From: Octopus vulgaris
Taxonomy: Eukaryota
Direction: 5' to 3'
Length of the DNA stretch: 64,000 nucleotides
Assembly: GCA_951406725.2 (NCBI GenBank)
Contig: OX597814.1
Location: forward strand, 10,664,001 to 10,728,000
Notes under the pieces: generated by a model
What the model was told of the DNA's origin: nothing
What the model saw: the letters and a program-made list of their open reading frames with translations, nothing else
Database searches by the model: none
Program-made: the position numbers and the translations under genes
Shown here: positions 1 to 64,000 of the stretch, piece after piece
Layout of the letters: every line of letters starts with the position of its first letter
Numbering within the stretch: position 1 is the first letter of the stretch

Positions 1-58
1 TAGTGCCATTGAATCCTTACCAAAGCCAAAGTCCGCAAGTTTTTTTCCTCTTTTATAT

Positions 59-121
<63 letters not shown>

Positions 122-607
122 ATATGAATTATCTTGTTAATATATATATAATAGAAATATTAACCGAAACCTTAGCAAAAGTCTCAACAGAAAAAACACG
201 GCAGAAGTTACGACCGGAAAATATTAGTTATCGCCATACTCACAGAAAATGCATTGTTTCGGGCCTTTGTTATCAAGATAGAGACTTGAAATCTACTCTG
301 GCCGTAACTACACCACGCCTTCTATAGGTGTGTAAATTTTCAGCTCGATCCTAAGAAGTCTAGGTAAATAAAACCTTTGAACAGAGATTGTCGGAAGCGA
401 CACCTACTGGTTTGGCTACGCTGCATTGAAAATATATATATATATATATAGCTGCCGGCCAAGAGAGTGGAGCGACTGACCTCCCTTGTTCAAAGGTTAT
501 AGATAGAGTTTGTGTATCAAATATCTAGATAAGGCGATAGCCTCATGGAGCTAATAGATAGCTTTATATTTTTATAAGAATGGATAGATAGTATGGATAG
601 ATAGATG

Positions 608-689
<82 letters not shown>

Positions 690-733
690 ATATAGATAGA
701 TATGATATGTATATATATATAGGTATATATATA

Positions 734-818
<85 letters not shown>

Positions 819-992
819 AATGTAGGATTAAATTTTTCGAAAAAAATTCTATCAAAGGCCAGCATATTAAAAAATACCTTTCAAGGTTAAATTTATAAAC
901 AATTTATAAGTAAGGGCAAAAGAAAAAAATTTTAATGCCAAAATATGCCGAAAATAGACACAACGTCAATAACCATGTAATTTATGACTACA

Positions 993-1100
993 AGCACGCG
1001 TTTCGAAGAAAGCCGACAGAAATTTCTAAAAAATCCCCTTATTACCATATCGCACCCGATTTCAGAGTTAGTTCATAAGAACCTGCTCTTCATCAGTGAT
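993..1100 (-). ncRNA. degenerate hammerhead-like motif in a (TA)n-flanked insert
   Basis: Minus strand CTGATGA-agagc...gctttcttc-GAAAC-gcgt-GCT; the cleavage triplet and stem I are broken. Confidence 0.45.
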
Positions 1101-1202
1101 AATTGCGGCAAAGGAATAAGTGAAATACTTACTTACACCCATGGAAGTGGATTTATATACTATATATATACATATATATATGGATATATATATATATATA
1201 TA

Positions 1203-1560
1203 TCAATGGAATAAAACGCAATAGAGGGCATTAAAATTTTCGGACAGATAGACGATACATAGGCGGACAAGAGAAACGATAATTAGAAGGACAGGCAAAA
1301 ATAGACGGGTTATTCTTGGCTTTCTTTCATCAGTCAAGTCCCTGAAGTCACGACCATTTCAAGTAGTTACACTTGACATGGTTCGATTTGATTTCTTCCA
1401 AAAATGTCTGTGCTAAGAGCATTAGACGTCTTTGTAAGAAAGCTAGCGAATGTGTACGGCAACAAAGACAACAAAAAAAAGAGAGAAACAAATAAACAAA
1501 AAGCGGAGAACATGGTACACAATTACGGTATTCATTTGTAAAGTGCTTGTAAGCACGCTT
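1203..1560 (-). mobile_element. (TA)n-tailed mini-element family F1
   Basis: Homologous to 24364-24643, sharing gtacacatt.gct.gctttc...taatgctcttagc...tcaagtgtaactac...actt.aCTGANGA. Confidence 0.75.
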
Positions 1561-1657
1561 TGCTTACCTACGCGGTAATACTAAGATCATTCTTAAAATC
1601 GAGGTAGCTGATATTTTGTATATTTCTGTTTGACCTATATATAATATATAAGTGCAG

Positions 1658-1718
<61 letters not shown>

Positions 1719-1940
1719 TCCCGTCTGACCATTTTGTCCAAGTCAGACGCCATGATAGATCGTTAGCCACTACACACTTTTATATATCCTTGTTTCTCTC
1801 CTTGTATTTTTTTTCTGTGTACCTTTCTGTAGAAGAGCGTAAAAGACTTTTTCTATTCTGAGCGCTATACTAATACATCTGTTTATTTTGTACACCACCT
1901 GTCTTCGTCTTTTGCATTTTTTTTTCGTAAACTTTCCCTA

Positions 1941-1993
<53 letters not shown>

Positions 1994-1997
<4 letters not shown>

Positions 1998-2340
1998 AAA
2001 ACTTTATATATAAAGAACGTGAAATACACGAAGTGACGAACACGGAAAACAAACAAGTCATTCGAAGCCTTCATTCTTCAGTCAGAAACCGAATCATCAT
2101 GGCAAATTTCGGCTGTTTAATTCTGAGATTTGCTCCAAATCGGCCAGCCCCAAGGAAAAACTAAACTGTGGGCATTAGATTTCTTTGTTAGAAGGAAAGA
2201 ATGTGAACGCAACAGAGACGAATATGAAAACAAGAAACGAAGATAAAATTGGAAACAGTAACAGTTAAAAACAAGAATGACAAGGGGCGTCTTACGACTT
2301 TGAGACAAAATGAGACAAAAACAATTGATCAGCAAGCGTG
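1994..2340 (-). mobile_element. (TA)n-tailed mini-element family F1
   Basis: Homologous to 59970-60312, sharing ttggggctggcc...ggagca(a)atctca...gaCTGAAGA.tgaaggcttcgaatg. Confidence 0.8.
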
Positions 2341-2449
2341 GAAAGCAATATATACACACATAAGTACTGATGATGTATCGCCATGATTGACCTCTAACTC
2401 CAAAGGACTTTTTATTCTCTCTCTCTCTCTGCTTATTTCTTCGTGTTCC

Positions 2450-2483
2450 CTTCTGTTGAAGAGCGTAAGCTCGAAACGTAAAC
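2450..2483 (+). ncRNA. hammerhead-like motif with variant core CTGTTGA
   Basis: CTGTTGA-a-gagc-gtaa-gctc-GAAAC-GTA. Homologues occur at 27759-27790 (CTGTCGA) and, deleted, at ~1827-1845. Confidence 0.5.
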
Positions 2484-4317
2484 AATTTTCTCACCGTTCC
2501 GAGCATCAAACTCATATACCTACTTATTGTTTATACACCTGTCTTCGTCATTTGTTTTTCTGTAAATTTCAGCTATATGTATAGTTGAAATCCACGGTGA
2601 GGCGATAACGAGGACACGAAACAGACAGATCAGCTGAAACACTGATATGATAATTTGATCGTGATAATGAGTATGAATGAGTGTGAACTTAGGAATAATT
2701 GCAATTGATTGAAAGGGTAAATTAATTTGTATGCGCGTGTTTCTATGTGTATACGTTCATGTCTCTGTGTGTGTGCGTGTGTAGGTGTGTGTGTGTGTCT
2801 GAGACGGTGGCGTTGAAGGTGCTTTCGAGAAATGTACATTAATATGTTGTGAAAGCGGTTCACATCTGTTTTTAAAAATCAGTGCGAAAATTTATCACAA
2901 TGTTACGGTGGCGGAGATTTAGTATGGAAGAGAATTCGTTACGGACGTGCTAAAACATCTCATCAGCACAGATAATGAAAACTTTGAGATACTGCTAGAA
3001 TATTTACTGAGAAACAATGAAGCAAAATAATGAAAATTTACTGAAATGACGTTGGGTGAGTTAGTGTGACCTGGTGTGACGACATTTCATTCATTGTGGT
3101 CAGCGTATTGTCTTTCACTCCGCTAATCTGTGAGGCTTCATTTTCTTTCTTGTTTCGCAGCGTTTTAATTGGTTTTATTTGAAATGCTTCATACATAGTA
3201 AATGTTTTGTTGTTGTGCTTCTAGTTAAACTCGAATTATAGGCGACGGGCTGAACATCTCCGTATAAACCTATATGATCCATTTGTTTCTCTTCCACTCC
3301 CGCCACGCTTCACCCTGTCCTTTAACCTTAGAACTTCTAAATCCACTAAAATATCCTTCCTGTTCTCGTTTTCCCGACCTGCAATTATATAGATATGCCG
3401 AAATTGATAATAAAATTTCTCAGTTTTGGAGGGTTTGAATATTTTACGAGCTCTGTCTCACTGTCATTTATTAACTTCAATTTTTTTTTAAATTTCATAA
3501 AAGTATCAGGAAGAAATGAACAAGGAATTTGAACTATTTTAAGATTAAATTAAATATCTGTAAACAAACATTTAGATTAGCTCAAATATGTTTGGGACAT
3601 ATTTGACTTGTATAAAAGTACATTCGTTGCTGTTTCTCGTTGAGAATTCTCGCTTTAGGCAATAAATGTTGAAAACACCAGTACTTTCAAGGCACCCTCT
3701 AGTGGAAGCGTGTTTACTATGATATATTACTCAAGTTGTGATCGGCATGGAATGTAATCAATTTTGATGCAGATTCACAGTAAGGAAATGAATCTTTCCA
3801 AAGCCATCTCAGGGTCGTCTCTTTTGCAGAAAAAGAATCTAGAAATGCATGCACCACTCCGCCAAAAGGTGCCTTGAAATTACTGCTCATATTTATTACC
3901 AACTATTTCCTAAAACGAGAATTTTCGACGGCAAAGAGCAATGAATACGGCTTTTGTGCAAGTGGAAATGCCCCAAACATATTCGAACTGTCGCAATGTT
4001 TCATTAATTGCAACACTGCTTTCGCGTAACTACTACAATATAATTTCCATAGTTAACATAATATTGTAAAAATAAAACTCGAACATAGAAATTAACAAAA
4101 CATTATACCTGTTTTTAGTTTTCTAATTCCTGCAGCCCACAACAGAGAATGCCGTGTTTAAGCATCGATGAGTGCGAAGTAAATGAAAAGAAAAATCCAG
4201 GCATTTGGAGAATGTTTCTTCGAGGAAAGAGAACATATTCATGTGGGATACTATTCTATTCATCCTAGGGTTACTGTGAACTGCTGGATGATTACTACAG
4301 AAAATGAGAGAGGATAA

Positions 4318-4700
4318 GGCGACGAGTTGGCAGAAACGTTAGCACGCCGGGCGAAATGCCTAGTGGTATTTCGTCTGCCGCTACGTTCTGAGTTCAAATT
4401 CCGCCGAAGTCTACTTTGCCTTTCATCCTTTCGGGGTCGATTAAATAATTACCAGTTACGCACTGGGGTCGATATAATCGACTTAATCCGTTTGTCTGTC
4501 CTTGTTTGTCCTCTCTTTGCTTAGCTCCTTGTGGGTAGTAAAGAAATAGGTATTCCGTCTACCGTTATGTTCTGAGTTCAAATTCCGCCGAGGTCGACTT
4601 TGCCCTTAATCCTTTCGAGGTCGATTAAATAATTACCAGTTACGCACTGGGGTCGATATAATCGACTTATTGCCCCCTCGGGGGCAATAAAGAAATAAGA
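4318..4700 (+). mobile_element. tRNA-derived SINE family 1 (full copy plus tandem partial copy)
   Basis: ggcgacgagttggcagaa (A box), gagttcaaattcc (B box), central gcctttcatcctttcggggtcga domain, tail gtgggtagtaaagaaata. Confidence 0.9.
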
Positions 4701-4754
4701 AAATGAGTGAGGTGATTCCACTAATATTCAATGAGAAAAGTTTTACATTATCAC

Positions 4755-4920
4755 CTGACCTGTTAGAAATAGCAACCAAAATTCCTCAATCAACACGAAT
4801 ATCTTAAAAACTGAAGAACATATTAGATCTTCTAGAGATAGTTCCCCTCCTCGAAAGACAGGGATATGGACGGTTGGAAAACCTTTACCCTTCCGTTTAC
4901 TCGATAAGAAATCAACTTAA
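4755..4920 (+). repeat. old dispersed repeat (related copies ~16545-16700, 33610-33740, 34850-34930, 35600-35700)
   Basis: Recurring tagaaata.ca..caaa....ctc..a.cac.....tcttaaa motif. Confidence 0.5.
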
Positions 4921-4965
4921 TTAAATAATAACTACTACTTTCATCATGTTCTACATCTCGCAAAT

Positions 4966-5193
4966 GTATTTCTTTACTACCCACAAGGGGCTAAACACAG
5001 AGGGGACAAACAAGGACAGTCAAACGGATTAAGTCGATTACATCGACCCCAGTGCATAACTGGTACTTAATTTATCGACCCCGAAAGGATGAAAGGCAAA
5101 GTCGACCTCGGCGGAATTTGAACCCAGAACGTAACGGCAGACGAAATACGGCTACGCATTTAGCCCGGCGTGCTAACGTTTCTGCCAGCTCGC
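4966..5193 (-). mobile_element. SINE family 1
   Basis: Reverse-complement copy of 4318-4550. Confidence 0.92.
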
Positions 5194-5515
5194 AAATGGA
5201 TTGTGGCATTAACTATGGATTAACTATGCTAACCACAGACAAAAAAGAAGTGCTCATGACAGGATTCGAACTATCGAATTTTCACTTTGTCACAAACTCG
5301 ATGAAAACACCATATAAGCGCACACTCACAAACACGCAAGCACTCACACATACAATTATTTATGCATTCACACAGGAATATGTATGTGTGCGTATGTGTA
5401 CCCAAATTTTCGTTTCCTCTTTCACAGCTGCATCCTGTTTTCACTCAGTTTTTGTAATGATATTCTAACTGTACAGCAACATACTCTAAACACACATATG
5501 TAAATACATATATGC

Positions 5516-5616
<101 letters not shown>

Positions 5617-5663
5617 CAGATAGATAGATAGATAGATAGATATATATATATATATATATATAT

Positions 5664-8093
<2,430 letters not shown>

Positions 8094-8121
8094 GGATAGA
8101 TAGATGGATGCAGGTATGCAT

Positions 8122-8222
<101 letters not shown>

Positions 8223-8785
8223 CTTAAAACCGCACACTGTAGTTTTTACGTTTCATATAAGACAGTAAAACAAAGAGACAAAGAACTACGTCATACGAAA
8301 GAAAAAACCTGTGCATTATTTATCATTAATTTATACGATCATGTTACTGTCGAAACAAAATGTATATATTACACCAGGTTGATATTAGATACAGAATAAT
8401 CATGGGCTCATTTGCCTGAGAAAAGAAGGTCAAGTATTGTAACGGCTGAGGGTGTTTGCGTATCTTTGTACTGGTGTGGCGTTTATGGTATACTATGGAC
8501 ACAGAATATCTGTCTTTCTTAATCGAAAATTGGCAATAAGTTACTTTTTCGCGTAATTTATGTTGCCAATGCCGTTGGAAATTTCAGTAATGGTCACCAC
8601 AAGGTATCCTTTACATTAAACGCTAAATGTGCGTACTTGTGTTTCTCGTCAAAATATCTCCGTAACAGTTGGACGTTGAGGTATTTCGTTGTAGCTTCGA
8701 ACTAATTCTGGTACGAAGACGTATGACTAAAAGCGGTAAAGAGAAAAACGCGTTACATTTCTAAGAAACCAAACGAAATAGACCG

Positions 8786-8816
<31 letters not shown>

Positions 8817-9061
8817 TTTCATTTAGCACCCACTTTCTATACTGACATGGGTTGATGGGTTGATAGTGTTCGACATATCAGAGAACTTTTGGCATGATGC
8901 CCTTCTTAACGCTAATCCTTTTACAACATGTACAGGGTAATTTTTCATGTCAACGGACCTAGCGAGATGGACAAGTAGCTTACAAGACAAGACATCTTGA
9001 TTGTACTCCAAATTAAAGATACACACACACACACACATACACACATACACACACACACATA

Positions 9062-9560
9062 CGAGGGTGAGATAAAACGTTCATAGGCTGAATATGAACG
9101 ATCGATTCTATATTTGTGAAATCTTGCATGTATTGATTCGTCTTATTAATTACTGTATTGTTTCTTTCCAGGTAAACCAACAAAGAAGACTTCAAAAGTA
9201 ACTAGTCACGACTTCTGAAAATGGACAAAATTTGGCATCGTGGTGTTATCAAGCATCTCCAGAAAAAGTATTTAACCACCAAGGAAATTCATGGTTTCTA
9301 CATTAGGAGACGACGCTCCGGCTTTAGCAACAATGCCAACTGTTGGCAGCTGAATTTAAGAGAGCAAAGGAGAGCCTTTAAGATTACCCAGGGTCGGAAT
9401 GTCCTTCAACTGCCACCATGATCGTGTTCACAACATAGTGATGGATGACAGGCGATTAACAATAAAGTCAAATAGCCAATGCTATTAATGCATGCCCTGA
9501 GAGACATGAGAATATTCTGCACAATGAGCTTGACATGGTACAGGTTTCTGCTCCGTGTTG
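9062..9560 (+). mobile_element. mariner DNA transposon 5' fragment (TIR plus degenerate transposase N-terminus)
   Basis: TA|cgagggtg... TIR-like start. ORF at 9221, MDKIWHRGVIKHLQKKYLTTKEIH, resembles the mariner N-terminal HTH and is frameshifted downstream. Confidence 0.8.
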
Positions 9561-10521
9561 ACTTCTTTTGCCCGTTCAAATCAGAATTGATATGGTTAGT
9601 GTAAATTAATTCAACGAAAGAAAAGGTCAAACTGTGTGAGAGTGAATTCTTAATCCGGAGAGAATCTTGTCCTCCAATTTTTAAAAAAAAAGAGTAATTG
9701 TCTACATTTAATAAAATTTTCAAATCTGGAATTTAGTAAGTCTGTAGCATTATTATATCTAAAACAAATCTAGCATCTTTCGATTAATTAAAGCCTGGCT
9801 CTCATTGATACATTAACGTATAGCGCAGTTCTCTCCACGATAGTCCATTTGAAGGTTTAACGTTAACAGTTGGCCTTGAGTTCCCAGATATGACTTGCTA
9901 ACTTTGTGGCTTTCTTCTTATACACGTGTCGAAAAGAGAACTGATGGTTTGCGCATCTTTCTTTTTTAATTACTTTGTTCTTTTGGGTTTCCTTATTTTG
10001 GCGCACAACTGTGACCTCAGTTTCATACACCACGGATCTGATCGTGCATGCCTGATCCAGTGGGCAAGTTGTTGGATCTCAACACTTATAACCTACAGTG
10101 TTTCATATTGAGGTAGCAGCTGTGTGAAATTTTCACAGAACGGCTATTAAAAATTTTCCTGTACTTGTAGTTAACTGGGAAATGCTTATCGATAAAACCA
10201 GAGCTTTTCAACTTATGTTAGTATTTATATTCAAATATAAGGTGGGGGAAACTATATAATCTTCCTGGGTCTATTTTTAGCTTTCATGTTTTCTTTTCTT
10301 TTCTATCACTGTTAGCCAGGTTTTTATTATGGTAAGAGACTGCCTTATCGAATATTTCCTAAGAAGAGGAGAGATTAGGCATCTTGTTGAGACAAACAAT
10401 ATTTTAAACATTATAAGTGGGTATATACGTAAGTTTTTCATTAGGTTTATGATTGGCTTATGAGAGGACATCCATCGACTTCATAGAGATTAATGTCTGT
10501 AATAATGTTGTGGCCTTAATG

Positions 10522-10559
<38 letters not shown>

Positions 10560-10645
10560 GCGCGCATATATGTATGTGTATATATATATATATAATATGT
10601 ACAGACAGACAGAAGAAAGGCAGGCAGGCAGACAGACAGACAGAC

Positions 10646-10713
<68 letters not shown>

Positions 10714-10824
10714 GATTATGTGTATCTAATAATGCGATGAAAGTGATATAATCAGTTGTTCGAAAGACATATTTAGAAGACCAAAAATTTTGGTCTAATA
10801 CTCCACCGAAGATAATCGTTGTGC

Positions 10825-11300
10825 TGATTTTTATGCAAAACAGTCTTCTTTAATATGTAGTATTTTGAGGATTCTACATTTCATGAAACTTCATTTGATG
10901 TGTCAGCGTTTATCTTAACCACTAGTCGTAGTCTGTTGACTTTATCACACTTCTCTTATCTAAAAGAGGGAACATGATTGTAGTATCTCTGTTTGAACCT
11001 TCATTTAGTCACGACAATGTGAAATTTGTGTACCACCTCTTGCTTACATATGATGGAAGTAGCTTCTGCTTTGTATCTGTTAGCATTATTTATATATGAC
11101 AATCTCTCCTCGGTTTTTCTGGATTATTTGGAATGGAGTTTTTCAGATTATTAGTAGAATAAATTAAGCCTGTGTTGGTTAAATAACTTTCTAGCTTTCA
11201 GAATTGTGTCTGTTAAATATATTTCGATGGCTTTGGAGTTTACATCTGAGAAAGAAAGTTATTTCGTTAGACATTGGAATATATTGAAAGGAAAGTTTAG
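10825..11300 (-). pseudogene. degenerate Penelope-like element GIY-YIG endonuclease region
   Basis: Minus-strand peptides in the expected order: IFNRHN, CKQEVVHK, FKQRYYNHVPSFR, KST, and CLHKN after a 1-nt frameshift. These match the PLE pattern C...VVYK...FK.RY.NH..SFR...ST.L...C.H. Confidence 0.65.
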
Positions 11301-11601
11301 CTTCATAGAAAGCGCCAATGGCTACACATTAGACATATTAAGGAAGGATGAAACCACATGTGCTTCCATTGTCTTTGAGTAATGTCACAGACTTCTCTAA
11401 TGCAGCAATGTCTTACAGACAATCTTTGAACTGACATTCTGTGTGTTTGTGTGTTTATGTTCATATATATCTACATCTATATGTAAGTTTGTACATATCT
11501 ATCTAAATATGAATATATATACATATCTGTATATATATTATATACATAAACATATATATGCATGCATACACAAATCCATTCATAATATATGAAATATATG
11601 T

Positions 11602-11649
<48 letters not shown>

Positions 11650-11656
11650 TACATAC

Positions 11657-11933
<277 letters not shown>

Positions 11934-12584
11934 CTTCTTACTCTTAAGTGTGTGTTCTTTAGTTATTGTATGTATGAATACATAAACGTGACAATTTGAT
12001 AAAGACAATGGAAATGTGCTGGATAGACAGATCGTTCAATTGATTAATAAATATAAGCATGTATATTGGTATGTTAGTATATGTCTGTGCGTCTGTGTGT
12101 GAGTGTGTGTGTGTGTTAGTGTGTGTTTGTCAATATGCATGAATATATGTATATACATGTGTGTGTGTACAGTCATGCATTTATGTATGTATGTGGAATC
12201 ACATAATCAACATGACAGTAATTCTATCATATTTTTTAATCATTACAATGATTTTATGAAGGTGAAATCAAATAAATAAATAAATAAATAAATCAGAATA
12301 GAAAGCACCAAGGAAAGAGAAACAAAGGCCAAAAGAAAATGGCTCTAGCATATGAGAAACCAAAAAGCAAAAAAAAAATGAAAGAAAGAAAAAGAAGAAA
12401 AAATCCTTCACTTCTGAAATCTTTCACTTCCTTTTCATTTGAAAACTCGTCTTTAATAATCCCAAGCTATCAGATTGGAGATTATCTCAATATGGCAGGT
12501 ATTACGGTGTGTTTTGATTTAATTTTTTTCTTTATTCAAAGTTTTTTGATTCAAGGATCCCCTTTTATAGTTTGAAAATCCGTA

Positions 12585-12697
<113 letters not shown>

Positions 12698-12700
12698 TCG

Positions 12701-12762
<62 letters not shown>

Positions 12763-13590
12763 GTAGTTGTTGTTATTATCTTCGTTTTTATTCTCTTTCA
12801 AACTGTTTCATCGTTGAACTTAATCGAACATTTCTTATGACCAAAATATATCTTACATATTTAATAATATATAGTGATGGGGATGTTTGTGAAGGAGTAT
12901 ATTTTCATGCAATTCTTCGCTCCTATGCTTCTCTTTTATTCCCGTTCTTCCTTACAATTCTTTCTCCTTTACAGTAACTTCATCCAAATTCCGTTGTGTT
13001 TTATTTTTCCTAATATTCTTCATTTATGTAGCGAACAATTTCTTCTTTATATCAAGTGATTTTAGCAGAAAATATATACTATGTAACACACGTGGCCTGA
13101 AAGTTTATGCAGGAATGATTTTAGTAATATACAAGAACATAAAAATTCGTTGGTACTTCTCTAAGCTAAGCGTTTAATATAATAGCCCTGGGATTACCGG
13201 TTCATAGTTACATGCTTAGGCCACTTGAAGTAAAGAATTGAGTGATAAGTCTGAGTACCGAATGTTACGTATAGAAAGATGGCCAATGGTCACGTGGGAG
13301 CCACGAGAGAGCAAAGGAGTAAGAGTGAGGGAGAGAGAGTGACGCACAGAGAACGTCGAAGGGAAGAGAAAAAATTAGAGAAAGGATAAGAGAGAAAAAA
13401 GAGAGAGGGAGAAAAGAAGGTAAAAAGAATTAGAGAGAAGAAGTGAGAAAACGAAAGAGTGATAGAATAATAGAGTAATTGATGAAGAAAACGAAAGAGT
13501 AATAGAATAAAAGAATAGAATAGATGTAGAAAGTGTAGCATCAGAATTATTAAGATAAAACTTACCTTGGAAATGGATGCGTAGCGTTCA

Positions 13591-13646
<56 letters not shown>

Positions 13647-13752
13647 CCTGCTCGCTTAGCCAACGGGGTGGCGTCATTTGAAGGCTAAAACAATGCGAAG
13701 CGCATTGTGACTAGCGATGTGTAACAAACATTTGATAGCATGGTCGATCACG

Positions 13753-13822
<70 letters not shown>

Positions 13823-13843
13823 TGTATGTATGTATGTATATAC

Positions 13844-13874
<31 letters not shown>

Positions 13875-14249
13875 TGTATAATGAAAGATGTGTTATGGTG
13901 AAATGCTGAGTACAAGGCGTAGTAGCTAATAAATGTTTGTTTGTGTCACTGTATTTGTTTTCATGTGATTATGTTTGTTGTAAGCACGTGTGGGTGCGTG
14001 TGTGTGTGTGTGTGTGAGTGTGTATGGTTCATTCGCACAATTGCATGCAATACAACAATGTTGAGTATATATTGTAATGTTATTATTTGATTGAACGCCA
14101 CGCATCCAATTCCAAGTAAGTTTATATGTATGTATATATATTTACTTACATATCCACATTAAAACGTACACCTCACGAAACGTTTAAAACATAACTCCCG
14201 TATCACAGTTCTGCACACACACACACACATACACAGACACACATACACA

Positions 14250-14295
<46 letters not shown>

Positions 14296-14750
14296 TGTAT
14301 GCACATATACAAAGTATACGTACTTACTGTACATTGTGCATGCCTTTCCAATACAACAAACATATACGCATACATATATTCATACATACACATATACAAA
14401 AACATACATGAATACGTACCAGTATACGTACATACAAACATAGGAACGCTCATTCTTCTAAACATGCTTATATATACTTATGCATTCATATACATATACA
14501 CATACAGACATATGCATATATATCTACCCATACCTATATATACATACACATATAGTTGCATATATATGCATACGTGCTTATCAATATAAAATAATATTGT
14601 ATATATATTATATATATTCACGAACAAAATGCAAACATATGCACACAAACATATTTATATTATGTACACATAAACTCAAATACATGCATGCACATATACA
14701 TACATACATACACATTGTCATACATATACACATGCATTCATACATACATG

Positions 14751-14826
<76 letters not shown>

Positions 14827-14833
14827 TACAAAC

Positions 14834-14866
<33 letters not shown>

Positions 14867-14879
14867 CATATATGCATAC

Positions 14880-14922
<43 letters not shown>

Positions 14923-14935
14923 TGCATACAAACAT

Positions 14936-14968
<33 letters not shown>

Positions 14969-16792
14969 TATACATATATACATACATGTAAATCTAAAAA
15001 CCTTCACCACACCCTTTCCCAGGCACCTCATCCCGGCACCTTTAACTGTCATCCCACCACCACCACCACTACCACAACCGCTACCACAACCACCACCGCC
15101 ACCACCACCACCACCACCACCACCACCCAACAACAACAACAACAACGGTCTTCATCCTCTTAAACGATCGCCCTCATATTGTTCTCCGAGCTTATTTCAA
15201 AAGATTGGTTTTTATTTCATTTCAATGGACTTATTCACATCTTTAGTGTGACTTCTGACAGACGCCCAGCGCCCTTCACATTAACTCACTCAAACGATTT
15301 GACATTCGCATGCTGGGCCGCTTAAACCACCAATATATATGTCTCTGCGTGTGTGTATGTTTGTGTTTGTGTGTGTATGTGTGAGTATTAATGACACACG
15401 CACTATCTCTCTTAACTCAGCCACCTCCACCACCACCACCATTACCAAAGCATCATTTTAAGCACCATCCATCAACGATACCACCACAACCACCACTGCC
15501 TTCTTGCCTTTTATCATTAGTTCCTCCCCCCCCTCTCTCTCTCTCTCTATCTATCTGTCTATCTATCTATCTATCTATCTATCTGTCTATCTTCCCTCTT
15601 TATGTTCGGTCTCAAAGACTTTGTCTCAATCCTCCTCTCTCTTCTCATTTCACCATCTCCTTCAATAGATTTTACTCTTTCTCTCTTCTTTCACTATCTT
15701 CCTCTCTCTTTTCCTCTCTCTCTCTCTCTCTCTCTCTGTATAGCTTTCATCCTTACTTTCCTTCCTTCTCACGCCATCTCTCTAAGTAACTCTCCTTATA
15801 TAATTTTTTCTCTTTTTCTGTCTCTGCTTAATGTCCACTCTCAAAGACTCTGAATCAATCCCCGTTGTCTTCCCTCTTATATCACCACCTCTTTCAATGA
15901 ATGTTACTGTCTCTCCCTCTTTCTTTCTTTCATTCTTTCTTTTTTCTTACTCACTTCTTCTCTCTAAGTAACCATCTCTCTCTCTTTTTTCTTCCTCTCT
16001 CTGAGTAATTCCCTATCAATCTTAGAGTAATCCTCTTTATCTCTAAGTTACTCTCTCTCTTTTTCAGAAACTCTCCCTCAATACTCCTCACTCTCTCCTT
16101 CTCGTTCTCTTTCATTCTTTCTATTTTCTTACTCACCACCTCTCTCTAAGTAACCCACTTTCTTAGTAACGCTCTTTCTCTCCTTCTCTCTCTCTCTCTC
16201 TCGCTCGCTCTCTTTCGCTGAGTAATTCCTTGTTTCTCCCTCAGAGTTATCCTCTCTTTCTCTGAGTTATTCTCTCTCTTTCTCAGTAACTCTCCCTCTC
16301 TGCTCCTCACCCTCCCTCTCCCTCTCTCGTTCTTCTATCCAACCTCTAACTCAACGAACTAATCTTTTTAACATTTCATCCTCTAATCACGCATATTTAC
16401 CCCAAGGCGATACACCATGACCTCCTCCACCACCGTCACCACCATCACCACCACTTACATAACATTACTGTTGCTACTTTGTATTTCTTTCTCCATCTCT
16501 ACCTCTTAATACTACCATGACGTGCGTTTTTTACGTGGTTACTACAAATACTAGAAATAACAGTCAAATTTCTACAAATCACAGCGTAATGCCTTAAAGA
16601 TGAAACAACACATTTAAATGATAGAGTCAAACTAAGATATAGGTGGACGCAGTTGAAATGCTCATAACAATCGGTCAACTTGTTCTAAACTGATGTACCG
16701 GAATGGAACGGAATGGAACTGAGGCTGTGAAAGAGAAACGATTGAAAGGAAGAACGTGAAGTAGAAAAAGGGAAATAAATGGCATGAGAAAT

Positions 16793-16837
<45 letters not shown>

Positions 16838-16845
<8 letters not shown>

Positions 16846-17258
16846 CTGAAGTTGTCTGTGTATGTGTGTGTGTAGCAGGTTTAGTAGCCTTTAACTAACA
16901 CTATCTCAAGTTGACCAAAATTGAGAGTATGATAGAAGGCTTGCTCTTCTATCAGTAGAAGAAAAAAAATTCAAATCGGACCATGTTAAGAGCAAAAATT
17001 ATTTACATCAAAAAGGTGCTTTTTTTCTATGAAAATCCTTATTTTTTACGATTTTTTTTACTGCTGTGTCGCCATTTTTCGGTGTATTTCAACTAGAAAA
17101 ATGTTCACTTAGAGAGACTAACAAGCTACATAATGCAAAATTTTTACTTTTCATAAAAGATTGAAACTATGTCAAAACTTTGTTAACGCGACATCAAAGT
17201 CTGCCGTTTTAAGCGCAACTAAAAAACAAACCCGAGCAACACCAGGCTATACTGCTCG
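16838..17258 (+). mobile_element. non-autonomous Helitron-like element (3' end related to the 51707 copy)
   Basis: Its end aaacccgagcaacaccaggctatactgctcgt resembles cccgagcaacgccgggcgatactgctagt. Confidence 0.72.
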
Positions 17259-17309
17259 TACAAATAAAACCTGCTTCACCACAAATATCTATCACATTAT
17301 TCATATATC

Positions 17310-17460
17310 CGTCGAGGTTGACTTTATATTCTGTCGAGTTCGACTTTACATGCCGTTGAGGTCGACTTTACCTTTCATACTTTCGGGGTTAATAAGTTGA
17401 GTACTGTGGTCGATGTAATCCACTTAACCCCTCTCCTCAAATTTCAGTCATTGTGCCTAT
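17310..17460 (+). mobile_element. SINE family 1 fragment with triplicated gaggtcgacttt segment
   Basis: Central domain cctttcatactttcggggtt...ggtcgatgtaatc. Confidence 0.75.
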
Positions 17461-17464
17461 AATA

Positions 17465-17851
17465 TTGGGTTGTCCGGAAAGTTTGTGCCGATTTATAGTA
17501 GCTTACATTTCGACTTATTTTAGAACATAGTTGAGTCCATAAAGTAGGATTTGACTACACCTCCATTCAGAGCACAGTTTAAGCTATCTTTTCATGTAAG
17601 AAAGTTTATGTTCCTACAACCTGTGTTAATTCTGTAACCCTTTAAAATAGAAGATAAGAAAGTTCATCTTCGGCACTTGATGCTTTGGGAACCAGACAAA
17701 AATTGCTGCAGCTCGGCTGGGATGTGTTACCCCACCCTCAATATTCACCAGATATTGCTTCTTCGGATTTCTACTTATTCAGGTAACTGCAGAATAGTCT
17801 TAATGGTAAAAATTTCAAGTCCTTGGATGACGTAAAAAGATACCTTGATGA
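17465..17851 (+). mobile_element. internally deleted mariner element
   Basis: TA|ttgggttgtccggaaagtttgtgccgattt TIR. N-terminal EDKKVHLRHLMLWE is joined directly to C-terminal QKLLQLGWDVLPHPQYSPDIASSDFYLFR*LQNSLNGKNF (YSPDLAP-like motif). Confidence 0.88.
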
Positions 17852-18583
17852 ACGAAAAAATCGGCCTAAATTATGTAGTACAAACTCCTAAATTCTCCGA
17901 GGGACCTATAGATTAGAATATATTTCAAAATATAATTAAACAGGTCAGCAGCAATTTTTTTTAACCTCTTAATACAGGGACTAAGAGCAACAGCCATGAC
18001 ACATTTTTCAAGGCAACCTACACAAGTGGAGGGAAAGGGACGAAGTTAACCTCATGCTGAAAACCTTGGCTGAATGCTTACAACACAATGTTTTCCAATA
18101 AAGGCATCCAAGATGATGGAACTAAATCGGGTGATTGATTAAATCCACGAATCAAGAATCAGAACAAACAGGACGAGAACAAAAATCGCCAACCATATTG
18201 TGTTAAGCTCTTAAAGTTCCATCACTCTGCCATTCTAGACTGATACTCTATTTTTCGACCCCGAACAGAAGAAAGACAGAAGTGATTGCGGAAGAATGTG
18301 AGTGCAGAGTAGAGAGTCTAAACACTACAATAAGGCATTTTCTCCTTGGTCTAATGGTTCTTCCCAATTTTCGTACACAATTATATGAGTAAAAACTAAC
18401 TCATTTGTCTGTCGGATACACACATACAGATACTTAGGGGTTGTGTGTCAGTGTATGAATGTGTGTGTGGGGTGGTGCATACTGCCGGATAAACAAACAT
18501 AGACAGATGTATATGTTTGTTTTATATTTTACATATACATATTTTAGTGACAGATAGATAGATAGACAGCTAGCTAGCTAACT

Positions 18584-18731
<148 letters not shown>

Positions 18732-20834
18732 TAAGATGCTAGACATTTCGCGGGTAACACCCCAGTTTATTTTAACTCACAAGTTGATATTTCTTATAAT
18801 TCACTTCTCACTATTTTATCATGTAAGTAATAATAAAGTAAGCTGTTACCATGATGTGAAGTCTACTTTATACAGATTCTCAATATCCCCAACTATCTAT
18901 TAATCCTTTTCTGTGTAATACACAGCTATTCCGAGCGTTAGAAATTTAAGTAAGCTTAGAACTGCGATATAAGCCGCCAAAATATATACCTATAGTTAAT
19001 TACATTTTTGCTTGGTTTAAAAGTTCTTAAGGGCGAGGAGTTTAACGTAGATAAGAAAGAAGGAATCTTCGAAAGATGGAGAAATGTGTCTTGTAAAGCC
19101 GGAACCGTGGAGAAATGTGTCTTGTAAAACTGTGGAAACATTAAGAGTCACAAAGTGGTTTCCATAAGGCGCTTAAAGAAACGCTTTTACGAATATATCA
19201 GCTCCAACTTCTTACTAAGCAAGCGGATTTAAATTTCCACGAAAGATAAGAACGAGCCAGAGCTTCCTGTATAAAGGAAGAAATCTCTGTTTTCTGCTGT
19301 ATTGAGATGAGTGCTCATTATGCAGGTTGTAATCTCAACATAACTGCACATTATCGTTTTGTCTAATGACTATTATACATACTTAGATATGTGTTTTCTC
19401 CATAGGTTTATACGATGTTGAGATGTACATGCATAACCTAAAAGTACCAGTAATACGAATTAACGTTATTAAGAACCGAAATTGGATCCTAATTTTAATT
19501 TAAATGAGGGATAAAACTAGCCCTCATTATTCACAATGAACACAGTAGCTAATTCACAGTGAGAGATTTCACAAACAACTCAACAACTTGTATGTATAAG
19601 ACCAATGTTGAGGCTGTTATACTTGATCCAAAATTAACTTTAATCACTGCATATTCATCATATTACTAACCTGAACTTGCTCCTGGCTTCACTAACTGAA
19701 AACTTAGTACTGTATATTTATTTTAGCTACCCCAAAAGAAGAGCGCGACCCCAAACTTGAAGCCAATGAGATTTGAACGAAGACACTAAAGAAACGTAAT
19801 TCGATACAGAAAGGCATTTTTTCCACCATGCAACCGAATCTATCATTCAATACCCCTTGCATAACAAATTCCGTTAGTTTGCCTATCAGAGACTATTCCT
19901 AATTCAACAATGTGATAAGAAATGTGTAACAAATCAGTGTGAAAATGCTTAAACAGATTTACACTTTAATTATGAGGTGCAAAGAAAAAGTCATTAGATA
20001 ATAGGTAAATGAGTAATAAAATTTATTCAAGATCGCTTACATAATATATTTACTTAATTAAATGCAACATAAATCTACACATTGAATTTTAAAAAATGAA
20101 TGATGAACCGGCTCTTAGATTTCATTAGCGCAAAGCATCTTTCTGTCCCTTATACTTCATATCCAAGTACTGACGGCCATGATCAAAGCAGATGCGTTGG
20201 GTAAGAAACAGTCCACACTCTTCTGTTGGTTAATCCAATACAAATTATAGCGCTGTAAGGCTGTCTTTACTAGCACTCACTCTTTCTCTTACGCTCTCTT
20301 CTTAATTGTAGCTATCTTCCTAGTAAGCATTTTATTTATTTCTAATTCTTACAATTCATTCTAGTCGTCCATTAGTGACTCACTGGCTATTTAAAACACT
20401 GCAAACTTCATACATTTCCAAGAGGAGATGGGCTTTCCTTACTAAGCTCTGCTCATCTTTTGTTGACTGCATCGTTTATTTTCTTCTTGAATGTCTTAGC
20501 CACTCCCATTCATTGTTCATACCTTTGTCAATGTCCCCAAACGAAGGAATGAGCTAGTGTTGGTAGCTATAAATGGAAACCTATCGTTCAGTTTCTACCA
20601 TTAAAAAGAAAGCATTTATATCGCTATCCTTAAAGTCTCAACCAGTAAAGAGACTGGGAGAGCTTTGGGAACGAATTTTCGAATATAAATTTTAGGAATA
20701 TTAGCAATAACAGCGATGATGAAGGTGATAATGCTTCGGTGATGTTGGGGTGATGAAGATGACGACGATGGGACTAATTATATGAATGCCATTTGCTTTA
20801 TGCATAGAAAAAAGGCAACAAAAATTGAGAGGAG

Positions 20835-21350
20835 AAACTAGTCGATTACTTCAACGCCAGTAATTAAATGGTAGTTTGTTTTGATCGACCCCGAAATAAT
20901 GAAAGCAAAGTTGACCTCGACAAGGCCTGAGTACAGAACGTAAAAAGTTTAAAGAAGTACCGCAACTATAGTTAATAATTTTTTTCTATATTATTGCCAC
21001 AAGGTATTTAGAAAAGAGGACATTACAAGGACCAGTTTTGAAGTAATGAAGTAGTATTGGACCTTTTATTAACATTATAAAAATATTTCAGTAATGATTT
21101 TAATAACATTCAAGAGACAAAGAAGAAAATGAAGATAAAGTAGTAGAATAATAATCCTTCCTACTATAGGTACAAGGTCTGAAATTTTGTGGCGAGGGGC
21201 CATTCCATTACATCGACGCCAGTGCGCCACTCGTACATATTTTATCAACCCCGAAAGAGAAAGTTGGTCCCGGCGGAATTTTGAACTCAGAACACAAAGG
21301 CGGGCGAAATGCAGCAAAGTATTTTGACCGACGTTACTAACTAATCTGCC
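20835..21350 (-). mobile_element. two degenerate SINE family 1 copies (20835-20970, 21155-21350)
   Basis: tcgaccccgaaa...gaaag...cggcggaattttgaactcagaac. Confidence 0.75.
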
Positions 21351-21354
21351 AAGA

Positions 21355-22271
21355 ATATGATGGTGGTGGTGGTTGTGGTGGTGGTGGTGGTTTTGGTTGT
21401 GGTGGTGGTTGTGGTTGTGGTGGTGGTTGTGGTAGTGGTGGTGGTTTTGGTTGTGGTGGTGGTTGTGGTTGTGGTGGTGGTGGTGGTGGTGGTGGTGGTG
21501 GTGGTGGTGGTGGTGGTGGTGGTGGTGGTGATGGTGGTGGTGGTTGTGGTGGTGGTGGTTGTGGTGGTCGTGGTCGTGGCGGTGATGACGACGACGATGA
21601 TGGTGATGATGAGGAGGAGGAAAATAAGGACGAAAGCAACAATGACGGTGGAAACGACGACGACGATGACGACGACGACGACGATGATGATGATGATGAT
21701 GATGATGATGATAAGGACGACTACAACGACGATGTGAAACTAAAATGGTAGACACTCACTAGAAATAAAACAGCAACAAGAAATTCAGTTGAGTTCGATC
21801 ACTGCTCACGTCGCATTATATCTCCAGATTTTAAAAGAGAAATTATAAAGATAAACCTTAACAAAAATCCTCAAGCAAAAGTTTTCAAAATGTCATTGTG
21901 CTACACGGCAAAAACCAACAGAAGAAGCAGCATCGAAAGCACCCCTACCACCACCACCACCACCACCACCACTACCATCATTATCATCATAGTCATCGTC
22001 GATAAAGCCAATAAAATTTATAATGAAAATATTTAGAGGAGATGGAAGTGAGGCGCGGGGGGGGGGGAATGTACAGTAACACTGAAAACAATAGGATGAG
22101 GAGGTCGAGGGCGATGATCGGGAAAAGCAAACTCAGTAATACAATCATTAAAAAAAACAACTCAGCTAGCAATATAACAACAACAACAACAATAATAATA
22201 TTTATTATCAACAGCAGCAGCAAAATCATCCTCATCGCTACCATCGTCGTCATCGCTATCCATTCGTTTCG

Positions 22272-22317
<46 letters not shown>

Positions 22318-22419
22318 TATCATCATCATCATCACCATCTTCACCATGACCATCATCATCCTCGTCGCCGTCTTCGCCGTCGACATCATTGCCGTTGTCG
22401 TTGTCGTCGTCGTCCTCGC

Positions 22420-22481
<62 letters not shown>

Positions 22482-22553
22482 CCATCTTCACCATGACCAT
22501 CATCATCCTCGTCGCCGTCTTCGCCGTCGACATCATTGCCGTTGTCGTTGTCG

Positions 22554-22584
<31 letters not shown>

Positions 22585-22747
22585 CGTCATCGTCATCATC
22601 ATCATCATCATCACTAGTGGCAGCACAGTAAGATTCAATTCATATCAAAAGTTTAAAAAAATACGTGAATAACAACCAAAAACAAAATGAACGATACCTG
22701 AAAAACAGAGGAAGACGAAAGTAGTGACTGGAAAATCATTGGAAAAA

Positions 22748-22807
<60 letters not shown>

Positions 22808-23220
22808 CAATAGTGGTGATGGTGGCAGTGGTGGTCGCTGTGATAAAACAATTGAAAATATTGTTCAATCGACAAGTGACATATTTATTTATTGGCAGCA
22901 GTTGCAGTAGAGGAGTGGCTGTATAAGGAGGAGTAAGAGGAGGTGGATGAAGACTGATATGGGGAGGGGTTTAGAAGAAGGTGAAGAAGAAAGAAAAGAA
23001 GAAGAATTAAAAGAAGAAGAAGAAGAAGAAGAAGAAGAAGAAGAAAAATAAGAAAAAGAATGAGGAGGAGAAGGTGAAGAAGAAGGGAAGATGAAGAAGA
23101 AAAAGAAGAAGGAGTAGGAGGAAGAGGAGAAGAAGAAGAACAACAACAACAACAACAAAAAGAAGAAGAAATGAAAATGTTCATGATGATGACGTCGACA
23201 ACGGTGACGATGACAACCAG
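21355..23220. repeat. compound trinucleotide tracts (GGT, GAT/CAT, TAG, GAA) with an internal ~140-bp duplication at 22320-22610
   Basis: Visible directly; the source of the poly-H/P/V/M ORFs. Confidence 0.95.
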
Positions 23221-24115
23221 CCACAGAATGAGAACAATGGAATCAACAATAAATAAGAAAAAGACTATATTCACGCAAATATATATACATATATATGTAT
23301 ATACACTCACATACACACACACATATTCTCATGATATATAACTATACACAGATATTTAATTAACTCATCAAACAAATGATCGATTAGTTAATTGATTAAA
23401 TATTTAATCAACGGGCTAATTATAAAGAAGTGGAATTGAACTGGCGCGTATGTTATTATTAAGGGTATAATGACCCACCCATGACATAAAAAAATGTACA
23501 TAGGTGCATACATAGATATGTCTTTCTGTCTATATATGTCTATATCAGTGTGTTTACGTGTGTGTATATATATGTATGTTTACATACCTACATGTGTGTT
23601 TGTGTGTGTGTGTGTAAGAAAAAGGATCACTTTGAACAAAAGATTATCTTATGAAATTCATTAACAGCTGATTCCACTATAGGATGCGATGAACTCATGT
23701 TTGAGTGCTTGAGTAATACCTTATAACTCATAGTTTCATCACAGCCTCAAAGTATTCGGATATCGTGGACTTCTTTCAGGCATTAGGCTGCAGCATACAG
23801 GGGCTTCACCATTAAAGTGTTTTTTCGCACATATCGACCCTAGTACTTATTTCTATCTTTACTTTAATCCAGGTATGTATTACATTCGACACTTTTGCCC
23901 AACCGCCAAGTTACGGGGACGTAAACACAGCAACAATGTTTATCAACCGGTGGAGGATGACAAGCTCAAACACAGACACACGCTAAGATTCACTTTCACA
24001 CACCACACAAATATACACACACTCACACATACAGACGCACAACACACACATACGTATGTATATATACGGTGGACCTTTTACAGTTCGTGTCTATCAAAAT
24101 CAGATATAAATATAG

Positions 24116-24345
24116 AGGCGGTAAGCTGGCAGAAACGCTAGCACGCCGGGCGAAATGCTTACTAGTATTTCGTCTGCCGTTACGTTCAGAGTTCAAATCC
24201 GCCGAGGTCGACTTTCCCTTTCATCCTTTCGGGGTCGATAAATTAAGTACCAGTTTCGCACTGGAGTCGATGTAATCGACTTAATCCCTTTGTCTGTCCT
24301 TGCTTGTCCCCTCAGTGTTTGGCCCCTTGTGGGCAGTAAGGAAAT
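24116..24345 (+). mobile_element. SINE family 1
   Basis: Full-length match to 4318-4550. Confidence 0.92.
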
Positions 24346-24363
24346 ATATATATATATATATAC

Positions 24364-24643
24364 AATTTCTTGCTTGTATTTGTAATTGTGTAACATCCCT
24401 GTTTTTTGCCTTTGTTGTCGTACACATTTGCTTGCTTTCTTTCAAGACCTTTAATGCTCTTAGCTTAGATTTTCTCAAGTGTAACTACCCGAAACTGTAA
24501 AGATAATTTGGTAACTTAACTGACGAGAGGTGGCTGAGAATGAATCGTCTTTGTTTTTTCCTATCCGTCTTCGCATCGTCTATCTGCCTGGATATTTTGC
24601 TGTCGTCTGTTGCGTTCGTGCTCCATTTGTGAATTCTTCCCCA
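24364..24643 (+). mobile_element. (TA)n-tailed mini-element family F1
   Basis: Homology to 1203-1560; (TA)n on both sides. Confidence 0.75.
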
Positions 24644-24644
24644 A

Positions 24645-24684
<40 letters not shown>

Positions 24685-24693
24685 CATATACAC

Positions 24694-24744
<51 letters not shown>

Positions 24745-24779
24745 CATACATATACACATATATATATATACATGTATAT

Positions 24780-25183
24780 AAACATAGTTTATATTTATAT
24801 AAAAGAAGAAAAAGAAAATGGAGATTGCGAAGTTAATAATTGTATATTAACAACATCAAATCAACCATTATACCTTACAGCTGTTTCAATTACTATTCAG
24901 TAAATATTAAGTAAATATTACGTCTACATGACCTGAACATAATATATTCAGTCTGCTGTAATGAATCCATAAACACGTATAAAACAACCAAGGATATATT
25001 TTTTCCCTTCTGAATATATTACGCTCAGGTCATATAAATTTAATATTTACTTAATATTCATTTAGTATTAATGGAAACAGCTGTAAGGGATGATGAATTT
25101 TTTTTGTTAATGATAAACAGTTATGAAACTTCCCAATCTCGATTTTCTTTTTCTTCTTTTCTATGAATATAAAGTACATGTTT
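24780..25183. repeat. diverged inverted repeat, ~172-bp arms (24780-24951 / 25010-25183)
   Basis: For example ccttacagctgtttc vs gaaacagctgtaagg and aatattaagtaaatatta vs taatatttacttaatatt, with many substitutions elsewhere. Confidence 0.9.
25005..25090 (+). ncRNA. degenerate hammerhead-like motif (mirror copy ~24872-24951, minus)
   Basis: ccctt-CTGAATA-tatta...taatg-GAAAC-agct-GTA-aggga; core G8 is changed to T. Confidence 0.55.
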
Positions 25184-25427
25184 TTACATATATATACCTA
25201 TTATTTTAAGGAAATTGATTCCCCCCAAAATACTAGGTATTGAACCAGTATTTCCTTGAGTGAAACCATCCTTTCATGAAGCAAACACAGCTTTTAATCG
25301 TATATATTTACATATATATACATACGATATATATATATATATATATATATATTCTCTCTTTTTTTTCTCTCTAGTTTCAGCTCAGAGCTGCGGCCATGCT
25401 GATGCACCACCGTTTTGTGCTACACTG

Positions 25428-25705
25428 TTATTGCGAAGAACCTCGCCTAATATGTGGCACTGGGTGAAGTATGGAGTTTGATATAGCTACTCTCATTTGC
25501 ACCTCTTGCCGTGAGGTAGGTTCATCTGGGACTCTTGACAGGAAGATGTCCAGCTTTGATTTAAAAACCGCTACATCTACTTTGTGCAAGTTCCTCAGAC
25601 TCTTTGGGAGAATATTAAAAAGCTGTGGGCCCTTGAAACCCAGGCTGTTGCAGAAGCTGGTCCTGAAGCGTGATGGCATTGCTGGGATCTTTTGCACTAT
25701 GCAGT
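25428..25705 (-). pseudogene. C-terminal ORF2 fragment of a CR1/L2-like LINE
   Basis: GPQLFNILPKSLRNL...FKSKLDIFLSRVPDEP is a typical ORF2 C-terminus; the 5' end is truncated at (TA)n. Confidence 0.75.
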
Positions 25706-26650
25706 ATATATATATATATATATATTTATTTTTTACTTATTTACTTATACTGGTGTAGTTTTATACATACATATCTATCATTTATTTTTATTTAATTTTA
25801 ATAATATATGAATACATATATACTAGTTTGTACTTATAATTATGTGTATAACCGTATTTATTCCTTCGTATTTATTCCTTTTTATTTATTTTATCTCTTT
25901 TCATCTTAAGTCTTTATAATATAAAATTTATTTAAAATTTCTGTGATGTTCTCATAAGCGTTTACATTAATACTTCCCCTTCTATTCTTTAATGCCTAAA
26001 CTGGTATATTATGGCACTATATTTATTAAGTTAATAAGTGACTTATTTATAATATTTAAATTAATATATATTTTATATTTTATATTTTATAATTTAGCGT
26101 ACTTAAAATCATAACAAACTTACGATAAACCTAACAACCGTATGTTTACTCTGTAACAAACCGGTGTTATAAATTTTAAGTTACCCATGAAATAATTATC
26201 TGAATTAGTAACATACTGATATTTATAAATATATTTATATCTAAATTAAATATTTTATAGAATGCATGGATGGTTCTTTTTTTGTTATTGAGGCTCAGTT
26301 ATAATTTTGAAGGACTAAATGTTAGCATAGTTGCTTCCCTTTTTTGTTTATCTAAGTGCTAGTTGTTGCTTGTGATTGTGTATGTGTATAAGTGTATGTA
26401 TATACATATAACTATGTGTGTATGTGCGATTGATCTGTAGATGCGTGTGTGAATATTGGCGTTCCTTGACTAACCAACCGTATAATTTTCTTTTGTGATT
26501 TAAATTTCAAACCAATAGCCAATCGAATTAATCTAAATTTTCTTTACCTAGTGGTCAGCATTTCTTAACTCATAGTTATTTCGATCTTGAAAGGATGGAC
26601 TTGGTGCTAACTTAACTGTATCTATTTTTAGTATTTTTTTATTATTATTA

Positions 26651-26703
<53 letters not shown>

Positions 26704-27043
26704 AGTAATTTTTATTAACTTTTATAGCTTTAGAATTTTATGAACTGTACCACGGATTTAATTATTATTTTTCATCTCCATATGTGTTAGCCCTTTTTTT
26801 TATAAAAAAAACTATTAGCCAAATATGTATAATATCGGTACTTATTAATATTAATATATACACTGTTATATATTTTGTTTTATTTTGTTCTGTTTACCTT
26901 CCTTTTTGTACAAATGTGTATTATATTATATAAGTGTAGCATTATGATGTATAAGTTTTTATATTTTACATTTTTATATTTTTATATTTATATGTATATG
27001 ATTATATAATATTTTTCACTATTATAACAAATTTAATTTAATT

Positions 27044-27151
27044 CTCTGAAGAGACCGTGGGGCATCCTTGTTAATGCCTCATTTATACCTGCCTTTATGG
27101 CTTATAGGTTAAATGAGGTATGACTGTCCTCACTGCCGAAACAGCTGTCAG
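27044..27151 (+). ncRNA. type-I hammerhead ribozyme motif with long stem II
   Basis: ct-CTGAAGA-gaccgtgggg...(cctcattta..taaatgagg)...cctcactgcc-GAAAC-agct-GTC-ag. Stem I is only about 2 bp. Confidence 0.7.
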
Positions 27152-27527
27152 TTTTGATTTATTTGCATATTATATTTGAAATTTTTTACTTATATCTCTT
27201 TATCTTTTTACTTTTACTATTACTGTATATCTCATTTCATTTTATATATTGCCTTTACTCATATGTAATGGTGTATTAAAGTACGGATTGAGTATCATCG
27301 GATAGTTGATGTTTTACTGATTTAAGTATGTTTCTCCATTCTCTAATTTTGTAGTATTAATTTACGGTAATATTATTACCTTTACCCATTTAATACAATA
27401 GATGAACTGATTGCTTGACAATTTTTAACATCTATGTATTAATTTTGTTGGGTACCTATCTAGCAGTATATTGGATATATATTATCCCATGGTGGGTTGA
27501 ATTTTCAACCCCTATCTCATTTTATAA

Positions 27528-27581
<54 letters not shown>

Positions 27582-27624
27582 ATATATATATACGATATAT
27601 ATATAAACGATATATATGTATACG

Positions 27625-27670
<46 letters not shown>

Positions 27671-27673
<3 letters not shown>

Positions 27674-27875
27674 CGCTATGCTGGACCACTGAACTCTGCA
27701 CAGGTTTTCTTTCTCAGTTTTGGTTTTCACATTCTTTTTCTTTTCCTCTTCCTCCCTCCTGTCGAAGGCCGTAGGCTCGAAACGTAAAAGACTTTTCTGA
27801 TTCTCCCGAGCGTTAAACTAATACACCTGCTTGATGTTCCTACACTTGTATTCGTCTTGTTTTCTATAAATTTAA

Positions 27876-27878
<3 letters not shown>
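27671..27878 (+). mobile_element. (TA)n-tailed mini-element family F2 (others at 1717-1945 +, 2380-2575 +, related 27930-28128 -)
   Basis: Shared ctgt.gaag..cgta.gctcgaaacgtaaa...gagc....actaatac...cacctgtcttcgtc, followed by (TA)n. Confidence 0.8.
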
Positions 27879-27933
<55 letters not shown>

Positions 27934-28028
27934 ATCCAAACATGAAAACACAAGGAGAAAACAACAACGCGAGGACGTGGAACAAGTATAATTTTATTGG
28001 ACGCCCAGGAAGGAAGGAAAGAAGGAGG

Positions 28029-28063
28029 GTTTAACGTTTCGCGCGGAGCTCTTCGTCAGAAAC
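28029..28063 (-). ncRNA. ultra-minimal hammerhead-like motif
   Basis: gttt-CTGACGA-agagctccgcgc-GAAAC-GTT-aaac. Stem I is gttt/aaac and stem III is reduced to the AACGTT palindrome. Confidence 0.6.
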
Positions 28064-28169
28064 ATAGGAAAAGGAAAAGGAAAGATCCAAAGAAGGGAAG
28101 ACCGAGGGAAAAAAATCTCCAACGGTACATATACATATATACATATATATGTATATATATACATACATA

Positions 28170-28253
<84 letters not shown>

Positions 28254-28254
28254 C

Positions 28255-28311
<57 letters not shown>

Positions 28312-28385
28312 ATATGCTTGTTGTGGAAGCCGCGCCTATAACGAAAGGGACGATTGTTATGTGTTTCTTACATTCTGTTATCTTT

Positions 28386-28427
<42 letters not shown>

Positions 28428-28765
28428 TCCTTTATTACTCTAAATAGGATCAGAATCCCTTAAACAAATAAGGCCAGGAGATGAGTGGGCAGAGGTAAGA
28501 ACTGAAATATAGAGAGAAACGTTTGACAATGATGACGATGCTTATATCACTAATTTTTTGCCCGAAGGATCAGAATATCTTAGTTCGAAGCTTATTATGT
28601 ACTTCGGCTTTGATGAAGCGAAAGAAATAGCCGATGTCATTTGTGAATAGAAAAATTAATATTTTTGCTCATATATATATATATATATATCAGTGCATTC
28701 AACCAACCGCTTGTACACACTCGTCTCATGCTCTATGTATGTATGTATGTATGTATGTATGTATG

Positions 28766-28818
<53 letters not shown>

Positions 28819-28851
28819 GTCTGTCTGTCTGTCTTTCTGTCTGTATGTCTA

Positions 28852-28984
<133 letters not shown>

Positions 28985-29029
28985 CTGTCTGTCTGTCTTT
29001 CTGTCTGTATGTCTATCTAACTGTCTGTG

Positions 29030-29152
<123 letters not shown>

Positions 29153-29224
29153 GTCTGTCTGTTTATCTGTCAAGCTGTCTGTCTGTCTGTCGGTCGGTCA
29201 GTCTGTGTGATTAATTATACTGTC

Positions 29225-29258
<34 letters not shown>

Positions 29259-29654
29259 CGCGTGTGTGTGTGTGTGTTTGTGTTTGTGCGTGTGTTTGTG
29301 TGCACGTGCTTCTACACGCGCCAGTAATTTTTATGTTTATTTAAATATATTTTAAGATTTCGGATGAAGTGCTTCAAAACTTGAATTAAAGCATAAAAAC
29401 AGAAAGACATATAAACACAAAGGCACTGTCAATGACACTCATGCATATATCCACACATCCACACATCCATGAAACCGTATATACTTTCATCCACATATCC
29501 ACACACACACACGTACACACACACATATCCTCGCATAATTTTGATACACAAATACAAGAATATATAATATATACTTACTTATACATATGTACATGCATAT
29601 AAGCTTATATATATACATGCATGCATCCATATTTCCACACACACACACACACAC

Positions 29655-29699
<45 letters not shown>

Positions 29700-31228
29700 G
29701 CAAACAAAAAGCAACGAACGATTAAAAGAAACTAAGATGAAGAATATATATGTATATCTTCTTTCCCTTCTTTATCTTCTTCATTTCTTTCTTTTCCTTC
29801 ATTTTGTCCTCCTCCACTTTCTTCCTTATGTTGTTCTTGTTCTTTGTCTTCTTTTTCTTCCTTCTCTCCTTCTGCTTTACTTTTAACAAAGGACGTTCGA
29901 AAGCAACAAAAATATTAAAATATATAAACAACACAGAAATATTAAATGCTAAAGGAACAAATAGCATAAACGACATAAAATAAAAACAAACCAACCCAAT
30001 AAATAACAAAGCATGCAAAATAACAATACACACACACATACACACACTCACACACATCTTTATATATATACATATGATAAAAATAATAAGAAAACAAATT
30101 AATAAAATTCCCCAAAAATCAAAAGTGTGTATAAATTATTTGTTAGATTAAAGATGATGTCTTTACTATTGAAGATTGTCTGAGGCATCAGGCAGATTTA
30201 GGATATAAACAACTAATCCTATCATAGCAATCAGATTTGCTGCTATGAAATATGTTTCATGGGTGTAGAAAAAAAAAAGCAAATTGAACCTAATAAAATA
30301 AACGGAACTGAAACACGCATACATACACAAAGACACACATTCACAAATACAACTCACACTCACACATGTATATGTATACACACACACACACACACATGTA
30401 TATATATATATATATATATATATAATGTAAGGTATAGAATTAGTATATGACAATGATGTTGATGAGGATAATAATGTTGGTTCCAAGGATTAGCTAGAGT
30501 CCGTGGCAGGACAGCAGATGCTTTAATCACAGTGTTTTTATTTAACATGTAGAACTATATACATACACGCATATAGACATGCATACATATTTCTATGTTT
30601 ATCTATGTATGCATATATTTATGTGTCTGTGTGTATGAGTGTGTGTATTTGTTTTTTTTTTGTGTATGCACATTTCTCTGCAATCTGCCTGTGTCCATTA
30701 AATATTTGGTAAATTAATATTCCTTGACCCTTGTGGAAAATAATTTTCAATAACGTTAATTATTTTCCTTCTCAATTCCACTACAGAATCTATCGACTGA
30801 CACAGGCAGCTGCATTTCCTCCTGCAACTATGAAGACCCTTGCCAGCCATTGACTGTACAGTATTTACAATAAGGAACATTTCTGGGTTGTAATTGACAG
30901 AAGTAAACACTGGAAAGTGGGATCTGTTCTGCTTACTTTTCAGGTTCATGTTATCCTGATAAATGAGCCCAAATTCCTGTGGATATGCTAGTGTAAACGA
31001 TGCAAAGCGGTTCCTCAACTTCTCGAAGAATTCAAGCCAGCAGCTTCATCCATGCTACAGATCCAGTTTGCATCATCTTCTGTATAACATCTCCGACAGA
31101 ATAATACAGATACAAAACCGATTCTCTGGAAATTTTGGTTCCAAATCATTTCAAGAATATTCATTTTTCCGAACTAGGTTTTCACTTTGGTCAACACACA
31201 CTGAATTAAACAATTATGAAAAATTTAA

Positions 31229-31583
31229 TAGCGTGGCTGTGTAGTAAGAAGCTTGCTTCCCAACCCCATGGTTCCCGGTTCAGTTCCACTGCGTGATACT
31301 TTGGGCCGACCAAAGCCTTGTGAGTGAATTTCGTAGACGAAAATTGAAAGAAACCCGTCGTATGTGTGTGTATGTTTTGTGTCTGTGTTTGTCCTTCCAT
31401 TACCGCTTGACAACTGGTGTTGGTGTGTTTACATCCCCGTAAGTTAGCGGTTCGGCAAAAATTTCTGAAAGAATAAATACTAAGTTTAATTTAATAAGTT
31501 TTGATTTCGATTTGTTCGACTAAAACCTTTCAAGGCGGTGCTCCAGCATGGCTGCAATCTAATGACAGAAACAAGTAAAAGAA
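31229..31583 (+). mobile_element. SINE family 2, tail interrupted by a palindromic insertion
   Basis: gcgtggctgtgtagtaag...ggcggtgctccagcatggc...gaaacaagtaaaag. Confidence 0.9.
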
Positions 31584-31763
31584 CATTATTTACATTATTT
31601 ACATTTGACGGATATTTGTTCTCATCTTGTTTGTTGTTAACACTCGAAAAATTCAAGCCAGCAGTTAACAACAAACAAGATGAGGACAAATATCCGTCAA
31701 ATGTAAATAATGTAAATAATGTAAATAATGTACATAATTCCTCATCTCTTAAATATAGAACTG
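31584..31763. mobile_element. palindromic mini-insertion with 12-bp target-site duplication
   Basis: Arms cattatttacatttgacggatatttgttctcatcttgtttgttgttaac and its reverse complement. caagtaaaagaa is duplicated at 31572-31583 and 31764-31775. Confidence 0.85.
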
Positions 31764-32014
31764 CAAGTAAAAGAATGAAAAAATAAAATAATTAACGGAA
31801 ATGCAGATACCTACATACAAGTTTATTAATTATTTTACTGTGCAAGACGCTAGTAAACTAGTCTGACAGGCGCGGAAATTTGAAGTTCCTGCTCAAAAAT
31901 TTAATGATGATTATAAGAAGTTCCGAACGACCAGTCTTCGTAAAGTCGGTGCTGTATTTCAATATTGCTTTCACTTACCTGTTCCCATGGTTTAAAGTGA
32001 ATTAGGAAGAGGAA

Positions 32015-32165
32015 TATTCGTTTCTACTCCAGGCACAAGGATCGACCCAATACGCAAATGGTACTTAATTTATCGACCCGTAAAGGATGATAGGCAAAGT
32101 CGACCTCGTCGAAATTTGAACTCAGAACGTAAAGACGGACGAAATACTGCTAACCATTTCGCAGT
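32015..32165 (-). mobile_element. SINE family 1 (partial)
   Basis: ggtacttaatttatcgaccc...gtcgacctc...tttgaactcagaacg. Confidence 0.85.
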
Positions 32166-32358
32166 TGGAGCAGTTGGAGATGTAAGATAATTATTATCTC
32201 ATTGTTTCACATTTAAATTTTTGCATATTGATATCAAGTCATATTTAGTTACCATGCTCAACTTGTGTCTATAGCAATACAAAAAGAAAAAAATATTTCA
32301 CGCAAAATATAAGCAGTATATGTGAGAAGGTATCGTCATTATATCTGTTCATGTAAAA

Positions 32359-32616
32359 CAGTGCTTCTCAACTATCTTTCACTTATGGGCCGCCTTGATC
32401 TCTATTTTATTCGGGTGGACCCTCGTCGCTATTTCATTTTAAAAATTCCTAACATAATTTTAAAATTAGATATTATTAGGACTTATATATAAAAAAAACA
32501 TTGTTAATATATTTTGTGTATTGTAGAAATATGTCCAATTTATTGCAGACAAATTTTAACAACTAAATCTTATATGGAACCACAAGGTCCTCATGGACCT
32601 TGGTTGAGAACCATTG
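32359..32616. mobile_element. hAT-type MITE
   Basis: TIRs cagtgcttctcaac / gttgagaaccattg; 8-bp TSD atgtaaaa / atttaaaa (7 of 8 match). Confidence 0.8.
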
Positions 32617-32979
32617 ATTTAAAAGATCATATCTTTACAAAGTTAGTCCCTTATTTCAAACAGCATAGGGAATAGAAAATAAATTATATTTTGCATTGTT
32701 TCACATTTAAATTTGCCTGTACTTCTTAAGTATTCGATAATATGATCTATGATTCAAACAGTTAATTTTTGTTTTTAAATATCTTCGAATATTAGAAAAA
32801 ACAGTCTAATAAATACACTTAATAGAGTATAAAACCATAATATTTTGGAAATATAAAGAAATTTATATGCGAAACAATGGATGATCATCTCTTTCATGCA
32901 ATTAAAATCGAGTAACAGTTTTTCGAAAATAGGCTTTTTAAATGTTGAGTTTTACTAATCATTTCTACTATAAATTCAT

Positions 32980-33450
32980 GGGTCGAAATTGTTTTAGGGG
33001 AAGACCGCTGGTCCGTTACATCGACCCCGGCGGTCAACTGGTTTTTAATTCACCGACCCCGTGCTCAACTGGTTTTTATTTCATCGACGCCGAAAAGATG
33101 AAAAGCAAAGTCGACCTTGGAAGGATTTGAATACAGAACAGACCTACGAAGCACATTAAGCATTTTGTCCTGCATGCTAGTAATTCGACCAGCTCGCCGC
33201 CTTGTGTTGAGTATTAATAATAAAAGCACCAAAGACGGAGAGCTGGCAGAATCGTTAGCAATCCGGGAAAAATTCTTACCAGCATTTCGTCCGTCCTGAG
33301 GTTCTGAGTTCAAATTCTGTCGAGGTCAGTTTTGCTATCCATACTTTTGGGGATTGATAAAATAAATGCCAGTTGAGCACTGGGGTCGATGTAGTTAACT
33401 TACCCACTCCCATGAAATTGCTGGCCTTGTGCCAAAAAGTTTCAAGCTAA
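32980..33450. mobile_element. head-to-head pair of SINE family 1 copies (32980-33203 -, 33234-33450 +)
   Basis: ccagctcgccgcc followed about 30 bp later by gacggagagctggcagaatcg. Confidence 0.85.
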
Positions 33451-34207
33451 TAATAAAAGCACTTACACAACACACAGCACATCTACTACCGCCACGATTA
33501 CTACCAACACGAAGACTAACACCACGATTACTACCGTTCCCACTACCTTCAACATATCTACCATCATGAGCCAACGAATAAACCTCTATGCATTCGTTTG
33601 TGTTGCAGTTAATCTGCTGTCTTAAACAAAAGACACAGTGAACAATGCAGTCTATGATGTATAAAAGACAGGATGGTCACAGCTAGAACGGCTTTCATTT
33701 TATGACACCTCAATAAGGTTCGATCTGGTGCTAAAAAATGACAGTGACAATAACAACAACTAAAACAACAACAGTACTTTTGACAACGGAAAAACATTTG
33801 GTAACACCTATGACAAATAGCAGTTACAATAATCATCAGTAACAACACCACCTTAAACACTACTACCATCACCACTACCATCGCCTTTTCACCATCACCA
33901 TCTACTCCATCTCTTATAGCATCAGCATTACTAGCATCAACGATAACGACAACTACCACCTACAACAGCTTTTACAATTTACATCCAAACTAAACAAGTT
34001 CCTCAGCCACCGTACTCTCCGTTCCCCCAGTCCAATCCATTCTACTTTCACTTTCATTCTACTCCGAATTCACTAATTTCTGTCACTTAAAATGCATTTG
34101 GAAAGAACAATAAAACACGGTTGCTGGCAATAGTTACTACAACAATAATGGCAACAGTAACAACAACAGCTACTACTATTACTGCAGCAACAATAACGCT
34201 TATATTC

Positions 34208-34245
<38 letters not shown>

Positions 34246-35889
34246 ATTTCTCTGTCTTTTTAATATATTTTCTTTTTCTTTTGTTCCAAGTAAGCTGACG
34301 TGCCAATCAAGTTAAAAATTGGAAGGAGCAGCCGACACAGAAAAGGGAATGGATAAATGGCTGAAATGAATAAATAACTAAATAACTGAATGAATTTATG
34401 AATGAATGAGTGAAAGAATGGCTGAATGACTGAATGACTTATTGACTGATCATCTGTGCTTACTTTCATGCTGGATGTCAAATGGACTTACTTTCGTTTC
34501 AGCATTTTCCACAGCTATCTGCCACTTTTTAGTTAGCCGTCACGCTCTCCAACAACACAACCAATACCATCACGACACTTGCCAAAACCATCACCACCAA
34601 CACCACCACAGTAACAAAAACAACAACAACAGCAGCAACAACCATAAATAACATTACTTTCCATCACATTTGAAAGTTTATTTAAAACAAAGAAGCTCCA
34701 TGTTCCTTCTAGTAATAATGGTTTGTTGCATTAGTAAGTCAAATATGCACAGAAACGCACAATATAGATCGCTGAATCGATTCTAGTACATGACTAGTTA
34801 GTTCAATAACAAATTACTGCGTGTCTTTGAGGGAGCCTTGGTGTTGCCGCTTGACCAGCCAGAAATAACAATAAAGTCTACCTCACACCACACATTCTGC
34901 AGTCTTAAATATGGAGAGAGGTACTCGGTTACTCAGTCACAGTTGATTTGGCGCTTCACATCAAAAGTAACAACGACACTCAAAAAATGAGTTTTAAAAT
35001 GTACCGATGAATTGTAAGTTATTTGTGTTCACGTCCTTTCGACTTGAAATTCATGGAAATATTTATATTTCATCAACTTCGGATATTTGAAGAGGACGGG
35101 AATCTGGAAGGTGAAATTAACTAAATTAATGCAGTGATGGTTCTAATACTTAAAGGCAGCAAGAAAGAGACTATATATCGTATATGTATATCCAACTTCA
35201 TATGGTTCTCTAGCAAGATGCAGGGCTTTGTTAATTTTAAGCCTAAATTTAGTTGTAATAACATAATAGTCATAAAAGTGCATCTGATTACAATGTAAAA
35301 CAAACGAAATAATGAGAATGAGTAACTCAGTTGGAAGAGCACGAGTTTCTACACTGGATGCAATTCTTCCTTTTATAGCCAGTTAAAGAGCCCTTATATA
35401 GTAGCGAAGCTTTGAAAAATTAGCCTAGAAATCCCTCTCGAGACACACATTTACTATTTTAAATAAACCAGAATGACACACTGGACAACGTAGCATAGGA
35501 AATATAACCTGAAAATAAGAGGCTCCAACGTTTCGATCGTAATTCTGCTTTATCAGATAAAATTTATGGCTGAACAACAACTCGAGCGACCGAAAGAGAT
35601 TCTATTTGCTCGCTCAACCAACAGGAAACAGCCAAACCTCCCTAAAATCTAACCCAGACGGACATATTAAAAAATGTAGGTGAAGTTACACGATAGCTGA
35701 CCCCGAACCATTTACGTTCGACAGGTAGCTTATGGATAGAATGCTATATCTCGGAAGTTCACCGTTTTTACGTTCATGACGACAGTAATGTTAAGGAAAG
35801 ACCCTTGGACGTAGTTATTTGAGCTTTTATTCTATTGTAATGTACAGATCTTTATGTATCGTGAAACTGCATAGCTATTATATTGATAC

Positions 35890-36060
35890 AATCCCTGGGT
35901 ATGTCCGTAACATTAGGCTTATAAACCGGTAAATATCATCTATGTACCAAACCAATAAGGAAGCTCTAAAGGTTCTAACCACCCTCTCAATATATTAAAT
36001 ATATATTAAAAATTAAAGTAAATTATCAATATCAGTAGTCTAAAAGCGAATGTATTCTCA
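35890..36060 (+). pseudogene. degenerate Penelope-like RT thumb-domain relic
   Basis: YKPVNIIYVP...SNHPLNILN...ISSLKANVF across frameshifts resembles PLE KPN..LY....SNHP..I.....IS.LSS...F. Confidence 0.5.
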
Positions 36061-37679
36061 TAGTAAATATACTATAAAAAGCTGCTAGTAATAATAATGC
36101 AATACTAAAAAGCAGTTTAAAAGAATCAGTTAGCGCCTTACCCAATACCGAAATATGGCCATCAATGAAAAATGTATAATTAGAACATCATTTACTGTAA
36201 CTTCAATAATAGTGCTTATTTAAATATACATCAAATACTTTTAGTGCTAATAAAAATAAATAACTTCTCAACTAATCATAAATCGTCTGGTCCTACTTGA
36301 TCAGATTTGTCGGGCTCGAAACCACATAACATTCGGAAGATCTGAAGGAAAGTATTTCGTGGTGTTTATACAAACGTGTTTTGATGAAGGGCTTTGATGG
36401 TTGCACGACATGTGTATCGGTGTCTCGATATCCATAAAGTTTCGGTATCCGTAAAAGTAATTCACTATCGAAGAAAAGAATTACTACTACAAGGAGGTTC
36501 CCTAGGTGGTGGATGGAGAATGGACCCTCCCCCACACAAACACATCAGTGTTTGTATGACTAGTTTTAGTATAAACAAGTTAACATTAAACTGAAGAATT
36601 ACTCAATACTATTTCTACAGTACATATTTATTATACTTTTGCAAAAGGGTTGGTGGTAGTAACTTCGAAGATTCGGCCTGCTAACTTTCGTCAAAGTCAC
36701 TATTACCCCGCTTCTCGTAATATGTGTGTGTATATACATACACGCACACATGCACACACACATAAATACAAGTGATGAATAGAAGTGAAATACGCAGTTC
36801 TACTATACCTAGTTGATATTATATTTCTGTATAACATAAAATTGATATTACATCATTAAATAATTTATATCGTGCTTTAGGCAGCAGCTGTTACAAAAGT
36901 CAGCCACTGTATTAATTTTGTTTTAGTTCGTATCTTCTCTCCATAATTTTGATTACTTATTGAGACTTTCCTTCTTATTTTTCATTGACTTCTCCTAGAG
37001 TATCAGGATAGCTGCCGAGATCCAAAAATAAGACATGAACTCACAAAATAATTCATAGGTATTAATACATACACGTTGTATGTGTGCGGTAACATTCCTT
37101 TAGACTGGTCTTGGCAGAACCGGCAAATAGACTCTGCCGAGTGGTTTGGTATTCAGTACGCAACTTGTATCTAATCCCAAAATATAGAACAACCGTTATC
37201 TGCAAAAAGAAAGGAAAAAATTTCACACTCAAGACCAAGCTTGTAAAATCCACAAAGCAACTGGAATCTCGCTAGGCGCCGGCGGTACTCTGCTAGTTGG
37301 GCAATGCATTCTGTGGAAGCTTCACTGTTGCAATTTCAAACCAATAGTACCCATGGATAGCATTGTCCAGTCAAGGATTGCTAGAAGTTATCCACATCAA
37401 TATCTGGCCGGATTCTGATCTGCCTCAGTGAATTAAAAGATGGTTGGGTGTCGCAAACGTGGTAAGGATGATGGAGTGAATCTAACATGTGTCAATAGAT
37501 TGGAGAACGGCACTTGGATGATGTATATGTATAGAGTGTTGGAAGTGGTGTATAGATATTGTATATTAAGAAAAGGAGGCAGTCAGAATTTTGACTAATA
37601 CTTTATTAGCGCTTTCATTCGATCTCGTTAAGATAAATTGATAAAAACGTTAAGATAAAAATGATAAAAACAGGACGTT

Positions 37680-37722
<43 letters not shown>

Positions 37723-37855
37723 TGAGTGAGTGAGAGAGAGAGAGGGAGAGAGAGAGAAAGAGAAAGAGAAAGAGAGAGAGATACATTCATACATGCATAC
37801 ATACATACACACACATACATACATATATACATGCATACATACATACACACACACA

Positions 37856-37885
<30 letters not shown>

Positions 37886-37886
<1 letters not shown>

Positions 37887-38681
37887 CTACTACATATGTG
37901 GAAAATCGGTGTGTGTTTGTGTGTGACGTTGTTAGCTAACTCCTTTATTGATTATTGATTTTGATGAAATATGACACATGAGTAGAACTCATGTCTGGAA
38001 ATCTCGTGACACTGAGATTGTTGAAAAAAATCGAAAAAAAAAGGGCCCTTCCAATGGATCCTTTTAGCGAAGCGGTCAATATTTGATTCTCAAGATCAGC
38101 CGACCTAATTCTGCTCTCAGTTTTGAAGTGCTAAACATTATTATTGCCCTACCTTAATTTGAATCTTAAACTTCATTCATACATTTCTATACATACATAC
38201 TTTTTTGAATGCCCAATTCTCCGATAATTCTGCATTTTTACAGTTACACTTTTTCCATGACTGTAGATAATTCTTTTATTTCACAACGTATTTGTAGTGG
38301 TTTCATGCAGGCACAGCGTAGATTCGATCCTCGATTGCCAAATTTCACTTAACACTTCAACGGCGCCTTTTTCGCGGTAAAACAATAGTTATACATTTCC
38401 CAGATGACTTCGCTAAGCAGAATAATGTCTTTGCCTCTCGCTAACCTCCTATAAGCTCTCTCACCAACCTCCGATAACATTTTTCGCCAACCTCCGAAAA
38501 CCTCTCCCGCCACCATCCAACAATCTCTCCCTCCTCCAGCTGACAATGTTTTCGTACTTTTTCATGACGGAAAATACACCTTTTTTAGCAGTTATAACGA
38601 AATTGCTTTCTATATATCAGAGTAATAAGACATTTCAATAAGACATCTTTACCCACGGGAATTACCGTCCACACCAGCTAG
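37886..38681 (+). mobile_element. non-autonomous Helitron-like element
   Basis: A|TCtactacata start, subterminal hairpin acgg-gaatta-ccgt, CTAG|T end. Confidence 0.65.
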
Positions 38682-38685
38682 TATA

Positions 38686-38716
<31 letters not shown>

Positions 38717-38720
38717 TCTC

Positions 38721-38751
<31 letters not shown>

Positions 38752-38792
38752 GATATATATATGTATATATGTATATATGTCTTTCTCTCTCT

Positions 38793-38856
<64 letters not shown>

Positions 38857-38959
38857 ATATATGTATATATGTATATATGTATATATGTATATATATATGT
38901 ATATATGTATATATGTATATATGTATATATATATGTATATATGTATATATATATATGTA

Positions 38960-39008
<49 letters not shown>

Positions 39009-39159
39009 GGTTTGTTCATCAACAACAAAACACGTCAGAAATAGCTGCGGTGAACCTCAGCCAGTCCATTTATGCTATTATTGCTACACATACACGCGCA
39101 CACACAGACACACATATACACACATACACACACATATATATATATACATAAACATAGAG

Positions 39160-39330
39160 GTCTTAAATTTTGGCACAAGGCTAGCAATTTCCAGGAAGGG
39201 GTAAATCTATTACGTCGATCCTACTGTTCTACTCGTACTTATTTTATGGACCCCGAAAGGATGAAAAGCAAATTCGACCTCGGTGGAATTTGAACTCAGA
39301 ACGTAGCGGTAGACGAAATGCAGCTAAGCA
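39160..39330 (-). mobile_element. SINE family 1 (partial)
   Basis: gaccccgaaaggatgaaaagcaaa...ggaatttgaactcagaacg. Confidence 0.85.
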
Positions 39331-40433
39331 TTAAGTATTGTCACCGATTTGTTCGACAAAATTTCTTCAAGCATGGGCGCAGTAAAAATGACTGAAACAT
39401 ATAAAGGATAAAAAGATGTACGATACATGTATATAAGTACATATGTACGTATATATGTTCTTATATGTTCATATAAGTGCATTTGTATGTATGTGTGTAT
39501 GTATGTATGTATCATGCGCGGGGACATAGAAATAATCGGACTGAATACCCGATCGCGTGGTTAAACCATTGGGAGTGAAGGACTCCTAGACTTTTTTAGG
39601 GCATCCTTCTAGGAGAAGGTAACTCAGGTAACTGGGATAACTCCGACATAAAACCTGCGGCTCAGTGGTTACCGATGATGTTGATTTGTTCTTCTTTTCG
39701 GTTTATGGCTGCTGTTGCTTAGTGAGTGGAATTGACTCAGTGCACAGCCTTTCCTCACTTTAAAAAAAAATATTTGTGCATCTTTGTGCTTCTTCCCCCA
39801 TCACAGTTTGACAACCGATATTGGTGTATCTACATTCCTGCAAGCCTCGGCAAAAAGAGACTGATAGAATAAGCAGTAGGCTTAAGAAATAAGTCTCGGG
39901 GTTGATTTGTTCTACTGAAACTCTTCAAGGCGGTACTCCAGCGTGGCCACCGCAGTGAAAATGACTGAAACAATTAAAAGAATAAAATAGCCTGAAATAC
40001 ACTGGCGAAAATAAATTTAAGGCCGATGATAAAATGTGTATTTCTTACAAAATATTTTGTTACTAACACCATACAAATTATTTTTATCTTTTACACCTTA
40101 TGCAAAATTTATTTCTCTTTCGAATGATGCAGACAATAACTATTTTTTTATACAACTTGAAGAATTCTAATGCTAAATTAATATAAACGTTTCAAATTTA
40201 CCGGTAATTTCGCCGGTATATGTTGACATAAATCAGTAATACACAAAACGAATAAAAGAATACATAAAATGTATAAAGAAAGAATCAAATTAATATATTT
40301 ATTAACAAATTCAAAATCAATACATGGCTAAGTGAGAAAGTGTCTTATGAGGTGGTTTGTATATTTCTGATTAGGAAGAGCAAACTAACAGCTACTGCTG
40401 TAGTAAAAGTGGGCGTGTCCTACTGAGTTTGTC

Positions 40434-41040
<607 letters not shown>

Positions 41041-41459
41041 GGATAGAGTGAAAGTCAAAGAAAGCGAGAGAAAAGAAAGGTTGGGAGACAGACAGAGGGG
41101 TGAGAAAGAAGGAGAGAGAGGGGAGAGAGGCGGAGATAAAGGCGGAGTGGGAGGAGGGAGGTATTTGTAGCGATGGTTATAGAGTGAAAGAGTGAAAGTG
41201 AGAGGATAGGAAGAGGTAGAAGACTAGGAATGTAGTTGACAATAGTAAAAAGGGAGGAGTAGTGGAGAGGGATTAAGAGTAGGGGGGAACTGAAGATATT
41301 AAGAGAGAGAGAGGGAGAGAGAGAGAGAGAGAGAGACGAAAGGTGGGAGGTAATGTGAAAGTTGATGAAAGAGATTGACTGAGTGGGATACTTGAGAGAG
41401 AAAGTTGGAGTAAAGTTTCGATTGATGCAGAGAGATAGAGACAGAGAGCGAGAGATCAA

Positions 41460-41680
41460 TAGATTGGTTTCATATTTTGTCACAAGGCCAGCAAATTTCG
41501 GGGTAGGGGTTAAGTCGATTACATCGATGCCAGTGCTCAACTGGTACTTCATTTATCGACCCTGGAAGGATGGAAGTCAAAGTGGACAGCGGCGGAATTT
41601 GAACTCAGAGCGTAGCGGCAGACGAAATACTGCTAAGCTTTTCGCCTGGCGTGCTAACGATTCTACCAGCTCGCCGCCTA
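41460..41680 (-). mobile_element. SINE family 1
   Basis: Reverse-complement match, embedded in a (GA)-rich tract. Confidence 0.88.
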
Positions 41681-42516
41681 GGGGAGAGAGAGAGGGAGAG
41701 AGAGAGAGGGAGGGAGAGAGAGAGGGAGGGAGAGAGAGAGGGAGGGAGAGAGAGAGGGAGGGAGAGGGAGGGAGAGAGATCAATAGATTAAGAGAGAGAG
41801 GAGAGTTTATGAAAATTGTTGGGAGACAGAGAAGTAGAGGAACAAGAGCGAGAGAATGGTTGATAGAGAAGAAAATAAGGAGAGAAAGTAGGAGGAGATC
41901 AGTGAGTGTAGAGGGTGTAGATAGAGCAAGAGGAAGAGAGGCAGATAGATAGACTGACATATTGTGTCAATGGTTAAGAGAGAAAGAAAGACAGACAGAG
42001 ACAGACAGCGAAAGAGAAAGAGAAGGGAAAAGAAAGACTGAAAGGAAGTGTGTTAACAATGCTTTAGAGAGCATGTAATTAGAGAGAGAGAGAAAGAGAG
42101 AGAGAGAGAATAGAAGAGAGAAGGTAGAGAGAGATAGAGATATAGGAGAGCGGTAAAAGTAACGTAGACTCAAAAGATTGCATATATACGTAGAAAGATG
42201 AGGACTAAGAGAGAAAGAGGGAGAGACAGACAGATAAAGATGATGGGGAGGAGGAGGATATGTAAAGAAGAAAGAGCGAGAGTGAGAGGAGAAAAGAGAA
42301 GAATGGCGATTATAGGGTGAGTGTGAAATGGAAGAGCGAATGATAGTAGAACTGGAGTAGGCTGAGAGGAAGAAGGAAAGAGAGAGAGAGAGATAAAGAG
42401 AGAGAATGATAGAGACAGAAGGAGAAAGTTTCATAAAACTAATAAAAAGAATGAGATTGGAAGACAACTCATATCCGAATATATACGCGTATACATATAT
42501 CTATATATTATATGTA

Positions 42517-42646
<130 letters not shown>

Positions 42647-42679
42647 AATATATATATATATTTATATATAATATATATA

Positions 42680-42787
<108 letters not shown>

Positions 42788-42789
42788 AA

Positions 42790-42829
<40 letters not shown>

Positions 42830-42844
42830 AAATATATATATATG

Positions 42845-42920
<76 letters not shown>

Positions 42921-43169
42921 CTTGGAGAATGGGAGGGGCAATGATTGAGGGGATAGAGACTGATAGAAGGAGGAAGAGAGACTGAAATAGGAAGAGAGAG
43001 GGGAGAGAGAGGGAGAGAGAGAAGGAGAGTGAGACGGAGAAGGAGTAAGATGTATAGGTACAATGTATGTAGAGGAAGACTTAAAAATAGAGATGAGATG
43101 GGAAAATGTGAGACTCAGAGAGTAGTTGAGAGAGTGGCAGTGAAGCAGTGAGTGATTAAGAAAGAAGAG

Positions 43170-43215
<46 letters not shown>

Positions 43216-43883
43216 ATAAAGACAATGAGAGTAGTTGAAGTGGAGTGGAAGTGAGAGAAAGATGAATCGATGGAATAGAATAGAATAGAGAGAGAGAGAT
43301 CAGGAGTGAGGGTATGCAAGAGAGAGAGAGAGCAAGAGGGAGAGAGAGAGAGAGATCACGAGTGAGGGTGTGAAATAGAGAGAGAAAGAGGGAGAGAGAG
43401 AAAGAGGGAGAGAGAGAAAGAGAGAGAGAGAGTGAGTATGATTAACTCGAAAAGACACGTGATTACGTGATTCGATGTGTGTGTAGTTTCATCATTGATG
43501 ATGTAAGATAGTGATAACGTTGCTGTCGTTGTTGTTGTTGTTGTTGGTGGTGGTTGTGGTGGTAGTGGTGGTGGTGTTGGTGGTAGCTGTCATAGGATAC
43601 CGTCCTGATGGTGGGGGAGACGATGTTTGTAGAAAAGGGGGTGGAGAAGTTAGTTCTGGAAATCGAAGGTAAGGTAGAGGGCAGAGGAATAAACTTCATG
43701 ACGATTATGATAATGGTGGTGATGGTGGTGATGGTGGTGGTGGGTTTGGTGTTCGGGTGGCGGTGGAAATGGTTGTGGTGGGTTGCAGGTGATGTTATTG
43801 GGGACAAAGGTGACATACTGATGATGGTGAGAGTGTTAGAGAACATCGCTCATAGTGACATCATTATTATATATCATATATTA

Positions 43884-44130
43884 AGGTGGCGAGCTGGCAG
43901 ACTCGTTAGCACGCCGGGCGAGATGCTTAGCGGTATTTCGTCTGCCGTTACGTTCTGAGTTCAAATTCCGCCGAGGTCGACTTTGCCTTTCATCCTTTCG
44001 GGGTCGATAAATGAAGTACCAGTTACGCACTGGGGTCGATATAATCGACTTAATCCGTTTGTCCTCTCTGTGTTTAGCCCCTTGTGGGTAGTAAAGAAAT
44101 AGGTTTTTCGCCTTTCGCTACGTTCCGAAA
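43884..44130 (+). mobile_element. SINE family 1
   Basis: Near-consensus copy. Confidence 0.93.
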
Positions 44131-44565
44131 TTATCAAATCTCCACGAAAAAAATTTCAACCACCGAAAAACTAATTATGCATCACGTTGTAAAACGATTA
44201 CAGTTACCCTACGATTCTTTAAAGTTATCTCAAAAGAAAAAAAAAAGATAAATAAATAAAACCTGACTTGCATAAGTACTCCCAGTAATTCTATACTCTA
44301 CAATGCGGTCTCAAGAACCCTATTTAGAAACTCACCGTGACGAGTTGAGCTCTTCAGGGCCTGAATTATATAGAACTTTCTGTAGCAGGATCGAGTTCCT
44401 TTACTTTGTTGCTACGTGCACAAAGTACAGAACACTTTCTCTTTAACACACAACCATGTACAAGCAAGCGCGCGGATGAACACACACCTATACACGTTTA
44501 TCTATACTTTTATACATATGTGTAGGTGTGACTGTATAGATACACACACACATATACATACATAT

Positions 44566-44616
<51 letters not shown>

Positions 44617-44618
<2 letters not shown>

Positions 44619-44923
44619 GCGCAATGGCCCAGTGGTTAGGGCAGCGGACGCGCGGTGGTAGGATCGTGGTTTCGATTCCCAGACCGGGCATTGCGAGTGT
44701 TTATTGAGCGAAAGCACCTAAGACTCCACGAGACTCCGGCAGGGGGTGGTGGCGATCCCTGGTGTACTCTTTCACCACAACTTCCTCTCACTCTTTCTTC
44801 TGTTGGCCTGCTCGCTTAGCCAGCGGGTTGGTGTCATTTGAAGGCTAAAACAATACGAAGCGCATTGTGACTAGCGATGTGTAGCAACATCTAATAACCT
44901 GGTCGGTCACGGTGATCACGGTG

Positions 44924-44925
<2 letters not shown>
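44617..44925 (+). mobile_element. tRNA-derived SINE family 3 (3' fragment also at 13643-13757)
   Basis: A box tggcccagtgg, B box ggtttcgattccc; the 3' 115 bp is shared with 13643-13757. Confidence 0.87.
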
Positions 44926-44955
<30 letters not shown>

Positions 44956-45036
44956 TGGGAGTATAACTCCAAACTTACAGGGAAAAATTCAATTTAGTAT
45001 TAAATCAAATTTTACAATTAAATTTAATTACAATTC

Positions 45037-45070
45037 GAATTGAAGATATGGCCACGAAACGTACGTAGTC
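45037..45070 (+). ncRNA. degenerate hammerhead-like motif
   Basis: gaa-TTGAAGA-tatggccac-GAAAC-gtac-GTA-gtc inside the (TA)n-flanked insert 44951-45270. Confidence 0.45.
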
Positions 45071-45090
45071 TTTTCACTAATTATATACTG

Positions 45091-45159
<69 letters not shown>

Positions 45160-45861
45160 GAACTTTATTGTGATCTAGGAAAATGTTTTATCATATATTT
45201 TATTTTTTCTTTATAGTATGATTTACGTCTATCATTATTTATATTACATAATAGTGGTTTTTCTCTAATATATATATATATATATTTATAGCATATGAGG
45301 AGTTTGGTTCACTTGTGATCTAAACGATTAGGTACGCTTAGTAAGTGCTATAGTTGGTCGACCATTAGGTTACAATATCAGAGCTAATGCTGGATCTAGG
45401 GATCCTTATTAGGGTTCCGTAATAGCAGGTATATATTAAATTAGAGGAAAAATCAAAACTAAAGCAGAACGTGTATCTCGAGTCATTTCGAATAATTTAA
45501 TTAGGGTAAGTCGTTTCTGGGATAAACTAGATTATCCCAGAAACGGCTGTAAGTCTTCGACTTCACATTACTCTAATTAAATACGTGTGTGTGTGTGAAT
45601 GTATATATGTGCATGCATATATACATATATACATAGATAGAGACGTGGCTGTGTGATAAAAAGTTCGCTTTCCAAACATGTTTTCAGGTACAGTTCCACT
45701 GCGCGGTACTTTGACCAAATGTCGTCCTCTATAACCTCAGGCGCACCAAAGCCCTGTGAGTGAATTTTGTAGACAGAAACTGAAATATGCCCACCGCATA
45801 TATGTATGTACGTATGTACGTACATATATATGTGTATACACACACATATATATATATATAT

Positions 45862-46223
45862 ACTCTTTACTCTTTTACTTATTTCAATCAGTTGACTGCG
45901 GCCATGCTGGAGCACCGCCTTTAGTCGAGCAACTCGACCGCGGGACTTATTCTTTGTAAGCCCAGTACTTATTCTATCGCTAAGTGACGGGGACATAAAC
46001 ACACCAGCATCGGTTGTCAAGCAATGCTAAGGGACAAACACAGACACAAACGTACACGCACATATATATATATATACATATGTATGACGGGCTTCTTTCA
46101 GTTTCCGTCTACCAAATCCACTCACAAGTAGAAGACACTTGCCTAAGGTGCCACGCAGTGGAACTGAACCCGGAACCATGTGGTTGGTAGGCAAGCTACT
46201 TACCACACAGCCACTCCTGCGCC
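45862..46223 (-). mobile_element. tRNA-derived SINE family 2 (internal microsatellite, (gagtaaaa)n tail)
   Basis: Minus strand ggcgcaggagtggctgtgtggtaag...gggttcagttccactgcg...ggcggtgctccagcatggccgcagtc. Other copies: 23780-23990(-), 25355-25412(-), 39780-39990, 45643-45790, 46975-47190, 47285-47945. Confidence 0.9.
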
Positions 46224-46350
46224 TATATATATATATTTTTTTCTTTTCATTTATATACATGTCATTCCCGTAATGAAACTTCACATGTGCTTTACCTGGA
46301 CGTTTCCTTTCTCCTTCTGACGAGGAACAATGAATGCATATATGTGTGCA

Positions 46351-46413
<63 letters not shown>

Positions 46414-46466
46414 GTTTAAATATTTGTTGTGCAAGATTTTTTATGTGAAGTCGTGTGTTGAAACAG

Positions 46467-46873
46467 ATATTGTTATATTTCGGAATGGTATATTGCCAGT
46501 TTAGCCAATAAAACACACGCATATATTTGGTGTTATTTTGCTTCAGTGATATTTATTTTTTACATTAATCTTAATCTTATTTCGGCCAAAGTTCTTTCGT
46601 CACACTCCTGTGACCGCATCAGTGGTCCTTTGTTTTCTTCTCACTTACTTGTGTCTCTCCTTACTAACCGTCAGCCATTTTGTATTTCCTGTAAGTGAGA
46701 AGAAAACAAAGGACCACTGATGCGGTCACAGGAGTGTGACGAAAGAACTTTGGCCGAAATAAGATTAAGATTAATGTAAAAAATAAATATCACTGAAGCA
46801 AAATAACACCAAATATATAGTGCGTGTGTTTTTATTGGCTAAACTGGCAATATGACCATTCCGAAATATAACA

Positions 46874-46877
<4 letters not shown>
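46467..46877. repeat. inverted repeat, ~185-bp arms (46467-46648 / 46691-46877), between (TA)n tracts
   Basis: Direct reverse-complement match with a few indels. Confidence 0.95.
46712..46755 (+). ncRNA. hammerhead-like variant (mirror copy on minus strand ~46584-46627)
   Basis: cca-CTGATGC-g-gtcaca-ggag-tgtgac-GAAAG-aa-CTT-tgg; A9 is replaced by C. Confidence 0.55.
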
Positions 46878-46905
<28 letters not shown>

Positions 46906-46934
46906 GTGTATGTAAATGGAGTTAAACGCAGGTG

Positions 46935-46968
<34 letters not shown>

Positions 46969-47200
46969 TGTATGTATGTTTTTATGTCTATTTGACCCTT
47001 CCGCTGCTTGACAACCTATGTTGGTGTGTTTACTTCCCCATAATTTTGTGGCTCCGCAAAAACGACTAATAGAAAAAATATCTGGCTTATAAAGAAGGAA
47101 AATGTTGTCAGGTCGATTCTCGATTAAAACAAATTTCTTCAAGGCATGACAGCAGGCTAATTATTGAAATAAATATAAGATTAAAAAAATAAAAGACATA

Positions 47201-47246
<46 letters not shown>

Positions 47247-47441
47247 ACACACTCACACTTATATATATTTATGTATAATATGACTGTATGCAAGCCTGTG
47301 TGGTAGGAATCTTGCTTCCCAAGCACATGGTCCTGGGTTCAGTCCCACTGTGTAGCACTTTAGGTAAGTACCTTCTACAATAGCCACGACTGACTGACCA
47401 AAGCCTTGTGGGTGGATTTCATAGACGGAAAGAGGTCTGTA

Positions 47442-47585
<144 letters not shown>

Positions 47586-48368
47586 TTTACTTGTTCTGTT
47601 GTCCATTTTTTCTCTCGTTATTTACGTATTTAACTCCTTTGTGTACTTATTTCATGTTGTTCGCACAGTTGGTGACGTCTTGTAACCATATATGCATATA
47701 TATAGACACACATATATATATATCTTATTATTATGTATACACATGAATGAATATATTTACGTGTAAGTAATTTTGTGTCTATGTCTGTCCCCACCACCAC
47801 CACCACCACATCAGCGTTTGACAAGCTGTGTTAGTGTGTTTACGTCCCCGTAAAACATCGGTTGTGCAAAATACTCTTCAATGCAGTGCTCCACCATGAT
47901 CGCAGTCAAAGGACTGAACCAAGTTAGAGAATAAAAGTATAAAGAATACACATTTCTTTGTGTGTAACTGCGCGCGCATGTAGTTGTGTTCTAACGTAGA
48001 TATGAATGTGTGCCGAAACGCATCTTTTCATCTACTACGCATGTATATATTTGGGTTATATATTTGTACAGCATACTTTACAGACATGTATGTGTTTTAT
48101 ATTCGTGAGTGTCTTGTGAAGGCTGTATATTGTAAGCGCTTTTTCTACAGTTTAACTGCTGTCTGTGAAAATGGAGAATTGTTCGAATGTCGTTAGTACA
48201 TAATGCATTCTACTTATTATAAATGTGGGTAAAGAGGACGTATGCCTGTCTATATTCCTTGTCTGTGTTTCTCTGGCCTCCTCAAGTATTTCTATGTGAG
48301 ATAGAGATAGAGAGCCAGAGAGACACAGAAAGACAGGGTCTGTGTGTCTGCGTGTGTGTGTGTGTGTC

Positions 48369-48430
<62 letters not shown>

Positions 48431-48527
48431 CGTTTATGAAGGAGAGAAATTGTGTTTCTCTGACTGCGACTACGAGTAAACGCGTAAAAGCAAGCGCCTG
48501 TGTACAAAGGTATGTACCTTTTCGCAA

Positions 48528-48619
<92 letters not shown>

Positions 48620-49218
48620 GCTGCATGTATGTATGTATATATGTATGTTTGCGATATATGCTATTCAGATGACTATGAATACTTGGATGTTTGCTTATTC
48701 GAAGAAATACGAACGGATTTTTCCTGAGTACATAAGTTATATTGTACTTTGTGGGCTGTTGTTATTTATTTTTATTTTTATTCAACTTAAGCGGCCTAGG
48801 AAATATGACAGCTTCTTCTACGTGAATAATACTTTTCACAACTCGTGTGTGACTTTTAGCGCCATGCTGTCGCATCTTATTCCCATATATACAAGATTCC
48901 ACCAATATCCCACTTTCATCCACCACCAGTGTTTTCTCTCCATTACACCACCACCACCACCACCACCTTACAACAACAGTAACAACAGTCACAACCTCCA
49001 CTTTCACTTTCACTTTCCTTCTTCCGACGTGTTTTTTTTTTCTTTTTCACCTTTTCTCTTTATTATCCATTTTTTCCTGCCATTTTCTCTACTCTTTCAT
49101 CGTAATTTTAAATCACTTTCATCCATTCTTTGAATATCTACTCTCTATCTCTCACTTACCTTCTATCATTGTCTTATCCTTCATCTCCCCCTCTCCTCTC
49201 TCTCTCTCTCGCCCTATA

Positions 49219-49358
<140 letters not shown>

Positions 49359-49976
49359 CTATATTTCACCCATTCTTTACCAATTTATTTTGCATCTCTC
49401 TCTCTCTCTTTCTCTGTTTCTCACTCTCTCTACCCTCTCTGTTTATCTCTGTATCTATCTAATCAGCTATATATCTACCTCTAATATATTTGCACTCTTT
49501 TCATCTATTCCGATATTTCTTTCCTTTCAAATTTTCAAAATCCAATCCAGATATATATTTCTCTCTCTCTAAATAACCACCATCATTTCACGTCTCCCTC
49601 TGTCGCTGTCTTAATCTAGCCTTCCCTCTCAATCTCCCACCCTCTCGCTTCCTCTCTGTCTCTCTTTTTGCCCTCATCCCCCTCTCTCACCCCCTCCCTC
49701 TCGCTCTTTCTCTCCCTCTCCCTTTCTAATTTTCTCAGTTTTCTCTTCCTATCTGTAAATCTGTGTTCTTCCAGATAATCCCCATTTACGGATCTCACTT
49801 CTTTAGTTCTTCCCTTCCTCCTCCTTATATTTTCTATACACAAACACGCACACATACACTCATACACTCATACACATATATACACAAAGAACTTGCACGC
49901 ATATATTATATATAAATATATATATATGTTCCTCTATTTCCCTCCATTTCTCCTTAACACTCTATCTATCTATCTT

Positions 49977-50059
<83 letters not shown>

Positions 50060-50170
50060 CCTTATGTGCTCTGTCTATCTCATGTGTCTCTACATATGAA
50101 TGTACATTGATAATTTACACACATATATAAAGACATGTAAGCTCGTATATAAATTTGTGTGCGTATATAT

Positions 50171-50205
<35 letters not shown>

Positions 50206-50724
50206 GCACTTATATAAACACGGCATTCATTTACATATATATATATATGTGTGTGTGTATATATACATGTATACATATATATGTATGTATATATATATAT
50301 ACTTACGTATTTATGTTTATATGCATATGTGCATACATAGATATGTATAATTATACATATATACATATATACACACACACGCGCACTCAAACACACACGC
50401 GCAGACATACACACACCCATGCACCCTAACTCAGTCACTAATATATTAGCTGCTACCATGTCTCATGTTTTTTCTCCGCTTCCCTATGCTCGATCCATTG
50501 TCATTATATGAAATATGTGTAGTGTTTGTGTCGGCAATGCTGGAAGTGATGCTGGTGATAGCAGTGTAGGTGATGCTGGCAATGATAACAAAGTAGGAGC
50601 TGTTTAGCAGAGGATCAAGTGGAAATGGTAAATGAAAAAGACTGTGCAAGAACTGGCACGTAGCTCTTAGACGAGCAGTAATATCTTCTGAACCTTCTTA
50701 GGATTCCAACATCTGAGCTCACAT

Positions 50725-50871
50725 ATCATCATCATCATCGTCGACGTCGTCGTCATCATCATCATCATCATCATCATCATCACCATCATCAACATCATCA
50801 TCGTCGTCGTCGTCATCATCATATCATTATCTTCATCATATCATCATCGTCGTCGTCGTCGTCATTATCAT

Positions 50872-50923
<52 letters not shown>

Positions 50924-51250
50924 ACATCATCATCGTCGTCGTCATCACCATATCATCATCTTCATCATCATCGTCATCATCTTCAACAACAACAACACCA
51001 ACATCCATTGCAAAATCGTCATCATCATCAACATCATTATCATCATCATCATCATCGTGGTCGTCGTCGTCATTATATACATCATTGTCGTCATCATCAT
51101 TTTCATTATCATCATCAACATTATCACCTCGACGATGGCAACCCCGAATATCACGATGCTGATACTAATGATAATGATCCTAATGATGATGATGATCCCG
51201 ACGACGATATCATCTATATCATTGCTTTTCATTTTCATAATTTTTATCAG
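50725..51250. repeat. degenerate (CAT/CGT)n tract
   Basis: Visible directly. Confidence 0.95.
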
Positions 51251-51706
51251 TTATCTTTCCATGAGTTATCTTTCCATCTTCATCTTCATCGTGACGATTT
51301 CCCAGCCTCTGACTGTTCCATATTCCTATTAGCACCATCACTTTCTTAATAATCAACAATCTCAACCGCTACTATCGTCACCTTCATCATAATAATAACG
51401 ACAATGATAATTATTTTTCTCATCATACTTCATTCTGCGAATTGCAATACTTGATACCGTCGTAGCTAACATCGACATTATTATCACCAGCGTTGGCATC
51501 TTTGCGCTTGAAATCATCGTCTACCTTCTCGTCCTATTCGATATCATCATCTTTTCATCATCATCGTTATTATCTATATTAGCTATAAATGAAGGAATAT
51601 GTTATACCTATCCATTCCATAAACTTTTGTGATTTATATTTCATGTAATTTTACTTAACTCTCTCATTTTTTTCTTTCTTCTTCTGCTTTCCTTCGTATA
51701 TATATA

Positions 51707-52102
51707 CTAGCAGTATCGCCCGGCGTTGCTCGGGTTTGTAAGGGAAATAACTATATAAGCATTTTTAGAGATGTAAAGTATAATAGCCATCTCAATATGG
51801 CTAACCACAAAGAGGGGGTGTTACTGTAGCTTTTTACGTTCTGAGATTTAATAATAAATTTTTAGAGAGTTACTTCCCTTATACATGCCAAAAATGCATT
51901 AAAAATGGGAAAAATTGATGGTAAATTTTTTTTTTAATCGTAGACTCATCGTAGACGCGCACTAATACCCAGAAGGGCTCGATATGAATCACGACTATAA
52001 GATACCCGGTTTGGGTTAAACTGCACCGCAAAATGTGGGAGTAGTTGGGAATCTAAATCGTAGGAGACAGACAGCACACAACCTCACTTTTATATATAAA
52101 GA
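51707..52102 (-). mobile_element. non-autonomous Helitron-like element
   Basis: Minus strand A|TCtttatatataaa...cccgagcaacgccggg hairpin...CTAG|T, with no TSD. Confidence 0.85.
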
Positions 52103-52169
52103 TATATACATATCGTTTTTGGATTTGGTTTGCAAGATTCTTTATGTGAGTTCGTGTTGAAGCATATTC

Positions 52170-52326
52170 TGTTGTGTCTGGGGAGAGTCATTCTCTTTTA
52201 GCGTCTCAATTGAAAAGGTTGCAAGACGCAACGAAAATTTTAGAAAAATAAATGACTGGAAATTTTATCGGTGAGTGTGTTAAATTATAAGGCACTAAAA
52301 GAGAATGACTCTCTCCAGACACAACA
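52170..52326. repeat. inverted repeat, ~37-bp arms
   Basis: tgttgtgtctggggagagtcattctcttttag vs ctaaaagagaatgactctctccagacacaaca. The upstream sequence 52130-52170 resembles 46428-46475. Confidence 0.85.
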
Positions 52327-52412
52327 ATATACGTACGTACGTACATACATACATACATACATACATACATACATACATACATACATACATGCATACATAC
52401 ATACATACATTC

Positions 52413-52463
<51 letters not shown>

Positions 52464-53269
52464 TTTACCATAACATGCAATCCGCAATCCTTTGGATTAT
52501 GAATATCACCTTGGAATTAACGTTTTTATCATTCCTTACTATTTCTATTATGTTATTATCTTATTTTATTTTATTATTTTAACTTACTTCTTCACATGTT
52601 AGTTTCCTAACATTATAATCTCTTTGATGAAGCTTTAGGGCTCAGTCAGTGTCCAAGCCCTGTTCAATGTTTGTTCAACCTTTGTAAGGTCCCTGTATAT
52701 TACTGGCATAATGTGGAAAATTTGGCAGATTAGGCAACCCATAGTAGAAGTCATGTTGACTAGGTTAACAAGAAAGCATCTTGTCGCAGTTTATAGATTA
52801 ATTGCAATTTCTGGGAGATAGATTAGTGAAAATTTTCAGTATTGGATCAAATGCCTTTCGGGATCGGATCTTTCAGTCGTAAGTTCTAAATCACTGTCGA
52901 TCATCAGAAATAAATTACTTTGGTATTCAGGGACGTGACACAGATGCTTTTGATATCTATTACATTTATGCAATTGCCCTATTATCTCAGTTGATCACTC
53001 ACAAGACCCGCGTTGTAGAGTATACATATGTATATATTATGTAAATACATTTGTATTAATATGTTAACATCACTTTGAAAACCCGTTGTTTGAATCAATT
53101 TCCAATGTGCAGCATTGTTCTGTAGCATGGCTATTTATATGTTCGTAAATGTATTATACATATAAAGTTGTGTAACATATATTACAGAAGCAGGTAACCT
53201 TAAAAAAATAACTAAGGAATATAACTAACAAAACCGAGGACTCTCTCCTCAGCTGTCAAGCGATATCAA

Positions 53270-53780
53270 AGCAATTCACGCGAGGATATATCTGCATTGC
53301 TTACAAATGTTGATATAATAGAGACGATACGAAAGGGTGTATTGACCATTATTAGATATCGTTCCAGCTTCTCGAGCAAATTTGGGGTTCGGGAAGTCGT
53401 AGAAATTCTCTGACAACCACTTATGGCAGGTTTCTGGTGGTATAACAAGAAACCAAATCCACATAGACTTCAAGCAGCGATCCTCTACAACCAGTGTTTG
53501 ACTACAGTCTACATTACCTTCACATAGCAGTCTGAACTGAGCTTTAGGCCCTGTTTAAAGATGGAGGGCATGACGTCACCATCCCTGAAGTCTCACCCAA
53601 AGGCATGTTAGCCATGTTAGTCAGTGTTGCAGCTATTCATATAACGTTTTACAGCCTTAACAGTCTCAACGGGACATTGAGCAGCGGTCATAATGTTAGC
53701 ATTCTGATACCTGGTGTGAATCGTCAGAATACAGGTAAATCTCTTCAAATATTCGAATGGCTTCCAGTACCTAACATTTT
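53270..53780 (-). pseudogene. degenerate IS630-Tc1-mariner (DD37D/maT-like) transposase relic
   Basis: Minus-strand translations DGDVMPSIFKQGLKLSSDCYVKVM*TVVKHWL*RIAA and TCHKWLSENFYDF resemble the GDVMPP..GL.LN..Y...V.PW and WLSENF segments of this group. Stops and frameshifts are present. Confidence 0.7.
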
Positions 53781-53885
53781 TTCAACTACAGCTTTCAGTG
53801 TGTTATCTCCAAGGCCGTTCACTGCTCACCGAGCATTTCTTGAAGAGGAGATATAAAACAATCGTCAAACGTAGTTCGAAAACCC

Positions 53886-53931
<46 letters not shown>

Positions 53932-53934
53932 TAG

Positions 53935-53965
<31 letters not shown>

Positions 53966-54226
53966 TATATCCATATATATATTATGTATATATATGCACA
54001 CATATATATATAATATATATATATATGCATATATACATACATATATGTACATACCTACAGATATGTGTATATATACTTGCATATATGGGTAGAAGACGTA
54101 AAAGACGTGAACAAGATTAAAAACGAAAACAAATCATTTTGTTCACGTTTTATTGTGACGTCCTGTACCCATATATGCATGTATATATCCATATATATGT
54201 AGGTATATAATATTTGTATGTATATA

Positions 54227-54264
<38 letters not shown>

Positions 54265-54654
54265 TATGTGTGTGTATATATATATATATATATATTTATA
54301 TATTGATTTATATATTTATATACTTAGATACTCTTTTTATATTCTTATATCTTTTTTATATATTTAAACATTTTTTACTCTTTTGATACTTTGAAATTTT
54401 TGCTCTTTTACTACCTTTTGCAACCACCACCCTCCCTCTTTGTGATCCCTAACTCACTAAAGGTTCAACCCTCCCCCCAACCCCCTCCCTCTCTATCTCA
54501 ACATCCAATCTTCCTCATTCTACATCGAGTGAGAGACGAGATGGACGCTTCACTTTTGTGCTGGTGCCCCACCCTGTCGTACGCGACTGTGAAGATTTGC
54601 ATCCCCAACGTAAAACTTATAATGTAATACATGTCCTTGAAGTAGTAATAGTAC

Positions 54655-54732
54655 GCGGCTGAAGAAGGCCATAGACACACATTATGCATTGTTATAAATC
54701 CGTCTAATAAAGGCCCGAAACATATGTACCGC
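54655..54732 (+). ncRNA. minimal type-I hammerhead ribozyme
   Basis: gcgg-CTGAAGA-a-ggcc(atagac..gtcta..)ggcc-c-GAAAC-atat-GTA-ccgc. Stem I is gcgg/ccgc, the core is complete, and the stem III loop is palindromic. Confidence 0.85.
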
Positions 54733-54836
54733 TGAATCATTGGCATCATGTTTTTATTTTGATTAATATACTCTACCACCTACACCGCTAAATGGTAAAT
54801 ACAGGTGCTAACAATTATCAAGTATTCACCCTGAAT

Positions 54837-54927
<91 letters not shown>

Positions 54928-54939
54928 AGTATATATGTG

Positions 54940-54975
<36 letters not shown>

Positions 54976-55017
54976 GGAAAAAAATAGGAAAAAAAGCAAC
55001 AAGAATGGATTAAAATC

Positions 55018-55101
55018 TCGGTACGATCGTTTCGTACGAGGACATCTTTAATAAGCTACAAAAAATGCAGTGAATACAGATGGCTCGTACTCGTCAGCCG
55101 A
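55018..55101 (-). ncRNA. minimal type-I hammerhead ribozyme (inverted copy of 55832-55915)
   Basis: Reverse-complement copy in the left arm of the inverted repeat. Confidence 0.9.
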
Positions 55102-55831
55102 AAAAATATCAGAGAATTCCCAAACATCAAAAGGGGTAGATACAAAAGAGGTTGTAAGATTAACTGCATTGAAGAAAGTTCGATTCATGGAGATCCGATG
55201 AAAGGTTTTAAACCTATAGAATTTATGCATGTCTACATATAGCTCATATTGAATATTTGATCAAGTTGTATGAAGAAATTTTCGGATACAGTCATGCAAA
55301 ATTTCTGAAAATCCGAGTAAGAGGCAAAGTGACTGCCACATCATGTAGAGGAAAGTCTGAGTAAAAACATAGTGACTGTCATATCGTGTAGAGGAACAGA
55401 TTGTTATTGAAATTTACAAGAATCGCAGATAAGTTCGATTTTTTGGAGATCCGATGAAAAAGTCTTGAACTTACAAAATTTGTGTATGTCCTTATAGTTC
55501 GTAATCCAGTTTTGTGGAGAGATTTAGGGTACAATCATGCGAAAATATCAGGGAGTCCGAATGAGAAGCAAAAATGACAGTCTTATATTGTAGTGGTTCA
55601 GGTTGTTAATGAAATTTCGGATTTTCAGAAATTTTGCATGACTGTATCCGAAAATTTCTTCATACAACTTGATCAAATATTCAATATGAGCTATATGTAG
55701 ACATGCATAAATTCTATAGGTTTAAAACCTTTCATCGGATCTCCATGAATCGAACTTTCTTCAATGCAGTTAATCTGACAACCTCTTTTGTATCTACCCC
55801 TTTTGATGTTTGGGAATTCTCTGATATTTTT

Positions 55832-55915
55832 TCGGCTGACGAGTACGAGCCATCTGTATTCACTGCATTTTTTGTAGCTTATTAAAGATGTCCTCGTACG
55901 AAACGATCGTACCGA
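55832..55915 (+). ncRNA. minimal type-I hammerhead ribozyme
   Basis: tcgg-CTGACGA-gtacgag...ctcgtac-GAAAC-gatc-GTA-ccga, with a perfect core and stems I and II. Confidence 0.9.
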
Positions 55916-56097
55916 GATTTTAATCCATTCTTGTTGCTTTTTTTCCTATTTATAATCACCCCACTTGTCGTATGGTTAACACCATATAGATATCCGGTGC
56001 ATCCTAGTTAAGGACCATATTCATGTGAATTCTTTAGAATTCACTTGAATCTCAATTACTTAACCGAATATATATATACATATATATATATATACAT

Positions 56098-56146
<49 letters not shown>

Positions 56147-56149
56147 CAT

Positions 56150-56698
56150 GTTGGCTGCCCCCTCATTATCGAGTATGCCCATTGCACGAAGCTTAATCAG
56201 TGTTGTTATCTTGCAATATCTGTGCAAGAAGATTTTCTTAAAGTTAGGAAAGGCTGTGCACTGAGTCAATCCCACTCACTAAGCAACAGCAGCCATAATC
56301 CGAAAAGAACAAGTCAACATCATCGGTAACCACTGAGCCGCAGGTTTTATATCGGAGTTATTCCAGTTACCTGAGTTACCTTCTCCTAGAGGGATGCCCT
56401 AACAAAGGCTAGGAGTCCTTCACTCCCAATGGTTAAACCGCGCGATCGGGTATTCAGTCCGATTATTTCTATGTCCCCGCGCATGATACAGCCTTAAAGC
56501 ATTTATTGGATGGCCGTTGACTCTCAAGAGTTCCTCCGCCCTTTGATGGGTTTTGTTTTTCATCCCGCGGGGTGTCCAATAAACACCTTCCTCACCAAGC
56601 AAGCTTGGTGGGGTTGCCGGTTTAGTCGCCGACGACCCGGCCATGCAACAGATTGTACTGGGTTATACGTTACCAGTAGCACTCGAAAGTGACCTGAC
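56150..56698 (-). mobile_element. non-autonomous element with RTE-clade 5'UTR-like sequence (partial copy 39510-39765 +)
   Basis: About 250 bp is shared between the two loci. gggcatccctctaggagaaggtaactc resembles a motif found in RTE 5' regions. There is no credible ORF. Confidence 0.65.
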
Positions 56699-57166
56699 AT
56701 ATGTATATGTATATACATACATATATACGGAAGATGGAATATACAAGTATTTATCATTAACCTGAGATATATGTTTCGGGAAAGATAAGGCATTTCGAAT
56801 GCAGCACACAACGTGGATCTCAGGTCATCTACAGACAGAATCACACTAACGTGGAAATTCTTCGAGTGCTGAACATGCAAGTTTCGCAACGGTAAAGCAG
56901 TTGTTTGGGTTTAGCGAAGAGTAAAATATAATTGAAAGAGAAAGACAAAGAAAGACTTAAAAAGATTTTTAACGATCGGTTATTAATGTTTCTGTATGAA
57001 CTCTGCTTTCAACGCCAGTTAATGCAACAGTTCCACGTGTAAATTTAAGTAATATTTACGGTTTTAAACGTTAGAGCGGCACTTCTTCAAAACTGCATCA
57101 AGTCCCACTCTTACTTTGTGCGTCTGCCAGACTCTGTGAAAAGAAGGAACGCTTGTATGTTCGTCG

Positions 57167-57197
<31 letters not shown>

Positions 57198-57423
57198 TGT
57201 ATGTATGTATGTATGTATGTATGTATGTATGTATGTATGCATGTATGTTTGTTAGCAAGCATGTATGTATATATACATTTACACGTATGTATATAGACAT
57301 GTACACGTATGTATATGCACATGTACAGGTATGTATATACATGCATGCAAGCACACATATACAGACACTCACAATACAACACACAGACATGAGCCCGAAC
57401 ACACACATATATGCATATATATA

Positions 57424-57476
<53 letters not shown>

Positions 57477-57603
57477 TGTAATAAATAAAATAAATGCATA
57501 CATACAAACATATATGGACGTACCTACATCTACATGTATATATACATGCATATATAAATATATATATACGTGTGTACAGGACACCAGAAATAGACGTAGA
57601 ACA

Positions 57604-57657
<54 letters not shown>

Positions 57658-57938
57658 ATATATATTTATATATATACATGAATACATTTATACTTACCTA
57701 TATATATATATATATATATATATAAGTATACACGCGCGTTATCACTAATCAAACGCAGGAAAGTCTCGGACATTCATTCAATCTGTAACTTCTACTAAAT
57801 ATTAATTAAAAAAAATATATACTTATACTCATATCTGAAGTTCTGCTTTTCACCTTTACATCACTACACCTGTGTGCGCATCTATGTACCTATTTATCTA
57901 TGTATCTATGTATGTATGTATGTATGTATGTATGTATG

Positions 57939-57998
<60 letters not shown>

Positions 57999-58030
57999 CA
58001 TATATCTATATCTATATATATATACATATA

Positions 58031-58083
<53 letters not shown>

Positions 58084-58561
58084 TTAGAGATAAAACCACT
58101 ATTATGCAACTCAAACAGTGATAGACATAAACCAATACATAAATAACAAGTAATATATATTTTTATAAAACATATAACTTATAACTAGATCTAAAAAAGT
58201 ATAAATAACTGATAAATATATAATATAAGTAATATGTAATATAATAAGTAATACTGGAAGCTTGACTCGTGAATAGAAAACCATGAATGTTGTCGTCGGT
58301 TAAGTTCTTGTTCCGTCATTTTTTGAACTTTTATATATATATTCCTCTAGGTATACGTATATGCATGTATGTTGCTTAGGCCTGCTTAATAAGTGGGCTA
58401 TTTTAAAAATGCGTCTCCCTGAAAAATCTTTATCATTCCCTTTACATAAGGAAGAAAGTTCTTACGTTGGAAGACACACTCATATGTACAAAGTATGAAA
58501 GTCTTGATCCTTGAGCTATTTTTCAAATTTTCTACCGATGAAAAATTGAAAAATATACGTG

Positions 58562-58638
<77 letters not shown>

Positions 58639-58711
58639 TTGTGTCTCTGTGTGAGTGTGTATAAATATAATATATCTATATGTACATATATATATACATA
58701 TATATATATAC

Positions 58712-58758
<47 letters not shown>

Positions 58759-58763
58759 TACAT

Positions 58764-59193
<430 letters not shown>

Positions 59194-59241
59194 CTATTTT
59201 TTATACATACAAACACGTGCTTTCATATACCAACTTTCTCA

Positions 59242-59296
<55 letters not shown>

Positions 59297-59607
59297 AGAG
59301 AGAAGGAGAGAGTGAGAAAGAGAGAGGGAAAGAAGTTACAGCAGTATGATTCAAATTCCCTGGTACTTACATTTCAAAGCCCCTATCATAGTGAATGTGT
59401 AATTCGAATTTCACTGGCCCAATGATAAACCCCGTTAGGCTCTTTGAAACTCTAAGCTGCACGCTATTTGAATGAAACTGTTCTGATCCATACATGTAAC
59501 TCTCAATAAATTTGTTGACAGTGCTCTTCCTTTGTTTGTTCCACTCATGTATATGTACATAAATAAATACATACATACATACATACATACATACATACAT
59601 ACATACA

Positions 59608-59642
<35 letters not shown>

Positions 59643-59922
59643 GAGCGTCCAACTATATATATATATATATATTTACATGTATATATATATATGTCTGTAT
59701 GTATGTCTGTCTGTCTGCATGCATGTATGTATGTATGTATGTATGTATGTATGTATGTATGTATGTGTGTGTGTGTGTACGTATGTATAAATGTATGCAT
59801 GTATGTACGTATGTATGTATATAAAAGGTATTGCTATCTAGACGACCCAAAGAGTGTCAGGTAACGCTAAGTAAGTGCTATGGACACAGGGTAGTTAAAC
59901 TCTTGGTTCGAACATATATATG

Positions 59923-59962
<40 letters not shown>

Positions 59963-59969
59963 TTTATAT

Positions 59970-60312
59970 GTCTGTAACGTCCTGTTTTTGTTATTATTAT
60001 TATCATTATGGTTTTTACGTATTTTCGTATCCTTACTCGTGTTGTCATTGTTGTTTTTGCGTATTTTTGTATTCTTATTCGTTCCCGTTCTTGTTTTGTA
60101 TACATTCGAGGCTTTCTTCCAAGGAATCTAATGCGCTTGGCTTAGATTTTCCTTTGGGGCTGGCCAGGTCGGAGCAATCTCAAGATTAATCAGCCCAAAT
60201 TGCGAAGATGATCCGGTTCTTGACTGAAGATTGAAGGCTTCGAATGTCCCATCCGTTTTTTTGTATCGTTTTCTAAATGTTTTGCGTTCTTGTCCCAGTT
60301 TGTGTTTTTTTA
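59970..60312 (+). mobile_element. (TA)n-tailed mini-element family F1
   Basis: Homology to 1994-2340; ends in (TA)n. Confidence 0.8.
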
Positions 60313-60325
60313 CATATATATACAT

Positions 60326-60387
<62 letters not shown>

Positions 60388-60438
60388 CATTGAAGAAATG
60401 GAGTTGAACGAAGATTGAACAGAAATCGTTTTATTGCA

Positions 60439-60518
60439 TTCTACACGTGTTTCGAAAGCCACAATTTACCAAATTCCGATTGAATAAGGAGACCATATTG
60501 TGTCTTTCTCTTCAGGAA
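60439..60518 (-). ncRNA. minimal type-I hammerhead ribozyme (mirror copy of 60650-60729)
   Basis: Lies in the left arm of a perfect palindrome. Confidence 0.87.
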
Positions 60519-60649
60519 GAAATAGGAATTCCGTTGGCAAAAACAAAAACAGAACAGAGGCGCAGCAAAACAAATCGAACGAGGCTCGTTCGATTTGTTT
60601 TGCTGCGCCTCTGTTCTGTTTTTGTTTTTGCCAACGGAATTCCTATTTC

Positions 60650-60729
60650 TTCCTGAAGAGAAAGACACAATATGGTCTCCTTATTCAATCGGAATTTGGT
60701 AAATTGTGGCTTTCGAAACACGTGTAGAA
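60650..60729 (+). ncRNA. minimal type-I hammerhead ribozyme
   Basis: ttc-CTGAAGA-gaaagacacaat...attgtggctttc-GAAAC-acgt-GTA-gaa. Confidence 0.87.
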
Positions 60730-60941
60730 TGCAATAAAACGATTTCTGTTCAATCTTCGTTCAACTCCATTTCTTCAATGCACTAATAATATTAAAATTC
60801 AATTATCCGCACCAACGCACGGGTGCAACACCATATGGGTGTACCTCCAACCGTGCTGTCTTCTGCTGTGATTTTTGCTACCAAGGTATCGGTTAAACTT
60901 TTGATTAATCTGCAACAAGATTATTCATCTTTCTATTTCAC

Positions 60942-61044
<103 letters not shown>

Positions 61045-61592
61045 TTTATTTTATATATATATATATATATTAATTATACTATATTATATTATATTAATGT
61101 CTGTTTTATGTACAGTTACAATAAAAAAATTTACACTAATCTTATAGGTTACTCTACAGATTTGTAGACTACCAATTTATTGTTCTTATACAAGAATGTT
61201 GTTCATAGTGACTTCCAAGTTCGGGACAGCTAAGCCATATATATTATCAAACCAAGCTCTTCATTCTTTACCATCTCGCCTTTTTCGAAGTAAGTAATTC
61301 TATATTGAGCAATGTGGATCTGTATTCAAGATACCGCTGTTTATTGAGGGTGGATTTTAGCATGTTAGATCTAGCAGATAGAAGCTACAAGTTAGACTAT
61401 CCTTATTCCTTTGAAGCAACGCTTCTATTTTAAAGAATGTACACTACTGTTACTCTCAAAAAAAAGGATGACAGTAGGAGATGAAAACGTTAAATTAAAG
61501 GCCACGATGAAGCAGAAATATTTCTTCACCAAATAATTTTGGTTTTGAGGAATTCTAGTACAATTATGAAGATGGTTTACTTTGATACATAT

Positions 61593-61654
61593 CTGGGCCT
61601 CAGTTTCCGATATTATATCGCTTAAGCAATATAATATCGGAAACTGAGGCCCAG
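61593..61654. mobile_element. tiny palindromic MITE, possibly PIF/Harbinger-type
   Basis: ctg-ggcctcagtttccgatattatatcgcttaagcaatataatatcggaaactgaggcc-cag has one mismatch and CWG flanks. Confidence 0.55.
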
Positions 61655-61969
61655 AACTTCACAGACACCAAAAACTTTAAAGGTTTCAGGAAAATAACCA
61701 CTAATGCCAGAATGGGCGCCACCTTTGTCATAAATTGTTGAATGTTCTGGCATTTCATTTTCAATATAAAAAAAAAACATTTTGCGCAAATATTTCATAC
61801 TACAATGGGAGAGCTTACCATTCAGGAAACAAAAGAAAATTAGAACAAAACTACACAAAACAACTGACAGATAAATTCTAAGACACTTTCCCTGGCAGAG
61901 AGTCTAAGTCATACAGATATGCAGATACATACAGACACACACATACACACATACATACACAAGCATATA

Positions 61970-62038
<69 letters not shown>

Positions 62039-62042
62039 ACAC

Positions 62043-62073
<31 letters not shown>

Positions 62074-62139
62074 CACGTACATATATATAATATATCTGTG
62101 AGTGCTGCGTATGCGTGAGCATGTATTTCTGTGTTTGTT

Positions 62140-62239
<100 letters not shown>

Positions 62240-62477
62240 TAGGTAACAGCTTATATTTCAGAAAAAGGAAAAAAAAACAAAAGATGTATATTGAAGACAT
62301 GTTCTAAGACACGTTTTTGTTACAAGCTCTACATGAAGGACTAATAATGAAATATGGCAAATCTGTAAAAAGAAAAATCGAAGCTAGAACACAACCTGCT
62401 ACAAGGATATGTGTATGTGTATGTGTTCATGTGTGCGTGTGCGCATCTGTTACTTTATATGTGTGGATTTACGTGTA

Positions 62478-62522
<45 letters not shown>

Positions 62523-63035
62523 AATGATTGGAGTTTACGGTGACAGGAAGTTTGCCTTGCTTAGCGAAGTTTCAATTTCGTGGCTTGCTTCTGTCATATT
62601 ATTTCAGAAAGATTTAGTTCTTTAGTTGTTGGTATAAAATTATATTTCTTATTGAGTTTTCTTGAATATGTATGTGTGTATGTGTGTGTGTGTGTATTTA
62701 TATGTATGTATGTACCTATGTATGTATGTATGTATGTATGTATGTATGTATGTATGTATGTATGTATGTATGATATGGATTTGCATTTATGTTGGAACAC
62801 AGTATAGTCTTTCAATCGCTATATATGTACATAACTGTTTGTGTTTGTTTGTCGTGTGTTCATGTACGATATATGAATGTGCATTTACATTTTTCATATA
62901 CATATCTATACATAGAGTACCAATACATATACGTATGCGTGTATTATATACGTATATCTATGTACAAATATGTGTACACATGTGTATGTATATCTACCCA
63001 TATAAGTATATGTATATATATATACATTACATACG

Positions 63036-63076
<41 letters not shown>

Positions 63077-63710
63077 AGTGTGTAATCTAAATTTCGTAAT
63101 TTTATTCTCTGCATTTTTCCTTCTCGTTTACCAAGTTCATAAAGTCAAGAAGCCTTTTCACCTGTCATTAAGAATGTTCTAAGGCTGCGTCTGGGGGTAA
63201 ATCTATGAGGGCCACATTCATTGAAACACGTGCACGCATGCGCTCACACATAAACACACATATGCTTGTGTGTGTGTATATATATATTACTATATACATA
63301 CATACATACACGCACACTGGCATATATATACATACATGCGCATCATTCAACTACTTAACGGTAGGCGGCAGGCGATCTGCATTTCAGATGTCAAACTATC
63401 ACGCTCCGCTTGGCAGATAGCGTTACTTTGTGATCCTAAGCGGCCTAAACAACATGGCAGTTTCTTTCCAAAGGGATGATACCTCTCACGGTTTTCCTGT
63501 GACATTTAGTGGAAAGACGTCGGTCTAAATAGCCTTCAGGAATCGTGGGAGGAGGGCGGGGGACGGGGGGAGGGGGAAGTGGTAGGGGTGGTGGGAGGTG
63601 GGGTCTTGGTATCTTAGCTAGTTGCGCTCGCGATTCGAATATGAATTTTCCACGTCACGCCTCTTTCTTCTCGTTCGTTTATTCATTTGGATATCTTACG
63701 TACCGTCGCC

Positions 63711-63743
<33 letters not shown>

Positions 63744-63763
63744 TAATAATAATAATAATAATG

Positions 63764-63806
<43 letters not shown>

Positions 63807-63893
63807 TGATGATGACGAGGACGACGATGACGATGATGATGATGATGACGACGATGATGATAATGGTGATGATGATGATGACGATGATATAGC

Positions 63894-63937
<44 letters not shown>

Positions 63938-64000
63938 GTATTATTATTATTATTATAATTATTATTATTATTATTATTATTATGAGAAGAAGAAGAAGAA
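63711..64000. repeat. (AAT)n/(GAT)n/(ATT)n/(GAA)n tracts
   Basis: Visible directly. Confidence 0.95.

Follow-up and report, generated by a model that had tools for sequence, protein, structure and literature searches.

A stretch of 64,000 nucleotides of Octopus vulgaris DNA (contig OX597814.1; referred to as the window) holds, between two (TA)n tracts, a long inverted repeat with a hammerhead ribozyme in each arm. The question raised by this locus is whether the arms are the fixed ends of a mobile element or came to face each other when the sequence was inserted. A first-pass annotation had described an element with inverted ribozyme-bearing terminal repeats. That description is not supported: two copies were truncated separately, and the arms are what they have in common. 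Its accompanying suspicion that the sequence is probably retro-derived, and not a MITE, is supported. The family runs on past the junction between the copies and also outside the right arm. Very probably, the unit is one insertion of a multi-copy, hammerhead-bearing retroelement of the Penelope-like element (PLE) type, consisting of two 5'-truncated copies that lie head to head inside (TA)n. As such, it belongs to the insertion products already described for Penelope-like elements; it is no new element bounded by ribozymes. The assignment to PLEs is based on the anatomy of the unit and on the type of its ribozyme.

Anatomy of the unit and of its family

The unit and the target microsatellites on either side of it (54842-56146) comprise the following parts, with positions counted along the window.

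54842..54972, no strand: left target microsatellite, made of (TA)n and containing a (TG)n patch (period 2, 66 copies, 54842-54975)
54973..54994, minus strand: duplication of an 11-nt unit at the 3' end of the left copy, missing from the right copy
54984..55616, minus strand: long 5'-truncated copy of 633 nt, comprising the left arm and the entire spacer; stops 38 nt past the ribozyme cut site
55016..55103, minus strand: the left copy's type I hammerhead, with its core at 55097
55176..55431, minus strand: unit A of the internal repeat, about 255 nt long; lies upstream of the ribozyme when read in the sense direction and has no ribozyme itself
55432..55616, minus strand: unit B of the internal repeat, 70-77% like unit A; their alignment has several 1-nt gaps
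55611..55618, no strand: point at which the two copies meet head to head (55616/55617); it carries an 8-bp palindrome, and the shared sequence is no longer than about 1 nt
55617..56067, plus strand: short 5'-truncated copy of 451 nt, comprising the right arm and the extension
55830..55917, plus strand: type I hammerhead of the right copy
55952..56067, plus strand: one-sided, tail-like 3' extension of 115-116 nt with two hairpins
56068..56146, no strand: right target microsatellite, (TA)n

The two arms (54982-55316 and 55617-55951) are each 335 nt long and lie 300 nt apart. They are 99.7% alike, with a single mismatch (55156 versus 55777) at which the left arm carries the letter commonest in public sequencing runs; the size of the repeat and the near identity of its arms had been recognized correctly from the start. 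The limits first drawn around the repeat (54982..55951) are too small, since the 11-nt terminal duplication (54973-54994) and the 115-nt extension (55952-56067) also belong to the unit. Read in the sense of the ribozymes, the minus-strand copy runs from 55616 to 54984 and then into the 11-nt duplication, the plus-strand copy runs from 55617 to 56067, and the two meet with their 5' ends. At its 5' end the long copy exceeds the short one by 300 nt, at its 3' end the short copy exceeds the long one by 115 nt, and the inverted repeat is what the two have in common. Each copy thus contains family sequence that is missing from the other, and neither is therefore a plain mirror of its partner. With (TA)n on both flanks, a target duplication is not distinguishable. 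The 11-nt duplication may have arisen by slippage at priming. The 8-bp palindrome at the junction is weak evidence in AT-rich DNA.

The extension reaches 115 nt beyond the right arm, up to the (TA)n tract, and is predicted to fold into two hairpins (z = -5.2, with none of 200 shuffles equally stable); the variants found in it include no clean compensatory pair. The idea that it might be the start of a reading frame, raised by the position of four of the seven listed variants on third positions of the frame from 55972, was rejected on account of four stops, a blank homologue search and too few variants.

The spacer had been taken for a diverged copy of part of the arm, in a tandem structure of ~250 bp, and this is borne out: 55431-55572 is 70.5% identical to 55176-55328 (blastn, E 9e-12), and 129 of 167 aligned letters match in a local alignment of units A and B, with several 1-nt gaps. 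The tandem unit carries no ribozyme. Since unit B is covered, with family-level variants, in all four of the sequencing runs compared, it is family-wide and not specific to this locus. A coding origin of this upstream region was also considered, as the three codon phases have 7/11/20 of the mismatches between A and B, and as one sense frame extends over 121 codons with one stop. It was set aside because the phase count crosses 1-nt gaps, because the family often shows indels of 1 nt, and because neither Pfam nor homologue searches gave a match; the region upstream of the ribozyme is left as non-coding.

The spacer, right arm and right-hand sequence (55317-56066) were compared with the contigs of four public runs (X1, X3, X6 and X9) out of 24 listed. 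Words of this stretch are present in 20 of the 24 runs, 16 of which hold half of the words or more; 10 studies and four organism labels are represented, and one of the runs may be that of the source sample. The aligned contigs number 877, 573, 368 and 63 in the four runs, cover 30 of 30 bins in each run and show dozens of variant letters. Such contig numbers, together with the many variants, indicate a multi-copy family, the depth not being a copy number. Within the 64-kb window, no further copy of the family was found.

The same contigs bear on whether the inversion point is fixed or variable, a distinction drawn in the first-pass annotation. The outcome leans to variable: behind 55615, one contig each in X1, X3 and X9 continues with a common other sequence for 31-82 letters, and a contig in X6 has 27 letters unaligned past 55617, so that other copies of the family are not inverted at 55616/55617. 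Loose ends before 55617 match the reverse complement of 55317 onward in all four runs, which makes arm and spacer continuous, with the reservation that the left arm of the locus itself would give such ends too. An opposite-strand joint 55317/55620, seen in one contig of X9, fits the same continuity. Contigs bridge 55951/55952 in X1, X3 and X6, and 55952-56066 is therefore family sequence. Among the 32 of 1904 pieces and 24 of 146 loose ends listed, none bridges the junction 55616/55617 with 31 letters on each side. A 2030-nt contig of X9, possibly an RNA run, starts in the extension (aligned to 55971-56061, with 14 differences and no gaps) and continues for about 1.9 kb; it may represent either a host transcript or the main part of some related element.

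The hammerhead ribozymes

The core CTGACGA is found at 55836 on the plus strand and is mirrored at 55097 on the minus strand; as first reported, there is a hammerhead in each arm, and both point outward, with their 3' ends to the outside. The right hammerhead is built from a 6-bp stem I (55830-35/55912-17), the core (55836-42) and a 7-bp stem II (55843-49/55893-99) with G10.1-C11.1, followed by GAAA (55900-03) and a palindromic helix III (55904-09; GAAA-CGATCG-TA). The triplet GUA occupies 55909-55911, and the cut is predicted to fall after 55911. Helix III has 2 bp (A-U and C-G) around a palindromic loop, and loop II contains a 43-nt insert. The earlier wording of 'textbook' hammerheads is too strong, given the 2-bp helix III, the insert in loop II and the lack of an Rfam hit: no Rfam hammerhead family matched the window at gathering score, and at E values up to 10 the stretch 55600-56070 gave a single match, to a microRNA model (E 2.9), and no hammerhead. 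On the other hand, none of 2000 dinucleotide shuffles of 55317-56066 contained such a motif, and the 101-nt hammerhead fold has z = -3.5. Ribozyme pattern scans of metagenome, viral and genome contig sets returned no matches, which is expected for a eukaryotic repeat and counts as neutral evidence.

The ribozymes share with the PLE hammerheads of PMC4209133 type I topology, a helix II of 7 bp, G10.1-C11.1, a palindromic 15.2-16.2 region and the occurrence of pairs on opposite strands. The cores are 739 nt apart here, against 100-700 bp in that paper. Unlike the consensus given there, the present ribozymes lack the unpaired base between positions 9 and 10.1, carry the large loop II insert and have a helix I of 6 bp.

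Eight of the 40 listed variant positions fall within the 88-nt ribozyme, two of them in loop III, five in the insert of loop II, and one at the variable base 7. None of the eight touches the 40 constrained positions, for which a naive P of 0.006 is obtained within the span if relatedness of the copies is ignored; the same test over the whole 750 nt gives P = 0.11, which is not significant, and 12 further variant rows lie outside the listed 40. The two loop III positions, 55905 and 55908, vary in matching numbers of contigs (32/33, 21/20, 13/13 and 2/2 in the four runs), and helix III stays palindromic throughout. Such paired variation suggests selection for a dimeric ribozyme.

In folding calculations, two copies co-fold through the helix III palindrome into an 8-bp duplex (-60.4 versus 2 x -27.2 kcal/mol), as in the double-hammerhead arrangement of PMC4209133, and the hammerhead would probably work as a dimer, on tandem transcripts. 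When a single copy is folded as a 450-nt RNA, stem II forms with p 0.93-0.98 and stem I only with p 0.02-0.03. At the locus itself, each strand has one sense ribozyme only, transcribed after its own complement. Read-through RNA pairs 334 of the 335 arm bases, and it would take 127.5 kcal/mol to impose stems I and II on it. According to these models, read-through RNA would bury the ribozyme in a 334-bp duplex, and the ribozyme at this locus would be a passenger; cleavage activity is predicted for tandem source transcripts. If the locus is transcribed, the resulting 334-bp double-stranded RNA might serve as a substrate for editing or for small-RNA silencing.

Origin of the head-to-head arrangement

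The unit displays a number of traits of PLEs. These are a type I hammerhead near the 3' end, with a long helix II and a small palindromic helix III; 5'-truncated copies with variable truncation points, the two copies being cut 300 nt apart; an adjoining inverted 5'-truncated copy in head-to-head orientation; and (TA)n targets, used here and by a second unit, in a window that is itself rich in such tracts. PMC8557442 describes an inverted 5'-truncated copy beside the insertion, a tail of 30-40 bp at one end and a (TA)n bias in some clades, while PMC3846280 gives the head-to-head arrangement as the most frequent one. In PMC4209133, hammerhead pairs 100-700 bp apart on opposite strands are regarded as probable truncated PLEs, and a small palindromic helix III is described. 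The insertion units of endonuclease-positive (EN+) PLEs (Penelope/Poseidon, Neptune, Nematis and Hydra; PMC8557442, PMC3846280) have in common with the present one two head-to-head 5'-truncated copies with outward 3' ends, a hammerhead near the 3' end, an extension at one end, a (TA)n target, no visible target duplication and a short palindrome at the junction.

The present unit also departs from these descriptions. Unlike in EN+ PLE units, the approximately 590 nt upstream of the ribozyme are non-coding and contain an old internal duplication, and no reverse transcriptase (RT) or endonuclease frame is linked to them. Full-length EN+ PLEs have a telomerase-like RT and a GIY-YIG endonuclease in one frame, and their longer insertions include a direct partial tandem (pseudo-LTR). 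A search for an RT or GIY-YIG frame gave no Pfam family in the eight open frames of the unit, and homologue searches of two read-through frames were blank; a truncated copy need not carry such a frame, and the earlier label 'non-autonomous' is to that extent unproven. The one-sided extension, strongly folded and 115 nt long, compares with a PLE tail of 30-40 bp in PMC8557442. Literature searches returned no title describing the family, which may already be catalogued in repeat databases.

The arrangement could have come about in the following way. A PLE endonuclease would cut both strands of AT-rich DNA, and each free end would prime reverse transcription of the element RNA. Synthesis would begin at one of two internal sites, located 38 and 156 nt behind the ribozyme cut site and thus about 115 nt from each other. 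The cDNAs would stop after about 640 and 450 nt and be joined by their ends with hardly any microhomology. The inverted repeat would then be the part present in both cDNAs, while the spacer would be what one of them has in addition on its 5' side, and the extension what the other has in addition on its 3' side. The ribozyme would belong to the pseudo-LTR of the source element, most likely cutting as a dimer on tandem transcripts. Several of these steps have a counterpart in PMC11167929, where a PLE protein, for which a dimer is predicted, is reported to cut AT-rich DNA on both strands and to extend both, reverse transcription begins at two internal sites that delimit the tail, and ribozyme cleavage is not needed for insertion in vitro. 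For head-to-head units whose junctions carry palindromes, PMC3846280 favours self-priming on an antisense template over two-ended priming. Here, the 115 nt extra on the short copy imply that a self-priming route would need a template longer than the left copy. The long folded extension offers a way to map the start of reverse transcription in a young and abundant family.

A more specific version of this reading, which we regard as rather doubtful, is that the family is a purely non-coding passenger of Penelope-like machinery, neither a tandem retrozyme nor the stump of an autonomous element, with two-ended priming from start sites more than 100 nt apart that are marked by the hairpins of the extension. 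If true, the extensions of 115 nt and roughly 160 nt in two unrelated families would represent a long-tail variant of PLE integration, one that could be mapped by comparing many copies in the genome.

Other explanations of the inverted repeat have to be weighed against the same observations. One copy might have been inserted first, the mirror arm having arisen later in DNA by fold-back synthesis or template switching; the adjacency of arms that are 99.7% alike, the 8-bp palindrome on the junction and the gapless palindrome of the second unit (60383-60785) would all agree with such a history. It is nevertheless very unlikely. The right copy has 115 nt of family sequence not present in the left copy and is without the 11-nt duplication, 300 nt of the left copy are missing from the right, and there is no complementarity between the end of the long copy and the start of the short one; such a history would call for an extra deletion. 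A non-autonomous element moving in one piece, bounded by fixed terminal inverted repeats of 335 bp that contain the ribozymes, would look much like the locus at first sight. MITEs and foldback DNA elements have a long, terminal-looking inverted repeat, are non-coding and sit at AT-rich sites; here too the arms are long and near perfect, no coding frame was found, and a TA duplication would be invisible in TA-rich flanks. Yet the arms are neither terminal nor fixed in the family: other copies continue past the junction with other sequence, the extension is family sequence that lies outside the right arm, the ends are asymmetric, and no listed contig bridges the junction. Conservation of the ribozyme moreover points to an RNA stage. 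A MITE-like origin is accordingly highly improbable. Twin priming of L1 elements likewise makes an inversion at insertion, by priming from both DNA ends, and its two parts cover different stretches of one RNA. Unlike these, both copies here hold the same 3' region, which gives the long inverted repeat, and there is no poly(A) end.

We see hardly any probability that the unit consists of inverted fragments of a non-LTR retrozyme, that is, of tandem hammerhead monomers copied from a small circular RNA. Metazoan non-LTR retrozymes, as described in PMC7229834 and 10.64898/2026.07.22.740005, resemble the present family in having a type I hammerhead, in being non-coding and of low GC, and in occurring as dispersed copies. 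The 2-bp helix III is that of invertebrate retrozymes (PMC7229834), and retrozymes have been reported to be PLE derivatives (10.64898/2026.07.22.740005). What separates the present family from those described there is the inverted layout, the lack of a direct tandem of ribozyme-bearing monomers and a unit of more than 750 nt. Indeed, the tandem unit of ~250 nt has no ribozyme, the family spans more than 750 nt without repeating its ribozyme, and no ribozyme-to-ribozyme tandem was seen in the window or among the four joints listed from the runs. An artefact of assembly or library preparation, such as a chimeric fold-back between two microsatellites, has an equally slender chance. It would be favoured by the position of a high-copy repeat between long (TA)n tracts and by the fact that no listed contig spans the junction, and PMC8557442 notes that such structures trouble assemblies. 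Against it, the arms differ at one base, where the left arm has the commonest letter of the runs, the ends differ in family-specific ways, and a second family with the same anatomy is located 4.3 kb away. An insertion of two 5'-truncated PLE-type copies head to head is thus preferred, and it carries a caution: long ribozyme-bearing 'terminal repeats' in microsatellite-rich genomes can arise at insertion.

A second unit and other features of the window

The second outward-pointing pair of hammerheads has its cores at 60515 (minus strand) and 60653 (plus strand), within a 403-nt palindrome (60383-60785), and again shows a palindromic helix III. This second unit (60383-60947) is bordered by (TA)n on the left; on the right, about 160 nt of further sequence follow before the next (TA)n tract, and from this boundary these 160 nt would appear to belong to the family of the second unit. 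The two units have no BLAST match to each other, and their sense strands are weakly alike around the ribozymes (29 of 1000 shuffles as good). That two unrelated families display one anatomy speaks for a common mechanism of insertion. Words shared by the two extensions carry no weight, their alignment being no better than that of shuffles (616 of 1000 as good), and the extension of the second unit is not clearly folded (z -1.5; 16 of 200 shuffles). Its 51 open codons in one frame have no homologue. The single phmmer match of this extension, to P0001 (E 8.7e-05, 12 stretches), a glycine-rich repeat protein without a Pfam family, was taken as chance.

The window is AT-rich and full of microsatellites, and further hammerhead-like motifs occur in it. 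A core at 54659 (54650-54735, plus strand), in which helix III is palindromic and a base following position 9 is unpaired, lies about 180 nt to the left of the flanking (TA)n and has no BLAST relative in the window. On the minus strand, a type I hammerhead-like motif at 1096 (1035-1106) has a stem I of 7 bp, a stem II of 4 bp and a longer, non-palindromic helix III; it is contained in a 345-nt stretch between (TA)n tracts, and shuffles gave 0.07 such motifs per window. A short hammerhead-like core with weak stems is present at 28059 (28015-28070, minus strand).

Some other mobile-element-like sequences were noted as well. Immediately to the right of the first unit, about 550 nt (56149-56696) with TG...CA ends between TA-rich tracts resemble a solo LTR, and 261 nt of them are 94% identical to 39508-39768 on the other strand. 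A frame of 726 codons (6043-8223, minus strand), whose non-repetitive part contains RVT_1 and zf-RVT, belongs to a 5'-truncated element of the L1/Tx1 type that starts inside a tetranucleotide repeat. An AT-rich inverted repeat at 58863-59195 (BLAST core of 104 nt, 94%), beside (TA)n and without a hammerhead core, is MITE-like, and further local inverted repeats are found at 3566-4001 and 31583-31722.

Follow-up and report, generated by a model that had tools for sequence, protein, structure and literature searches.

A putative non-circular hammerhead ribozyme, split at A9/G10.1, in a non-coding tandem repeat of Octopus vulgaris

F1 copies in the window and the build of the repeat

The 64,000-nt stretch of Octopus vulgaris DNA analysed in the present study (hereafter, the window) carries five copies of F1, a non-coding tandem repeat that is flanked by (TA)n and occurs mostly as 5'-truncated copies. 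All five lie where the original prediction located them. The copy around position 60170 and the parts of its putative hammerhead ribozyme are given below, followed by the other four copies.

59968..60313 (approximate limits), plus strand: F1 copy of subfamily A, 5'-truncated and (TA)n-flanked
60102..60118, plus strand: outer helix P0, 5' strand
60119..60157, plus strand: hairpin P5, its 3' strand directly continuous with G10.1
60158..60163, plus strand: stem II, 5' strand, with G10.1 as its first base; upstream of and detached from CUGANGA
60164..60170, plus strand: stem I-II interaction helix, 5' strand
60174..60185, plus strand: block S, with the stem III strand GCAAT, C17 at 60179 (predicted cut between 60179 and 60180) and the stem I strand TCAAGA
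60190..60203, plus strand: block G, with the 3' strand of stem II, G12-A13-A14-A15.1 and a stem III strand
60210..60216, plus strand: stem I-II interaction helix, 3' strand
60218..60230, plus strand: stem I strand TCTTGA and CUGAAGA (C3 to A9)
60231..60247, plus strand: outer helix P0, 3' strand, including the GAAT once read as core
2058..2196, minus strand: subfamily B copy with an intact core (C17 at 2127, GAAA at 2110-2107, CUGAAGA at 2081-2075)
1300..1450 (approximate), minus strand: decayed subfamily C copy with G at position 17 and a broken stem II (row L061:1538-1686)
24420..24550 (approximate), plus strand: subfamily D copy that has lost the stem II 5' strand, the interaction strand and the stem III strand through an internal deletion (row L031)
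11702..11828, plus strand: subfamily E copy, 5'-truncated within stem I, with G12 changed to A

In the copy at 60170, the GAAA position falls at 60196-60199 and G12 is replaced by C at 60196; this copy is predicted to be inactive. The minus-strand copy at 2081 was the only one in the window to pass the exact-core descriptor defined below.

Several other features were noted in the window. A near-perfect 177-nt palindrome (60496-60672) lies a short distance downstream of the copy at 60170, and an inverted repeat that is perfect over 335 nt, its arms 300 nt apart, extends over 54982-55951; these two are either fold-back elements or assembly artefacts. The minus strand has a long stop-free frame with reverse transcriptase motifs at 6046-7900, which we take to be LINE-type. 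It also has, at 28020-28065, a minimal type I hammerhead motif of the kind found in Penelope-like elements (PLEs), unrelated to F1 and comprising CTGACGA, an extra A, a 4-bp stem II with one mismatch, GAAAC-GT-TA and a 4-bp stem I.

Further F1 copies were collected by five genome searches, the best 30 loci being taken from each. The unit starts with a GCGGCGCCCG-like sequence and its 3' end lies in (TA)n, approximately 100 nt past CUGANGA. Cores are spaced approximately 680-890 bp apart. The tail of a preceding unit was located directly upstream of the unit start at 27 of the 30 loci found with the unit 5' end, loci L184/L187 hold a trimer, and inverted truncated neighbours occur beside F1 copies. 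In the 2.8-Gb genome, 4,711 exact matches were obtained for a 22-nt pattern that spans the cleavage site through GAAA (reversed control, 0); the pattern covers only part of the family, which hence has at least 4,711 copies. No ORF in the unit exceeds 33 aa, and the longest ATG-ORF on the sense strand is 18 aa. F1 thus consists of non-coding head-to-tail units with one ribozyme motif each, the build by which non-LTR retrozymes are recognised. Four RNA contig sets cover the repeat, as assembled contigs that do not reveal RNA ends, strand or circles. F1-like sequence is also present in the RNA runs X18, X19 and X16, which are labelled as three other organisms.

Core, block order and helices of the F1 motif

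Pairing and covariation were scored in an alignment (A1) of 78 copies. It was derived from 140 near-full-length matches, of which 129 remained after the removal of short and duplicate rows and 90 after a 96.5% filter; 14 rows with large deletions were then excluded and two subfamily A copies were added. The helix that closes before CTGANGA, which we assign to stem I, covaries as originally proposed, with 92.5% of the cells of its six pairs being paired and two-sided changes in four of the six. The claim that an NUH triplet precedes this helix holds for most copies, as judged from U16.1 (77/78) and a base other than G at position 17 (76/78); however, the TTC at 24474 is a deletion junction from which the true site has been removed, and the copy at 1333 has G at position 17.

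The sequence after CTGANGA does read GAAT, with T in 75 of the 78 copies, but it is not the hammerhead core. It belongs to the P0 helix, which encloses the entire motif, and pairs with an upstream CATTC. The true GAAA is located inside the supposed loop I, as part of an invariant CCGAAA. The GAAAG at 11755, previously listed as the exception to GAAT, arose by a T-to-A change private to that copy, which is decayed. When the internal GAAA is used, all of the hammerhead core elements are present in F1: CUGANGA, GAAA, U16.1-H17, G10.1-C11.1 and A15.1-U16.1. A13, A14 and A9 are kept in all 78 copies, U4, A6 and U16.1 in 77, C3 in 76, G5 and A15.1 in 75, G8 in 74 and G12 in 70, while N7 is free. Stem III joins the bases 3' of GAAA to those 5' of NUH and includes the canonical A15.1-U16.1 pair; 364 of its 385 cells are paired (94.5%). 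Stem II joins the bases 5' of GAAA to an upstream strand, includes G10.1-C11.1 and is 90% paired. The earlier failure to build stem III is explained by its partner strand lying upstream, not downstream, of CTGANGA.

We considered whether F1 may still be a hammerhead of type III in which stem I is closed and CUGANGA is followed by a variant GAAU core. The type III geometry does hold for NUH, stem I and CUGANGA, and a natural U15.1-A16.1 variant is known (PMC3088659). However, with this core, only 112 of 234 stem II cells (48%) and 218 of 389 stem III cells (56%) are paired, the invariant internal GAAA and its covarying stem are left unexplained, and GAAT itself pairs with the upstream CATTC. 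This reading is very improbable. Two other pairings were rejected. A type I fold through the downstream GAAT..GTC places after GTC bases that do not pair with those before CTGA, and a stem II drawn from the downstream GGCT pairs in 211 of 310 cells (68%) and fails in subfamilies C, D2 and E.

The blocks of F1 follow the order site-GAAA-CUGANGA (S-G-C), which is non-circular; it matches none of the circular orders CGS, GSC and SCG of hammerhead types I, II and III, nor is type I, the form found in non-LTR retrozymes, the form of F1. The GAAT-based assignment to type II/III is therefore replaced by a canonical core in S-G-C order. As judged from the sequence, the suggestion of a permuted or variant ribozyme was apt, and the predicted cut after AUC (60179) is retained in the new fold. 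We conclude from the alignment that the core is canonical and that the novelty lies in its wiring. Among the best 150 of 372 weak Rfam matches over the whole window, nearly all were microsatellite-driven miRNA models and none was a hammerhead model; none was obtained at E up to 10 for locus L007, 1400-1740. A descriptor demanding an exact core together with stems I and III, its blocks ordered site-GAAA-CUGANGA, gave 128 matches in 1.65 Mb (240 loci and the window, overlapping loci being counted separately), versus none in 4.96 Mb comprising three shuffles of the same sequence.

Across the 78 copies, 86.6% of the cells of 47 named pairs were paired and 31 of the 47 pairs showed two-sided changes, which occur in stems I, II (6/6 pairs) and III (4/5), in the stem I-II interaction helix (84% paired; 4/7) and in two flanking helices. 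None of 500 shuffles matched the pairing or covariation score, three of 500 matched the count of two-sided pairs, and sliding the partners by 1-3 columns reduced pairing to 24-43%. The shuffle control is blind to kinship among copies, the helices were derived from the same sequences, and CpG decay can imitate some G-C to A-U changes. Since the structure was derived from the aligned sequences and shuffles ignore relatedness, the stronger evidence is provided by the independently fetched subfamily F. It was obtained later and is 56-62% identical to the others, and it keeps all six helices and the gap-free junction, with TTGCT/AGCAA versus TTGCC/GGCAA.

The majority sequences of the seven F1 subfamilies are 56-92% identical, and the end of a Naiad, a PLE discussed below, is approximately 50% identical. 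In all eight groups (seven subfamilies and the Naiad end), stems II and III are preserved although their letters differ, and a link of 10-11 nt leads from stem II to stem III. Stem III reads GCAAT/ATTGC, GCAAAT/ATTTGC, ACCAT/ATGGT, ACAGT/ACTGT, GCAGT/ACTGC or GTAGT/ACTAC by subfamily, and stem II reads GGCTG/CAGCC, GGGCA/TGCCC, GGCCAG/CTGGCC or GCCCA/TGGGC. Stem I is intact in seven of the eight; the D2 majority (eight old copies) has one mismatch. Chance pairing within a decaying repeat family might be suspected from the small number of independent source lineages and from RNAalifold, which predicted no consensus pairs on the F1 alignment. It is scarcely credible given the absence of descriptor matches in the shuffles and the recurrence of six helices, in the same order and with unrelated letters, in published ctenophore, coral and octopus Naiad sequences. 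RNAfold on L007 (z = -2.4) recovered P0, P5 and stem II without stems I and III, as expected because these two cross stem II. On the comparative evidence, we regard the F1 fold as a real, conserved RNA structure.

The complete layout runs 5'-P0-P5 hairpin-[G10.1, stem II]-interaction helix-[stem III, NUH, stem I]-1 to 5 nt-[stem II, GAAA, stem III]-interaction helix-[stem I, CUGANGA]-P0-3'. Between A9 and G10.1 the chain opens: A9 leads into P0, and the other strand of P0 leads through hairpin P5 to G10.1. The stem II partner is upstream in 104 of the 128 descriptor matches and directly after A9 in two. An intact block C, with the stem II strand 0-2 nt after CUGANGA, accordingly occurs in 2/128 matches, and 68 of 309 cells (22%) are paired in that position. 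In subfamilies D1, D2 and F, the joints at A9, P0, P5 and G10.1 have no unpaired base, and mismatches affect the one or two P0 pairs closest to A9 in subfamilies A, B and E. P0 and P5 are likely to form a four-way junction at the opened link. A B-like variant without P5 (L278:3090-3209, L125:690-807) has 3-4 nt from P0 to G10.1.

Eckert et al. (2023, PMC10085705) defined blocks S, G and C and validated type SGC in vitro with an interaction helix. According to the available text, SGC was found in metatranscriptomes only, known organisms yielded one weak GCS candidate, and block C was taken as uninterruptible in the search scheme. HRIMA-1 and its variants, which represent type SGC, resemble F1 in the order site-GAAA-CUGANGA, the short linker between stems I and II (3-5 nt in F1 and 1 nt in the Naiad), the canonical core and the extra helix linking the far ends of stems I and II (PMC10085705). 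However, they occur on metatranscriptome contigs with CUGANGA joined to the stem II strand, whereas F1 is a chromosomal animal repeat opened at A9/G10.1 by P0 and P5. One extra base at the 9/10.1 link is common and conserved in PLE hammerheads (PMC4209133), so the link tolerates insertion. The core insertions listed in the available text of PMC6765202 and PMC3088659 include none by a helix at this link. PMC13725137 mentions hammerheads with additional helices, citing Weinberg 2015 and Forgia 2023; the accessible part of Forgia 2023 contained no description of them. We found no tested hammerhead opened at A9/G10.1 in print. Within the literature surveyed, with subscription papers and the Eckert supplement outside its scope, there was no report of the A9/G10.1-opened form or of permuted Naiad hammerheads.

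Relationship to Naiads and other Penelope-like elements

Craig et al. (2021, PMC8557442) reported that Naiads have no canonical hammerhead but carry strings, termed 'HHR_core' and 'HHR_half_core', that were left unexplained. The listed strings fit no descriptor, and some second halves are 35-50 nt away on either side (PMC8557442). By eye, we recognised the F1 layout in 10 of the published Naiad consensus sequences, at their 3' ends; these are from a ctenophore, cnidarians and cephalopods (Naiad_Bfor, a Clytia-section record, Amil, Aacu, Anas, two further records, Obim, Ovul and Esco). Thus, the octopus, squid, coral, jellyfish and ctenophore consensus sequences share with F1 the same predicted ribozyme layout at the 3' end. 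Stems I (TAGGAT/ATCCTA), II (GGCTCC/GGAGCC) and III (AATTGGT/ACCAATT) are perfect in Amil, which also has a 9-bp interaction helix and abutting P0 and P5; stem II is imperfect in Esco. Five nematode-section ends in File S5 of PMC8557442 (Naiad-1, -2 and -3_Nbra, Naiad_Hcon and one more record) fold, also by eye, as unsplit type CSG with long interaction helices. For Naiad_Omin, Naiad_Adux and Naiad_Scon, the permuted motif was not recognised in the 3' ends displayed. The survey covered approximately 19 of the 54 consensus ends, selected by keyword, and hence gives no frequency; names were taken from the following header. Since the same layout occurs at the ends of Naiads reported without hammerheads, the split SGC motif is likely the missing Naiad ribozyme, and it likely explains the 'half cores'.

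Two side observations concern these ends. Type CSG was previously known from two metagenome sequences. One Naiad end in File S5 (PMC8557442) has the order site-GAAA-CUGANGA with a 10-bp stem III and a 7-bp stem I; its stem II seems to be replaced by a local hairpin, and it is possibly a further variant.

In the octopus genome, an F1-type layout lies downstream of Naiad RT matches, which represent RT remnants, on the same strand at 7 of 50 loci, and a 21-nt motif of the published octopus Naiad has 200 exact matches. Similar to Naiads, F1 targets (TA)n and shows 5' truncation, partial tandems and inverted truncated neighbours (PMC8557442). However, this pattern is common to other PLE clades and, thus, is not diagnostic. 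Unlike Naiads, F1 has no ORF: the Naiad ORF (N-terminal GIY-YIG and RT) is absent from the unit, and 212 F1 loci with flanks of approximately 1.5 kb gave no Naiad ORF or RT match. There is also no clear sequence match between F1 and Naiad ends, the octopus Naiad end included, despite the same architecture and spacers. Given approximately 50% identity and no adjacent Naiad ORF, descent from Naiads, which we consider likely, is inferred from architecture and spacers. Cephalopod Naiads were reported as long inactive (PMC8557442), whereas subfamilies A and B of F1 are young.

A young, high-copy Neptune-type PLE (L151-L180, L241) with a 765-aa ORF and many intact ORFs (781 codons stop to stop) also targets (TA)n. 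At their ends, Neptune-related copies carry a minimal type I hammerhead that shows the U3-A8 core covariation. We rejected this family as the F1 parent: F1 was found in none of 30 GIY-YIG loci, several of which carry their own minimal type I motif, and three Neptune fragments in F1 loci stand apart from the F1 motif. It is a possible candidate for mobilising F1 in trans.

Minimal type I hammerheads of PLE pseudo-LTRs resemble F1 in their 3' terminal position, but differ in having a circular order, a short palindromic stem III and dimer dependence (Cervera and de la Peña 2014, PMC4209133). Metazoan non-LTR retrozymes, for which a PLE origin has been proposed, resemble F1 as non-coding tandem units with one hammerhead each, but have type I hammerheads and units of mostly ~200-400 nt (Cervera and de la Peña 2020, PMC7229834; Li et al. 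2026, 10.64898/2026.07.22.740005). RNA circles have been shown for metazoan retrozymes.

Proposed mechanism and implications

The (TA)n flanks, truncation and tandems of F1 combine the PLE insertion pattern with the build of non-LTR retrozymes (PMC7229834; 10.64898/2026.07.22.740005). We consider it probable that F1 is a non-coding tandem, non-autonomous Penelope-like retrozyme, likely Naiad-derived, with a split non-circular hammerhead that likely cuts itself once per unit. P0 and P5 may stack as a four-way junction that holds A9 beside G10.1, and F1 RNA would then fold into the hammerhead active site. Cleavage after position 17 in transcripts that read through head-to-tail copies would free unit-length RNAs of approximately 700-900 nt that are possibly circularised. 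A Penelope-like reverse transcriptase and GIY-YIG endonuclease, provided in trans, likely copy F1 RNA back into (TA)n sites. As integrated copies decay, the conservation observed reflects selection on source copies during retrotransposition.

The fold may be real and yet need help, either from strand exchange between two RNAs or tandem units or from an element protein, with little or no cleavage by a single motif. Cleavage by minimal PLE hammerheads is weak and occurs in dimeric form (PMC4209133), the SGC ribozymes tested were slow (PMC10085705), the three stems and the interaction helix cross one another, and F1 occurs in tandems. However, the 5-6-bp stem III of F1 is not a palindrome, the interaction helix and constant spacer lengths suit a monomer, and SGC monomers cleave co-transcriptionally (PMC10085705). 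We regard a need for such help as unlikely. Somewhat more doubtful still is a hammerhead-derived structure that does not cut and instead marks the RNA 3' end for binding or priming by a Penelope-like reverse transcriptase. The fixed place of the motif, approximately 85-110 nt from the 3' end, and the unclear role of hammerheads in EN+ PLEs (PMC8557442) are consistent with such a signal, but binding alone would not need the catalytic positions and the non-G17, which are kept in 8/8 groups and across phyla.

Taken jointly, the F1 and Naiad results suggest that Naiads across animals carry non-circular hammerheads, of type CSG in nematodes and split at A9/G10.1 in ctenophores, cnidarians and cephalopods, and that F1 retrozymes cut, and perhaps circularise, RNAs of 700-900 nt. 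We hold this combined view with only a modest lean in its favour. The split form would resolve the puzzle of why Naiads seemed to lack a ribozyme while carrying orphan core strings, and it would weaken the case for regarding hammerheads as dispensable in Penelope-like elements. With thousands of chromosomal copies, the split four-way-junction form would break the rule of an unbreakable CUGANGA and stem II strand, and F1 copies would offer a rich natural alignment for structure work. Until now, reports of non-circular RNA permutations have been limited to environmental contigs and a single weak case in bacteria. If the present reading is true, non-circular permutation is a common, genome-encoded feature of animals.
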